Below are positions 1 to 64,000 of a DNA stretch of 64,000 nt, piece after piece. Numbering within the stretch: the stretch's first letter is position 1; the number at the start of each line of letters is the position of its first letter. This DNA comes from Halarcobacter sp. (lineage in GTDB: Bacteria > Campylobacterota > Campylobacteria > Campylobacterales > Arcobacteraceae), in contig CP182352.1 of assembly GCA_048571215.1 (NCBI GenBank), forward strand, positions 448,001 through 512,000. Reading direction: 5' to 3'. Below the pieces are notes generated by a model. The model did no database searches and was not told the origin of the DNA. It was given only the letters and a program-made list of their open reading frames with translations. Both the position numbers and the translations under genes were made by a program.

Positions 1-519
1 AATATAACCTTGCAATGGAGATCCGTTTGGATTACCAAATGCTTGCATGGGAGCTAAACTTAAAGAGGATGAGTCTCTTACTATTTGAAGAGATTCAATA
101 ATATCCGTAGGCAGTGCTTCTAAAATTCTCATAGCACTGTTGTCGCTTAGTAATGCCCCATCTAATATAACACCAAAGGCACTGCTTCCCACCCCATTTG
201 AACTCCCTCTAAATGAGATAGTATAAGGGTGCTTTCTTCCCATAAAAAGTACATTTACACTTTGAGCTTTACTTAAAATATCATATATATTAGCGGGTTT
301 AATCTTTTCAATCTCTTTTTGAGTAAAAATTTCTGTAGATAAAGATGAACTGGCTGTTGGCTCATTTGGGTTGTTCATCTGTTCATATGAGATATCATCC
401 ATTGTTTTTGTATTCATTTTATCAACAATATTAATTTGATCAATTTTATACTCTTGGGCGGCAAAAATTGACGTAACTATTAATGTACTTGCAATTAAGC
501 TTATATGTAATTTTTTCAT
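1..519 (-). CDS. TonB-dependent receptor, N-terminal part (runs off window start)
   Basis: Read manually, not in ORF track. ATG at 519 after an AGGA RBS. MKKLHISLIASTLIVTSIFA signal peptide, then plug-like sequence (EIFTQKEIEKIKPANIYDILSKAQSV...ISFRG...GVILDG...LPTDIIESLQIVRDS). Confidence 0.85.
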   Translation of the reverse strand, partial: MKKLHISLIASTLIVTSIFAAQEYKIDQINIVDKMNTKTMDDISYEQMNNPNEPTASSSLSTEIFTQKEIEKIKPANIYDILSKAQSVNVLFMGRKHPYTISFRGSSNGVGSSAFGVILDGALLSDNSAMRILEALPTDIIESLQIVRDSSSLSLAPMQAFGNPNGSPLQGYI

Positions 520-526
520 TTTTATC

Positions 527-985
527 CTATTGAATTAGTTGTATTTTTATATTTGTTAAGGCATAAACATGCCTAGGTCCTGTTAAAAAGTCTTTTTTTG
601 AATATAGAGAAAAACTCTCATTTTCATAGACCACAATAACCTCATTTCCAATAGTTGTATTAAACAGTTCGTTGTAGCTAAATACTACTGTATAGTTATC
701 ACTTGCAGTTGCTAAAACAACTATTTGATTGAGTTTTTTTCTACTTTTTATATCTATTTTTGCTTTTTGTATTAACTGTATTAATAAAACACCATTTAAA
801 TCTTTTGGTTTTTGTTTTTCTTCTCCTGATGCACAAACAATATTTACATTTTTTATTGTGCTGTGAGGAATTCTCTCAAATTCTTCTTTTGTTAATCTAT
901 AAGGTTCTTTTATTTGACCATTAACACTTAAAGATAAAGCGAAGATTTGTAAAGAAGTGAATAATAAAATTAAAAATATTTTCAT
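527..985 (-). CDS. Secreted molybdopterin-oxidoreductase (sulfite-oxidase fold)-like small protein
   Basis: Probable start MKIFL at 985 (ORF track 997). Signal peptide, then LSVNGQIKEPYRLT, VCASG, GVLL, ATASDNYTVVFSYNEL and GPRHV, which resemble the Oxidored_molyb domain. Confidence 0.6.
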   Translation of the reverse strand: MKIFLILLFTSLQIFALSLSVNGQIKEPYRLTKEEFERIPHSTIKNVNIVCASGEEKQKPKDLNGVLLIQLIQKAKIDIKSRKKLNQIVVLATASDNYTVVFSYNELFNTTIGNEVIVVYENESFSLYSKKDFLTGPRHVYALTNIKIQLIQ

Positions 986-1006
986 ATATAACTCCAAGTT
1001 TTTGTA

Positions 1007-2932
1007 TTAAAAAGTGTATTTCATATTTAAGAAGTATTCTCTTCCTGGCTCATAAAAACCTAAATCATAGTAATAGTTTTCATCAAATAAATTTTTAATA
1101 CCAGCTTCAAAAGTCATATCTTTGTAGTTATATGATATTTTTGTATCTACAGTTGTATAATTACTCTTATCATATGAATTATCTCTATATTGTAAATAAG
1201 TATCTCTATCATGTTTTATGTTTGCATAAATATATAAATCTTTTGTAATATCATATTTTCCATAAACAAAAAATGAGTGTTTAGGTAGACTAGTTCTAAT
1301 ATATCCACTATTATTTTTATCTTCAACATCTATGTATGAGTAATTAAGCCCTGATGAAAATTTATCAAAATAACTATTTAGTTCAAGTTCAAAACCTTTA
1401 TGTCTAAAATCTCCTACATTTTGATTTTGAGACAAGCCACCAACATTTACATTTTCAATTGCATCAGAATATTCTGAAAGAAAAACATTTGTTTTTACGT
1501 TAAAACTTGTGTTTATAAGGTTAGAGTATGAGATTTCATAATGTGTAGCTTTTTCTGCATCTAAATCTGGATTTGCCAAACCTGTACCCATTTTTTCAGA
1601 ATATCTCTCTTTCATTGAAGGGAGGTGTGTTTTTCTTGCAATAGTAAAACTTATTTTTTGTTGTTTATCTATATCATAAAATAGTCCAATTTGCGGGTTA
1701 AAACTATCCATGCTACCTATATTAAAAGTCCCATCTTCATCCCAAATTTTATCATCATCCAATCTATCATAACTGATACCAGTAACTAAAGTAAGTGAAT
1801 CATTTAAAGAGTATGTATCTTCAAGAGCTAGAGAGATTGTTTTATCTGCATAATCTTCATTTTTTATATTATTTTCATCAAAACCTTTATGGGAATCATA
1901 TTTATAATTAAAAGAGCTAACCAATTCGTGATGAGTAAAAGGCATACCAAACTCAATTGAAGTACCATAACTATAATCTTCATATCTACTTCCCCAAGTT
2001 ACTTTAGACCAGTTAGTTTTGTAATTTTCTAAATAATTATCAAATTTATCATAAAACCATCTAGTTTTTAAATAATTGTCTCCAATTTTATTATCTGTAA
2101 AGGCATAAAGTCCTTCTTTATCCCATTGGGGCCAATCCCAGTATCTTGCTCGGCTTAAAGAACTATCATCTATTGTTGTTGAAGCTTGTTGTTTTTTCCC
2201 ATCAATTTTAGAATACATAATCGCATATTCACTATTTTCATTTGGTGTTAATCCTGCTTTTATACTATATTTTTTATCGTTTGATGAAGAGTGGATTCTC
2301 TCTTGTGATGGCTGATTGTTTGTATAATTGAAATCATCTGATAAATTAAAATGGTCTTTATCTTTAAGGCTTCCAGAAAACTGAATATAATAATCTTTTT
2401 GATTTGTTCCTAAGTTGATTGAAGTTGTATATTGAGCTAAACCAAAGTCATTATCAAAAGTTGTGCCTATACTTATGTCACCTTCAAACTTTTTTGTTGG
2501 TTTTTTAGAAACTAAGTTTACTACACCTGCCATAGTGTTAGCTCCATATTTAACAGAAGAAAAACCTTTGTAAATATCTATTTTAGATAAATCTGCTGTT
2601 GTAAATCTTCCATAATCAAAATTTCCATCATATGGAATATAAATAGGGATACCATCCATAAATACAGCAACTCTTGTTGAACTGAATCCTCTTATTGAAA
2701 TAGTTTTTTCAGCTCTATTTCCACTATTTGATAAAAATAATCCTGTACTTGAACTTAAGGCTTCTGAAATATCTGTAAAATCATGTAGTTGAATATCTTC
2801 TGAATATATTTCAGTAGAGTTATTTACATCTATTTTCCCATTAATATCAATTTCCCCTAAGCTAAACTGTTCTATATCATTAGCATATAAAATTGATACT
2901 AAACATATTGAATAGATAATCTTTTTTTTCAT
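1007..2932 (-). CDS. TonB-dependent receptor
   Basis: Plug motifs SIRGF, VFMDGIP, IDIYKGFSSVKYGANTMAGVVNLV; NPDLDAEK; C-terminal KNLFDENY...PGREYFLNMKYTF. Confidence 0.95.
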   Translation of the reverse strand: MKKKIIYSICLVSILYANDIEQFSLGEIDINGKIDVNNSTEIYSEDIQLHDFTDISEALSSSTGLFLSNSGNRAEKTISIRGFSSTRVAVFMDGIPIYIPYDGNFDYGRFTTADLSKIDIYKGFSSVKYGANTMAGVVNLVSKKPTKKFEGDISIGTTFDNDFGLAQYTTSINLGTNQKDYYIQFSGSLKDKDHFNLSDDFNYTNNQPSQERIHSSSNDKKYSIKAGLTPNENSEYAIMYSKIDGKKQQASTTIDDSSLSRARYWDWPQWDKEGLYAFTDNKIGDNYLKTRWFYDKFDNYLENYKTNWSKVTWGSRYEDYSYGTSIEFGMPFTHHELVSSFNYKYDSHKGFDENNIKNEDYADKTISLALEDTYSLNDSLTLVTGISYDRLDDDKIWDEDGTFNIGSMDSFNPQIGLFYDIDKQQKISFTIARKTHLPSMKERYSEKMGTGLANPDLDAEKATHYEISYSNLINTSFNVKTNVFLSEYSDAIENVNVGGLSQNQNVGDFRHKGFELELNSYFDKFSSGLNYSYIDVEDKNNSGYIRTSLPKHSFFVYGKYDITKDLYIYANIKHDRDTYLQYRDNSYDKSNYTTVDTKISYNYKDMTFEAGIKNLFDENYYYDLGFYEPGREYFLNMKYTF

Positions 2933-2945
2933 TTTGTTTCCTTTT

Positions 2946-3959
2946 TTATATATTTAATATTTCATTAATTTGTTTAGATGTAAGTTCTTTCCCCATAAAT
3001 TTTTTATAGAATTTTTTAGTTTCATCAAACATATTTATATCTTTAAACTGTTCTGGATAAGCCTTTTTTGCAACCCATAAGATAGTTAAAACTTGTTCAG
3101 GAGTATAGTGTGTCCAAAAGTGTGCACCCATAGGCACTGCAAAAACATTTTTGTTTTTTACTGCTTTTAAGTCTTTGAATTTTGGATTGTTGTATGCTAG
3201 CTTTAAATCTTTTTTACCCCAAACAAAGAGATAATCTGGATTTAAAACAAAAAGTTTTTCCATATCAATTGATACATGCTCTTTGGTGATATGTTTTGAT
3301 GCAGCATCAACTCCTGCTTTTTCAAAAATAGTATTTGCAGTTGTTACCATGGGCATCGATAAGTTATCTAGTCTTAGATATAAAGCACTTTTTTTATTTT
3401 TTATATTAGTTGTTTTATCTTTAACAAGGTTTTCAATCTTTTCATAATAATTTATATACTCTTTTGCATGCTCTTGCATACCAAATAATTCACCAAGAAA
3501 ACTCATGCTATTTTTTATACTATTTTCTCCATGCCAATTTATTACAGCTGTTTTATAAGCTCTATTTTCCAAGTTTTTAGCACTAATTGGATTATTTACT
3601 AAAGCAATATCAAATTTTGTAAGAGCTAATTTTTCAAATAAAGGTGTCCATGTAGGTGGATTTGATGAAACTTGCGGAAGCTCAAAAAGTTTTGGCATAA
3701 ACCATTGTTGATGTTTCCAAAATGGCATCTTTCTTAATCTTTCATTTTCGATTCCATTTTGGATAATATCTGCTTTTTTAAAAGCAAATAAAAAAGCATT
3801 TATTGCAGGAGTTCCACCAACACTAACAATATTTTCAATCTTTTGAGGCACTATTATAGTTCTATTTGCCATATCTACTATTTGTTTTTCTTTTGCCAAA
3901 GCAAAACTGTTTACCATAAAAACAAAAAGTATTGTAAATAAAATATCAGACTTTTTCAT
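2946..3959 (-). CDS. Fe/B12/metal-chelate ABC transporter substrate-binding protein
   Basis: Signal peptide, DMANRTIIVPQKIENIVS, EKLFVLNPDYLF, LKAVKNKNVFAVP, AKKAYPEQF (Peripla_BP_2 pattern). Confidence 0.9.
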   Translation of the reverse strand: MKKSDILFTILFVFMVNSFALAKEKQIVDMANRTIIVPQKIENIVSVGGTPAINAFLFAFKKADIIQNGIENERLRKMPFWKHQQWFMPKLFELPQVSSNPPTWTPLFEKLALTKFDIALVNNPISAKNLENRAYKTAVINWHGENSIKNSMSFLGELFGMQEHAKEYINYYEKIENLVKDKTTNIKNKKSALYLRLDNLSMPMVTTANTIFEKAGVDAASKHITKEHVSIDMEKLFVLNPDYLFVWGKKDLKLAYNNPKFKDLKAVKNKNVFAVPMGAHFWTHYTPEQVLTILWVAKKAYPEQFKDINMFDETKKFYKKFMGKELTSKQINEILNI

Positions 3960-3961
3960 GA

Positions 3962-6178
3962 TTAGAACTTATATACCATACTAATTACAGCTGAAAAAGG
4001 TGCCCCTTGATAATAAGAGGTTGAACCAGTTCTTGTATCATCAAGGCTATTTTTTACAACACCAACATATTTCTTATTAAAAATATTTTGTAAGGCAAGA
4101 GATATCTCAATTTTGTCTTTTTTTAGTACATATTTAGAGTTTAAATCAAAAACAGTATATGAGTCAACTTTTTCACTGTTTTGGGCATCCCCATATCTTT
4201 TCCCTACAAATCTTGCTAAAGGAGTGATAGTAAAATTTTCATATTTTAAATTTACTCCAATCTTAGCACCAACTTTTGCTACATCAGGGATTTGATTATC
4301 TTTTGCATTTAAATAGCTATTTGTTGCCAATAAAATATTGTCATCAAACTCAAAATTGTTGTAATACATAGAAGCAAATATTGAAGAGTTCTCAGATAGT
4401 TTGTAATTTGTCTCTATCTCAGCTCCCATAGATGTAGCTTTAGCATCACTTTTATAATAACTTAGATTGATACTTGGGTCATAAACAGTAACTTGCTTAT
4501 TTTTATATTTGCCATAAAAAAGGGTATTTTTAATAGTAAAGTTATCTTTTGAATATTGAGTAAAGAACTCTATATTATCTGATGTTTCAAGTTTTAACTC
4601 ATCCCATAAATCTTGTAAACTTATACCAGCACCTTGAAATGTTGAAACATTTGAATTATATACAGACCAAAGTGGACCTTGCCAAGGGTTTGCATAGTTT
4701 CTTGCATATCCACCACCAATTTTCCAATTTGAGTTAAGTGTATGTTCTAACATCAAACTTGGTAAAAGTTCATTTGAACTACTAGAATTAACTTGCATAC
4801 CAGTTTTTATTCCACTAGTTGCACTCATTGCTTCATCATATGATAAATCTTGTAAGCCAGAAGTGTTATACCCTGTAACAGCAGGGAAATCAAACATCAA
4901 ATATCTTAATCCAGCATTTAAATAAGTATTACCAAAAGTTTTTTCATAGCCTATATATGGTGAGTTTGATACTCTATCATCAATATCTGTAAGCATACCA
5001 GTAGATGCATATTTTAAACTACCATCTGCTTGAATACTATAAACCTTCATAAGTTGAGGAGGTGGAGTAGATTGCATTTGTTGGTACCACCAACCTCCAT
5101 ATAAGTTTCCACCTGCTAATGGATGTTCCAATGAAAGACTAATACCATATGCCTCTTGTTCTATTTTCATCTGTTTTACAATACCTTTAGAAGCATCACC
5201 TTGGTATCTAGTACCTTCGCTTCCAAAAGTGTATGGTTTTAGTTTTATAGAAGTATCACCGATTTTCCCATTTAATGAAGAGTATATAAAATATTCATGG
5301 AAATCTTGTTTGTTAAAATCATAATATAAAGCATCTTTAAATTTATTTCCTGTAATTGAGGTGTTGTAATCTAGCTTATAGTTTTCACTTAGATTTTGTA
5401 TCTGTGAATATGATAAAGGCATATATTCATCTCTATCAAAACTATTATAAGTACCAAAAAACTCCATATCAAAGTTATCAGAGAGATCTACAGTTGTCAT
5501 AGCTTCAATATTTTTTCTTTTTATATCACCTTCACCTTTGTATTTATCATTTTCCATTGTAGAAGTTGAAATAAATAGTTTAACTTTGTCATTTATTTTT
5601 CCACTATCGATTCTTATATGAGCTTTTTTGAAACTATCAGTTCCTGCACCTAGTGATAGAGTTACTCCTGCTTTATCTTTTGGTTTTAAAAGTGATAAGT
5701 CCAATGAACCAGATGTGGTACCCAATCCCAAGCCTTTATTTGCAGGAGTAAGTCCTGTAGTAAATTCTGCTTGTGTTAAATTTTCTTTATCTACAATATA
5801 TCCTGTACCGCCATTTCCAACATTTACTCCAAAAGGAACACCCTCAATAGTTGAACTTAACCTACTAAAAGTATCTCCTAATTGTCCTCTGATTCTAAGT
5901 ATATTTTGATCAACTGTAAGAGCATATGGATCGTGGGTTTCTATATTTACAGAAGGGATAAGTTGCAAACTTTTAAAATAGTTTGTAGAACTTGTTCCTT
6001 GTAAAGACTCTAATAAATCTTTATTTATGATTTTACTTTGATTAGTATCGTTTAAATCATAAAAATAGTTTAACTTTGTAGCCTTTATATCTATTGGCTC
6101 TAGTTGGATATTCCCCTCTTGTGCTAGTAATAAACTGCTTGAATAGCCTATAAGTAAAATTGATAAGCTTTTTTTCAT
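3962..6178 (-). CDS. TonB-dependent receptor
   Basis: 738 aa with signal peptide, plug (LRIRG, IEGVP) and C-terminal QNIFNKKY...GAPFSAVISMVYKF. Confidence 0.92.
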   Translation of the reverse strand: MKKSLSILLIGYSSSLLLAQEGNIQLEPIDIKATKLNYFYDLNDTNQSKIINKDLLESLQGTSSTNYFKSLQLIPSVNIETHDPYALTVDQNILRIRGQLGDTFSRLSSTIEGVPFGVNVGNGGTGYIVDKENLTQAEFTTGLTPANKGLGLGTTSGSLDLSLLKPKDKAGVTLSLGAGTDSFKKAHIRIDSGKINDKVKLFISTSTMENDKYKGEGDIKRKNIEAMTTVDLSDNFDMEFFGTYNSFDRDEYMPLSYSQIQNLSENYKLDYNTSITGNKFKDALYYDFNKQDFHEYFIYSSLNGKIGDTSIKLKPYTFGSEGTRYQGDASKGIVKQMKIEQEAYGISLSLEHPLAGGNLYGGWWYQQMQSTPPPQLMKVYSIQADGSLKYASTGMLTDIDDRVSNSPYIGYEKTFGNTYLNAGLRYLMFDFPAVTGYNTSGLQDLSYDEAMSATSGIKTGMQVNSSSSNELLPSLMLEHTLNSNWKIGGGYARNYANPWQGPLWSVYNSNVSTFQGAGISLQDLWDELKLETSDNIEFFTQYSKDNFTIKNTLFYGKYKNKQVTVYDPSINLSYYKSDAKATSMGAEIETNYKLSENSSIFASMYYNNFEFDDNILLATNSYLNAKDNQIPDVAKVGAKIGVNLKYENFTITPLARFVGKRYGDAQNSEKVDSYTVFDLNSKYVLKKDKIEISLALQNIFNKKYVGVVKNSLDDTRTGSTSYYQGAPFSAVISMVYKF

Positions 6179-6191
6179 CTCTTCCCCTTTT

Positions 6192-6217
6192 CCTTGTATA
6201 ATTTAGTATATAACGAT
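6192..6217. promoter_or_regulatory. ModE-like operator (site 1)
   Basis: CCTTGTATA-ATTTAG-TATATAACGAT. The right half matches the ModE half-site fully. Lies just upstream of the 6178 receptor RBS. Confidence 0.65.
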
Positions 6218-6229
6218 AGATAAAAAAAT

Positions 6230-6988
6230 TTAGATTGCTAAACAGATCTTTCTATCATGTATATTTGTGATTTTTGATTTGATTTTATATACTGTCTCTA
6301 TATTTTCCTCTTTTATTATTGTGTGAGGATCACCTTTATCTAGTATTTTGCCTTCATTTAAAAATATTGCTTCATTTGAAACAAAAAATACGTGATCTGG
6401 ATAGTGGCTTGTTTTTATAAATGTTAAATCTTTTTTTGATAGCTCCTTTATTTTATTTAAAAGTTTATATTGGTTTCCAAAGTCCAATCCATTTACTGGC
6501 TCATCCATAATAAATATATCAGCTTGTTGAGTAATTGCTCTTGCAATTAGTACTAGTTGTCTTTGACCACCACTAAGTGTAGTATATATCTCATCTTTTA
6601 GATCTTGTATTCCTAAAATCTCTAAAGCACTCATAGATATTTTTTTATCTTCTTCATTGTAATTTGAAAATAAAGATTTATATGGCATTCTTCCCATCAT
6701 AACAACATCTTTTACCAAATATCCAAATGCTCCATCATGGATTTGTGGAATATAAGCTACTCTTTGAAAGAATTCTTTTGGCTTTATTTTTGATATAGGC
6801 TTATTATTAAAATATACTTCACCCTTCGAAGGTTTTAAAAATCCCAATAATATTTTTAATAAAGTGGTTTTTCCACAACCATTTGGACCTAAGATAGAGA
6901 TAATATCAGATGAATTAATCTCAAAATCCAAACCCTTTAAAATCTTTTTTTTACCATATGAAAACTCTAAATCTTCAACTTTAAACAT
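6230..6988 (-). CDS. Metal-chelate ABC transporter ATP-binding protein (FecE-like)
   Basis: Walker A GPNGCGKT, LSGGQRQ, IMDEP. Probable ATG at 6988 overlaps the permease stop (TAATG). Confidence 0.95.
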   Translation of the reverse strand: MFKVEDLEFSYGKKKILKGLDFEINSSDIISILGPNGCGKTTLLKILLGFLKPSKGEVYFNNKPISKIKPKEFFQRVAYIPQIHDGAFGYLVKDVVMMGRMPYKSLFSNYNEEDKKISMSALEILGIQDLKDEIYTTLSGGQRQLVLIARAITQQADIFIMDEPVNGLDFGNQYKLLNKIKELSKKDLTFIKTSHYPDHVFFVSNEAIFLNEGKILDKGDPHTIIKEENIETVYKIKSKITNIHDRKICLAI

Positions 6989-7983
6989 TAACCCCATCCT
7001 TTTTTTACATTTTTAAGAGCATAAGCAAAAAATGGAATCCCAATAAGTGAAGTTAATATACCTATGGGTATCTCTACACTAAATAGTGTTCTTGATACAT
7101 TATCAATAATAAGAAGATAAATTGCACCAAGAAGTGCAGATATTGGTACAATGATTATATTATTTGAACCAAACAATAATCTTGCAATGTGTGGAATAAC
7201 TAATCCCACCCAACCAATCATTCCTGCTAATACAACAGTAAAAGCACTTATAAATGTAGCTATTAAGATAATTACAAATCTCATAAGTTTTACATTTACA
7301 CCTAAACTTTTAGCTTCCTCATCACCTAAGCTTAAAATATTAAGATATTTTGATAAAAATATCATCAAAAATATACCTAATAAAATAGGGATTGTAACTA
7401 TATAAATTGTTTGTTTATCAATCAAAGCTAAACTACCCATAAGCCAATAAACAATTGCAGGTAATTCATCATATGGGTCAGCCATATATTTTGTTATAGA
7501 CAACATTGAACTAAAAAAAGCTGAACTTACAACTCCACCCAAAATTAGAAGGATTAATTGATTTTGTTTGTTAAACATTGAGATAAATAGAGCAATAAAA
7601 ACAGCTGATATTCCAAATACAAATGATGAGGTTTGGATTAGCAAGAAGTCTTTAAAAAATATCATCCCCAAAGCAGCTCCAAAAGAAGCACCTGATAGCA
7701 CACCTAAAATACCTGGCGAAACCAAAGGGTTTTTAAACATAGATTGAAAAGCTACACCAGAGATTGCCAGTGAAGCTCCTATTAATACAGATGCAACAAC
7801 TCTTGGAAATCTTATTTCAATAATTACATTTTGCATCACTTGTGAGTTTTCTATTGAACCAAAACCTAGTTTAAATAGAAAAAAATTGATAATTTGACTA
7901 ATAGATAAGTCATATTGCCCTAATGATAATGAAAAAATAGACAATAGAATAAGTAAGGTTAATAGTACTAAAATCGATTTCAT
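6988..7983 (-). CDS. FecCD/BtuC-family ABC permease
   Basis: IRFPRV, FKNPLVSPGILGV, GDEEAKSLGV, GWVGLVIPHIAR, EIPIGILTSLIG. Confidence 0.95.
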   Translation of the reverse strand: MKSILVLLTLLILLSIFSLSLGQYDLSISQIINFFLFKLGFGSIENSQVMQNVIIEIRFPRVVASVLIGASLAISGVAFQSMFKNPLVSPGILGVLSGASFGAALGMIFFKDFLLIQTSSFVFGISAVFIALFISMFNKQNQLILLILGGVVSSAFFSSMLSITKYMADPYDELPAIVYWLMGSLALIDKQTIYIVTIPILLGIFLMIFLSKYLNILSLGDEEAKSLGVNVKLMRFVIILIATFISAFTVVLAGMIGWVGLVIPHIARLLFGSNNIIIVPISALLGAIYLLIIDNVSRTLFSVEIPIGILTSLIGIPFFAYALKNVKKGWG

Positions 7984-7984
7984 A

Positions 7985-8896
7985 CTACAAACTTTTTAAA
8001 ATTTCATTTGAAAAAAGTTTTAAAGATTGTTTGTTTTTTTCTAATTCATTTGAAATCGGTTTTAATGCTAAATTAGTTATTCCTAACTCTTTTAATTGAT
8101 GGATTTTTTCTAAACAGGTTTTTTTATCTCCTATTATTCCATTTTCTATCCAATAGTTTTCATCATAAAAAATAGGACTAGAAATACCTTGTTGTTCCAT
8201 TTGCTCTCTAAACCTTTTTAAAGCTGGTAATGCTTCATCTATAGCTTCATCATTGCTACTTGCCATATAAAAACCTCTTGAACACATTAATCTTGGAGGA
8301 TTATTTTGTTTATGGGCGTTTTTGTACTGTTCAATCATCTTTTTAATAATATCAGTAGACCATAAATGAGCAACCATAAGCCCCAAATCTCTTTGGGCTG
8401 CAAAACTTATAGATGTTTCATCTTTTGAAGCTATAAATGTCGGAATATTGCCAATAGGTTTAGGGAATACAGCACTGTCATCTTTTAGATATGAAAATAT
8501 CTCATCTAGGTCTTGTAACATATGTTCCCGCGAGTTTTCGAAATCAAATAATTCATTTTGTTTGTTAAAGGGACCACCTTTTGCAACGCCAAAATTAAAT
8601 CTATTGTTACTGAGTATATTTAGTGTAGCAACTGCCTCAGCAACTATGATTGGGTTGTAAATAGGAGTTAGTACAGAAGCTGTACCAACTCTTATTCTTT
8701 TTGTTGTTGCAATGATATATGCCATAAGAGTCAAAATTGATGAGCTTAAACTAAATTTATTAAAGTGGTGTTCCGTAATCCATACTTCATCTAAACCTAA
8801 TTGTTCACCTAGCATAATCATTTCGTGTTGATTTTCAAAAGCTTTTGTAAAATTGTCACCCCAATTCTCATATAAAAGCATTAATCCTATATTCAT
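7985..8896 (-). CDS. LLM-class flavin-dependent oxidoreductase (luciferase-like monooxygenase)
   Basis: VWITEHHF, TTKRIRVGTA, NPIIVAEAVATLNILSNNRFNFGVAKG. Confidence 0.9.
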   Translation of the reverse strand: MNIGLMLLYENWGDNFTKAFENQHEMIMLGEQLGLDEVWITEHHFNKFSLSSSILTLMAYIIATTKRIRVGTASVLTPIYNPIIVAEAVATLNILSNNRFNFGVAKGGPFNKQNELFDFENSREHMLQDLDEIFSYLKDDSAVFPKPIGNIPTFIASKDETSISFAAQRDLGLMVAHLWSTDIIKKMIEQYKNAHKQNNPPRLMCSRGFYMASSNDEAIDEALPALKRFREQMEQQGISSPIFYDENYWIENGIIGDKKTCLEKIHQLKELGITNLALKPISNELEKNKQSLKLFSNEILKSL

Positions 8897-8918
8897 CTTC
8901 TACCTACTTGCAATTTTT

Positions 8919-8955
8919 CGTTATGTATTGTAATATATAGCGGTGAAAAAGTCAA
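8919..8955 (-). promoter_or_regulatory. ModE-like operator (site 2) overlapping the sigma70 promoter of the LLM-permease-ATPase operon
   Basis: CGTTATGTA-TTGTAA-TATATAGCG at 8919-8942. Minus-strand TTGACT (8955-8950), 17-bp spacer, TACAAT (8932-8927). Confidence 0.75.
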
Positions 8956-9014
8956 CAGTTAAATATATAAAAATTGTATATAAAATATACATTTTTAAGA
9001 AAAAAGGAGTAAAA

Positions 9015-9974
9015 ATGAGGATGTTAGTGTTTTTTATGTTGATTATTGGGAGTGTTTATGCACAATCTAGTTTAAAAGTTTTTGGTGCTTCGCCACCTGC
9101 AACATATTTTTTGTATTCTATTGATCCACAAGCAATAGCTGGAAGAAATTATGCTTTTAACGATAAAGAGTTGGAATATCTAAATAAAGATATAAATAGT
9201 TTGCCTATTATTGGAGGGTGGTTTGGTCAAGGCAGAACACCAAACTTTGAAACTTTGATTAAAGTAAATCCAGATTTGATTATTACATGGAACTATAACA
9301 ATAGTTTTAAAAAAGTTGATGACAAACTACATAGTTTGGGATTTAAAACTTTTAGTATAAATATTAATTCTTTAAATGATTATATAGAAGCATATAAAGA
9401 TGTAGGTGAGATTTTACATATGCAAAGTAGGGCAGAAAAACTCTCTAATTATGTTGCAAATACAATGAAAGAATTAGAAGTTTTGAAAAAAAAGGTATCA
9501 ATAAAAAAAACAGTTTATTATGCAGAGGGGATAGATGGTTTGCAAACAGAGTGTAACAACTCAATTCATGCAGATTTGATTGAATATATAGCAGCTTATA
9601 ATCCCCATAGATGTGAAAACAAAGCAGGTTTTGGTAGAGATAGAATAAGTTTAGAAAATTTGATGATATATAACCCTGATATTATTATCACACAAGAGAA
9701 AAACTTTTTTGATAATGTATACAAAAATGAAAAATTACAACATATAAAAGCAGTAAAAAACAAGAAAGTATATTTCATACCTAAATCACCATTTAGTTGG
9801 TTTGATAGACCACCTTCGTTTATGAAAGTTTTAGGTGCACAATGGTTGGGAAATCTAGTTTATAAAGATATTTATAATATAGATATAAACCAAAGAATAA
9901 AAGAGTTTTACAAACTATTTTTAAATATTTCATTAACAAATGAAGAAGTAACAAATTTATTAGAAGGAAAATAA
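9015..9974 (+). CDS. Metal-chelate ABC substrate-binding protein
   Basis: ATG 9015 follows AAGGAG (ORF track 8943). PIIGGWFG, NFETLIKVNPD, YYAEGIDGLQTEC, FSWFDRPPS. Confidence 0.9.
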   Translation: MRMLVFFMLIIGSVYAQSSLKVFGASPPATYFLYSIDPQAIAGRNYAFNDKELEYLNKDINSLPIIGGWFGQGRTPNFETLIKVNPDLIITWNYNNSFKKVDDKLHSLGFKTFSININSLNDYIEAYKDVGEILHMQSRAEKLSNYVANTMKELEVLKKKVSIKKTVYYAEGIDGLQTECNNSIHADLIEYIAAYNPHRCENKAGFGRDRISLENLMIYNPDIIITQEKNFFDNVYKNEKLQHIKAVKNKKVYFIPKSPFSWFDRPPSFMKVLGAQWLGNLVYKDIYNIDINQRIKEFYKLFLNISLTNEEVTNLLEGK

Positions 9975-9976
9975 TT

Positions 9977-10714
9977 ATGGAAAAATTTTGGGATTTTAAA
10001 TCAAAAAACTATCCAACAGCAATGGATGAAAATGGTTTGGTTACACCAAATAAAGTATTAACAAAAGTAAAAGATTTTGGTGTAGATTTTAAATCAAAAA
10101 GTGTTTTAGATATAGGTTGTGGGACAGGATTATATAGCTCTATTATTTCACAAGAAGCAGACAATATCTTAGGTGTTGATATATCAAGTGGGATGTTAGG
10201 AAGGTTTGAAGAGTTTATACAACTGAATAAAATTAAAAATATAGAATTAAAAAAAACAGATTTTAAAGAGTTTGATACAAAAGAACAATATGATATTGTA
10301 CTTTGTGCTATGACTCCTGCAATAAGCTCTTTTAGTGATCTAGATATAATGATAGATTTAGCAAAAGAGAGTTGTATATATGTTTCTTTTTCAAAAGATA
10401 GACATAGCCCAATTATGGATGATATCCTTACAAAACTAGGATATCCAAATAAAATGAAAAATAAATTTTTTGATACTAAAGAGTATATAAACTCTTTAGG
10501 ATACCAGACAAAAGAGGAGTTTTTTGAACACAATTGGTCACAAGAAGGAACTTTGGATGAGATAGCAAATGATGTATTACAACATTTAAATTTGCGAGAT
10601 ATAAAAATTGATATTTCTCAAATAAAACAGTTATTAAAAGTTTATGAAAATGATGGAAAAATAGTAAGAGAAACCTTTTCAACTATAGGAGTATTGGTTT
10701 GGGATAAAAATTAA
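9977..10714 (+). CDS. Class I SAM-dependent methyltransferase
   Basis: Motif I VLDIGCGTG, GVDISSGML, YDIVLCAMTP. Confidence 0.9.
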   Translation: MEKFWDFKSKNYPTAMDENGLVTPNKVLTKVKDFGVDFKSKSVLDIGCGTGLYSSIISQEADNILGVDISSGMLGRFEEFIQLNKIKNIELKKTDFKEFDTKEQYDIVLCAMTPAISSFSDLDIMIDLAKESCIYVSFSKDRHSPIMDDILTKLGYPNKMKNKFFDTKEYINSLGYQTKEEFFEHNWSQEGTLDEIANDVLQHLNLRDIKIDISQIKQLLKVYENDGKIVRETFSTIGVLVWDKN

Positions 10715-10738
10715 GAAGATACATAAGTATCTTCTTAA
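10711..10738. terminator. Hairpin between convergent genes (probable bidirectional terminator)
   Basis: TTAAGAAGATAC-ATAA-GTATCTTCTTAA, perfect 12-bp stem. Confidence 0.7.
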
Positions 10739-11775
10739 AAAGAGCCTTTTGTAATCTCTTTTAACTCTTCATTTGTTAAGTTTTTGTGAAAAAATAGCTT
10801 ATAAAAATCTTTTGTCTCTTGATTTATATCTTTTGTATAATATTGTGGATAAATAAGAGAACTTAACCAATGAATACCCAATAGTCTCATAAATGAAGGT
10901 GGTCTATCAATCCAGTTAAAAGGAGTTCTTGGTACTAGAAAAACCTTTTTTTGTTTTACGGCATTTAACATTTTCCATTTTACACTTGTAAATATATTTT
11001 TAAAAAATTTTGGTGATTGAACTATTATAAAATCAGGATTTGCTTTTAAAATAGTTTCAAAACTAAGAGTTTCCATACCCATAATATCTTTTTGTAAACA
11101 TTCATAGATATTTTTAGCTTTTATAAATCTAAATTGAGTTGTATGAAAAGAGTTTGAACAATCACTTTGTAGACCATTTACCCCTTGAGCATAATAAAAT
11201 GTTTTTTGATTTGTCTCATTTATATTTGAAGAGATTTTTTTTATGTAATCCAAGCTTGATTTAGCATAATTAGATAATTCTTTACCTCTGTTTGGCAGAT
11301 CAAATAATTCTCCTAAAAAGTTAAATGTTTCTGGCATTTTTTCTAAGTTATCCGCATCAACCATTACAATTGGGATATCAACTTTTTTTAAACTTTTATT
11401 TACTTTTTTTAATAAAAAGTCATTTTTCCATGATAGAATCATTTGGGCATGTACACTTAAAAGTTTTTCAATACTTGCACCTTTTTGATTCCCATGCCAA
11501 CCACCTAGTATTGGAAGATTCATAAAATCTTCACCAACATACTCATTTGAAGTAAAATTGTTTTGATTATAAGCAGGGAAATTTAGACCAACTAAAAGTT
11601 TGGGATTATACAGCGAGACTAAAAATGTTGTAGGTGGAGCTGAACCAAAAACTCTTTCAATTTTATCTGGAAGAGTTATTGTTTCTCCACTCATATCTGT
11701 AATGTTTTTTGAAAATAGATTTGATAAATTTAGTAAAAAAATAACTAAAAAAACAAATATTGATTTATTTTTCAT
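10735..11775 (-). CDS. Metal-chelate ABC substrate-binding protein (paralog of 9015..9974)
   Basis: TDMSGETITLP, SAPPT, PILGGWHG, YYAQGVNGLQSDC, FNWIDRPPSFM. Confidence 0.9.
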   Translation of the reverse strand: MKNKSIFVFLVIFLLNLSNLFSKNITDMSGETITLPDKIERVFGSAPPTTFLVSLYNPKLLVGLNFPAYNQNNFTSNEYVGEDFMNLPILGGWHGNQKGASIEKLLSVHAQMILSWKNDFLLKKVNKSLKKVDIPIVMVDADNLEKMPETFNFLGELFDLPNRGKELSNYAKSSLDYIKKISSNINETNQKTFYYAQGVNGLQSDCSNSFHTTQFRFIKAKNIYECLQKDIMGMETLSFETILKANPDFIIVQSPKFFKNIFTSVKWKMLNAVKQKKVFLVPRTPFNWIDRPPSFMRLLGIHWLSSLIYPQYYTKDINQETKDFYKLFFHKNLTNEELKEITKGSF

Positions 11776-12359
11776 TTTTTCTCCTCAAATTCGTGGGCAA
11801 TATTTTCATAAGGGTATCTTTTTGGAGCCTCCATCATAGTTCTTCTATTAATCATACGCAAAGATAAAGATTCTATCCATTCCCAAAATGGTTTTATATA
11901 CTCTTTAGGAAAATCTATATCTTTCAGAGTTTTTTTGTAAAACATAAGCCAAACATCTCTAGCATGTTCATCTATTGTAAATGGAAAATGTCTTGAGCGA
12001 AGGTGTGGATGTCCATGTTTTGAGCTATATCTTGAACCACCACCTAAGGCTTCCATAAAAAATTCTGCTGTCCTTTGTGTAACCATTTCAAACTCTTTTT
12101 CATCTTGTGAAAAGATATCTTTTATGGAACTGTTTTTTAATAATCCATGATGATGGAAAACCATTTTGATAATATTTTTTTCTCCAAACTCTTCATAAAT
12201 AGTTTTAGGAGGAAATGGCACTGGTGGGTAGATAAAATCAATCATAATATCTTTTACACCATTTGGGTCAAATTTTTGACTGATATCACATTGACTGAAT
12301 TTTTTGATTTCATCTAAGGGTTCATGTCTTAGATTTATAAATGAATGTTTATTGTTCAT
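11772..12359 (-). CDS. Group II truncated hemoglobin (GlbO-like) with N-terminal extension
   Basis: EFFMEALGGGSRY, HGHPHLRSRHFPFTID...RDVWL. ATG 12359 follows AAGGA. 4-bp overlap with the next gene. Confidence 0.85.
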   Translation of the reverse strand: MNNKHSFINLRHEPLDEIKKFSQCDISQKFDPNGVKDIMIDFIYPPVPFPPKTIYEEFGEKNIIKMVFHHHGLLKNSSIKDIFSQDEKEFEMVTQRTAEFFMEALGGGSRYSSKHGHPHLRSRHFPFTIDEHARDVWLMFYKKTLKDIDFPKEYIKPFWEWIESLSLRMINRRTMMEAPKRYPYENIAHEFEEKK

Positions 12360-12418
12360 TTTTTTTCCTTTACTTAAATTTAAAGCGAAAAAAAACAAGT
12401 AAGTAAAGTAATGAACAA

Positions 12419-12450
12419 CGTAGTATATTAAAATATATAGCGTTTGTCAA
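12419..12450 (-). promoter_or_regulatory. ModE-like operator (site 3) overlapping the sigma70 promoter of the globin-SBP operon
   Basis: CGTAGTATA-TTAAAA-TATATAGCG at 12419-12442. Minus-strand TTGACA, 17-bp spacer, TATACT. Confidence 0.75.
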
Positions 12451-12501
12451 TATTTTAAATTGTTATGTAAGTTTTATGAAAAGTTAAAATTTATTGATTT
12501 A

Positions 12502-12534
12502 TATTAAGAGTACCTAAAAATAGGTATCTTAATA
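12502..12534 (-). terminator. Hairpin downstream of the 12535..12873 gene
   Basis: TATTAAGA(G)TACCTA-AAAA-TAGGTATCTTAATA inverted repeat. Confidence 0.5.
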
Positions 12535-12873
12535 CTATTTTGTTCCTAAAATGTAATAAACAGGTTTTTTATCAAGTTTTTGTAAGTCAACATTGTATTT
12601 ATCTGCCCAGTTATTAACTTCATCATGAAACTCTTCTAAAATCTCTTGTGCATCGTTTTCATCACATTTGATTTTAAGGTACTCAGATGAGTTTGATAAT
12701 CCAACATAAGCATTCATCTTTTTTAAATTGTCATTTAAACTTATTAGATGTTTAGAAAATTTTTCAAAATCTTTTGTTTGTTCCATAATAACTTGGGCTT
12801 GTTTTAATGATGTATCACTTTTTGTGTAACCAAGTTGTGAAAGTAAAACTTCCGGTGAAACTTCTAAATGCAT
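12535..12873 (-). CDS. Hypothetical protein
   Basis: 112-aa ORF with a strong AAGGAG RBS; no motif recognised. Confidence 0.75.
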   Translation of the reverse strand: MHLEVSPEVLLSQLGYTKSDTSLKQAQVIMEQTKDFEKFSKHLISLNDNLKKMNAYVGLSNSSEYLKIKCDENDAQEILEEFHDEVNNWADKYNVDLQKLDKKPVYYILGTK

Positions 12874-13056
12874 ACTACTCCTTTTTTATTTTTTGAATAA
12901 AGATATTATCAAAAAATTTATGAATATGACTTGAAATATATTTTAATATAAACAATTTATATTTTATTTAATAATATAAATTAATTTAGATAGATTTAAT
13001 AAAATATAATTTCATTTAGAGTATCATTTTTAAAATAAAGTTTTCAAAGGACTTAT

Positions 13057-13371
13057 GTGAGTGTCTTACTACAAATGGCAATGTTTCCTACAGATAAAAG
13101 TGAAAGTAAAAGCGAGCAGGTTTCTCAAGTAATAAAAGTGATTAGAGAATGTGGTTTTCCATACCAATTAACACCTATGGCTACGATTATAGAAACACAA
13201 AAGATGTCAGATGCTTTGGCGATAATTCAAAAATGTTATGATGTTTTGGATAGTTTAGATTGTAATAGAGTTTATTCTGCTATCACTTTTGATATTAGAA
13301 AAGGGCATGATAATAGACTTAAAAGTAAAGTTAAATCGATTGAGGATAAGATAGGTGAGGTTTCAAAATAG
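13057..13371 (+). CDS. MTH1187/YkoF family thiamine-binding protein
   Basis: SVLLQMAMFP, YQLTPMATIIE, RVYSAITFDIR, RLKSKVKSIE. Confidence 0.85.
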   Translation: MSVLLQMAMFPTDKSESKSEQVSQVIKVIRECGFPYQLTPMATIIETQKMSDALAIIQKCYDVLDSLDCNRVYSAITFDIRKGHDNRLKSKVKSIEDKIGEVSK

Positions 13372-13372
13372 T

Positions 13373-13945
13373 CTAAAATAGACTTTTTTGAAGTCCTAAA
13401 TTATCTTCATCCAAAGCTTTAAGTTTAAAAGTTTTTCTATGCTCTTCACATCTTCCAAACTCTTTAATTTTTTCCACATGAGCTTTAGTTCCATACCCTT
13501 TATGTTTCTCAAAGTTATAATTTGGATATTTTGAAGAGATTTCACACATATATCTATCTCTGCTAACTTTTGCCAAGATAGAAGCTGCACTTACCTCTTT
13601 TATTTTTGCATCAGCTTTTATCATATAACTTAAGTTTGTAATACCAAATGAGGTATTCCCATCCATTAGAAATTCATCTGTTTTATCTTTTAATTTAGTC
13701 ATTATCTCTTGTATAGAGTTTTTTAAACAAGCTGAAATCCCTTTTGTATCAATATCTTTTGCTGAGGTAAATACTATATGATAGTATGAGTTTTTAACTA
13801 TCTTATCAAATAGTTCTTCTCTTTTTTTTTCAGTAAGTTTTTTTGAATCATTTAATTCATTTATTTCATTTTTTAATATTACTCCAGAAACTACTAGTGG
13901 TCCTGCTAATGGTCCTCTTCCTGCTTCATCAATTCCACATAACAA
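13373..13945 (-). CDS. rnhB: Ribonuclease HII
   Basis: GIDEAGRGPLAGP, DSKKL, AASILAKVSRD, HKGYGT. Confidence 0.97.
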   Translation of the reverse strand: MLCGIDEAGRGPLAGPLVVSGVILKNEINELNDSKKLTEKKREELFDKIVKNSYYHIVFTSAKDIDTKGISACLKNSIQEIMTKLKDKTDEFLMDGNTSFGITNLSYMIKADAKIKEVSAASILAKVSRDRYMCEISSKYPNYNFEKHKGYGTKAHVEKIKEFGRCEEHRKTFKLKALDEDNLGLQKSLF

Positions 13946-14054
13946 ATATACTCCTTTAATAAAATTATAAAAATTTTATAAAAAATAAGATAATAATGTA
14001 GTAATAATATTGTAATATTATTTAAATATAGTATAATACTACAAATTTGAGGGA

Positions 14055-15179
14055 ATGGTTATGAAAAAAAGTCTACTTATAATTTTTTCTTTGTTAATAA
14101 TCATAACTCTAAGTGCTTATATTTTTTTTCAAAAGAATGTAATAAAAATTGGTTTTGTTGCAGGGCTTAGTGGAAAGTATTCTAATTTAGGACATAATGT
14201 TTTAGATGGTTTTATGCTTGCTTTTGATGAAATAAATTATAAAATTAATAATGAAAAAGTGCAAATTGTTATAAAAGATGATATGCAAAAAGAACAGGTT
14301 GCTAAAAGAAATATTGTGGACTTAGAAAAAGAGGGTATAAATCTAATAGTTGGAAACACAACAAGTTCAATGACTAAAGCATCTTTATCTAAATTGGTAT
14401 TATATAAAAATCTTTTTTTATTTTCACCAACAGCAAGTTCAAGTGAATTTAGCAATTATGATGATAATTTTTTTAGGCTCCAAGTGGACAACTCAAAAGA
14501 AAGATTTAAATTATTATCAAAATATCTCATAAAAAATAAATTAACAAATCTATATTTGATTTATGATCCTAAAAACAAATCTTATACAAATAACTATTTA
14601 CATAACTTAGAGGATTCCTTACTTGAAGAAGGTGGAAAAAAGTATATAGCAACAAATACTATAGATAAGGGTTTTAAATTTATTTTAAATGATATTAAAT
14701 CAAAAGATGATTTAGATGGAATAGTTATTGTTGCTAATAGTTTAGATACAACTAGGTTGATTCAATATTTAAGGGTTAATGGTATAGATAAAAAGATTAT
14801 TTCATCTTCTTGGTCAAAGGGTAAAAAGTTTTTAGAAGATGGTGGAAATGCAGTTGAAGGGACAATCTTTTTAACTACATACGATTTACATTCAAAAGAT
14901 AAAAAATACTTAAATTTTGTAAAAAGATTTAAAAATAAATATAATTATGACCCTTCGGTATTTTCTGCACAAGGTTATGAAACGGCTAAAGTGATAATTG
15001 ATATACTTAATAAAGATTCAAATCTAAAGAATTTTAAAGAAAATATAAAGAAGATAAAAACATTTGAAGGTTTACAAGTAAAAATATTTTTTAATGAATT
15101 TGGAGATGTATATAGAGATAGTTTTATTGTTCAAGTTAAAAACCATAAATTCAAAAGATTAGACTTCTCTTTAGAGTAA
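14055..15179 (+). CDS. LivK-like (type I) periplasmic substrate-binding protein
   Basis: N-terminal TM, IKIGFVAGLSG, GNTTSS, GGNAVEG, YDPSVFSAQGYE. Confidence 0.85.
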   Translation: MVMKKSLLIIFSLLIIITLSAYIFFQKNVIKIGFVAGLSGKYSNLGHNVLDGFMLAFDEINYKINNEKVQIVIKDDMQKEQVAKRNIVDLEKEGINLIVGNTTSSMTKASLSKLVLYKNLFLFSPTASSSEFSNYDDNFFRLQVDNSKERFKLLSKYLIKNKLTNLYLIYDPKNKSYTNNYLHNLEDSLLEEGGKKYIATNTIDKGFKFILNDIKSKDDLDGIVIVANSLDTTRLIQYLRVNGIDKKIISSSWSKGKKFLEDGGNAVEGTIFLTTYDLHSKDKKYLNFVKRFKNKYNYDPSVFSAQGYETAKVIIDILNKDSNLKNFKENIKKIKTFEGLQVKIFFNEFGDVYRDSFIVQVKNHKFKRLDFSLE

Positions 15180-15181
15180 TT

Positions 15182-17314
15182 ATGAATAGAAATTTAAAAA
15201 AGCAAATACTTTTTCTTTTAATTTTTTTTACTATAACTGTTACTATTATAATTGGTGCATTATCAATTATTAATATATACAACTCAAAAATAGATATTAT
15301 TAAACACAATCAGAATTTAGTATTAAAACAGGTTTTATATGAGATAGATAGCCAATTAAAAAAGATAGAGAAAGTATCTTTATATATTTCAGAAAACTAT
15401 TTTTTAAATGAAAACATACTAAAAAATATTGTTGAAGTAAAAAGTGATATATCAACAATTATGGTTTTAAATAAAGCAGGTTTGGTTGAAGATTTATATA
15501 CAAATTCACAAATAAATCAAAATATTTATAAAGGTTTTGATTTCTCAAATAAAGAGTATTTTAAAAGATTAAAAAACAATAATAGCTATTGGTCAAATGT
15601 ATTTTTATCATCATTTGATGAAAAACCAACAATCTCTTATAGTTTTGTTATGGGTGATAAAATAGGTGTTATTCTAATAGATATAAAAGAGATATCTGAT
15701 TTTATATTTAGTTTTAAAAATCAAGATGGATCAAATATGATAAGAGTTTTTGATAAAAATGCAATTATGATTATGAATCCAGATCACATAAACTATGTTT
15801 TACAACGCTATAATGCCAGTTCATCGCCTGTTTATACAGAATTAATTAACAAACATCAACCTTTTGAATATACACTATTTTATTCTTCAATTGATAAACA
15901 AAAGCAATTAGGTACTTATGTGACATCTATAGAAAGTGGTTGGAATATAGTAGTTAGAGAAAACTATAGTAATATTTTAGAAACGCTTAACAGTGTCTTT
16001 TTATCTGTTGTTATTACAATTCTTATTTTTACAATACTAGCAATATATTTAGCCTTAAAAATTTCAAGAAGAGTTTTTAAGTCATTTGATGATATTGAGA
16101 ATATAACTTCTAATATTGCTAAAGGTAATTATGATATTAAGCTAAAAGATTTATATTATGATGAGTTTAATAGAGTTTTAAATAGTTTTAATAAAATGCA
16201 AATGCAGATTGATAAAAGAGAAGAGAATTTAGAAAAGTCTTTAAATAGTTTTAAATCTTTGTTTAATTCAACAATGGAATCGATTGTTTTACATAAAGAA
16301 AATGTAGTTATAGATGTAAATGATGTTTGTTTAGAACTATTAAAATTAGATTCAAAAGATCTAATAATAGGAAAAAGTATCTATTCTTATATTTCACCAG
16401 AATATAAAGAACTTGTTGAATCTAATTATGAAAAAAATACGGGACCCTATGAGATTGAACTAATAAATAGTGAAGGGAAAAGGATAAATACTTTAGTTCA
16501 AGGTAAATTTATAGACTTGCAAGGAAGAAAGGTCAAAATATCTTCGGTGATTGATATTACAGAGCTTAAACATAAAGATAACCTTCTTTTTCAACAAAGT
16601 AAAATGGCAGCTATGGGTGAGATGATAGGAAATATTGCCCATCAATGGAGACAACCACTAAGTGTTATTAGTACTTGTGCTAGTGGTGTTAAGTTTGAAA
16701 AAGAGTATGGCGAGTTAAAAGATGAAAGATTTATTGAGTCTATGGATGTTATTTTAGAAAACTCTCAATATTTATCAAGAACAATTGATGACTTTAGAAA
16801 CTTTTTCAATACAGAAAAAGTAGCCGAAGATTTTGTAGTAAAAAATATCATAAAAAGGGCACTAAAACTTTTGAGCTCAACTTTAAAAAATTATGAGATA
16901 GATTTACATACACAATTTTTGGAAGAAGAGTTTAGATATGAAGGTTTTCCAAATGAGTTTATTCAAGTATTTATAAACTTAATAAACAACTCAAAAGATG
17001 CTTTTCTTTTAAATGATATAAAAAATAGGTATATAGAAGTATTAGAACATAAATATGAAGATAAGTATATTTTAGAAATAAGAGATAATGCAGGAGGAAT
17101 CCCTGAAAATATAATAAATAAAATTTTTGATCCATACTTTACTACTAAACATAAAGCCCAAGGGACTGGAATAGGTCTTTATATGTCTCATCAAATAATT
17201 GTAGATCATATGCATGGTGAAATAAGTGTAAAAAATGTAAATATCTTTGTTCATGATAAAGTACAAAAAGGTTCTTGCTTTAGAATTGAATTCCCACTAA
17301 ATAAGCTCTCTTAA
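15182..17314 (+). CDS. Sensor histidine kinase (Cache, HAMP, PAS, HATPase)
   Basis: Two TMs, H-box GNIAHQWRQPL, NNSKDA, DNAGGI, PYFTTK, GTGIGL. Confidence 0.93.
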   Translation: MNRNLKKQILFLLIFFTITVTIIIGALSIINIYNSKIDIIKHNQNLVLKQVLYEIDSQLKKIEKVSLYISENYFLNENILKNIVEVKSDISTIMVLNKAGLVEDLYTNSQINQNIYKGFDFSNKEYFKRLKNNNSYWSNVFLSSFDEKPTISYSFVMGDKIGVILIDIKEISDFIFSFKNQDGSNMIRVFDKNAIMIMNPDHINYVLQRYNASSSPVYTELINKHQPFEYTLFYSSIDKQKQLGTYVTSIESGWNIVVRENYSNILETLNSVFLSVVITILIFTILAIYLALKISRRVFKSFDDIENITSNIAKGNYDIKLKDLYYDEFNRVLNSFNKMQMQIDKREENLEKSLNSFKSLFNSTMESIVLHKENVVIDVNDVCLELLKLDSKDLIIGKSIYSYISPEYKELVESNYEKNTGPYEIELINSEGKRINTLVQGKFIDLQGRKVKISSVIDITELKHKDNLLFQQSKMAAMGEMIGNIAHQWRQPLSVISTCASGVKFEKEYGELKDERFIESMDVILENSQYLSRTIDDFRNFFNTEKVAEDFVVKNIIKRALKLLSSTLKNYEIDLHTQFLEEEFRYEGFPNEFIQVFINLINNSKDAFLLNDIKNRYIEVLEHKYEDKYILEIRDNAGGIPENIINKIFDPYFTTKHKAQGTGIGLYMSHQIIVDHMHGEISVKNVNIFVHDKVQKGSCFRIEFPLNKLS

Positions 17315-17331
17315 ATATATATATTATAAAA

Positions 17332-17361
17332 CTTGACAAATAAAAGCTCAAGTGCTATAAT
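17332..17361 (+). promoter_or_regulatory. clpB sigma70 promoter overlapped by a HAIR-like (HspR) operator
   Basis: TTGACA (17333), 17-bp spacer, TATAAT (17356) preceded by TGc. CTTGACA-N7-GCTCAAG versus HAIR CTTGAGT-N7-ACTCAAG. Confidence 0.7.
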
Positions 17362-17365
17362 TTTA

Positions 17366-17392
17366 TTAGCAGTTAAATACAAGGAGTGCTAA
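17366..17392 (+). promoter_or_regulatory. CIRCE-like (HrcA) operator overlapping the clpB RBS
   Basis: TTAGCAGTT-AAATACAAG-GAGTGCTAA versus CIRCE TTAGCACTC-N9-GAGTGCTAA; right arm perfect. Confidence 0.8.
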
Positions 17393-17394
17393 AA

Positions 17395-19980
17395 ATGAAT
17401 AATATATTTGAAAAATTAACAAACCAAATGGCTGAAACAATTGATTCATCAGTTGCTTTAGCTTTACACAATAAAAACCAAGAAGTGGAAGTGATACATC
17501 TTTTATGGGCTTTATTAACAAATACTAATTCTGTATTAAATCAATTATTAAATAAAATGAATGTTAATAAAGCTGCAATTGAGCTAGAAACAAAATCTTA
17601 TGCAAATAAACTTCCTCAGGTTTCTTCTGTAACAAAAGAGAATATAAAGTTATCTAAAAACCTATTATCCTCTTTACAAAAAGCGCAAGGAGTTATGGCT
17701 ACATTAGGAGATAAATATATAGCTATAGATAGTTGGCTTATAGCTAATTTTGATTCAAAAGAGTTAAAAGAGGTTTTAGGTAAATATATAGATTTACGAG
17801 AAGCAAAAAAAGAGCTTGAAGCCATGAGAGGTGGAAATAAAATAGATAGTGCAAGCTCAGATGATAATTTTGAGGCATTAAGTAAATATGGTATAGATTT
17901 AAATAAAAAAGCTATTGATGGAGAGTTGGATCCAGTTATTGGAAGAGATGAACAAATTAATAGAATGATGCAAATTCTTATTAGAAAAACAAAAAACAAC
18001 CCTATATTATTAGGGGAACCAGGGACTGGTAAAACAGCAATAGCAGAAGGTCTTGCCCAAAGAATTGTAAACAAAGAGGTACCTTTGAGTTTACAAAATA
18101 AAAAAGTTGTAACTTTAGATATGAGTGCTTTAATTGCAGGTGCTAAATATAGAGGAGAGTTTGAGGATAGACTAAAATCAGTAATTGATGAGGTTAAAAA
18201 AGCTGGAAATATTATACTATTTATTGATGAAATTCATACAATTATTGGAGCAGGTGCAAGTGAAGGGAGTATGGATGCAGCAAATATACTAAAACCTAGT
18301 CTTGCAAGAGGTGAATTACACACTATAGGTGCAACAACTCTAAAAGAGTATAGAAAGTATTTTGAAAAAGATGCAGCTATGCAAAGAAGATTTCAACCAG
18401 TAAATGTAGATGAGCCAAGTGTAAATGAAGCTTTACAGATTTTAAGAGGTATAAAAGAGAAACTTGAAGCTCACCATAATGTAACTATAAATGATAGTGC
18501 GCTAATTAGTGCAGCAAAACTAAGTGATAGATATATAAGTGATAGATTTTTACCAGATAAAGCTATTGACCTTATAGATGAGGCAGCAGCAGAATTAAAA
18601 ATGCAAATTGAGTCAGAACCAATAGCACTTTCTACTATAAAAAGAGAGATTCAAACAATCAATGTTGAAAAAGAAGCTCTTAAAATGGAAAAAAGCAAAA
18701 AAAATGAACAAAGATTAGTAGAAATAGATAAAGAGTTAGCAAATCTAAATGAAGAGAAACAAAATTTAGAAGCAAGATTTAATAATGAAAAACAAACCTT
18801 TAATGCAACAAGTGAACTAAAAACAAAAATTGATGAACTAAAAACAAAAGCAAATATTGCAAAAAGAGAATCAAATTTTGAACAAGCAGCTTCAATAGAG
18901 TATGGAGAGATACCAGCTTTAGAACAAAAAATAAAAGAAAACGAAGAAAAATGGAAAATAATGCAAGAGGAGGGAACCTTACTTAGAAACTCAGTAGATG
19001 AAGAAGCAATTGCGAGTATTGTAAGTCGTTGGACAGGTATCCCTGTAAATAAGATGTTGGATTCTGAAAAACAAAAAGTTTTAAAAGTTGAAGAGGTACT
19101 AAAAAAAGATGTTATAGGTCAAGATGAGGCTTTAAAAGCTATAAGTAGAGCTATAAAAAGAAATAAAGCAGGATTAAGCGAAGAGAGTAGACCTATTGGT
19201 TCCTTTATGTTTTTGGGACCAACAGGGGTTGGTAAAACAGAATCAGCTAAAACCTTAGCAAGATTTTTATTTGATGATCCAAAAGCACTTATTAGATTTG
19301 ATATGAGTGAATATATGGAGAAACATGCTGTAAGTAGACTAATAGGTGCAGCACCTGGATATGTGGGATATGATGAGGGTGGTCAGTTAACAGAAGCTGT
19401 TAGAAGAAAACCTTATAGTGTTATACTTTTTGATGAGATTGAAAAAGCACATCCAGATGTATTTAATATACTTTTACAAGTATTAGATGATGGAAGACTT
19501 ACAGATAACAAAGGCGTAACTGTTGATTTTAAAAATACAATTATAATTTTAACTTCAAATATAGGAAGTAGTAAGATTATTGAAATTAGTGATAAAGATA
19601 GTAGAAAAAAAGAGGTTTTAAGTGAATTAAAAAGCCATTTTAGACCAGAGTTCTTAAATAGACTTGATGATATTGTGATTTTTGAACAGTTAAATTTAGA
19701 GGCTATTACAAATATAGTTGATATTTTATTTGAAAATATTAAGAAAAAACTTGAGCAAAAAGAGATAATTATCTCTTTATCAAAAAATGCAAAAGAGTAT
19801 ATTGCAAAAGTTGGGTTTGACCCTGTTTATGGTGCTAGACCACTAAAAAGAGCTATTTATGAAATAGTTGAAGATAAATTGGCAGATTTAATTTTAGAGG
19901 ATAAAATCACACAAGGTTCATCAGTGAATTTTGATGAAAAAGATGGAGAAATTGTTGTTGAGATTGGAAATATAGATTAA
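17395..19980 (+). CDS. clpB: Chaperone ClpB
   Basis: Two AAA modules ([16 protein letters not shown]), KYRGEFEDR, coiled-coil M domain, [12 protein letters not shown] 17395 follows AAGGAG. Confidence 0.96.
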
Positions 19981-20071
19981 TATGATTTAAAATTCCTTAA
20001 ACTAAACAAAATTTAAGTATCATTTAAATATAATACGCGACTTAATTTGTGAATAGAGGAACTAAAAGATT

Positions 20072-20206
20072 ATGAAAAGAACATATCAACCACATAACAC
20101 GCCAAGAAAAAGAACGCACGGTTTTAGAATCAGAATGAAAACTAAAAACGGTAGAAGAGTTATTAAAGCAAGAAGAGCTAAAGGTAGAAAGAGATTAGCT
20201 GTTTAA
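20072..20206 (+). CDS. rpmH: 50S ribosomal protein L34
   Basis: Manual translation [44 protein letters not shown]. Confidence 0.97.
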
Positions 20207-20529
20207 GCAAACAACACCGTCTAAACGATTCTAGAGATTTTAATCAACTTTATAGAAACGGCAAAAAGTGGCATACTCACTCTTTTGTCGTTTTTTTTTC
20301 TGTTGATGAAAACTTAAAACTTGCATTTGTAGCTTCAAAAAAAGTTGGAAATGCAGTAAAAAGAGCAAAAGCAAAAAGAAAACTTAGAGCTTTAACTTTG
20401 AAAAATGAGAATAGTTTAAAAAACGGTAAATATATATTTGTAGCAAAAGAGTTGGTTTTCCAAAAAAGTTTTGAGCAATTGGAAAACGATTTCAAATATG
20501 CTATGAAAAAACTTCAATTATTTAAATAG
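20194..20529 (+). CDS. rnpA: Ribonuclease P protein component (probable non-canonical ATT start)
   Basis: Manual translation [27 protein letters not shown]...[21 protein letters not shown]...YIFVAK. Sits between rpmH and yidD. Confidence 0.9.
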
Positions 20530-20877
20530 ATGAAAACTCTATTTAAACTCTTAATTAAATTTTATCAACGATATATATCAATAATAAGTCCTGGAAGTTG
20601 TAGATATTACCCAACATGTTCAAATTATGCCCTATGGCAGTTTGACAACAATACTTTCTTTAAGGCAATTTATTTTACAATATCACGCATATTAAAATGC
20701 AACCAACTTTTTGAGGGTGGATTTGATTACCCAGTAGTTAAGATTGTAAAGCATTCTAATATAAATTACAAAAAAATAAAAATCAAATATTGGTTGGTAC
20801 CAATTAACGATAACAAATACCTCATAGTAAAAAATCGGGAGTGGAAAAATAGTAATGAACAACATGAATCAAAATAA
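20530..20877 (+). CDS. yidD: Membrane protein insertion efficiency factor
   Basis: YQRYIS, CRYYPTCSNYA, RILKCNQLFEGGFD. Confidence 0.95.
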   Translation: MKTLFKLLIKFYQRYISIISPGSCRYYPTCSNYALWQFDNNTFFKAIYFTISRILKCNQLFEGGFDYPVVKIVKHSNINYKKIKIKYWLVPINDNKYLIVKNREWKNSNEQHESK

Positions 20878-22474
20878 TGGTATGCAAAAAAGAATGTTAA
20901 TAATGACTCTTATAGTCTTTGTATTCTTTGTAGCTTACGAATTTTTAGTATTAAAGCCTCAACAAGAGGAAAAGTTAAAACAGCAACAAGCGGCAAAACA
21001 AGAGGAAAAGAATAAAGCTCCTGAAGTTGCAAGTAAAGATATGAATACAGTTGCACCAAGTGCTGTTAAAGATGATGCGGAAAACTCAATTAGTGCACTA
21101 TCTTCAAAAGCAATTGGTTCTGCAAATATTATTACAACAATAACAACCAAAAATAATACAATTGAGATTGACAAACTAGGTAGAGTTGCACAAGTTACTC
21201 TTACTCAAAAAAAATATAAAGATACAGAAGCTCATCAAATAAAACTTTTTGAAGCTAATCAATTACGACCTTTAGAGGTTAGATTTGCAAATGCAGATAT
21301 AAATAATGAGGCTTTTAAAGTAAATTATGTATCAACATCATCAGCTATTGATGCTACAAAACAGATTCAAAAATTTTCATTGACACAAAAACTTTCAAAT
21401 TTAACATTAACAAAAAACTTTACAGTTTATCCTGATGGACACTATGATTTAAATGTTGTAACAACAAATCCAAATGAGCAGTTTTTTATTACAAATGGGT
21501 TTAGACCAAATGTATTAGCTGATATGTATGCTGATCATGGAGTTTATCTAAAATTAAATGATGGTACTATGGATTTAACATCAGATGGAAAGTTAGAAAA
21601 AGTTAAAACTTTTACTGGTATTAAATTTGTATCAAGTTTTGATAGATATTATGCAACAGTAGTTTATAATTTTAAAACATCAATGCAAGTTTCATTGATG
21701 CCAGATAAAAATAACAATCCACAAGCTTTTATTCATGCAAAAGAAAAAATCAATTTTTCTGGATATATGGGACCTAAAAACTTCAATGACTTAAAAGCTT
21801 TAAATCCTCAATTAACTGATGTTATTGAGTATGGTTGGTTTACATTTATTGCAAAACCAATGTTTAATTTCCTACAGTTTATTCAAAGTTATGTTGGAAA
21901 CTGGGGTTGGACAATTGTTATATTAACAATTCTTATTAAACTTATTTTATATCCATTATCATACAAAGGTATGGTATCTATGCAAAAACTTAAAGATTTA
22001 GCTCCAAAAATGAAAGAGATACAAGCTAAATATAAAGATGATAAACAAAAACAATCTATGCATATGATGGAACTTTATAAGAAACATGGGGCAAATCCAA
22101 TGGGTGGATGTTTACCTCTTGTTTTACAGATCCCAGTATTTTTCGCTATCTATAGAGTATTATTAAACTCTATTGAGTTAAAAGGTGCAGAGTGGATTTT
22201 ATGGGTACACGATTTAGCAGAGATGGATCCATATTATGTATTACCAGTGTTAATGGGTGCTTCAATGTTCTTACAACAAAGAATTACGCCAAATACAATG
22301 CAAGATGAGACTCAAAAGAAGATTTTCCAAATGTTACCAGTTATATTTACATTCTTCTTCTTGTGGTTCCCTGCAGGACTTACATTATACTGGTTCGTAA
22401 ATAACGTATTTACTATTGCTCAACAATATACTATTAATAAAATGTTTGAGAAAAAAAGAGCTGCAAAAAAATAG
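20855..22474 (+). CDS. yidC: Membrane protein insertase YidC
   Basis: GNWGWTIV, ANPMGGCLP, DPYYVLP, PAGLTLYW. Confidence 0.97.
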   Translation: MNNMNQNNGMQKRMLIMTLIVFVFFVAYEFLVLKPQQEEKLKQQQAAKQEEKNKAPEVASKDMNTVAPSAVKDDAENSISALSSKAIGSANIITTITTKNNTIEIDKLGRVAQVTLTQKKYKDTEAHQIKLFEANQLRPLEVRFANADINNEAFKVNYVSTSSAIDATKQIQKFSLTQKLSNLTLTKNFTVYPDGHYDLNVVTTNPNEQFFITNGFRPNVLADMYADHGVYLKLNDGTMDLTSDGKLEKVKTFTGIKFVSSFDRYYATVVYNFKTSMQVSLMPDKNNNPQAFIHAKEKINFSGYMGPKNFNDLKALNPQLTDVIEYGWFTFIAKPMFNFLQFIQSYVGNWGWTIVILTILIKLILYPLSYKGMVSMQKLKDLAPKMKEIQAKYKDDKQKQSMHMMELYKKHGANPMGGCLPLVLQIPVFFAIYRVLLNSIELKGAEWILWVHDLAEMDPYYVLPVLMGASMFLQQRITPNTMQDETQKKIFQMLPVIFTFFFLWFPAGLTLYWFVNNVFTIAQQYTINKMFEKKRAAKK

Positions 22475-22483
22475 GAGACTATT

Positions 22484-23371
22484 ATGAAAAAGTTTGAAGC
22501 TAAAACTTTAGAAGAAGCATATGAATCAGCAACTAATCACTTTAGTTGCTCGATTACAGAACTAGAAATTGAAATTATTCAGCAGCCAAGTGGTGGATTT
22601 TTAGGTTTTGGTAAAAAAAGTGCAATCATCACAGTAATTCAAAAAAATTATAGAAGAAGAGATGATAGAAGATCTAAAGAGCAAAGATTTAGAAAAAAAG
22701 ATATTAGAATAGAGGATGTTTCTAAAAAAATTGAAGATTCTAATAGAAATGTTCAAAACCATGAACACAAAAAATCTAAACAAAAAAAAGAGGAACAAAA
22801 GTTAAAAAATGTTCCAAAAGTAGAAGCAAAAGAGAAGATTTTTGATAATTTTTATAATGAATCACAACCATATAAAGAGACAAAAATTATTATAAAAAAA
22901 GATAAAGAAGAGGTTTTATCTGAGATAAAAGAGGGGCTTAATTCTTTATTTAATGAGAGTTGTTATGGTATTGAGAATATAAAAGTTGAGTATTATGATG
23001 ATACAACTGTTTATATTGAATTTACAGGTGAAGATTCTGCACTTTTAATAGGTAAAGAGGGTTATAGATACAAAGCACTTTCATATATACTATTTAATTG
23101 GATAAATGAAAGATTTGGACTAATGTTAAGACTTGAAGTAGCAGAGTTCTTGAAAAATCAAGAAGAGGCAATTCATACATATTTAGTTCCAGTTATCGAA
23201 ACCATAAAAGAAAAAGGTAGTTTCAAAACAAAACCTTTAGATGGTATTTTAGTTCATATAGCACTAAAAAAACTAAGAGAAGAGTTCCCCGATAAATATG
23301 TTGCAGTTAAGACAAATATTAAGGGAGACAAATATGTACTTGTAAATGAGTACAGAAGTAAAGAGCAATAA
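22484..23371 (+). CDS. jag: Jag/EloR family RNA-binding protein
   Basis: Jag_N (AKTLEEA, GGFLGFGKK), KH-like LLIGKEG; conserved position after yidC. Confidence 0.85.
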   Translation: MKKFEAKTLEEAYESATNHFSCSITELEIEIIQQPSGGFLGFGKKSAIITVIQKNYRRRDDRRSKEQRFRKKDIRIEDVSKKIEDSNRNVQNHEHKKSKQKKEEQKLKNVPKVEAKEKIFDNFYNESQPYKETKIIIKKDKEEVLSEIKEGLNSLFNESCYGIENIKVEYYDDTTVYIEFTGEDSALLIGKEGYRYKALSYILFNWINERFGLMLRLEVAEFLKNQEEAIHTYLVPVIETIKEKGSFKTKPLDGILVHIALKKLREEFPDKYVAVKTNIKGDKYVLVNEYRSKEQ

Positions 23372-23374
23372 AAA

Positions 23375-24718
23375 TTGTTAGATGAAGATACAATTGTAGC
23401 AATAGCTACAGCAAATGGAATAGGCTCTATTTCAATAATCAGAGTTAGTGGTAAAAACGCTTTACCAATAGCTTTGAAACTTTCTAAAAAAACTGAATTA
23501 AAACCAAGACTTGCCACATTAGCTTCAGTATATAACACTAAAAATGAAGTTATAGATGAAGCCTTACTAATCTATTTTAAAAACCCTTTTTCGTTTACTG
23601 GTGAAGATATAGTTGAGTTTCAATGTCATGGCGGTATTGCCATATCAAATATCATTATGGGTGAAGTTATAAAATGTGGTGCAAGAGTAGCCCAACCAGG
23701 TGAATTCTCAAAAAGAGCTTTTCTAAATGGTAAAATTGACCTTACAAAAGCAGAAGCAATAGCAAAAATAATAGAAGCAAGAAGTGAAGATGCTGTTAAA
23801 TTATTAGCAAAGCAATTAAAAGGTGAATTAACAAATTTTGTAAATGATATTAGAGAAGATTTACTTTTTATGTTAGCTTATACAGAGGTTAATATTGATT
23901 ATGCAGAAGATGACTTACCAGAAGATATTTTTGAGCAAATAGAAAATAAATTAGATAAAATAAAAGTAAAATTAAGTGATACTTTGGAAGCTAGTAAAAG
24001 AAGAGAAGGTCTAATAGAAGGGTTTAAAGTAGCAATAATAGGAAAACCAAATGTTGGAAAATCTTCACTTCTAAATAAACTTTTAAATTTTGATAGAGCA
24101 ATTATTTCTGATATTGCAGGAACAACTAGGGATACTATAGAAGAGTCAGTTAAAATTGGTACCCATATCATCAAAATAGTAGACACAGCAGGTATTAGAG
24201 AATCAAGTGATATCATAGAACAAATTGGAATAGAAAAGTCTATAGAGGCTATCAATGAAGCAGATATAGTGATATCTTTGTTTGATAATAGTAAAACTTG
24301 CGATATAGAAGATGAAAAGATTCTTAGCTTGCTAAAAGAAAATTCAAATAAAGAGATTATAAAAGTTCTAAATAAATCTGATTTGGAAAATCAATTTGAA
24401 ATCTCTAAACTTGAAGAGAATTATATAAACCTAAGTACAAAAGAGAATATAAATCCTTTAATTGAAAAAATTGAGAATTTACTTGACTCTAATACCCATA
24501 GTGATGATATGACACTAATTTCAAAAAGACAAGTGGATAGTGTAGACCAAACACTATTTCATATAAATGAATCAACAATCCCACTTCAAACAGGAGAGTT
24601 AGAGTTTTTTGCCTATCATATAAGTGAAGCCTTAGAAAATATGTCAAATATTACAAGACCATATGAAAATGATGAGATGCTAGATGTGATGTTTGGTGCT
24701 TTTTGTTTAGGTAAATAA
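23375..24718 (+). CDS. mnmE: tRNA modification GTPase MnmE
   Basis: SFTGED, GKPNVGKSS, AGTTRD, DTAG, FCLGK C-terminus. Confidence 0.97.
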   Translation: MLDEDTIVAIATANGIGSISIIRVSGKNALPIALKLSKKTELKPRLATLASVYNTKNEVIDEALLIYFKNPFSFTGEDIVEFQCHGGIAISNIIMGEVIKCGARVAQPGEFSKRAFLNGKIDLTKAEAIAKIIEARSEDAVKLLAKQLKGELTNFVNDIREDLLFMLAYTEVNIDYAEDDLPEDIFEQIENKLDKIKVKLSDTLEASKRREGLIEGFKVAIIGKPNVGKSSLLNKLLNFDRAIISDIAGTTRDTIEESVKIGTHIIKIVDTAGIRESSDIIEQIGIEKSIEAINEADIVISLFDNSKTCDIEDEKILSLLKENSNKEIIKVLNKSDLENQFEISKLEENYINLSTKENINPLIEKIENLLDSNTHSDDMTLISKRQVDSVDQTLFHINESTIPLQTGELEFFAYHISEALENMSNITRPYENDEMLDVMFGAFCLGK

Positions 24719-24738
24719 GTATATTATATTGCAAAATA

Positions 24739-25659
24739 TTAGTTTTTCTCAATTACTGTAATTAGTTTTTTTATTATTTCTATAACTTCAATTAGTCCTT
24801 TATAATTAAAATCATCTGGTATATCTCCATTCGTATATTTTTCAGGATTGAAACATTTAAATTCATTTGAAATAAATATGTATAGTGTATTGTTTTTGAT
24901 ACTTAATGATATATTGTTTTTAAGGTTCTTTAAAATATCAGAAACTATATTTTGATTTTGTTCATTTAATGGTTTTGATATAACTACATGGTTCTTATTT
25001 GTTAGTTTATTTGTTTCAAGTTCTTGTTTATATGAAGTAGATATTTCTTTAAATGAAGGGAATATACCTTTTTCAAAGATGTAAAGTTCTTTAATATTTG
25101 TTTGTACAGAATCTACAACAATAAATAGTCCATATTTATTAATAAAAGAGAAACTAGGATTATTTATATTATCTTGGTTTAAATAGGTAGAGGCAATTTT
25201 TGTTTTTTTATCTAAAATTAAAACAGTAAAAGACCATTTTGTTAAGAGTGAAGAGGATGCAATTGGTATATAAGAAATAGAGATATTAAATAAGTTAAAA
25301 AAATTTGAGTTTTTTGCATCTGTATTTAGTTCATTATATTGATAGAAAAAAAAATTAGCACTTTCATCGATGCATTTTAAAATTTTGGGAAAAATTTTTG
25401 TTGTTAAAATATCTTGGTATTCATATCTAAAGGCATATTTACCCACATAAAATATCATTGCAGATATAAATACAGTCATATAAAAAAAGATTATATGTAA
25501 ACCAATATATTCAGTTAATAAAAATATACCAACACTTAATGCAATAAGCGATATAGCTAATATTATAAGTTTTCTTTCTGCAGAATCTATTTTAGATTTT
25601 ATTTGAATAATATGAGGTTGAGCTATTTGAAGATATTTTTCTTTAAATTCATTATACAT
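24739..25659 (-). CDS. Hypothetical membrane protein (two N-terminal TMs)
   Basis: 306-aa ORF, very AT-rich, AGGA RBS; no recognisable family. Confidence 0.6.
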   Translation of the reverse strand: MYNEFKEKYLQIAQPHIIQIKSKIDSAERKLIILAISLIALSVGIFLLTEYIGLHIIFFYMTVFISAMIFYVGKYAFRYEYQDILTTKIFPKILKCIDESANFFFYQYNELNTDAKNSNFFNLFNISISYIPIASSSLLTKWSFTVLILDKKTKIASTYLNQDNINNPSFSFINKYGLFIVVDSVQTNIKELYIFEKGIFPSFKEISTSYKQELETNKLTNKNHVVISKPLNEQNQNIVSDILKNLKNNISLSIKNNTLYIFISNEFKCFNPEKYTNGDIPDDFNYKGLIEVIEIIKKLITVIEKN

Positions 25660-25741
25660 AATGATTGACTAATTCCTAAAAGTTTATTTATATTATTGTA
25701 TAAATCCTTTATATATAATAAATAATATAATAAAATTTAGA

Positions 25742-26118
25742 TTAAACTGCAAAATCAGAACTAGTAATTAAGCCTGCTTCTCCATTCTCTTTTAGATAAA
25801 AGCTTGATTGTTTTAACAAGGCATATTCTTGATTTACACCTTTAGAATACACAAAGTTTGAATCTGCTGCTGCAAGGTAGATAGCTCCAACTCCTGCTTG
25901 TCCTAGAGCTATTAGAGAGCCTTCTTTGTTTTCATTTTTGTCCTAGATTGGTAAACTGTTAAAAATAGAATCATTTTCATCTATCCAAGAATTTCTATCT
26001 TTATCATATGCTCTTAACTCTTCAAATCCATCGCCAGTATTTGCTTTAAATAGTTCATTCCCATTGTCTATAGTTTAATTATTATCTTTATCTAAAGCTA
26101 AAAATTCTGCTCCTTCTT
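25742..26118 (-). pseudogene. Degenerate copy of the 3' end of the 30312..31307 gene
   Basis: Colinear with 30312-30688 at offset 4570. In-frame stops TGG->TAG (25943-25945) and GGA->TAA (26075-26077). 5' part missing. Confidence 0.9.
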
Positions 26119-26142
26119 AGTTGGAAATTCCGAGGACAGTTT

Positions 26143-26299
26143 CAATGGTGTTAAGTTAAGCCAAAAGTTTCCTAAATAAGATATTTAAAATACCTAAAAA
26201 ACACTTTTTTCCTTCCTTTTTTGTTTTAATACCTTTTGTATTTTTCCCTTCTTTATTGGAGGGTCTTTTAAACTTTCTATTAGGTCTTATTTGTAAATT
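26143..26299 (-). mobile_element. IS4-like right-end remnant
   Basis: Minus-strand ORF tail NLQIRPNRKFKRPSNKEGK...RKLLA*, whose stop lies inside CTTAACTTAACACCATTG. Both resemble IS4-family transposase C-termini and TIRs (recognised from memory). Confidence 0.5.
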
Positions 26300-26330
26300 T
26301 CAAGTCTTTTTAAGGTGGCGACTCTCCCCG
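26297..26330 (+). repeat. 34-bp inverted repeat, left copy
   Basis: ATTTCAAGTCTTTTTAAGGTGGCGACTCTCCCCG; 31/34 identical to the reverse complement of 30257-30290. Confidence 0.9.
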
Positions 26331-26359
26331 TAATATCCTACCTTTGGGTGGGAGGAATT

Positions 26360-26719
26360 TTATTTAATAAACTTCTTTTGTACCTCTTCTAAACTAAGTT
26401 CCATATTCTCTTCATTTAAAAATCCATAATAATAAGTATCATTTTTATCACTTATTTCGATTATCAAAATATTTTCATTAGAATGATTTTCTACAAATTT
26501 TTCTACTGCTTCTAGTGCTGAATTTTTCCAGTATCTTTCTATTTCTGCATTATTCCCTGCATCAAAAAATAAGCAATCTTCGCACATTGAAAATAAGTAA
26601 TTTCCTGCACCTTCGTATATCTCAAAAGAGTTATTATCATTATCAAGTTTTTCATTTGTAAAAGGGCAATATAAATTAAACTTCTTATTTTCATTTGATT
26701 TTAGGGTGATTTTATTCAT
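26360..26719 (-). CDS. Hypothetical protein (acidic; YCP and CEDC motifs)
   Basis: 119-aa ORF with GAGGA RBS, followed by a GC-rich hairpin at about 26336-26358. Confidence 0.7.
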   Translation of the reverse strand: MNKITLKSNENKKFNLYCPFTNEKLDNDNNSFEIYEGAGNYLFSMCEDCLFFDAGNNAEIERYWKNSALEAVEKFVENHSNENILIIEISDKNDTYYYGFLNEENMELSLEEVQKKFIK

Positions 26720-26974
26720 CGTATATCCTCTATTTTGATTTTTGAATTATACTATTTGATTCTTTTATTTATATCAAATGGAGTTGTTTATTAATTATAC
26801 AAGTTATAAGAACAAAAAATAAAAGAAATTTTGAAATTTTCTGTATATTCCTTACCATGGGTATTAGGTATACAAAAAAAATTATTTAAAGAAACCCTCT
26901 AATTATAGCTTAAATATATTTTTGTTATTTTATTGGGTTGGGTGATATTATTTCATAGGAGGAGAGTTATTAAT

Positions 26975-28174
26975 TTGGATAAAAAGAAAAAACTCACGAT
27001 AAAAAATGTGTATAAGGTTTTTGGAGATAAACCTAAGAAGGCTTTAAAAATGCTTGAAAGTGGTTTATCAAAAGAAGAGATTTTTGAAAAAACAAATATG
27101 ACTATTGGTGTTCAAGATGCAAGTTTTGAAATCAACGAAGGTGAAATATTTGTAATTATGGGACTCTCAGGTTCAGGGAAATCAACACTAGTAAGACTGT
27201 TAAATAGACTAATAGAGCCAACTTCAGGTCAGATATTTGTTGATGAAACTGATATAACAAATTTGAATGACAAAGAATTGATTGATATAAGACGAAATAA
27301 AATTTCAATGGTATTTCAATCTTTTGCACTAATGCCACATATGAACATTATAGATAATACTTCATTTGGGCTAGAACTAAGTGGAATTAGTAAAGAAGAT
27401 AGATATAAAAAAGCACAAGCTGCACTAGATCAAGTTGGATTATCACATCATGCTTTATCTTATCCAGATGAATTAAGTGGTGGTATGCAACAAAGAGTAG
27501 GATTGGCAAGAGCTTTAGCAAATGATCCAGATATTATGCTTATGAATGAAGCTTTTTCAGCCCTGGATCCTCTTATAAGAACTGAAATGCAAGATGAACT
27601 TTTGACTCTACAAAGTGAACATCAAAGAACTATTGTATTTATTTCTCATGATTTAGATGAAGCTATTAGAATTGGTGATAGAATTGCAATTATGCAAAAT
27701 GGTGAGATATCTCAAGTGGGAACTCCTGAAGAGATTATCAATAACCCTGCAAACGATTATGTAAAATCATTTTTTAAAGGCGTTGATGTGACAACAGTTT
27801 TAACTGCATCACATATTGCTAAAAAAAATTATCCTACAATTATAAAAAAAGATGGTTTTGGAATTAATTCGGCAATTCAATATATCAATGATTATGATTT
27901 TGATTTTGCATATTATCTTACAAAAGATAATAAGTATTTAGGAGTACTTACCCTTGAAGCTTTAAAAGAACAGAAAAAAATAAATGGAAATCTAGAAGAC
28001 TCTTTAATAGAACAAGAGGTTGTAAATGAAAATGATTCTATTGCTGATTTTATAAATATTATCGCAGAATCATTTTTCCCTATTGCAGTTGTAGCTGATA
28101 ATGGGAAATATAAAGGGGTTATTTCAAAACGAACTCTATTAAAAACAATTGATGAAGGAGCTATAAATGGCTAG
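26975..28174 (+). CDS. proV: Glycine betaine/proline ABC transporter ATPase with CBS domains (Walker B D->N)
   Basis: [36 protein letters not shown]. Probable TTG start at 26975 after AGGAGGAG. Confidence 0.93.
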
Positions 28175-29243
28175 TGATCCATGGGGAAATGCTTCAACGG
28201 CACAAGCAGATAAATCATCAAGTGTTGATTGGTCACATGTTGATCCTGATACAACTTCAGTACCATCTTTTGATATAAAGAATCCTTTTGATCATAGTAT
28301 TATTCCTTTTGATTCTTGGGTAAATAGTGGAATTAATTGGATAGTAGAAAACTTTAGGGATTTCTTTATATCTGCAAAAGCACCCGTTGATGTGATTTTA
28401 AGATTTATTGAAACTTTTTTACAATCCCTTTCACCTTATGTGGTAATTGGATTTTTTGTTTTACTTGCTTTACAAGTATCTAGTAAGAAGATGGCTTTTG
28501 GAACCTTTGTTTCACTTGCTTTACAAGTATCTAGTAAGAAGATGGCTTTTGGAACCTTTGTTTCACTTGTATTTATTGGATTTATTGGTGCTTGGGATGC
28601 TAGTATGACCACTTTAGCATTGGTTATTACTTCTGTGCTCTTTTCCGTTTTAATTGGTTTACCACTTGGAATTTGGAGTGCAAAAAGTGATATGGTAGAA
28701 AAAATATTAAGACCTATTTTAGATGGTATGCAGACAACACCTGCCTTTGTATATTTAATACCTATTGTTATGTTATTTGGAATAGGAAATGTTCCAGGTG
28801 TAATAGTAACTATTATTTTTGCTTTACCTCCATTAATAAGACTTACAAATTTAGGTATTAGACAAGTACCTGCTGACTTGATTGAAGCATCTAGATCATT
28901 TGGGGCAAGTTCATCTCAAATGCTTTTTAAAGTACAACTTCCAGTTGCTATGCCTACAATTATGGCAGGGATAAATCAAACATTAATGCTTTCATTATCT
29001 ATGGTTGTAATCGCTTCAATGATTGCAGTTGGAGGATTAGGTCAAATGGTTCTACGAGGTATTGGAAGACTTGATATTGGTCTTGCAGCTGTTGGTGGTA
29101 TAGGAATTGTTATCCTAGCAGTAATACTAGATAGAATAACTCAAGAAATGGGTAAAAAAGATAAAAAGAAAAAAAATAAATGGTATGAACAAGGACCAGT
29201 TGGTTTAGTTTATAATTTAATAAAAAAGGAGAAAAAAATATGA
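28167..29243 (+). CDS. proW: Glycine betaine/proline ABC permease (with 17-aa internal duplication)
   Basis: [45 protein letters not shown]. Confidence 0.93.
28463..28569 (+). repeat. 51-bp perfect tandem duplication inside proW
   Basis: ACTTGCTTTACAAGTATCTAGTAAGAAGATGGCTTTTGGAACCTTTGTTTC at 28463 and 28514, followed by ACTTG. Confidence 0.97.
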
Positions 29244-30208
29244 AAAAAATATTGATTGCTTTGATTGCTATTTTTTTAACATCAAATTTATTTGGTGCTA
29301 AGGTTACATTTTTAAGAACAAGTATCGCAGAAGAAGGTTTTCAAATGTATATCGCTGCTGATATAGTGAAAAAATTGGGTTATGATGTTGAAATAACAAA
29401 TGATGTTAGTTATGAAGTTGCTTATCAAACAATAGCACAAAATGCAAAAAGCAAAGATGCTTATATTATGGCAGCGGCATGGATTCCTCTTCATAATTCA
29501 AAAATCAAAGGTGCTGGGGGAAGTAAAAAGATTGCAATCATAGGTTCATATATAAAAAATTGTGCACAAGGTTATCTAATAGATAAAAAAACAGCAGATA
29601 AATATAATATAAAATATATCAATGATTTAAAAGATCCAAAAATCGCTAAACTATTTGATTCAAATGGTGATGGGAAAGCTGACTTAACAGGTTGTTCTGC
29701 TGGTTGGGGTTGTGAAAAAGTAATTGAGTATCAATTAGACGCTTTTGGATTAAGAGATAGAATTACACATAATCAAGGAGAATATGCATCAATTATATCT
29801 GATACAATTGCAAGATATAAAAGTGGAAAACCAATTTTATATTATACTTGGACTCCATATTGGGTAAGTGGAAAATTAGTTCCTGGTAAAGATACTGTAT
29901 TTTTACAAGTGACTCATTCAGCTCATCCTGTAACAAAATCTACAAAGCTTCCAAATGGTGCTGATTATGGATTTAATGTAAATACTCAAAAATTTGCAGC
30001 AAATGCCTCTTTAGCTAAAAACTATAAAGATATTGCAAAATTATTAGAAATAATGAGATTAGATGTAAATGACATAAGTGGTGAAAATATGATTATGGAA
30101 CAAGGTCAAAATAAAGAAGCAGATATAAAAAGACATGCTCAAATGTGGCTTAAAAGTAATGCAGATAAAGTAAATAAATGGATTGCTGAAGCAAAAGAAG
30201 CTAAATAA
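29240..30208 (+). CDS. proX: Glycine betaine/proline ABC substrate-binding protein
   Basis: [43 protein letters not shown] (E. coli ProX-type). Confidence 0.93.
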
Positions 30209-30218
30209 AAACAATTAA

Positions 30219-30251
30219 TTAATTCCTACAAATTATATTTGTAGGAATTAA
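30219..30251 (+). terminator. proX terminator hairpin
   Basis: TTAATTCCTACAAAT-TAT-ATTTGTAGGAATTAA, 15-bp stem. Confidence 0.75.
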
Positions 30252-30256
30252 AAATT

Positions 30257-30290
30257 CGGGGAGAGTTGCCACCTTAAAAAAACTTCAAAT
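30257..30290 (-). repeat. 34-bp inverted repeat, right copy
   Basis: CGGGGAGAGTTGCCACCTTAAAAAAACTTCAAAT. Confidence 0.9.
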
Positions 30291-30311
30291 GTATAGTAGA
30301 AAAAAACTTTT

Positions 30312-31307
30312 CTACACCACAAAATCAGAACTAGTAACTAATCCTGCTTCCCCATTCTCTTTTAGATAAAAGCTTGATTGTTTTAACAAGGCATACTCTT
30401 GATTTACACCTTTAGAATACACAAAGTTTGAATCAGCAGCTGCAAGGTAGATAGCTCCAACTCCTGCTTGTCCTAGAGCTATTAGAGAGCCCTCTTTGTT
30501 TTCATTTTTTTCCCAGATTAATAAGCTGTTAAAAATAGAATCATTTTCATCAATCCATGAATTTCCATCTTCATCATATACTTTTAACTCTTCAAATCCA
30601 TCGCCAGTATTTGCTCCAAAGAGTTCATTTCCATTATCTATAGTTCCATTATTGTCTTTATCAATAGCAAGAAATCCTGACCCCTCTTTTAATTGTGGAA
30701 TTAGTTCATTCTCTCCATCACTGTTTAAATCAAATTCAAAACTTAATTTGTTACTTATATTATCAAATGAACTAAGATTAGAATTATAGTTTATAATTAG
30801 TGGATCCAAATAGTTTACTTTTTTTGAAACAAAGGTTTCTTCAAAGCTTTCTGCAAACTTTTGAGAAAAAGAGATATCTAGGTCTATATTTATCTGACCT
30901 TTATTTGTTTTAACAAAGGCTTGGGTTTTGAAGTTTATATTACTTTCTTGATTGTACTGTTTTTTGTACGTAAAAGTTCTTTCTTCTATTTGTAGTTGTC
31001 TTATATTGTTTGATGAAGTTTCATTTTTTGGTTCTAGTTTAAAATCTTTATCTTTTGTAAAATTACTAATAAGTATCTCTAGGATTTTTTTATTTATTCT
31101 ATCTTGATGACTTAGTTCTTTTTCACTAGATAGCAATATTTTTTCAAGTTTTGTAGTTTCTATTTTTACCATATTTTGTCTATGGATTTCATTTTTTATA
31201 TCTTTTTTTGATTCAATTAAAACTGATTTAAAGCTATTAGTGCTTTCTTGTTCTATATTAAAACTAGTTTTTGCATTTATATTTATATTGGCTGTTTCAA
31301 TTTTCAT
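30312..31307 (-). CDS. Hypothetical protein with DxDxDG (EF-hand/VCBS-like) Ca-binding repeats
   Basis: DPLIIN, FDLNSDGENE, DKDNNGTIDNGNELFG, YDEDGNSWIDEND. Confidence 0.8.
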   Translation of the reverse strand: MKIETANININAKTSFNIEQESTNSFKSVLIESKKDIKNEIHRQNMVKIETTKLEKILLSSEKELSHQDRINKKILEILISNFTKDKDFKLEPKNETSSNNIRQLQIEERTFTYKKQYNQESNINFKTQAFVKTNKGQINIDLDISFSQKFAESFEETFVSKKVNYLDPLIINYNSNLSSFDNISNKLSFEFDLNSDGENELIPQLKEGSGFLAIDKDNNGTIDNGNELFGANTGDGFEELKVYDEDGNSWIDENDSIFNSLLIWEKNENKEGSLIALGQAGVGAIYLAAADSNFVYSKGVNQEYALLKQSSFYLKENGEAGLVTSSDFVV

Positions 31308-31398
31308 ATTAAATCCTTAATAGTAATTGCTATTAAGGATTTTATTATAATATAATTAAATAAACTTTTAAATTACCTACTTAGAAAATATACTAAGA

Positions 31399-32409
31399 TT
31401 ATACAGCATAGTCAACACTACTAACAATCCCTGCTTCTCCATTCTCTTTTAAGAAAAAGCTTGCCTCTTTCATATTTGCTTTAATATCATTGTATCCATT
31501 TGCATAATTAAAATCAGTTTTAACCCCTGCTAGATAGATTGCCCCAACTCCTGCTTGACCTAAAGTGATTAAAGAGTTATTTCCATTTTCATCTTTTTCC
31601 CAAATTCTTAATTGACTAAAGATAGAATCATTTTCATCTATCCAATTGTTTCCATCCTCATCATAAGCTCTAAGCTCTTCAAATCCATCACCTGTATTTG
31701 GACCAAATAACTCATTACCATTATCGATATTTCCATTATTGTTTTTATCCAAAGCTAAGTAACCTGTTCCATTTACAAGTTCTGGAATAGTCTCATTTTC
31801 ACCATCACCATTTAAATCAAATTCAAAACTCATATTTTTGCTTATATTATCAAAACTTCCAATATCTGAATTATAATTGATTAGTAGAGGGTCTTGCATA
31901 GGAGCTCCAGCACTAATATTTATACTTTGTCTTTGATAAAACTCCTGTGTAAGTGACATATTGATATTAATATTAAACTCACCAGTATTAGTCTTTATTG
32001 TAGCTTGAGTACTAAACTCAACTGAGCTTTTTTGGTAATACTCTTGTGAACTTTGGAAACTAAAACCCCAATTTGGTCTTGATGATTGATTTGTATAAGG
32101 ATTTATATATACTTGCTGCATTTTTGAATGGTGGGGATATAATTTTATTTCTTTTTTACTTTTTGTTAATTGTTCAAGAAGAAGCTCAATTAGTATTTTT
32201 TTTATTTTATCTTCAAAAGAAAGATTTTCTTCATCATTATAAACAGCTTTAATATTATTTAGTCTTGGTTGCTTGATGTTTAGATTCTCTTTATTTTGAG
32301 CCTCTTTTAAATCATCACGTGAAAAAAGTCTTATAGATGTTAGACTTTGTTCTTTTTGTACAAAACTACTACTTGCTTGCATATCCACACTATAAGATTC
32401 GATTTTCAT
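31399..32409 (-). CDS. Paralog of 30312..31307 (DxDxDG Ca-binding repeat protein)
   Basis: Same motifs: DPLLIN, FDLNGDGENE, DKNNNGNIDNGNELFG, YDEDGNNWIDEND. Confidence 0.8.
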   Translation of the reverse strand: MKIESYSVDMQASSSFVQKEQSLTSIRLFSRDDLKEAQNKENLNIKQPRLNNIKAVYNDEENLSFEDKIKKILIELLLEQLTKSKKEIKLYPHHSKMQQVYINPYTNQSSRPNWGFSFQSSQEYYQKSSVEFSTQATIKTNTGEFNININMSLTQEFYQRQSINISAGAPMQDPLLINYNSDIGSFDNISKNMSFEFDLNGDGENETIPELVNGTGYLALDKNNNGNIDNGNELFGPNTGDGFEELRAYDEDGNNWIDENDSIFSQLRIWEKDENGNNSLITLGQAGVGAIYLAGVKTDFNYANGYNDIKANMKEASFFLKENGEAGIVSSVDYAV

Positions 32410-32522
32410 AATATACTCCTATAAACTATATTTAAGAATTGTACATCAAAATAAATAAATTTTGATTTAAATTATTTATCTAAATTTGGGAACTTCATAT
32501 TAAATTAGATATTATTGCACCC

Positions 32523-33761
32523 ATGAATAATAAATATGATGCAATAATAATAGGTTCAGGGGCAGCTGGTATGATAGCCTCTATAAAAGCCTCAAAAGAG
32601 GGTAAAAAAGTACTTTTAGTAGAACAACAAAACAAACTAGGTCCAAAGCTTAAAGCTACAGGTGGAGGCAAATGTAACTTAACTAATACTTTGGATAATG
32701 AAACTTTTATGAAAAGTTTTGGTAAAAATGGTAAATTTATGAGTGATTGTTTGAATATTTTTGATTATAAAGATTTAATTGAGTTTTTTAAAGATATTGG
32801 CGTTGATACACATATCCCTGATGGCTTTAGGGTATTTCCTGTTACCCATAATTCTCAAACTATAATAGAAGCTTTAAAAAATGAGCTTATAAAACTGAAT
32901 GTTGAAGTTAGAACAAATACAAAAGTTATAGATTTACTTTTAAAATATGAAGAGATAGATGGGGTAAAAACAGAAAATGAAAACATTATCTCATCAAATG
33001 TGATAATTGCAACTGGTGGTTTAGGTTACAGTAAGCTAGGGGCATTGGGAGATGGTTATAGATTTGCAAAATCTTTAGGACATAATGTTACAAAACTATA
33101 TGCTGCTATGTTACCACTTATTTCAAAAGAGAAATGGGTAGCCTCTTGTAAGGCAGATACGATAGCAAAGGCTATATTAAGTGTTGATATGAAAAAACAC
33201 AAAAACTTAAAGGCAGTTGGGGATTTGATTTTTACTTCAAATGGAATTAGAGGTCCTGTTGTTTTAGATTTTTCAAGAGAGATTACACCTTTGCTTGATA
33301 AGTATGGAGAGATTCCTATTGTGATGAATCTTGTAAAAGGTTTAAATCAAGAACAAATATTTACACATATCAAAAATGAATCAACAAAAAATCCAAGTGC
33401 AACTATTTTAGAGGTTTTAAGCCCTCTATTACCTATAAGTGTTATAAAAGAACTATCCCTTTTAGTTGGTGCAGATTTTAATAAAAGATTTAAAGATTTA
33501 CAAGGTCAAACAAGAGATGCTTTAGTTAAGATTATAACTTCAACTCCTTTGACTATAACTGATCATGTTGGTTTTGAAAAAGCTATGATAACAAGGGGTG
33601 GAATAAGCTTAAAAGAGATAAACCCTAAAACTATGCAAAGTAAGATTGTAAAAGGCTTATATTTTTGTGGTGAGGTTATGGATTTAGATGGACCTTGTGG
33701 AGGATACAATCTTCAATGGGCTTTTTCAAGTGGTTATACAGCTGGAAAACTACAAAATTAG
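32523..33761 (+). CDS. HI0933/BaiN family flavoprotein
   Basis: GSGAAG, TGGGKCNLTN, ATGG, TRGGI, GPCGGYNLQWAFSSG. Confidence 0.93.
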   Translation: MNNKYDAIIIGSGAAGMIASIKASKEGKKVLLVEQQNKLGPKLKATGGGKCNLTNTLDNETFMKSFGKNGKFMSDCLNIFDYKDLIEFFKDIGVDTHIPDGFRVFPVTHNSQTIIEALKNELIKLNVEVRTNTKVIDLLLKYEEIDGVKTENENIISSNVIIATGGLGYSKLGALGDGYRFAKSLGHNVTKLYAAMLPLISKEKWVASCKADTIAKAILSVDMKKHKNLKAVGDLIFTSNGIRGPVVLDFSREITPLLDKYGEIPIVMNLVKGLNQEQIFTHIKNESTKNPSATILEVLSPLLPISVIKELSLLVGADFNKRFKDLQGQTRDALVKIITSTPLTITDHVGFEKAMITRGGISLKEINPKTMQSKIVKGLYFCGEVMDLDGPCGGYNLQWAFSSGYTAGKLQN

Positions 33762-34246
33762 GGTTTAAAGGTTTTTATATATTTTGCATTCTCTTTTGTA
33801 ATACTTGTCCAAGAGTCACAATCAAACTCAATTTTTATTATATTGGATGTGCTAATTTCCTCTTTTACTCCTCCTAAGCTTAAGCTTAGAGCTGTTAAAG
33901 ATGGGTTGTGACCTATTATTAGTAGAGTCTGAACAGTATCAAATGTATAATTGATTGATTCTACAATCTCATTTAAGAAAGCTTGATATATAACCTCATT
34001 GTACATTATACTTTTATTATATTCTAAAACATCACATAGGGTTTCAGCTGTTTGCCTAGCTCTTATAGCTGGACTAGAAACTATCAAATCAGGGAAACTA
34101 TCCTCTTCTTTTAATTTATAGGCAACTGATTTTACATCTTCAAAACCTTGAGCTGTTAGTTCTACATCGTAATCATGTGCATAAGTTTTGTTTATGTTTT
34201 TTTCTGCATGTCTCATTATATAAAGTGTTTTCATATCATTTCTCAT
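33758..34246 (-). CDS. SixA-type phosphohistidine phosphatase
   Basis: LYIMRHA, SSPAIRARQTA, IIGHNP. Confidence 0.88.
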   Translation of the reverse strand: MRNDMKTLYIMRHAEKNINKTYAHDYDVELTAQGFEDVKSVAYKLKEEDSFPDLIVSSPAIRARQTAETLCDVLEYNKSIMYNEVIYQAFLNEIVESINYTFDTVQTLLIIGHNPSLTALSLSLGGVKEEISTSNIIKIEFDCDSWTSITKENAKYIKTFKP

Positions 34247-34318
34247 AAATAAATTTTATTATTGATTTTAAGAATATTTAACTTGAAAAAAAATAAAACT
34301 CATTACTTTTTATCAAAA

Positions 34319-34810
34319 TTAATTATTATATTTTTTAGGATATTCAAAAGATACAAGTTTGGCATTTTTTTTACCTATCTCTCTCCATGTATTACAATCA
34401 AATTCTAATTCTAAAACACCACAAGTAGGAATATTCTGATTAAAATCAACAAAATAAAAGGCCAAAATATTTATTGCAGGATTATGACCTATTAGATATA
34501 CTGTATCATATTCATCTGCGATAAAGCTTACAACTTCAAGTATTGTTTTTAAATCAGCTTCATAAATATATTCATTGAACATAATATCTTTATGATACAT
34601 AAGCTCTTGAGCAATGATTCTTGCAGTTTCCCTTGCTCTATATGCTGGGCTTGATATTATCAGATCAGGTATATGTCCATCTTTTCTTAGAAGTTCTCCC
34701 ATATAGGGAGCATCTTTTTTACCTCTTTTGTTTAAGGGTCTATCAAAATCATCTAATGTAGGATTTGACCAGTCTGATTTTCCATGTCTGATAATATATA
34801 ATCTCTTCAT
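34319..34810 (-). CDS. SixA-type phosphohistidine phosphatase
   Basis: RHGKSDW, DFDRPLNKRG, SSPAYRARET, IGHNP. Confidence 0.9.
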   Translation of the reverse strand: MKRLYIIRHGKSDWSNPTLDDFDRPLNKRGKKDAPYMGELLRKDGHIPDLIISSPAYRARETARIIAQELMYHKDIMFNEYIYEADLKTILEVVSFIADEYDTVYLIGHNPAINILAFYFVDFNQNIPTCGVLELEFDCNTWREIGKKNAKLVSFEYPKKYNN

Positions 34811-34934
34811 TTTATCCTCTTTTTTAAGAAGTAATTATTATAACTATATTTAAATAATATTCAATAAAGCTATATAGATTTATTAAACATTTATTAATAA
34901 TTTGATGATAAAATATGGAAAAAAAAGGAGATTT

Positions 34935-35786
34935 ATGGAGCAAGCAAAAACAGTTTTTTTATTAACTTCACTTACTGTATTATTTGTATTTATTGGATAC
35001 TCTTTTGGTGGAACAAATGGTATGTTAATCGCCTTTTTATTTGCAGGTGGTATGAATTTTTACGCTTACTACTATTCAGATAAACAAGTACTAAAACATT
35101 ATAATGCAACACCAATTGAAGATAGAAATCATCCTGTATATAGAATTACACAAAATTTAGTAGCAAAAGCTGGTCTTCCTATGCCAAAGGTTTATTTAAT
35201 ACCAGATCATACACCAAATGCTTTTGCAACAGGAAGAAATCATGAAAATGCAGCAGTAGCTGTTACTATGGGCTTATATGAGATGTTAAATGAGAAAGAG
35301 TTAGAAGGTGTTATTGCCCATGAATTATCACATATAAAACATTATGATATCTTAGTTGGTACAATTGCTGCTGTATTTGCAGGGGCTATTGCAATGATTG
35401 CAAATATGATGCAATTTTCTGCAATATTTGGAGGGAATAATAGACAAGGTGTACATCCAGCTATTATGATTCTTATGGCTATTTTGTTACCACTTGCAGC
35501 TTCTATAATACAAATGACAGTAAGTAGAAGTAGGGAGTTTATGGCAGATGAGGGCTCAGCTCGTATGACAAAGAATCCAGCTGGATTACAAAGTGCCTTG
35601 TCAAAACTTGAAAAATATGCAAGAAATGGACATCACATACACAATGCAACAGAACAAACAGCACATATGTTTATTATAAACCCTTTTTCAGGGATGAAAT
35701 CAACTTTTGGAAATCTTTTTAGAACTCATCCAACAACAGAAGATAGAATAGCTAGATTAGAAGAATTAAAATCTGAGGTTCAATAG
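34935..35786 (+). CDS. htpX: Zinc metalloprotease HtpX
   Basis: [28 protein letters not shown] 34935 follows AAGGAG. Confidence 0.95.
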
Positions 35787-35806
35787 AGATTTATTAATCT
35801 CTATTG
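35781..35806. terminator. Hairpin between convergent htpX and DUF134 genes
   Basis: CAATAGAGATT-TATT-AATCTCTATTG. Confidence 0.6.
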
Positions 35807-36391
35807 AAAAATATCTACAAGTTTATCTTCTGTTACATCTTCTTGTAAAATTGGATAAATACCCTTAGCAATAAGTGAAATCTTTAAATCGTAATCTATA
35901 TCTTCTATTAAAAAATAGTTTACTTTATAGTCATATAATACATCTGGAAGTACATTACAGGCTGCTTCATCCTCATTTTGATACATAGGATTATTTATAC
36001 AGTTTGATGATTTTAGTTTATAATCTTTTATAAAGTATATCCAGATATATTTAGCTGTATCATCCGCATATTGAAGTTCTTCATTACTATGTGAACATAT
36101 TGCAATATGAAACTCATTTTTTATCTCATGAACTTTTATATTACTACCAGTAATTAGTGCCAACGAGATTTTTTTTCTAGCACTTTTTATTATCCTTGCA
36201 AATGTTGCTCTAGAAACATTCATTTTTTTTGCTGCATCCTCTTGATACATACAAAATGAATCCATCAAATGGATAGCTTCTAGTTCCTCATGCAATAATA
36301 TTACATCTTGTTTGGCCTTAATATCTTTTGGACCAAAATATTTTGAAACTGGTTTTAATTCAAGTTTTCTTTGAAGTTTTTCTCTTGCCAT
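35801..36391 (-). CDS. DUF134 HTH protein with a NifB/NifX-like C-terminal domain
   Basis: YFGP, EELEAIHLMD, QEDAAKKMNVSRATFARIIKSARKKI. Confidence 0.85.
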   Translation of the reverse strand: MAREKLQRKLELKPVSKYFGPKDIKAKQDVILLHEELEAIHLMDSFCMYQEDAAKKMNVSRATFARIIKSARKKISLALITGSNIKVHEIKNEFHIAICSHSNEELQYADDTAKYIWIYFIKDYKLKSSNCINNPMYQNEDEAACNVLPDVLYDYKVNYFLIEDIDYDLKISLIAKGIYPILQEDVTEDKLVDIFQ

Positions 36392-36444
36392 TAATAACCT
36401 TAATTTTGATACTGAAATTTTAACACAAGTTTATTAAATTATAC

Positions 36445-36491
36445 TTGACATATGCTCTTTTAGATGTTATAATTCTGACATATGTTCATAA
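36445..36491 (+). promoter_or_regulatory. Consensus sigma70 promoter with two TGACATATGYTC boxes
   Basis: TTGACA (36445), 17-bp spacer, TATAAT (36468). TGACATATGCTC at 36446 and TGACATATGTTC at 36476. Confidence 0.7.
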
Positions 36492-36734
36492 GTAGTTGAA
36501 TTTATATATTTTATTTAATAAATTGTAATTTTCTTTGGTAACCTTTTTGGTTCCAGTATTCTACAAAGTATATGTATTAAGTTAGCTTTAACGAACATAT
36601 TTTTAAACATCAGTTAGCATTTTAGGATAAATTTATAATTGTCTTTTCCCTAGTCATTACTTTCACTCATCCTAATTGTTCTGATGTTTTAAAATCTCAT
36701 ATTAATTAATAGTATCTTTCCAATAGGAGAAAAC

Positions 36735-37076
36735 ATGCTAAGAGTAGTATTCCCTACAAACCAAAAAATGAGTTATATTTCACCAATTGCAAGTAGTTTT
36801 GAAAAATCTAATTATTTAACAGTTTTAGATTTGATGGGTCAAAATATAGCTGATGTTCATATAATCAAAAATCCACATCCTCATAGTGATGAGGAGATTA
36901 TAAAAGAGTGCGTTGATAAACACTTTGGTGTTTTAATACTTCCAGATTGTAAAAATGTACCAGTAAAGAAATTGAAAAAAAATGGAACTACTGTATTTGA
37001 CTCTGGTAATAACAAAATCATAATCGATATAGTAAGTCAATTTATACAAGATAAATTAGTAAAAATAAAGTCTTAA
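36735..37076 (+). CDS. NifB/NifX family Fe-Mo cluster-binding-like protein
   Basis: MLRVVFPT...ISPIASSFEKSNYLTV...IKNP pattern, degenerate. Divergent from the DUF134 gene. Confidence 0.65.
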   Translation: MLRVVFPTNQKMSYISPIASSFEKSNYLTVLDLMGQNIADVHIIKNPHPHSDEEIIKECVDKHFGVLILPDCKNVPVKKLKKNGTTVFDSGNNKIIIDIVSQFIQDKLVKIKS

Positions 37077-37079
37077 TCC

Positions 37080-38033
37080 TTACCATTCAAATTGAAAAGT
37101 AGTATGAACAATTTTAAATTTATCTTTTAATTGATGATTCAATTCTAAAAGTAGTTTTTCATAGTTTTCAAGTGAAGATTTGTCAATTTTTACATGGGCA
37201 GTCATGTTATACATATCTTGAGTTATTTCCCAAATATGTATATCATGTAACTCTATAACATTTTTATTTTGTTCTATAAATGTTTTTACCTCATTTATAT
37301 CAATAGGTGAACTTTCCATTAAAGTATTTATAGAAGTTTTTAAAACATCTTTTGCCCATTTACCAATTACTAAGGCAACAACAATAGCTAATATAATATC
37401 TATAAAATACCATGAGGTAAAATATATTACAATATAGCCTATTATAATGGCTACAGAAGATAAGGCATCACTTAACATATGGATAAATGCAGATTTTAAA
37501 TTTATATTCTCTTTATCCCCTTGCATTAAAATTAAACCTGTAATAATATTTACAACTAAACCTATACTTGCAACAATTAAAGCCATTTTTATGTTTATAG
37601 TTTGAGGATTTAAAAACCTTTCAAAAGCTTCATATAAAATCCAAAGAATAGATAAAACAATAGTGATTCCATTTACAAAAGCTGCGAGTACTTCTATTCT
37701 ATAATAACCAAAAGTTTTCTCTAAAGGTGCTTTTTTATTTGCAATAATAATTGCAACAAGAGAGATTATAAGGGCAAAAGAGTGGGTAAACATATGTATG
37801 GCATCTGATATTAGTGCCAAAGAGTTTGACAAAAATCCATAAAAAAATTCAGCAAGCATAGTTATAAAAGTGATAGTAAGAGCGATTTTTAATACTTTTT
37901 TATCCATACTTCTATGGTCATGATGGTGTTCATGATGATCATGCTCGTGATGATGTTTGTGGGAGTGATCGTGATCAGAATGATTATTCAAAAAAGGTTT
38001 ATGTTCATTTAGTCCAAATTTGCAATTATACAT
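37080..38033 (-). CDS. Cation diffusion facilitator (CzcD/ZitB-like) with His-rich N-terminus
   Basis: HSDHDHSHKHHHEHDHHEHHHDH, SLALISDAIHM, TFGYYR, HMLSD, LHDIHIW. Confidence 0.93.
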   Translation of the reverse strand: MYNCKFGLNEHKPFLNNHSDHDHSHKHHHEHDHHEHHHDHRSMDKKVLKIALTITFITMLAEFFYGFLSNSLALISDAIHMFTHSFALIISLVAIIIANKKAPLEKTFGYYRIEVLAAFVNGITIVLSILWILYEAFERFLNPQTINIKMALIVASIGLVVNIITGLILMQGDKENINLKSAFIHMLSDALSSVAIIIGYIVIYFTSWYFIDIILAIVVALVIGKWAKDVLKTSINTLMESSPIDINEVKTFIEQNKNVIELHDIHIWEITQDMYNMTAHVKIDKSSLENYEKLLLELNHQLKDKFKIVHTTFQFEW

Positions 38034-38093
38034 TGGATAATTCCTCTAAAAAGATTATAAAATATATGCTATATTCATTCCATTATATATTAT

Positions 38094-38121
38094 AAAAAAA
38101 AAGCGAAGCCAAAGCTTCGCT
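38094..38121 (-). terminator. Rho-independent terminator
   Basis: Minus strand AGCGAAGC-TTTG-GCTTCGCT followed by a long T-run. Confidence 0.85.
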
Positions 38122-38200
38122 AGGTTCCTTTCAACTTGACCAAAGTAAAGGATTATGAAATGTTACAAAAAGATTCTTTAAGTAAAATAAAAACTAAACT

Positions 38201-39274
38201 TTAACTATAGATTTTTTTTAAATTATCCATTTTGCTACCTAAATTTAGTAAAACCATATCAGCAAGCACTAAAGAAATCATCGACTCTGCAACTACACTT
38301 CCTCTTATAGCAACACAAGGGTCGTGTCTTCCTTTTAGTTCACAAGTTACTTCTTGATTTTTTATATCAATTGTATCTTGTTTCATAAAAATAGAAGGGG
38401 TTGGCTTGAAATATACTTTTACATTAATATCATCTCCATTTGAGATACCACCTAATATCCCCCCACTGTGATTTGTTACAAAACCATTACTTCTAATTTG
38501 ATCATTATTTATATGACCCTTCTTATGAGAAGAACTTAGTCCATCACCAATCTCTACAGCTTTTACTGCATTTATACTCATCATTGCACTAGCTATTTGG
38601 GAATCTAGTTTATGATAAAGTGGTTCTCCCAAACCAGCAGGTGCATTTTTTACATTTACTAAAGCAACTCCACCCACAGAATCATGCTCATTTTTTGCAA
38701 TAAGTATAGCATCTTTTTGGAACTGTTCTTTATCTTTATCTAAGGCATAAATCTCAGAAGTTTTTGCAAATTCGAAGTCAATGTTAGATGATTTTATTCC
38801 ATCTATTTCACAAATTCCACTTTGAATTTTAAGCCCTAACTCTTTTAACATAAGTTTTGCAATAGCACCAGCTGCAACTCTTGCTGATGTTTCCCTTGCA
38901 CTACTTCTTCCTCCACCTCTATAATCTCTAATTCCATATTTCGCAAAATAAGTAAAATCTGCATGACCTGGTCTAAAAAGGTCTTTTACATTTGTATAAT
39001 CTTTACTTTTTTGATTTTCATTAAAAATCACCATAGATATGGGTGTTCCTGTAGTAAGTCCTTCAAATACTCCAGATAAAATCTCAACTCTATCTGATTC
39101 TTTTCTAGCAGTAGCAAACTCATTTTTACCAGGCTTTCTTCTATCCATCTCTTCTTGAATAAAACTTTCATCTATTCTTAATCCAGCTGGAACCCCATCA
39201 ACTATACAACCTAAAGCCTTACCATGACTCTCTCCAAAGGTTGTAAATCTGAATTTTTGTCCAAAACTATTCAT
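38201..39274 (-). CDS. aroC: Chorismate synthase
   Basis: [29 protein letters not shown]. Confidence 0.97.
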
Positions 39275-39952
39275 TTACTTTTTCCCTTTTAATATATCTA
39301 TTGCTATTTTAGCAACTGCTTGTTGTGCAAGTTTTTTACTTTTCCCAATAGCTTTACCATAGGTTTTATCATCTATCCAAAGTGATACTTCAAACTCTTT
39401 TTTATGATCAGGTCCATATGAACCCTCTATACGATACTCAGGAATTGTTCCAAATTCTGCTTGAGTTATCTCTTGTAAGGCTGTTTTATAATCACTAAAA
39501 AGTACATCTAGATTTATTTTATCATATGTATTTTCTAGAAGATCTAAGATTATTGGTTTTAGAACTTCTAAACCTGATTCTAAATAAATAGCACCCATAA
39601 TTGCCTCAAAGGCATCTGATAAAATTGAGGCTTTACTTCTACCTTTATTTCTCTCTTCTGCATTTGAAATAAAAATATAATCCCCCAGTTTTATCTCTCT
39701 TGCTAGTTTTGTAAAACCAGTTTCATTTACTAAACTTGCTCTTATTTTTGAGAGATCTCCCTCATTTGATGTTGGGAATTTTTTAAATAGATATTCTCCA
39801 ACTATTAAGTTTAAAACCGCATCTCCTAAAAACTCTAACCTTTCATTATTGTAAGGTTTTTTAAAACTTTTGTGTGTAAGTGCTTCGATTATCAGGTCTT
39901 TATCTTTAAACTGATAACCCAAACACCGTTCTAATTGTGAGTAATCATTCAT
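39275..39952 (-). CDS. rnc: Ribonuclease III
   Basis: [12 protein letters not shown]; ds[11 protein letters not shown]...GPDH. Confidence 0.97.
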
Positions 39953-39954
39953 TT

Positions 39955-40398
39955 TTAATTTTTTTCCTTTATAGATTCTGCTTGTGTACGTGCAAGTATA
40001 TCACATCTTTCATTATGTTCATGTCCAGCATGACCTTTTACCCATGTAGCTCTTATTTTATGGGACTTTGAAACCTCTACATACTCTTGCCATAGTTCAC
40101 AGTTTTTAACAGGCTTTTTTGCAGCTGTTCGCCAATTGTTTTTAATCCAAGAGTTTAACCATTCATTTATACCTTTTACAACATAAGTGGAATCAGAGAT
40201 AATATGAACATCACAAGGCTCTTTTAATGCCTTAATCCCTTCTATTACCCCCTTTAGTTCCATTTGATTGTTTGTGGTATTATCTTTGGCTCCACTTAGC
40301 TCTTTTTCTTTTCCATTATATTCTAAAATAGTCCCCCAACCACCTGGACCTGGATTACCCAAAGAGGAACCATCACTGTAAAGATTGATTTGTTTCAC
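39955..40398 (-). CDS. rnhA: Ribonuclease HI
   Basis: [33 protein letters not shown]. Confidence 0.97.
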
Positions 40399-41422
40399 TA
40401 ATACCTTTCACTAAATAATATTTTACATCAAAAGATAATATATCGTTACATCTAGGACATCTAGTATCAAAAATTGGATGGGTATGTTTACATGAAGTGC
40501 AGATAAATTCAAAATCAACAGTTGCAGGAACTTTATGCTCGTGAGCATTTAAAGCTATAAGTACATCAAAAACAAAATCATCACTATGTTTTACACTTGT
40601 TAAATAGCCTTTTGCACTATATAATTCATTTAAAAATTGATTATTTGAAACCTTATCAAAATCTATATCATCAAAATTTAGATACCATAAGATATCAACA
40701 ATTTTTTTTAAATCAAATTCATTTAGATGTTGCCAAAAAAACTCTTTGTTGTATTGGATAAAATATTGTACAGCTAATCTTTGAATTAGAGGATTTTCTT
40801 TAAATAAACTATATAGTTTTTCCCCTTTTTTTTCAAAAGATTCTATTGGGTCATTTATTATGATTAGGGCATCTATAAATATCTTGTCTTTTTTTGTTTC
40901 AACTTTTAATTCATCTAAACATTCAACTATCTCTTTTGATTGTGTATACTCTTTTAATTTTTCACTGATTATTAATAGATGTTTTAATGCTTTTGTATTT
41001 CTTGGAGAAAATTTTAAAATTCTTAAAAATATCTCCCTTGATCTTTGTAAAAAACCACCTTTAAAATAGGTAGTTCCAAGTAGTTCTAAAACCTCTTCTT
41101 TTTTAACTCTATCTGTTACATGTTCTAAAAGTGCTAGATATACAGAGGTTGCTTTATTATAATCACCCTTATGTAAAAATGTCGAAGCTAAAAGTAAAAT
41201 AGAGTCAAAAGGTAGATTGTAAGTTTTATATAGATGTACATAATCCTCCTCTTTTAATTTACCTATTTCAAATCTTTTTAGAAGCTTTCTATAATCTCTT
41301 CTTGCACGTTTTTCTTTGTAAAGTCCAAAAGAGTAGGTTATAAAAGATATAAAAAAGACAAGAGCAAATAGTATGATTATTCCAAATAGGGGATCTCTGT
41401 ACTCTAAAACTAAACTATCCAA
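40373..41422 (-). CDS. TPR protein with C-terminal Zn ribbon (LapB-like)
   Basis: N-terminal TM, TPR helices, CTSC...CPRC. Probable TTG start at 41422 after AAGGA. Confidence 0.8.
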   Translation of the reverse strand: MDSLVLEYRDPLFGIIILFALVFFISFITYSFGLYKEKRARRDYRKLLKRFEIGKLKEEDYVHLYKTYNLPFDSILLLASTFLHKGDYNKATSVYLALLEHVTDRVKKEEVLELLGTTYFKGGFLQRSREIFLRILKFSPRNTKALKHLLIISEKLKEYTQSKEIVECLDELKVETKKDKIFIDALIIINDPIESFEKKGEKLYSLFKENPLIQRLAVQYFIQYNKEFFWQHLNEFDLKKIVDILWYLNFDDIDFDKVSNNQFLNELYSAKGYLTSVKHSDDFVFDVLIALNAHEHKVPATVDFEFICTSCKHTHPIFDTRCPRCNDILSFDVKYYLVKGISETNQSLQ

Positions 41423-41499
41423 TAAAATCCTTATATGATTGTTTAAAATAAATATAACATAAAAGGGCATACAAAATAATAAAAGGGTATAATTTTTGA

Positions 41500-43137
41500 A
41501 TGATTACAAAAGACTCGATAGAAAATCTTAAAAACCATCTTGATGTTGTTGATGTTGTTTCCCAATTTATTGAATTAAAAAAGAGTGGAGCAAACTTTAA
41601 AGCCTGCTGTCCTTTTCATGGAGAAAGTACACCTTCCTTTGTGGTAAGTCCAGCAAAACAGATATATCATTGTTTTGGCTGTGGAGTAGGGGGAGACTCT
41701 ATAAAATTTGTTATGGAATATGAAAAACTTTCATATCCTGAGGCTATAGAAAAACTAGCTTCAATGTATAGTGTATCTTTAGATTATGATAATAACAATA
41801 ATGAAAAAAAACAAAATTTAAAGATTTTAGAAGATGTAAATAAATTTTATCAAAAACTTTTTGTAAATAATGGCATAGCAAAAGAGTATATTCATAAAAG
41901 AGGTATTTCGGAGTTTTCTGTTGAAAAGTTTGAGATTGGTTATGCCCCAAGTTCTGCTGATACTTTAAATTTTTTAAAAAACAATTATTATAACTTAGCA
42001 GAAGCAAAAGAGTTGGGAATTATTGATACCGGAACAAATGGCTTATACTCAAGATTTATTGAAAGAATCACTTTCCCTATATATTCACTAAATGGAAAAA
42101 TTGTAGGTTTTGGTGGTAGAACAATAACAGGACACAATGCAAAATATGTAAACTCACCCCAAAGCAAAGTTTTCAATAAATCAAAGCTTTTATATGGTTA
42201 TAACATAGCTAAAGAGAATATATATAAAAAAAATAGAATAATTATAACCGAAGGGTATTTAGATGTAATAATGCTTCATCAAGCAGGTTTTAACACAGCT
42301 GTTGCAACCTTAGGAACAGCATTAACAAAAGAACATTTACCTTTAATTAGAAGAGGTGAACCTCAAGTTATTGTGGCATATGATGGTGATAATGCTGGAT
42401 TAAATGCTGCTTTTAAAGCTTCTGTTATGTTAAGTCAAGGTGAATTTGAGGGTGGTGTTATAATTTTTGGTGAAGGTAAAGACCCAGCTGATATGGTAAA
42501 AGATGGGAGAATTGAAGAGTTAAATACTATTTTTTCAAGTCCAAAACCCTTTATCCCCTTTGCAATAGATTATATAATTTCAAAATATGATATAAATAAT
42601 CCAAACCAAAAACAAAAAGCACTTTTAGAAACAAATGAATACTTAAAATCCTTAGGGATTATTTATCAAGATGAGTATAAAAGATATATTGCCCAAAAAC
42701 TTAATATAAGAGAAAACCTAGTAAAAGTAAGTACTGATGTGATTAGAAAAAAAGAGGTAAATCTTACAAAAATAGATATAGCAGAGCTTTGTATAATAAA
42801 ATCAATTTTAGAAAAACCACAAAGACTTGATAGTGTTTTAGATATAGTTGACTCTACAATGTTTGAACATCATAGAAACGAATTTGAATTACTTTTAGAA
42901 GATATCAATAACCAAAGTTTAAATGGGATAATTTTAAATGAAAAGTTAGAATCATATGATGATGAAAGATTAAATAATGAGTTGATTGTTCTTTTACATA
43001 AATTTTATAGTAAAAAATTAACTTCTATTAAATATGATAATAACTTGAATCTAAAAGAGAAAGGCTTGCTTTTAAGAAAGGTTCAAGATAGCCTTAGACA
43101 ATTAAAACTTGGTAAATTAGTAAGTTATAATCTATAA
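41500..43137 (+). CDS. dnaG: DNA primase
   Basis: CPFHGE...CFGC Zn finger, KYVNSP, EGYLD, AYDGD. Confidence 0.97.
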   Translation: MITKDSIENLKNHLDVVDVVSQFIELKKSGANFKACCPFHGESTPSFVVSPAKQIYHCFGCGVGGDSIKFVMEYEKLSYPEAIEKLASMYSVSLDYDNNNNEKKQNLKILEDVNKFYQKLFVNNGIAKEYIHKRGISEFSVEKFEIGYAPSSADTLNFLKNNYYNLAEAKELGIIDTGTNGLYSRFIERITFPIYSLNGKIVGFGGRTITGHNAKYVNSPQSKVFNKSKLLYGYNIAKENIYKKNRIIITEGYLDVIMLHQAGFNTAVATLGTALTKEHLPLIRRGEPQVIVAYDGDNAGLNAAFKASVMLSQGEFEGGVIIFGEGKDPADMVKDGRIEELNTIFSSPKPFIPFAIDYIISKYDINNPNQKQKALLETNEYLKSLGIIYQDEYKRYIAQKLNIRENLVKVSTDVIRKKEVNLTKIDIAELCIIKSILEKPQRLDSVLDIVDSTMFEHHRNEFELLLEDINNQSLNGIILNEKLESYDDERLNNELIVLLHKFYSKKLTSIKYDNNLNLKEKGLLLRKVQDSLRQLKLGKLVSYNL

Positions 43138-43198
43138 TTTATTGAAAATCTATATTATTTTTTGTAGAATTTGTAAAATTTAAAAATAGGAATTATTA

Positions 43199-43582
43199 AT
43201 GGAAATTATTGAATCAAGTAATGCACCAGCTGCAATCGGTCCATATTCACAAGCAATAAAAGTAAATGGACTTATATATACTTCTGGACAAATTCCCTTA
43301 ACTCCTGATGGAGAGTTAGTTGAAAGGGATATCAAAAAACAAACAAGACAAGTTTTAGAAAATTTAAGAAATATTTTAGAAGATGCCAAAAGTGGTTTAG
43401 ATAAAGTTGTAAAAGTTACAATTTTTTTAGATAATATGGATGATTTTGCTATTGTAAATGTACTTTATGCAGAAGCTTTTGGAGATCATAAACCCGTTAG
43501 AAGTACTGTTGCTGTTAAAACTTTGCCAAAAAATGTTTTGGTTGAAATGGATGCAATTGCATTACCATACGATTATTGCTAA
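43199..43582 (+). CDS. ridA: RidA family enamine/imine deaminase
   Basis: APAAIGPYSQA, SGQIP, PVRS, LPK. Confidence 0.92.
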   Translation: MEIIESSNAPAAIGPYSQAIKVNGLIYTSGQIPLTPDGELVERDIKKQTRQVLENLRNILEDAKSGLDKVVKVTIFLDNMDDFAIVNVLYAEAFGDHKPVRSTVAVKTLPKNVLVEMDAIALPYDYC

Positions 43583-43683
43583 AATATATTCGCTTAAAGA
43601 AAGTTTAAACTAAAATTAGCTAGTATTTCGTCCCGTTAAATAGATAAGTTAATAAAAGATTGATAAAAACAGAGGATAGAAGT

Positions 43684-44001
43684 ATGTACGCAATTATTAA
43701 GTGTGGTGGTAAACAGTATAAAGTAACTGAGGGTGATATCTTAGATATTGATTATACTGGTCAAGCTGCTAAAGAAACTCTTGAAATCACAGATGTTTTA
43801 GCTGTAAATGATGGTGAGTTAAAAACTGGTGATGCTGTTTCTGCTGCTAAAGTAGAAGCTGAGGTTGTATTAGATGGAACTGGTGTAAATAGAGGAAGAA
43901 AAGTAATCATTTACAAAAAAAGAAGAAGAAAAGATTCTAAGTTAAAAAGAGGTTTTAGAAAAAGCTTCACTAAAATTAGAATTACTAAAATTGCAGCATA
44001 G
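43684..44001 (+). CDS. rplU: 50S ribosomal protein L21
   Basis: [17 protein letters not shown] at 43684. Confidence 0.97.
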
Positions 44002-44011
44002 GAGATAGGTT

Positions 44012-44269
44012 ATGGCTCACAAGAAAGGTCAGGGAAGTACACAGAATAATAGAGATTCAGCTGGTAGAAGACTTGGTGTTAAAAAGTTTGGTGGTGAAGC
44101 AGTTAGAGCTGGAAATATCATCATTAGACAAAGAGGAACTAAAGTTCATGTTGGCGAAAATGTAGGTATTGGTAAAGACCATACTATTTATGCACTTATT
44201 GATGGTGTTGTAAAATTTGAAGTAAAAGACAAAGACAGAAAAAAAGTTTCAGTTTACGCTGCTTCATAG
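44012..44269 (+). CDS. rpmA: 50S ribosomal protein L27
   Basis: [16 protein letters not shown]. Confidence 0.98.
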
Positions 44270-44291
44270 TATTTATTGGTTTTAATTCATT

Positions 44292-44327
44292 AAAGGGTGT
44301 AGGGTATTTGCCTGCACCCTTTTTTTA
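44292..44327 (+). terminator. Rho-independent terminator after rpmA
   Basis: AAAGGGTGTAGG...CCTGCACCCTTTTTTT. Confidence 0.8.
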
Positions 44328-44342
44328 TTTAAGGAGTTTGTT

Positions 44343-45437
44343 GTGTTTATTGATAGTGTAAAATTCACTTTATCATCAGGTAAAGGTGGTCAAGGTTGTT
44401 CATCTTTTAGAAGAGAAAAGTTTGTAATAAAGGGTGGACCTGATGGAGGAGATGGTGGTAAAGGTGGAGATGTAGTATTTGTAGTTGATAATAATACAGA
44501 TACACTATCATGGTATAAAGGTCGTAATATTTTAAAAGCCGATAATGGAAAACCAGGTGAGGGTAGAAGAAAAAGTGGAAAATCTGCTCAAGCCTTGATT
44601 CTTTCTGTTCCTCCTGGAACTCAAGTTATTGATAATGAAACAGATGAGGTTTTATTAGATTTACTTGAAGAGGGAGAAAAGGTACTATTCTTAGAAGGTG
44701 GAAAAGGTGGTTTAGGTAATACTCACTTTAAAAATTCACGTAATCAAAGACCAACATACTTTCAACCAGGACTTCCAGGAGTTACTAAAGAGATAAGATT
44801 AGAGTTAAAACTTATTGCAGATGTGGGATTAGTGGGATATCCAAATGTTGGAAAATCAACACTAATCTCAACTTTATCAAATGCCAGTCCTGAAATAGCA
44901 AACTATGAGTTTACAACCCTAACTCCAAAACTTGGAGTTGTTGAAGTGGGTGAGTATAACTCATTTGTGATGGCTGATATCCCAGGTATTATAGATGGTG
45001 CCAGTGATGGAAAAGGTTTAGGACTAGAGTTTTTAAGACATATTGAAAGAACTAAAACTTTATTATTTATGATAGATGTTTCTAATTTTAGAACGATAAA
45101 AGATCAATTTGATGTTTTAAAAGAGGAAGTTAAAAAGTTCTCAGAAGAGCTTTCAACAAGAAACTTTGCAATTGCATTAACTAAAATTGATGCTTATTAT
45201 GGGGAAGATTTAAATAATGATATTATAAAATTCATAGAAGATTTAGGTTTAGAAGCCACTTCTGTCAATGAATATGGTTTTGATACTACTTTACCATATT
45301 ATGTACAAGATTTAACCCATTCGAAATTTGATGAGAGTAAACCATTTTTTGTATTGCCATTATCATCGGTGACGCATTTAAATACAAAATCTATTGTATT
45401 CTCATTATATGAATTAATAGGACAAAACAAAAAATGA
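44343..45437 (+). CDS. obgE: GTPase ObgE
   Basis: [25 protein letters not shown]. Confidence 0.97.
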
Positions 45438-46228
45438 TGGAAAAAAGTGAAATTTCCCTTGCAAACAAAAGAATAGTTATTAAGGTTGGAAGTGCAGTAT
45501 TAAGAGAGCATGATATCTTAGCAGTGGAAAGACTTAATAACTTAGTAGATTTAATCTCAAAATTAAAAAATGAAAAAAAATCAGAAGTTATCCTAGTCTC
45601 ATCAGGTGCAGTTGCAGCTGGAAACACTGTACTTAACTTAGATAGAAAAAAAGTTTTAAATAGACAAGCCTTAGCAGCTATTGGTCAACCTTTATTAATG
45701 AAACATTATAAAAAAAGATTTGCAGAACATGAATTGAAATGTGCTCAAATGCTTTTAGTTGCAGAAGATTTTGATTCAAGAAAAAGATCAAAAAATGCAA
45801 AAGGGGTGATGGAAATTTTACTTGCTAATAATATAATTCCAATTTTAAATGAAAATGATGTTATTGCAAACCAAGAACTTTTAATTGGGGATAATGACCA
45901 ATTAGGTGCCCATGCTACCCATTTTTTTGATGCAGATTTATTAGCAATCTTATCTGATGTTGATGGTTTATACGATTCAAATCCACATGAAAATCCACAT
46001 GCAAAAATGAGACATATTGTTAATAGTATAGAAGAAGAAGATTTAAAGATGAAACATACACCAAATTCTGAATTTGCAACAGGTGGAATTGTAACAAAAT
46101 TAAAAGCGGCAGATTTTTTATTAAAAAGAGATAGAATGATGTATCTAAGTTCTGGATTTGATTTGAAAAATGCATATGATTTCTTGGTTGAAAATAAACA
46201 TACAAGTGGAACATTATTTAAAAAATAA
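45434..46228 (+). CDS. proB: Glutamate 5-kinase (no PUA domain)
   Basis: [29 protein letters not shown]. Confidence 0.95.
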
Positions 46229-46231
46229 GGG

Positions 46232-47158
46232 TTGATGATGGCTAAAAGAGTTATATTTATGGGAACACCAGACTATGCAACAAGGATTTTTGATGAACTT
46301 ATAAAAAGTTCATATGAGATTGTTGCTTTGTTTACCCAGCCAGATAAACCTGTTGGAAGAAAACAGCTTATAACCCCTCCTCATATCAAACAATATTGTA
46401 TTGACAATGATTTGTCTCTAGCAATTTATCAACCTGAAAAACTTAGAAACAATAAAGATGTTGAAGAGATAATAAAAAATTTAAAACCAGACTTTATAAT
46501 TGTTGCTGCCTATGGACAAATACTTCCTAAAGAGATTTTAGATATAGCCCCTTGTATAAACTTACATGCTTCACTTCTACCAAAATATAGAGGAGCAAGT
46601 CCTATTCAAGAGGCATTACTAAAAGATGATAAATATACAGGTGTTACTTCAATGCTTATGGAAGAGGGTCTTGATAGTGGAGATATTTTAGCTTTACAGT
46701 ATCTAAAAATAACTACAACAATGGAAGTGGCTCAAGCTTTTGATAAATTATCAGATATTGCAGCTAAACTTACAATTACAACTTTAGATAATTTTGAGAA
46801 GATCAAGCCTAAAAAACAAAATGAAGCAGAAGTAAGTTTTTGTAAAAAGATAAAAAAAGAGCATGGGAAAGTTGATTTTTTAGATGCAAAAAAACTTTAT
46901 TTAAAATATAAGGCTTATTCATATTGGCCAGGGATATTTTTAGATTCAGGATTAAAATTAAAAGATATAGAACTTATAGAAACTGATTCTAAAAACAATC
47001 CAGGGGAAATATTAAATATAGATAAGCACTCTATAACAATAGCTTGTGAACATGGGAGTTTAAAAATCTCAACAATTCAAGCACCTTCAAAAAAAGCAGT
47101 AAAAGCTACAGATTATATTAGAGGTCAAAGATTAAATCTTGGAGATATTTTAAGTTAA
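46232..47158 (+). CDS. fmt: Methionyl-tRNA formyltransferase
   Basis: FMGTPDY, TQPDKPVGR, NLHASLLPKYRGASP. Confidence 0.97.
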   Translation: MMMAKRVIFMGTPDYATRIFDELIKSSYEIVALFTQPDKPVGRKQLITPPHIKQYCIDNDLSLAIYQPEKLRNNKDVEEIIKNLKPDFIIVAAYGQILPKEILDIAPCINLHASLLPKYRGASPIQEALLKDDKYTGVTSMLMEEGLDSGDILALQYLKITTTMEVAQAFDKLSDIAAKLTITTLDNFEKIKPKKQNEAEVSFCKKIKKEHGKVDFLDAKKLYLKYKAYSYWPGIFLDSGLKLKDIELIETDSKNNPGEILNIDKHSITIACEHGSLKISTIQAPSKKAVKATDYIRGQRLNLGDILS

Positions 47159-47201
47159 TATTCGTATAATGATATAAGAAATTATCATTAAGTAGATTAT
47201 T

Positions 47202-48596
47202 ATGAAAACAGAAGATGACTCATCTAGCCTTTGTGATATAGGCTTATTTAATATAAATGATTTTGATGTTTTACTTCATGAAATATTAAAACAAACTAGA
47301 GATATACTTCATTCTGAGGCTGGAAGCATTTATATATGCGAAAAAGAAGCTTTATGTTTTAATGTTTTCCAAAATGATTTAATGTCCTATGAAAATATTT
47401 ACAAACATTTTTATTCCCTCAAAGATTTAAAATTACCACTTAGTGAAGGTGAAAAATATCTAGCAGTAGAATCTTTTTTATCCAATAAAATAATTGCAAT
47501 AGATGATGTTTATAAAGCAGATAGCTATGACTTTTTAGGTGTTAAAGAGTTTGATAAGAAGTTTGCTTATAAAACACACTCTATTATAACTATCCCTATT
47601 GTATATCCTTTAGAAAATAAAAAACTTGGTGTTTTACAGTTATTAAATAAAAAAGTTGACGGGGAGTTAGTATCTTATGATGATAAAGATAAAAAGATGC
47701 TAAGTATGATAAGTTCATTTATTGCACTATCTATATATAAAGCTCAAAGTGATATAGAAAAGTTAAAAAAATTAAATGCACAGCTAGAAATAGCAAATGA
47801 AAAATTACAAAAAAGGGTTGATAAAGAAGTAAGAGAGAGTGAAAAAAAATCTGCAATAATTTTTCATCAATCAAAGCTTGCATCTTTAGGTGAAATGATT
47901 AGAAATATTGCCCATCAGTGGAGACAACCACTAAATTCTATAAGTGCAGCTGCAAGTGGACTTAGTATTAATATTGAGTTGGGCAATTGTAATAATGAAG
48001 ATATTAAAAAAGGTTTAAGAAATATTGTGACTACAACTCAACACTTATCTCAAACAATTGATGACTTTAGAAACTTTTATAAACTTGATAAAATCCAAAG
48101 TGATTTTAACTTAGCAAAAAATATCTTATCAAGTATATCTATAATACAAGCAGCTTTATTGGAAAATCAGATTGTTGTTCATACAAATTTAGATAAAGAT
48201 ATAAATTTATATGGATATGAAAATGAATTAAAACAAGCAATATTAAATATCATTCAAAACTCAAAAGATGCTATTTTGGAAAAAATACCACTTAATAAGC
48301 CAAGATTGATTTTTATCAATTTAAAAAAAACAGTTAATTCTATTTTAATTGAAATAAAAGATAATGGGAATGGAATTTCAGAAAATATAATAAAAAAAGT
48401 ATTTAATCAAAACTTTACAACTAAAAATAGAACAGGTGGTTCAGGAATAGGTCTTTATATGACAAAAGAGATTATTGAAAAACATATGAAAGGAGATATT
48501 TCTATAAAAAATGAAAAGTATGTATTCAATAATCAAAAATATAAAGGGGCAGTAATTACAATAAAATTTAATTTAGAAAATAGTAAAACCCAGTAA
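47202..48596 (+). CDS. Cytoplasmic GAF-domain sensor histidine kinase
   Basis: GAF (FDKKFAYKTHS, GVLQLLNK), NIAHQWRQPL, DNGNG, GSGIGL. Confidence 0.9.
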   Translation: MKTEDDSSSLCDIGLFNINDFDVLLHEILKQTRDILHSEAGSIYICEKEALCFNVFQNDLMSYENIYKHFYSLKDLKLPLSEGEKYLAVESFLSNKIIAIDDVYKADSYDFLGVKEFDKKFAYKTHSIITIPIVYPLENKKLGVLQLLNKKVDGELVSYDDKDKKMLSMISSFIALSIYKAQSDIEKLKKLNAQLEIANEKLQKRVDKEVRESEKKSAIIFHQSKLASLGEMIRNIAHQWRQPLNSISAAASGLSINIELGNCNNEDIKKGLRNIVTTTQHLSQTIDDFRNFYKLDKIQSDFNLAKNILSSISIIQAALLENQIVVHTNLDKDINLYGYENELKQAILNIIQNSKDAILEKIPLNKPRLIFINLKKTVNSILIEIKDNGNGISENIIKKVFNQNFTTKNRTGGSGIGLYMTKEIIEKHMKGDISIKNEKYVFNNQKYKGAVITIKFNLENSKTQ

Positions 48597-49461
48597 CACT
48601 AAGTAAAGATATTAATACTCCAAATACTAAAGCATTTATTGCCAACCTTTCATCTAATCCACCTTTTATAGCTAAGACAACTGCCATAGTCATAGGTGGC
48701 ATTGCAACTTCAAGGATGGTTGTTTTACTCCAAGTATCATCAAGATTATAAAAAATAGAAAATAATACTAATACAATCACCGGAACAATCAACATTTTTA
48801 CAAGTATTGCAAAACTAACAACTTTTACTTTATAAAAGATATTTTTTACTTCAAGTTTCATACCAATTGCTATCATTGCTATTGGAACCAAGGTTGAACC
48901 TATAGTTCCCATAGTATTCATTATAAACTCTGGTACAATAAAAAGTTTAGAAATTATAGTTATAAAGAACATAATTATAGGTGGAAAAAATAATACACTT
49001 TTTACAATACCTTTTATATTTACATGTTGACCACTTCCCCAATTTATTATAATCATCCCTAAACTCACTAATAGCAAGAATGAACCAAATAGGTCATAAA
49101 TAAGAGCATATACAACATAATCTTGTCCATAAAAAGAATCAATATATGAAAAACCAATAAAAGAAGTATTTCCAAAAGTTGCAACTATCATAAAAGTAGC
49201 TAAGGTTTTTTTATCAAGTTTTAAAAATTTTCCAACATAGTATGAGATTAGAAGATTAACTAGAATAATACAATTGAACATAAATATAAGTCCTAGAGTT
49301 GTTTCATTTAACTCAAGTGGATATATTTTATAAAATACAATTGCTGGAAGTGAAAAATATATTACAAATTCTACTAACTCTTTTGAATTATCTTTAAAAA
49401 ATATTTTAAAAAGATATCCAAAAAGTAAATAAAGTGCTATAGGAAGAACTGGGTCAAGCAT
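48568..49461 (-). CDS. AEC family transporter
   Basis: YFSLPA, FGNTSFIG, AMPPM; multiple TMs. Confidence 0.88.
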   Translation of the reverse strand: MLDPVLPIALYLLFGYLFKIFFKDNSKELVEFVIYFSLPAIVFYKIYPLELNETTLGLIFMFNCIILVNLLISYYVGKFLKLDKKTLATFMIVATFGNTSFIGFSYIDSFYGQDYVVYALIYDLFGSFLLLVSLGMIIINWGSGQHVNIKGIVKSVLFFPPIIMFFITIISKLFIVPEFIMNTMGTIGSTLVPIAMIAIGMKLEVKNIFYKVKVVSFAILVKMLIVPVIVLVLFSIFYNLDDTWSKTTILEVAMPPMTMAVVLAIKGGLDERLAINALVFGVLISLLSVTGFYYFLN

Positions 49462-49532
49462 AAACTCTCTTTTTTATAAGATTGTAATTAATTATTTCTT
49501 GAAAAGATATTAGATATTATGTATAATCTCAC

Positions 49533-50168
49533 ATGCAAATAATATTTTTAGAAAAAGTCGACTCAACACACACATATTTAAAAGAGCTAATAAAAAGTGA
49601 AGCATATACAAAACCTTTATGTATTGCTACAGATCTTCAAACCCAAGGAATAGGAAGTAGAGGAAATACATGGCAAGGGAAAAAAGGAAATCTATTTTTT
49701 TCATTTGTTCTTGAAAAAGCACTTTTGCCTATAGATTTACAATTACAAAGTGCTTCAATATATTTTTCTTTTATATTAAAGGAGTTTTTGTCTTCTTTAG
49801 GTTCGAAAATTTGGCTTAAGTGGCCCAATGATTTTTATATAGAAGATAAAAAAATTGGAGGAACTATAACCACAGCAACTAAAGATTTGATATATTGTGG
49901 GATTGGGCTAAATTTGGTAAATGTAGATAAGTCTTATGGAAAACTAGATATAAAAATAGAAATAAAAAACTTATTAAAAAATTATTTTGAAACTTTAGAA
50001 AAATATCCAACTTGGAAGGATATTTTTAGTGAGTTTAAGATAGAATTTCATAGAAGCAAAAATTTCCAAGCAACATTAGAAAATAAAAAAGTTTCATTAG
50101 AAAAAGCCACTTTGAATGAAGATGGTTCTATACAAATTGATAATACAAAGGTATTTAGTTTAAGATGA
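49533..50168 (+). CDS. birA: Biotin--protein ligase
   Basis: QTQGIGSRGNTW, KWPND, KIGG, GIGLN. Confidence 0.95.
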   Translation: MQIIFLEKVDSTHTYLKELIKSEAYTKPLCIATDLQTQGIGSRGNTWQGKKGNLFFSFVLEKALLPIDLQLQSASIYFSFILKEFLSSLGSKIWLKWPNDFYIEDKKIGGTITTATKDLIYCGIGLNLVNVDKSYGKLDIKIEIKNLLKNYFETLEKYPTWKDIFSEFKIEFHRSKNFQATLENKKVSLEKATLNEDGSIQIDNTKVFSLR

Positions 50169-50941
50169 CAGAGGTAATTGCAATAGCAAATCAAAAAGGT
50201 GGTGTTGGTAAAACAACAACTGCCGTTAATTTAAGTGCAGCACTAGCACTTGAGGGTAAAAAAGTTTTATTGATTGATGCAGATCCCCAAGCAAATGCTA
50301 CAACTTCTTTAGGTTTCCATAGGGATACATATGAGTATAATATATACCACGTTATGTTAGGAACAAAAGAGTTAAATGAGATAATTTTAGATAGTGAAAT
50401 TGAAAATTTAAAAGTTGCACCATCTAATATTGGACTTGTAGGGATTGAAAAAGAGTTCTATAAAAATATAAAAGATAGAGAGTTAGTTTTAAAAAGAAAA
50501 ATTGACCCAATTAAAAAAGATTTTGATTATATAATTATAGATTCACCTCCTGCTTTAGGACCTATTACAATTAATACACTTAGTGCATCAACTTCTGTAT
50601 TAATTCCTATACAATGTGAATTCTTTGCATTAGAAGGTCTTGCACAATTATTAAACACAATTAAACTAGTAAAACAAACAATAAATAGACAATTACAAAT
50701 TAGAGGTTTTTTACCAACTATGTATAGTTCACAAAATAATCTATCTAAACAAGTATTTGCAGACTTAGCTCAACATTTTGAAAACAAACTATTTAAAGTT
50801 GATGAGAGTTCTTATGTAGTTATACCAAGAAATATTAAACTTGCAGAGTCTCCAAGTTTTGGAAAACCTATTATGCTATATGATTCAGCAGCAGTTGGTA
50901 CAAAAGCTTATACTAACTTAGCTCGTGCAATAGCAGGTTAA
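50165..50941 (+). CDS. parA: Chromosome partitioning ATPase ParA
   Basis: NQKGGVGKTT, DPQANAT, DSPP, ESPSFG. Confidence 0.96.
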   Translation: MTEVIAIANQKGGVGKTTTAVNLSAALALEGKKVLLIDADPQANATTSLGFHRDTYEYNIYHVMLGTKELNEIILDSEIENLKVAPSNIGLVGIEKEFYKNIKDRELVLKRKIDPIKKDFDYIIIDSPPALGPITINTLSASTSVLIPIQCEFFALEGLAQLLNTIKLVKQTINRQLQIRGFLPTMYSSQNNLSKQVFADLAQHFENKLFKVDESSYVVIPRNIKLAESPSFGKPIMLYDSAAVGTKAYTNLARAIAG

Positions 50942-50963
50942 TTTTAAATTTAGGATTATTCAA

Positions 50964-51827
50964 ATGGCATTAGGAAGAGGATTAGGCGAATTATTAGGAG
51001 AGGTTGAAACAGCATATGGGAACTCAAATAAGAGTTCTAAAAGTGGTGTAATTGAACTAGATGTTAATAAGATTAAACCAAATCCCAGTCAACCTAGAAG
51101 AATTTTTGATGAAGATAAATTAAAAGAGTTATCTGAATCTATCCTTGCCCATGGACTTATCCAACCAATCTCTGTATTTGAATCTGATGATGATACATAT
51201 ACTTTAATTGCAGGGGAGAGAAGACTTAGAGCTCACAAGTTAGCTAACTTAGAAGTTATTAAAGCCATTATTGTTGATATTGAAGAGTTTAGGCTAAGAG
51301 AGTTAGCATTAATTGAAAATATCCAAAGAGATGATTTAAATGTTATTGAGTTAGCTTATTCTTACGCTCAATTAATTAATGAACATAATATTACCCATGA
51401 AGAGTTATCAAAAAGAGTATTTAAAAGTAGGACATCTATTACAAATACATTAAGACTTTTACAACTATCTTCATATGTACAACAAATGCTTGCAAATGAT
51501 AAAATCAGTGCAGGACATGCAAAAGTGTTATTAGGTCTGGATGAAGATACACAAAAGAAAGTTGCAGATTCTATATCTGGGCAAAAGCTTTCAGTAAGAG
51601 AAACAGAAGTTCTAGTTAGAGACCTAAAAGCAAGTGAAAAAAAAGGTGAGAAGAAAAGTAACAAAACAAAAAAACAAAATTTCGATTTTTCTCCACTTAA
51701 GAATACCCTTGAAACCCTACAAAAATCTAAATTGAAAGTAAAAGCCGAAAAGAACTATTTTAAGATAGAAATACGCTCACAAGAAGACATTGAGAAGATT
51801 TCTAATTACTTTGGTAACACTTTGTAA
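50964..51827 (+). CDS. parB: Chromosome partitioning protein ParB
   Basis: LGRGL, QPRR, AGERRLRA, ENIQRDDL. Confidence 0.96.
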   Translation: MALGRGLGELLGEVETAYGNSNKSSKSGVIELDVNKIKPNPSQPRRIFDEDKLKELSESILAHGLIQPISVFESDDDTYTLIAGERRLRAHKLANLEVIKAIIVDIEEFRLRELALIENIQRDDLNVIELAYSYAQLINEHNITHEELSKRVFKSRTSITNTLRLLQLSSYVQQMLANDKISAGHAKVLLGLDEDTQKKVADSISGQKLSVRETEVLVRDLKASEKKGEKKSNKTKKQNFDFSPLKNTLETLQKSKLKVKAEKNYFKIEIRSQEDIEKISNYFGNTL

Positions 51828-51931
51828 TTTTCTTTTGCTAAATTACCCATTTTAATAAAATTTTATAAATTCTTTCGATAAAATATAAGCAGTTTTAGTC
51901 AAACTAAACTGTAAAAAATATGGAGGAATGA

Positions 51932-52354
51932 ATGTTAGACATAAGTCCTGTATTACTGCTTAGCTCAGGAATCATTTTTCTTTTAGTTGTAGCAAGACTT
52001 AACAGTTGTTTATTCGTGCCACTATTAAAGCATATGGATGATAGAGATGAATCTATTAAAAAAGATTTAGAAAATGCTCAATCAAACTCTGCTGATGTGG
52101 ACGGTATGTTAGAGGAAGCAAGTCATATTATTGCTGAAGCTAAAAAAGAAGCAGCTGCTATAAGGGAAAAAGCTTATACTGAAGCAAAAGAAGTTGCTGA
52201 TGCTAAACTTGCAAGTGCTAAAGAGGAACTAGAAGCTAAATCTGTGAAATTCTTTGAAGAGTTAGAAGCAGAAAAAGTAGCTTTAAAAGAATCATTAGTA
52301 GCTGCAATGCCTCAATTTAATGAGAGCTTAAAAGCTAAAATTAGCTCAATTTAA
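51932..52354 (+). CDS. F0F1 ATP synthase subunit b'
   Basis: N-terminal TM plus coiled coil (LFVPLLKHMDDR); first gene of the atp cluster. Confidence 0.9.
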   Translation: MLDISPVLLLSSGIIFLLVVARLNSCLFVPLLKHMDDRDESIKKDLENAQSNSADVDGMLEEASHIIAEAKKEAAAIREKAYTEAKEVADAKLASAKEELEAKSVKFFEELEAEKVALKESLVAAMPQFNESLKAKISSI

Positions 52355-52368
52355 CTAGGAGGTTAGGG

Positions 52369-52884
52369 TTGAATAAAAGATTACTATTACTTGGATTAGC
52401 TTTAGCTCCTATGGTGTTATTTGCTAATAGTGAAGGTGCGGAAACTGATATTGTTCAAAGAACCGTTAACTTTGTTATATTTGCTGGAATTTTATGGTAT
52501 TTACTTGCTGATAAAATTAAAGCATTTTTTGCAGACAGAACTGCTTCTATTCAAGGTGAGCTTGATAAGGTACAAGATACTTTAAAAGCTTCTCAAGATA
52601 AAGTTGATGAAGCTGCTAAAAAATTAGAAGAAGCGAAAGTTCTTGCAGCTGAAATTGTAGAAGGTGCTAAATCTGATATCGATTCAGTTAAAGCAAAAGT
52701 TACAGAAGCTGTTGAAAATGAAATCGCTAATTTAAATAAAGGCTTTGATGATAGAATCAAGGTTGATACATCAAAAGCTAAGAAACAAATTGTTTCTGAA
52801 ATTCTTGATGAGCTATTAAGTTCTGATAATGTTACTTTAACTCAAGATGAGTTAGCAAATATTGTTCTTAAGAAGGTTGCATAA
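52369..52884 (+). CDS. atpF: F0F1 ATP synthase subunit b
   Basis: TDIVQRTVNFVIF, coiled coil. Confidence 0.92.
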   Translation: MNKRLLLLGLALAPMVLFANSEGAETDIVQRTVNFVIFAGILWYLLADKIKAFFADRTASIQGELDKVQDTLKASQDKVDEAAKKLEEAKVLAAEIVEGAKSDIDSVKAKVTEAVENEIANLNKGFDDRIKVDTSKAKKQIVSEILDELLSSDNVTLTQDELANIVLKKVA

Positions 52885-53414
52885 TGAAAGATTTAATAGC
52901 AAAAAGATATGTAAAAGCATTATTAGATGGTAGAGATTTAGAGTCTGCAACTGCTATTTGTAATGAGTTAAAAACAATCTCTTCAGCATTTACGCAAGAG
53001 AAATTTGTTTCTATTATTGCTTCAACAGAAGTAAAAAGTAGTGAGAAAATTGAATTAATTATTTCATTTTTAGACAATGGAAGTGATGATGTTAAAAATT
53101 TAATTAAACTTTTAGGTACTAATAAAAGATTAGACATTATTACAGATATTGCAGTTGAATTAGAATCACAAATTGCAAAAATGAATAATTCATATACAGG
53201 TATTGTTTATACTAACAACGAATTATCTACTGATTATATCTCTTCAATAGAAGAGCAATTTAGTAAAAAATTTGATGTTACGTTATCACTATCGCAAGAT
53301 GTTTGTGATTACGATGGTATTAAGGTTGATATTGACAGTCTTGGAGTTGAGATTTCTTTCTCAAAAGAGAGACTTAAATCACAAATGATTGATCATATTT
53401 TAAAAGCAGTTTAG
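52884..53414 (+). CDS. atpH: ATP synthase delta subunit
   Basis: IAKRYVKAL; position in operon. Confidence 0.93.
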   Translation: MKDLIAKRYVKALLDGRDLESATAICNELKTISSAFTQEKFVSIIASTEVKSSEKIELIISFLDNGSDDVKNLIKLLGTNKRLDIITDIAVELESQIAKMNNSYTGIVYTNNELSTDYISSIEEQFSKKFDVTLSLSQDVCDYDGIKVDIDSLGVEISFSKERLKSQMIDHILKAV

Positions 53415-53435
53415 AACTTATAAAGGAGAAATTGA

Positions 53436-54953
53436 ATGGGTGCAAAAATTCAAGCAGATGAAATCAGTTCTATCATAAAAGAGAGAATTGACAACTTTGA
53501 ATTAAATGTAGATGTTAGTGAAACAGGTAAAATCATCTCTTTCGCAGATGGTATTGCTCAAGTTTACGGTCTTAAAAATGTTATGGCTGGTGAGCTTGTA
53601 GAGTTTGAAAATGGTGAAAGAGGGTTAGCATCTAACTTAGAAGAATCATCAGTTGGTGTTGTTGTTTTAGGTTCAGGTGATGGACTTAGAGAAGGGTCTT
53701 CTTGTAAAAGATTAGGAAGATTATTAGAAACTCCAGTTGGTGAAGCAATGGTTGGAAGAGTTGTAAATGCTCTTGGTGAAGCTATTGATGGAAAAGGTGC
53801 TATTGATTCAAGTGAATCTAGATTAGTTGAAGAGAAAGCTCCTGGAATCATGGCTAGAAAATCAGTACATGAACCATTACAAACAGGTATTAAAGCAATT
53901 GATGCATTAGTTCCAATCGGACGAGGGCAAAGAGAGCTTATTATTGGAGATAGACAAACTGGTAAAACAACTGTTGCTATTGATACAATTCTTAACCAAA
54001 AAGGTGAAGATGTAGTTTGTATTTATGTTGCAATTGGTCAAAAAGCATCATCTGTTGCTTCTGTTGTTAGAACATTAGAAGAGGGTGGAGCAATGGATTA
54101 TACTATCGTTGTTAACGCTGGTGCTTCTGACTCTTCAGCATTACAATTCTTAGCTCCTTATACAGGTGTTACTATTGGTGAATATTTTAGAGATAATGGT
54201 AAACACGCATTAATTATTTATGATGATTTATCTAAACATGCAGTTGCATATAGAGAAATGTCTTTATTATTAAGAAGACCTCCAGGTCGAGAAGCATTCC
54301 CAGGGGATGTATTTTATCTACACTCAAGACTTTTAGAAAGAGCTGCTAAAATGTCTGATGAAAGAGGTGCTGGTTCTATGACTGCATTACCAATTATTGA
54401 AACTCAAGCTGGTGATGTTGCTGCATATATTCCAACAAACGTTATTTCTATTACAGATGGTCAAATCTTCCTTGAAACTAACCTATTTAACTCAGGTATT
54501 AGACCTGCAATTAATGTTGGTTTATCAGTATCAAGAGTTGGTGGGGCTGCACAAATCAAAGCTACAAAACAAGTTGCTGGTACACTTAAACTTTCTTTAG
54601 CACAATATAGAGAGCTTGAAGCGTTCGCACAATTTGCATCTGACCTTGATGAATCAACTAGAAAAGAGCTTGAATTAGGTCAAAGAATGGTTGAAGTATT
54701 AAAACAAGGTGTTAATAAACCACTAGTTATTGAAAAACAAATTGTTGTTATTTATGCTGGTACAAAAGGTTACTTAAATGATGTAGCTGTTGGTGATGTA
54801 GTTAAATTTGAAAATGAATTACATGCATTCATTGAACAAAAATATGCAAATATTCTAGAAGATATTAAATCTAAGAAAAAACTAGATGAAGATACTGAAA
54901 CAGCATTAAAAGCTGCATTAGAAGAGTTTAAAACTGTTTTTAGTGCTAAATAA
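53436..54953 (+). CDS. atpA: ATP synthase alpha subunit
   Basis: [29 protein letters not shown]. Confidence 0.98.
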
Positions 54954-54963
54954 GGATTAGCAA

Positions 54964-55851
54964 ATGGCTAACTTAAAAGAGATTAAAATAAAAATTGGAA
55001 GTGTTAAGAACACTCAGAAGACTACAAAAGCAATGAAGCTTGTATCTTCTGCAAAACTTACTAGAACCAGACAATTATCTGATCAAGCTAGAAGTTATGC
55101 TAAGAAGATAAATGAAGTTTTATCTGAGATCGCAAATAGAGTTAGCAAGGTTCAAGATGGGGGAAACCACAACAAAGCGTTTATCCCTGTTGAAAACCCA
55201 AAAACAGTTGATATTGTTTTTGTAACTGCTGACAAAGGACTTTGCGGTGGTTTTAATATGGCAACAATTAAAGCAGTTAATAAGATTGCAGCTGATTATA
55301 ATGCAAAAGGTGTAAATGTAAGATATAGAGTAGCTGGAAGAAAAGGTGTAGATTTCTTTACTTTCCAAAAAATTGAAATGATTCAAAAAGCTACTGATTT
55401 ATCTTCTGCTCCTGATTATGAAAGAGCTGTTGATTTTATTAAAGATGTTGTTACAGATTTCCAAAATGGTGAAACTGATAAAGTTATACTAGTTTATAAT
55501 GGATTTCTTAACATGCTTACTCAAGAAGTTAGAGTAAGAGAATTGTTACCAATTAGCTTAGATGATGTTGAAGTTGAAGAAAATGAAACATCTATGCTAG
55601 AGATTGAACCAGATGATGATGAAGAAGTGTTAGAAGAATTAACAGGTAAATATATTGATTTCAATATCTATTACTCTTTAATTGACTCTTTAGCTGCTGA
55701 ACATAGTGCTAGAATGCAAGCAATGGAAGCTGCAACTAAAAATGCAAAAGAGAGAGTTGATTCTTTAACTGTAGAATACAATAAAGCTAGACAAGCTGCA
55801 ATTACAACAGAGCTGATAGAGATTATCAGTGGTGTTGAATCATTAAAATAA
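54964..55851 (+). CDS. atpG: ATP synthase gamma subunit
   Basis: DKGLCGGFN, YNKARQAAITTELIEI. Confidence 0.98.
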   Translation: MANLKEIKIKIGSVKNTQKTTKAMKLVSSAKLTRTRQLSDQARSYAKKINEVLSEIANRVSKVQDGGNHNKAFIPVENPKTVDIVFVTADKGLCGGFNMATIKAVNKIAADYNAKGVNVRYRVAGRKGVDFFTFQKIEMIQKATDLSSAPDYERAVDFIKDVVTDFQNGETDKVILVYNGFLNMLTQEVRVRELLPISLDDVEVEENETSMLEIEPDDDEEVLEELTGKYIDFNIYYSLIDSLAAEHSARMQAMEAATKNAKERVDSLTVEYNKARQAAITTELIEIISGVESLK

Positions 55852-57264
<1,413 letters not shown>

Positions 57265-57278
57265 TAAAAGGCGGCTTT

Positions 57279-57656
57279 ATGGATACATTAAAATTATCGA
57301 TAGTTGCACCAAATGGTCAAATTTTTAATGATGACGTAAAGACTGTAACTCTTCCTGGTAAAGAGGGAGAGTTTGGTGTCCTTCCTGGACATGCATCATT
57401 AGTTTCATCATTAACAGTTGGCGTAATTATTATAGAAAAAGCAGATTCAACTGAGGCAATAGCTATCAACTGGGGACATGTAAAAGTTTCTGAAACCTCT
57501 GTTGATGTTTTAGTAGATGGAGCAGTTGCTCTAACTTCAGGAGCTGATTCTGAAATAGCTAAAAATATTGAAGCTGCAAAAGATTTAGTAAACTCTGTTA
57601 AAGATGCAAATGTATCATTAGCAGCTGTAGAAGCAAAAATCAATTCGTTTGCTTAA
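57279..57656 (+). CDS. atpC: ATP synthase epsilon subunit
   Basis: PGKEGEFGVLPGH. Confidence 0.96.
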   Translation: MDTLKLSIVAPNGQIFNDDVKTVTLPGKEGEFGVLPGHASLVSSLTVGVIIIEKADSTEAIAINWGHVKVSETSVDVLVDGAVALTSGADSEIAKNIEAAKDLVNSVKDANVSLAAVEAKINSFA

Positions 57657-57665
57657 TAGAGTAAT

Positions 57666-58226
57666 ATGATTGATTCTACTTTAAACTATTTAAGTAATGG
57701 TAGTGCAATAACACTTTTAGTGTTATTGACACTCTCATTTTATCTTATATTTATTTTTTGGGTATTTATATATAGATACCTCTCTTTAAAGTCTTCTATT
57801 TTTAATGAACAAAAATCACTTGATTCTTTAACTTCAAGAAGTATGACCTTAAGTCCAACTTCTGCATTAAATAAGTGTTCAAATGGAGTTACTCAAAAAG
57901 AGATTTTACGTGCATGTGAAATAAATATCATCAAAGATGCAAGTGTTGGAGTATCGTGGTTATCAATAGTTGCTTCAACTTCACCTTTTATTGGATTATT
58001 TGGTACCGTTGTTGGTATTCTTGAATCATTTGCAAAATTTTCTGGACAATCAAAAGTTGGCTTTTCAATAATAGCTCCAGCTATTTCAGAAGCTTTAGTT
58101 GCAACAGCAGCTGGAATTTTTGTGGCAATATTTGCATATACTTTTCATCAAATATTAGTAAGAAAGGTTTATGAACTAAACACTTACTTAAAGGCTCAAT
58201 CTCAAATCTTAATTGCTAAGGGGTAG
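57666..58226 (+). CDS. tolQ: MotA/TolQ/ExbB proton channel protein
   Basis: SPFIGLFGTV, APAISEALVATAAG; operon with tolB. Confidence 0.88.
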   Translation: MIDSTLNYLSNGSAITLLVLLTLSFYLIFIFWVFIYRYLSLKSSIFNEQKSLDSLTSRSMTLSPTSALNKCSNGVTQKEILRACEINIIKDASVGVSWLSIVASTSPFIGLFGTVVGILESFAKFSGQSKVGFSIIAPAISEALVATAAGIFVAIFAYTFHQILVRKVYELNTYLKAQSQILIAKG

Positions 58227-58230
58227 TCGT

Positions 58231-58620
58231 ATGTATGATTACAACCAAAAACCTGATTTAAATATCACTCCTTTAGTTGATATAATGTTGGTTTTATTGG
58301 CAATTTTAATGGTTACAGCACCTGTAATAGAGTTTGAAGAACCAATTAATTTACCCCAAGGGAGTAAATCAAAACCAGTACAAAATCTAAAAAAGATTGA
58401 TATTGTAATTACAAAAGATAAGGTTGTTTTGATAAATAAAAAAAAGTATTCCTTTGAAAATTTTGCAGATAATTTTGTTTTATTTGCTAAAGAAAAAGAT
58501 AGAAAGACACCAATACACATAAGAGCAGAAAAAACACTTATTTATGATGACATAATTTATGTTTTAAAATCAGTAAAAGAAGCAGGTTTTTTTAAAGTCT
58601 CACTTATAACTGATGGATAA
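58231..58620 (+). CDS. tolR: ExbD/TolR family protein
   Basis: NITPLVDIMLVLL; ATG at 58231. Confidence 0.88.
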   Translation: MYDYNQKPDLNITPLVDIMLVLLAILMVTAPVIEFEEPINLPQGSKSKPVQNLKKIDIVITKDKVVLINKKKYSFENFADNFVLFAKEKDRKTPIHIRAEKTLIYDDIIYVLKSVKEAGFFKVSLITDG

Positions 58621-58623
58621 TAG

Positions 58624-59349
58624 ATGCAACAAAAGAACTATTTTTATATTTCTGGTGTAATCTCTATTGTTTTTTATTTATCTGTTTGTACCCTATTACT
58701 TCTATATATAAATGCACCAAAACCTAAAAAATATGATGCCTTTTCTAAAACTACTGTTTTAGAGTTGGAATTGGTTTCTACAAAAGATAGTAAGAACCGT
58801 GTTGAAAAAAAAGTTGAAAAAAAGATTGAAAAGGTTGTAAAAAAATCAACTTCAAAATCTAGTGAAAAAAAAGCTGATTTTAAATCACTTTTTGCAAATG
58901 TTAAAACAACAAGTAAGAAAACTACTAAAGAAGAGGTAAATAATGTTGTTGCAAGTGCAGATCCAAGTAGGTTTAAATCTAAATTTGAAAAACAAAAGAA
59001 GAGTAATAATATATCTGTTTCAAAGCTTCTAAGTGATATAAAGATAACTACAAAAATGAGTATAAGTACAAGTAGTGAACATAAAAATGATCCATACTAT
59101 TCAAAGATTTATGAAATATTAGCTTCAAGATGGACTCCAATAGTTTTAGGAACTGATTTAGAGGCTAAAGTTTTAGTTATAATCACAAATAGTGGAAAGT
59201 TCGATTATAGATTTATCAAATATTCAAATAATGATAGATTTGATGAATCTTTAAAAGTTTTTTTAGATAGTCAAAAAAGTATCCCTTTCCCTCCACATAA
59301 TAAGGGTGCAAAGACAGATATAGAAGTTTTATTTAAATCAAAGGAGTAA
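58624..59349 (+). CDS. TolA/TonB C-terminal domain protein
   Basis: TM anchor, Lys-rich linker, TonB_C-like end; lies between tolR and tolB. Confidence 0.8.
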   Translation: MQQKNYFYISGVISIVFYLSVCTLLLLYINAPKPKKYDAFSKTTVLELELVSTKDSKNRVEKKVEKKIEKVVKKSTSKSSEKKADFKSLFANVKTTSKKTTKEEVNNVVASADPSRFKSKFEKQKKSNNISVSKLLSDIKITTKMSISTSSEHKNDPYYSKIYEILASRWTPIVLGTDLEAKVLVIITNSGKFDYRFIKYSNNDRFDESLKVFLDSQKSIPFPPHNKGAKTDIEVLFKSKE

Positions 59350-59353
59350 ATAT

Positions 59354-60622
59354 ATGAAAAAAATCTTAGTATTAACATTAGTTCTATTTAATTTTTTATT
59401 TGCAGTTGATGCCCAACTAGAAATAGTAAAAGAGGGGAAAAAACTACCAAAAATTATAGTTTCAGTTTCATCAAATGCAACAAATGATTATATAGCAAAA
59501 AAAATTAAAGTTATGATTGAAAAAGATTTAAATGTTAGTGGTCATTTTGAGGTTGTAAATAGCAATGTTAGTATAGATTTTAATAAAGTACCTGATATGT
59601 TAGCTTTATTTAATCAAGGGGTAGATTTATTTTTAAATATAAATACAAATATTAGTAGTTTTGCTGGTTTTACAACACTTACAAAGTTATATGATATAAA
59701 CTCAAAAGCCTTAGTACAGAATAAAACTTTCACCACTTCAAAAAAAGATAGATATCCATTTTTATCCCATAGAGCTGCAATATCAGTAAATAAATATCTA
59801 AATGCTCCTTCAATTGAATGGATGGATAAGTTTGTAATATTTTCACAATATAAAGAAGCAAAAAAAGCTGATATTGTAATTGCAGACTATACTTTAACTT
59901 ATCAACTTCCAATTATAGTTGGAGGTTTAAATATTTTTCCAAAATGGGCAGATAAAAAGCAACAAAGTTTTTATTATACAAGCTATGATAAAGGGATACC
60001 TTCATTAATTAAAACAAATATTTATACAAGAAAACGAGAAACTATTATGAGAAGTGAAGGGATGGTAGTTTGTTCAGATGTAAGTAGTGATGGGAAAAAA
60101 CTTTTAATAACAGCATCTCCTAATTATCAACCAGATATATATCTATATGATACTATTAGAAAATCAAAAGTGAGACTTACAAACTATAAAGGGATTGATG
60201 TTGGAGCACATTTTATTGAAGATGATTCAAAAATAGTATTTGTATCAGATAGATTAAAACACCCAAATATTTTCTCTAAAGAGATAGGTAGAAGAGGAGT
60301 TCAACGTTTAGTTTATCATGGTAGAAATAATTCATCTGTAACTACATTTAAAGATTATGTAGTATATACAAGTAGAGATAGAGAAAATGAGTTTGGAAAT
60401 CAAACTTTTAATTTATATCTAATGTCTACAAAAAGTGATTATTTAAAAAGATTAACTTCAAGTGGAAGTAATCAATTTCCTAAATTTTCATCTGATGGGG
60501 AATCAATTATTTTTCTTAAAACTATAAATAATAGAAGTTCAATAGGAATAATTAGACTAAATCATTCTAAATCTTACCTTTTCCCATTAGCTAATGGAAG
60601 AATCCAATCTATTGATTGGTAA
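59354..60622 (+). CDS. tolB: Tol-Pal system protein TolB
   Basis: DLNVSGHF, beta-propeller repeats (SSDGKK, PKFSSDG), C-terminal SIDW. Confidence 0.93.
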   Translation: MKKILVLTLVLFNFLFAVDAQLEIVKEGKKLPKIIVSVSSNATNDYIAKKIKVMIEKDLNVSGHFEVVNSNVSIDFNKVPDMLALFNQGVDLFLNINTNISSFAGFTTLTKLYDINSKALVQNKTFTTSKKDRYPFLSHRAAISVNKYLNAPSIEWMDKFVIFSQYKEAKKADIVIADYTLTYQLPIIVGGLNIFPKWADKKQQSFYYTSYDKGIPSLIKTNIYTRKRETIMRSEGMVVCSDVSSDGKKLLITASPNYQPDIYLYDTIRKSKVRLTNYKGIDVGAHFIEDDSKIVFVSDRLKHPNIFSKEIGRRGVQRLVYHGRNNSSVTTFKDYVVYTSRDRENEFGNQTFNLYLMSTKSDYLKRLTSSGSNQFPKFSSDGESIIFLKTINNRSSIGIIRLNHSKSYLFPLANGRIQSIDW

Positions 60623-60645
60623 AACAAAGCATTTTGCTTTGTTTT
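60621..60645 (+). terminator. Terminator after tolB
   Basis: AAAACAAAGC-ATTTT-GCTTTGTTTT. Confidence 0.7.
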
Positions 60646-60727
60646 TAACATAAATACTTTATAAACTAACAAAAAAAACATATTAAAAATTTTCCTTATT
60701 TTATATAATAAAAATAAAGGATAAAAT

Positions 60728-61678
60728 ATGAAAATAGGTGTATCAGCTTGTCTTTTAGGAAATATGTGTAGATATGATGGAGCACATAGTAAAGATGATT
60801 TTATTGCAAATATATTAAAAAATTATTTTGAATTTGTACCATATTGTCCTGAAAAAATGGTTTTTACCACTCCAAGAGAAGCAATTAGATTAGTTGAAAA
60901 AGACTCAAAGATTGAAGTTGTTACATCAAATACTAATAAAGTTGTTACAAAAGAACTTGAAGATATCTCAAAAGAATTAGTAGAAGAGATTCAAAAAGAG
61001 CAACTTTGTGGATTTATCTTAAAATCCAAATCTCCAACTTGTGGAATGGAAAGGGTAAAAGTATATCAAGATAAAAATGCACCAAGTGAAAAAAAAGGTG
61101 TAGGTATATTTGCCAAAGAGCTTCAAAATAATTTTCCTTTACTACCTATTGAAGAGGAGGGTAGATTAAATGATGCATGGCTTAGGGAAAATTTTTTGAT
61201 GCAAATATTTGCTTATAAAGCCTTGTTTGAGTTCTTGTTATCAAATCCAAATTTTAAAGATTTAGTGCAGTTTCATACAAGTTATAAATATCTTATATAT
61301 AGTAAATCAAATCAATCTTATAAGATATTAGGAAATATAGTTGCAAATCATGAAAAAAAATCTATAGATGAAGTCTTGAGTCAATATAAATATAGTTTTT
61401 TAGAGGCAATATCTAAAAAGGGAAATATCAAAAAAACATACAATGTTTTATTACATATATTTGGATATTTTAAAAAACTTATTACTAAAGAGGAAAAACA
61501 AGAGATTTTAGATGCTATTGATGAGTTTAAACAAGAGATTATCCCTCTAATTGCAGTTATAAAAATATTAAATATTTATACAAAAAGATTTAATATAGAG
61601 TATCTAAAAACCCAAATTTTTTTAAATCCATATCCAAAAGAGTTAGCTTTGAGGTCAAATGTAAAGGCTTATAAATGA
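60728..61678 (+). CDS. DUF523 (TudS-like) + DUF1722 fusion (YbgA family)
   Basis: GVSACLLG, CPE, KSPTCG, EEEGRL, FHTSYKY, HIFGYFK, YP. Confidence 0.9.
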   Translation: MKIGVSACLLGNMCRYDGAHSKDDFIANILKNYFEFVPYCPEKMVFTTPREAIRLVEKDSKIEVVTSNTNKVVTKELEDISKELVEEIQKEQLCGFILKSKSPTCGMERVKVYQDKNAPSEKKGVGIFAKELQNNFPLLPIEEEGRLNDAWLRENFLMQIFAYKALFEFLLSNPNFKDLVQFHTSYKYLIYSKSNQSYKILGNIVANHEKKSIDEVLSQYKYSFLEAISKKGNIKKTYNVLLHIFGYFKKLITKEEKQEILDAIDEFKQEIIPLIAVIKILNIYTKRFNIEYLKTQIFLNPYPKELALRSNVKAYK

Positions 61679-63021
61679 AACAAATACTTTGGTTTAGAAG
61701 AGATTTAAGAATTAGCGATAATGCAATATTAGCAAATGCAAAAGATGAAGTTTTGCCAATATTTATTTTCGATAAAAATATTTTAAATTTTTTACCAAAT
61801 AATGATAAGAGAGTAAGTTTTATCTATCAAAAGGTTTTAGACTTGAAAAATGAGCTTAAATCTATTGGTTTAGATTTAGCTATATTTTATGATTATCCAA
61901 AAAATGTATTTAAGAAATTGAAAGATTTAGATTTTGATGAAGTTTTATATTCTATTGATTTTGATGATTATTCAAGAAAAAGAGATGAAGAGATTGAAAA
62001 AATCTTACCCCTTAGAAGATTTAATGATTCTTTTATTTTAAATCCAAATGAACATCTAAAGAGTGATAAAACACCATATAAAGTTTTTACACCCTTTTAT
62101 AACTCTTTGTCTTTAATAACTCAATCACAAAATATTCAAGAGTATAAGCTAAATGATAGTCTAAAAAAAGTAAGTTTTGATTATGAAAATAGTTTAAGTC
62201 TAGAAAAAATTGGTTTTCTTAAACAAGAATTGCCTAATTTTTTATATAAAACACCAAAAGAGCTTTTATCTGAGTTCATTCAAAAAATAGATAACTACCA
62301 AAAAGATAGAGATTTTTTTTATAAAGATGCTAGTTCAAAAATATCAGTACATTTAAGATTTGGAATTATATCCGCAAAACAGGTTTTTAATTTTATAAAA
62401 AGTTTTAAAGATATAGATGGAGAGTTTTTTATAAGAGAAATATTTTGGAGAGAGTTTTACAACTACATACTTTTTCATTTTCCAAATTCACAATTTGAGA
62501 ATTTCAACGGTTTAGAGATACAATGGAATGATAATAATGCAGATTTTAAAAATTGGTGTGAGGGGAAAACAGGTGTACCTATAATTGATGCAGCAATGGT
62601 ACATCTAAATAAAACGGGGCTTATGCATAATAGATTGAGAATGATTGTTGCTTCATTTTTAACAAAAAACCTTTTTATAGACTGGAAAAAAGGGGAAAAG
62701 TATTTTGCTTTGAAGTTATTAGATTATGAAGCTAGTTCAAATATAGGTTCATGGCAATGGGGTGCAAGTACAGGAGCTGATGCAGCACCTTATTTTAGAA
62801 TATTTAATCCATATGTCCAGTCTCAAAAGTTTGATAAAGAGGCAATTTTTATAAAAAGTGTTTTCCCTGAGTTAAATTATATTGATCCAAGATTATTTCA
62901 TATTGAAAACGGTTTACAATCGAATTTATTTTTACAATATCCTGAATCTATTGTAGATATAAGTTTAAGTAGAAAAAAGGCGATTGATGCTTTTAAAGAG
63001 GCAAAAAATGAAAGTGCATGA
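61675..63021 (+). CDS. phrB: Deoxyribodipyrimidine photolyase
   Basis: WFRRDLRISDN, YKVFTPF, WREFY, MHNRLRM, WQW, PYFRIFNP. Confidence 0.93.
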   Translation: MKQILWFRRDLRISDNAILANAKDEVLPIFIFDKNILNFLPNNDKRVSFIYQKVLDLKNELKSIGLDLAIFYDYPKNVFKKLKDLDFDEVLYSIDFDDYSRKRDEEIEKILPLRRFNDSFILNPNEHLKSDKTPYKVFTPFYNSLSLITQSQNIQEYKLNDSLKKVSFDYENSLSLEKIGFLKQELPNFLYKTPKELLSEFIQKIDNYQKDRDFFYKDASSKISVHLRFGIISAKQVFNFIKSFKDIDGEFFIREIFWREFYNYILFHFPNSQFENFNGLEIQWNDNNADFKNWCEGKTGVPIIDAAMVHLNKTGLMHNRLRMIVASFLTKNLFIDWKKGEKYFALKLLDYEASSNIGSWQWGASTGADAAPYFRIFNPYVQSQKFDKEAIFIKSVFPELNYIDPRLFHIENGLQSNLFLQYPESIVDISLSRKKAIDAFKEAKNESA

Positions 63022-64000
63022 TTTAGCTATTGTAGGCACAGGAATAGGCGGTAGTTTAATATCTGCACTAAATAAACATAAAGATTTAATTATTTTTGAA
63101 AAAGATAGAAACCTAGGAGGTTGTGCAAGTACTTTTAAAAAATCAGGGTATTATTTTAATACAGGGGCTACTACCTTTGTTGGATATGAGGATAATCATC
63201 CTGTAAAAAGAGTATTTGATAAAGTTGGTTTTATCCCTGATATACAAAAAAGTGATGTTGCTATAAGGGTAATCCAAGGGGATAAACAAATTGATAGAGT
63301 AAAAGATTTTGATTCTTTTTTAGAACAAATAAATATGGTATATCCACATAAAAATAATTATATCTTTTGGAAAACAATAAAAGATATAGATGAACAGTTT
63401 TGGCTTTTAAAAAAAGTTTATTATGCTAAGTATTCTTTGAGTTCAATTATAAAAACAACATCATCTTTATTTGAGCTAATAAGAGTTTACAAGCTAGATC
63501 TTTTAAAAAGTGCAGATAGTTTTATAAAAAGCATTCTTCCAAATATTACCTTAGAGTATAAAAGATTTATAGATTCACAACTTCTTATAACTCTTCAAAC
63601 AAATTCTGAAAATATTCCCTTGATATCTTTGGCATTAGGTTTATCCTATCCTTTTCATGATGTTTTTTATGCAAATGGTGGTATGGGCAAGATTTTTGAT
63701 GATTTACTTTTTGATTTTAATATTAATAAAAAAGAGATAATAAGAAAGATACATAGAGATAAAGATATTTATAGACTTGTAACAAATAAAGATGAGTATT
63801 TATTTAAAAATGTAGTATTAAACTCTACTATTTATGATTCAAAAAATCTATTTGATGATAAAAAAATTATCGATTATTATTCAAAATTTTCTTTTTATGA
63901 TCAAAGTGCTTTTGTGATTTATTTGAAATTAGACTCTAAAGAGAGTTTCTTGAACCATTATCAAATCATTTTAGATAAGGCAATTCCAAACTGTATTTCT
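63008..64000 (+). CDS. FAD-dependent oxidoreductase, phytoene desaturase-like (runs off window end)
   Basis: Manual translation MKVHDLAIVGTGIGG...FEKDRNLGGCASTFKKSGYYFNTGATT...GGMG. Confidence 0.85.
   Translation, partial: MKVHDLAIVGTGIGGSLISALNKHKDLIIFEKDRNLGGCASTFKKSGYYFNTGATTFVGYEDNHPVKRVFDKVGFIPDIQKSDVAIRVIQGDKQIDRVKDFDSFLEQINMVYPHKNNYIFWKTIKDIDEQFWLLKKVYYAKYSLSSIIKTTSSLFELIRVYKLDLLKSADSFIKSILPNITLEYKRFIDSQLLITLQTNSENIPLISLALGLSYPFHDVFYANGGMGKIFDDLLFDFNINKKEIIRKIHRDKDIYRLVTNKDEYLFKNVVLNSTIYDSKNLFDDKKIIDYYSKFSFYDQSAFVIYLKLDSKESFLNHYQIILDKAIPNCIS

Follow-up and report, generated by a model that had tools for sequence, protein, structure and literature searches.

A predicted ModE-controlled gene cluster in Halarcobacter sp. 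as a candidate system for scavenging complexed molybdenum or tungsten

The window analysed, 64,000 nt of Halarcobacter sp. (GCA_048571215.1, contig CP182352.1, positions 448,001 to 512,000 of the forward strand), carries the cluster at 1..12450. Domain searches returned the gene content first listed for it: three TonB-dependent receptors (TBDRs), three binding proteins, a permease/ATPase pair, a luciferase-like flavin monooxygenase (LLM), a methyltransferase, a globin and a mini-protein. The receptor operon starts with the receptor T1 (3962..6178, minus strand). Downstream lie the class III binding protein S1 (2946..3959, minus; PF01497), which travels with T1, the receptor T2 (1007..2932, minus), a Sec-type secreted PF00174 mini-protein of 152 aa (527..985, minus) and the 5' part of the receptor T3 (1..519, minus). 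The window edge cuts T3 (664 aa whole), and the cluster extends beyond this left edge with exbB, exbD and tonB (contig C1 of the genome, 445004-446515).

A second unit on the minus strand holds the LLM (7985..8896; PF00296), which meets no subfamily cut-off, a FecCD-family (type II) ABC permease (6988..7983) and, recognized by domain search, an ABC ATPase of the FecE/MolC type (6230..6997). Divergent from it are the class III binding protein S2 (9015..9974, plus; PF01497) and a class I SAM methyltransferase (9977..10714, plus; domain search). The fourth unit encodes a truncated-globin-like protein (11772..12359, minus; PF01152), from a subfamily that is specific to the cluster and has an invariant His-His pair, and the class III binding protein S3 (10735..11775, minus; PF01497), a paralog of S2 (36%). 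No RNA family was found by an Rfam scan of the window.

Three 24-bp motifs, reported at 6192, 8919 and 12419, were exact as first quoted, and each is intergenic. Box 1 (6192..6215) precedes the T1 start codon by 13 bp. Box 2 (8919..8942) lies between the divergent units LLM-permease-ATPase and S2-methyltransferase, and box 3 (12419..12442) upstream of globin-S3. They have 1–2 mismatches to the ModE operator consensus CGnTATATA-N6-TATATAnCG (PMC545781). Seven sites with at most two mismatches were found in the 3.6-Mb genome, against 1–4 in three shuffles; three are the window boxes and two precede modE. With a scoring matrix built from boxes that precede modE in other genomes, the window boxes ranked 1, 4 and 6 in the 3.6 Mb, and the modE boxes 2 and 3. 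Box 1 (score 22.1) and box 2 (21.0) exceeded the best match in five shuffles (20.6). Box 3 scored 17.1, below that match, and is not individually significant; its position and conservation support it as a putative ModE site. The genome matches at 2480202, 2172228, 1010014 and 2422052 are all intragenic and were not accepted into the regulon.

Sigma-70 promoters overlap boxes 2 and 3. The first, TTGACT-N17-TACAAT (8927..8955, minus), has its -10 inside box 2; the second, TTGACA-N17-TATACT (12422..12450, minus), has its spacer and -10 under box 3, and its TTGACA is kept in 6/6 aligned genomes. At box 1 no clear -35/-10 pair was found. The genome encodes a full-length ModE (TIGR00637, 106.6 over a cut-off of 98.5) with a wHTH and two Mop stretches. 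The motif is also present upstream of modE-modABC, in two boxes, and of a mop/modG gene. All three boxes were conserved in 7/7 relatives of the same layout, the box arms reaching 0.89–0.93 identity versus 0.45–0.74 for the flanks (6 genomes). None of the computable findings that the original prediction had named as counting against ModE regulation, a missing modE, a motif off the mod promoters or a motif without conservation, came true. Judged from sequence, the cluster is very probably under ModE control.

The absence of Fur-like boxes from the three gaps, also predicted, was borne out: the best matches covered 10–12 of 19 positions, compared with 16 for a site in front of a different TBDR gene of the same genome. 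No NikR-like site was found in these gaps. Both results bear on uptake of an iron or nickel chelate, with ModE boxes that raise Fe/Ni supply or are incidental. This matches the annotation in relatives ('iron complex outermembrane receptor') and the published account of a homologous E. coli island, given in PMC12928451 only as possible iron uptake. Further, a clade of T1 paralogs has NikR-like sites in place of ModE sites, and S1 had a stronger match with the nickel-binding protein of H. pylori (E 2e-13) than with the molybdate-binding MolA (8e-10); these two observations also sit poorly with molybdenum scavenging. Against iron or nickel stand the missing operators, the iron-receptor families, for which no NCBIfam cut-off was reached, and the conservation of ModE boxes across families. 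In addition, ModE would shut these genes in the presence of Mo, the very condition in which nitrogenase has a need for iron. We consider iron or nickel uptake very unlikely.

T2 was similar to E. coli ECs1693/PrrA (29% over 613 aa, 1e-78), similarity of the receptors to PDB entries was confined to the plug or the barrel end, and a search of the ESM Atlas returned only generic TBDR clusters. The binding proteins all matched MolA (E 4e-11, 1e-12 and 8e-10). For S2 and S3 the nearest structure was 4PAG (1e-65 and 1e-86), with MolA far behind; a literature search found no account of the 4PAG ligand. In the pairwise alignment with S3, a weak one (E 1e-12), the MolA ligands K221, R264 and Y301 (bioRxiv 10.64898/2026.10.15.759412) face Ser, a gap and Asp; S2 shares these positions. 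Instead, the family keeps S-x-H and W-x-D-x-PPS. By this alignment, S2 and S3 appear to be two binding proteins without the molybdate ligands of MolA.

These data speak to a simpler proposal, that the receptors concentrate bare molybdate or tungstate when it is very scarce, with an ABC transporter that works like H. influenzae MolBC-A, a type II importer of molybdate/tungstate (PMC4245157). The MolA matches of S1, S2 and S3 and a ModE control in common with modABC agree with it. The exchanged ligands and the much closer 4PAG disagree, as does the presence of three oxyanion binding proteins elsewhere in the genome (two ModA, i.e. ModA and ModA2, plus WtpA). It also leaves the three receptors and the recurring enzymes unexplained, and is in our judgement unlikely.

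The modE-modABC operon directly follows nifHDK, and a single nifH and a single nifD were detected, so there is no alternative nitrogenase. An association of the cluster with nif, a check proposed with the original prediction, held only as an enrichment (nifK in 13/22 T2 genomes vs 54/151 overall); strict dependence was rejected, as nifK was missing from 9/22 T2 genomes. Since moaA is present and the genome has its own molybdenum cofactor (Moco) synthesis, any Moco import would serve metal supply and not an auxotrophy. The mod operon includes modD, and a yc73-type methyltransferase gene lies elsewhere in the genome. NIS and NRPS siderophore synthetase domains were searched for and none was found in the genome, and the possibility that this cell makes its own metallophore by NRPS or NIS was rejected.

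The mini-protein of the window matched PF00174 under the cut-off (E 0.004), and 9/10 aligned members matched, the best at 1.6e-11. Searches against PDB by sequence, with the single sequence and with a 10-row alignment, gave no match. We predicted its structure with AlphaFold from a 90-row alignment, the single-sequence model having a pLDDT of 43. The prediction resembled SoxC (Z 13.7) and PruR (7rkb; Z 12.6). The Cys at the Mo-ligand position is kept in 74/90 homologs and, with the GxRxVKWL motif of the family, aligns with sulfite oxidase and nitrate reductase. The family begins past the segment in which the enzymes have further pterin contacts. A Tat motif was found in 0/120 homologs, and the leader is of Sec type. 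According to the model, the mini-protein is a sulfite oxidase (SUOX) Moco-domain fold with the Mo-ligand Cys, PruR-like in size and fold. In the window copy, the K and W that VKWL conserves are missing; this loss and the late start of the family are unfavourable to a scavenging role.

Homologous cassettes with their own box were found beside or inside modE-modABC operons in five genomes (G009, G127, G031, G134 and G095). Among T1-family loci in Campylobacterota, 15/21 were boxed (46 sites vs 1.2 in shuffles), and the boxed clusters often lay within mod operons. The six box-less loci form one separate clade; Rfam found only tRNAs in them and in locus L001. Scanning metagenomes for T1 returned a single locus. 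Outside the phylum, in Proteobacteria, a strong box stood just upstream in 8/17 T2 loci and some Mo link was present in 12/17. The other 5/17 had neither box nor mod gene, which also tells against scavenging. A second, tungsten-linked subtype adjoins tupABC/wtpABC/moeA, and 7/9 of its loci carried another palindrome (0–2 mismatches) upstream of T2 or of the T2 operon. The only perfect copy of this palindrome in the Halarcobacter genome precedes an fdhD-moeA-wtpA operon. Together with the ModE boxes, it points to two distinct Mo/W-linked operators over one receptor family. Six box-less or weak-box T2 loci scanned with Rfam had no Moco/Tuco riboswitch. Gene content varied among the 34 boxed loci with a permease: LLM in 27, methyltransferase in 19, globin in 18 and the mini-protein in just 13, the last count being another observation against scavenging. 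In several relatives modD and the yc73-type methyltransferase gene were adjacent.

In Thiomicrorhabdus/Hydrogenovibrio loci, SoxA-like genes stood behind the boxes; ModE would there also repress genes that import no Mo, again contrary to a scavenging reading. They fit a Mo-sparing role, in which ModE derepresses the uptake and breakdown of a metal-free nutrient (e.g. organic N or S) that replaces the supply from Mo enzymes. A. vinelandii ModE represses Mo-free alternatives (PMC9542535), and a monooxygenase with a methyltransferase is typical of catabolism or tailoring. The position of the cassettes among modA/modB/modC/modG/modD and tup/wtp/moeA genes argues against such a role, as does the Mo-ligand Cys retained by the mini-protein family. 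Moreover, systems that pair TBDRs and FecCD permeases with class III binding proteins mostly import metal chelates. We hold Mo-sparing to be improbable.

The reading we prefer, and think reasonably probable, is that the cluster scavenges Mo or W complexed with an organic or sulfur carrier, bringing it across the outer membrane. When Mo is plentiful, ModE-molybdate would sit on the three boxes and block the promoters. When Mo is scarce, four transcription units would be on, together with the dedicated ExbB-ExbD-TonB. Three TonB receptors and three class III binding proteins would then supply one type II ABC transporter, which suggests several cargo molecules. The cargo may be Mo or W on an organic or sulfur ligand not made by the cell; candidates are pterin-dithiolene, either as Moco or after its breakdown, catechol-type chelates of foreign origin and thio-ligated Mo. 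The mini-protein could be a periplasmic holder of Mo/pterin species. In the cytoplasm the methyltransferase and the LLM might alter the ligand and free the metal, the weakest step of the scheme, with the globin perhaps as their O2/redox partner. The freed metal would go into FeMo-co and Moco synthesis. A narrower version, in which T2, the Cys mini-protein and the S2/S3-type ABC transporter import Moco (or its W form or breakdown products) from other cells, and the metal is recovered once the methyltransferase and the monooxygenase have opened the dithiolene, is a tentative possibility.

Textbook bacterial Mo uptake consists of porins and ModABC, and our literature search found no outer-membrane receptor described as serving a complex of Mo or W. 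This cluster bears on how diazotrophs and users of W enzymes acquire the metal where it is bound to organic matter or sulfide. It makes that question directly testable, since its receptors, binding proteins and enzymes are named, its switch is predicted and its hosts can be cultured and are non-pathogenic. If scavenging holds true, a family filed as iron uptake would need re-annotation, including the island present in 2140/5426 complete E. coli genomes. If Moco import holds true, Moco would be a metal source traded among bacteria, including the ~40% of E. coli with the island.

Compared with known systems, the cluster differs from Fur-regulated siderophore uptake in its operators and in lacking a match to siderophore-receptor families. 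The A. vinelandii VnfA1/VnfA3 class B operons likewise combine a TonB receptor and an ABC transporter under metal lack, the likeness being one of published expression: three TBDR/ABC operons are expressed only if Mo and V are both lacking (PMC9542535). Their control is indirect, via sigma-54 activators, whereas our cluster has predicted ModE boxes. MolBC-A (HI1470-1472) shares the type II FecCD permease and the class III binding protein, but is only distantly related (E 1e-9 to 1e-12) and its MolA ligands are not kept in S3; the available part of PMC4245157 mentions no outer-membrane step, while our cluster has TonB receptors. Like PruR, the mini-protein is a small, secreted, stand-alone SUOX fold. 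In PruR a Trp replaces the Mo-ligand Cys and the partners are DcpA signalling proteins (PMC11194511), whereas the mini-protein family keeps the Cys and adjoins a TonB receptor. Unlike SUOX molybdoenzymes, it is no full Tat-exported catalytic subunit. With the ModE regulon the cluster has in common the operator, a full-length ModE and boxes over promoters; the targets are TonB receptors, a type II ABC transporter and enzymes, as opposed to the type I importer ModABC.

The closest counterpart is the E. coli prrA-modD-yc73-fepC island (ECs1693-1699, O157:H7 Sakai), with homologous receptor (29%), permease (ECs1698, 40%), ATPase (33%) and binding protein (24%). As in our cluster, a box of the ModE type (score 21.5) is present, immediately upstream of ECs1699. 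The Halarcobacter cluster differs by its three receptors, three binding proteins, own TonB set, LLM, globin and mini-protein; its methyltransferase is of a different subfamily, and modD and the yc73-type gene are not in the same operon. On sequence homology, the core of the cluster is not unique to the Halarcobacter genome and is homologous to this E. coli island.

The host genome (G000) was complete, with a size of 3.61 Mb and 28.5% GC; the window covers G000:C1 448001–512000. Named relatives of the cluster proteins, 94–99% identical, came from Halarcobacter/Arcobacter MAGs, which places the host in the Arcobacteraceae. The three 24-bp ModE-type motifs (boxes 1–3, window positions 6192, 8919 and 12419) were present in the window exactly as first noticed. 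On the minus strand, box 1 was followed by T1, S1, T2, the mini-protein and T3 (T, TonB-dependent receptors, TBDRs; S, class III binding proteins; mini-protein, secreted, 152 aa, sulfite-oxidase fold). Beyond the window edge, the T3 unit ran on into exbB, exbD and tonB. Box 2 occupied the divergent gap between the S2–methyltransferase pair (plus strand) and the flavin monooxygenase (LLM), permease and ATPase genes (minus strand). Box 3 preceded a globin and S3 on the minus strand. The window globin (11772–12359) and all 21 non-window cluster globins carried His-His at a position where the two genome paralogs had FY or HY. A conserved 112-aa protein without Pfam match (12535–12873) flanked the cluster in several relatives; it stays put when the cluster moves and probably does not belong to it. 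Elsewhere, a yc73-type methyltransferase stood alone at G000:C1 139816–140616 (48% to the cassette type of relatives), and one ORF of ~37 kb (>12,000 codons) spanned G000:C1 3195873–3233075.

With up to two mismatches, the ModE consensus (printed in the available part of PMC545781) gave seven sites genome-wide, against 1–4 in shuffles; three were the window boxes and two preceded modE. A matrix from the three window boxes had as top intergenic genome matches the mop/modG site and both modE sites. A second matrix, trained on 11 boxes that precede modE in genomes other than G000, ranked the window boxes 1, 4 and 6 and the modE boxes 2 and 3; boxes 1 and 2 outscored all five shuffles and box 3 did not, in a test not fully independent, because the 11 sites were chosen with a matrix including the window boxes. 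Box 3 covered a TTGACA-N17-TATACT promoter and box 2 a TTGACT-N17-TACAAT promoter; the search at box 1 gave no −35/−10 pair. The three gaps had no Fur-like box, as first noticed (best matches 10–12 of 19), and no NikR-like pattern.

G000 encoded a ModE of 261 aa, with an HTH above cut-off and two Mop stretches. Directly after nifHDK came modE-modA-mop-modB-modC-modA2-modB2-modD (G000:C1 3027017–3037413), with two boxes upstream of modE, and a lone mop/modG gene (G000:C1 856770–857309) carried its own box. In Campylobacter, mod and tup are under the control of ModE-like proteins. One nifH and one nifD were found, therefore G000 has no alternative nitrogenase. The molybdopterin oxidoreductase family matched five or six times in G000, which also has moaA. 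Mo demand is high, and N2 fixation has no bypass around Mo. Co-occurrence with nif held as an enrichment (nifK in 13 of 22 T2 genomes vs 54 of 151 overall) and not as a strict requirement.

Conservation figures are counts, not statistics, because kin are not independent: in the family (151 genomes), an S2-type protein was present in 23 and a T2-type receptor in 22. All seven fetched relatives with the window layout kept three boxes at matching positions, and in six aligned genomes the box arms were 0.89–0.93 identical vs 0.45–0.74 for the flanks. In G009, G127, G031, G134 and G095, a one-receptor version with its own box directly followed modE-modABC. T1 relatives occurred in 19 of 400 genomes phylum-wide; regions from 18 of these, plus one metagenome locus, gave 21 loci. 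Boxes were found at 15 of the 21 (46 sites scoring at least 14; shuffles gave 1.2), frequently with modE, modA, modG and modD around them. The six box-less loci (L120, L121, L122, L128, L129, L132) formed one separate clade (FastTree support 100). Three box-less T1-like loci carried NikR-like sites upstream, and this clade may comprise nickel receptors. Outside the phylum, leaving out three distant matches, 8 of 17 T2 loci had a strong box just upstream, two a weak box, two adjacent mod genes only, and five neither.

At nine Arcobacteraceae loci (L050–L052, L078–L083), no ModE box preceded T2; tupA was present in six of them and wtpA and moeA in several. In seven, the palindrome TATGCAAA-WW-TTGCATA lay immediately ahead of T2 or the T2 operon with 0–2 mismatches; the other two had it at three. 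In G000 its sole perfect copy (AATATGCAAA-TT-TTGCATATT) lies beyond the window, at G000:C1 2350243, upstream of fdhD–modE (short, HTH only)–moeA–wtpABC and beside a formate dehydrogenase. This palindrome is a putative operator of the HTH-only ModE-like protein, for a tungsten branch. Two separate Mo/W-linked operators over one receptor family are the best argument for a functional Mo/W link.

Other genes adjoined the uptake cluster in relatives. In Hydrogenovibrio/Thiomicrorhabdus-type genomes, SoxA-like, cytochrome c and metallo-beta-lactamase genes lay directly behind ModE-type boxes (L058:19141–21115; L061:5486–8445; L063:9358–12083). In a betaproteobacterial variant (L056, L065, L066, L070, L072, L073), an orphan SBP_bac-type binding protein and a di-haem DHOR (PF06537) protein downstream of T2 replaced the type II ABC; L066 has both. 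At L042:2502–3233 and nine other loci, a gene lying between those for T2 and the binding protein encodes 243 aa with DDTD as an N-terminal motif; its product weakly matched methanogenesis marker 11 and is presumably TiaS-like.

The predicted mini-protein fold (pLDDT 87) matched the sulfite oxidase Moco domain (SoxC; Z 13.7, rmsd 2.7, 123 aligned) and PruR (Z 12.6, rmsd 2.2, 116 aligned), the next unrelated structure having Z 6.4. In alignments with sulfite oxidase and nitrate reductase, its Cys, kept in 74 of 90 homologs, fell in the region of their Mo-ligand Cys, and its GPRHVKWL on their GxRSVKWL. PruR has no such Cys, and the pterins it binds are free of metal, according to the available parts of PMC11194511 and PMC13259868. 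None of 120 homologs had a Tat motif, so the mini-protein is probably exported empty. In the table of loci, it never occurred without T2 (13/13). Two points caution against over-reading it: the window copy reads VYAL in place of VKWL, and the gene is absent from most boxed loci. Genes were gained or lost as modules (T1+S1; S2+methyltransferase+LLM; T2+mini-protein), compatible with several cargos. Of the 34 permease-bearing boxed loci in that table, 27 had an LLM, 19 a methyltransferase and 18 the globin; the six box-less loci with T1 paralogs were outside the table, as were most permease-less loci.

At sequence level, gene content, operator, promoter overlap, conservation and homologies are established. 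We predict with high confidence that ModE-molybdate represses the cluster, and with moderate confidence that it serves Mo/W acquisition; a complexed cargo with enzymatic metal release is weakly suggested. Overall, scavenging of complexed Mo/W is the somewhat favoured reading. Within it, a pterin-dithiolene cargo ranks slightly ahead of foreign catechol or humic chelates, and these slightly ahead of thio-ligated Mo, each being a tentative candidate. Azotobacter takes up Mo by means of catechols. Thio-ligated Mo fits the many sulfur-oxidising hosts, a habitat impression. A classical self-made metallophore is unlikely, because G000 has no NIS or NRPS domain.

E. coli ECs1693–1699 are homologous to T2, the permease, the ATPase and S2/S3. 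This island was present in 2140 of 5426 complete E. coli genomes, and a box with a score of 21.5 stood at its head. The available part of PMC12928451 describes the island as a possible mediator of iron uptake. The window ABC system may serve Mo as MolBC-A does. S2 and S3 failed the MolA pocket test: their nearest relative was the structural-genomics entry 4PAG, MolA being only distant, and MolA K221, R264 and Y301 (available part of bioRxiv 10.64898/2026.10.15.759412) corresponded in S3 to Ser, a gap and Asp, with an inferred numbering offset. In their place, 41 family members keep two Cys, S-x-H and W-x-D-x-PPS. The literature gave no ModE-controlled or Mo/W-complex TBDR, in a weak full-text search ('ModE' also matches 'mode'; subscription papers missing), nor did the available parts of PMC5343134, PMC11672702 and PMC4245157 mention one. 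The window cluster is real, conserved and mis-annotated; its component parts are known, and neither its control nor its likely cargo was found in the literature searched. The nearest precedent comes from A. vinelandii, where three TBDR/ABC operons are active solely if both Mo and V are absent (available part of PMC9542535).
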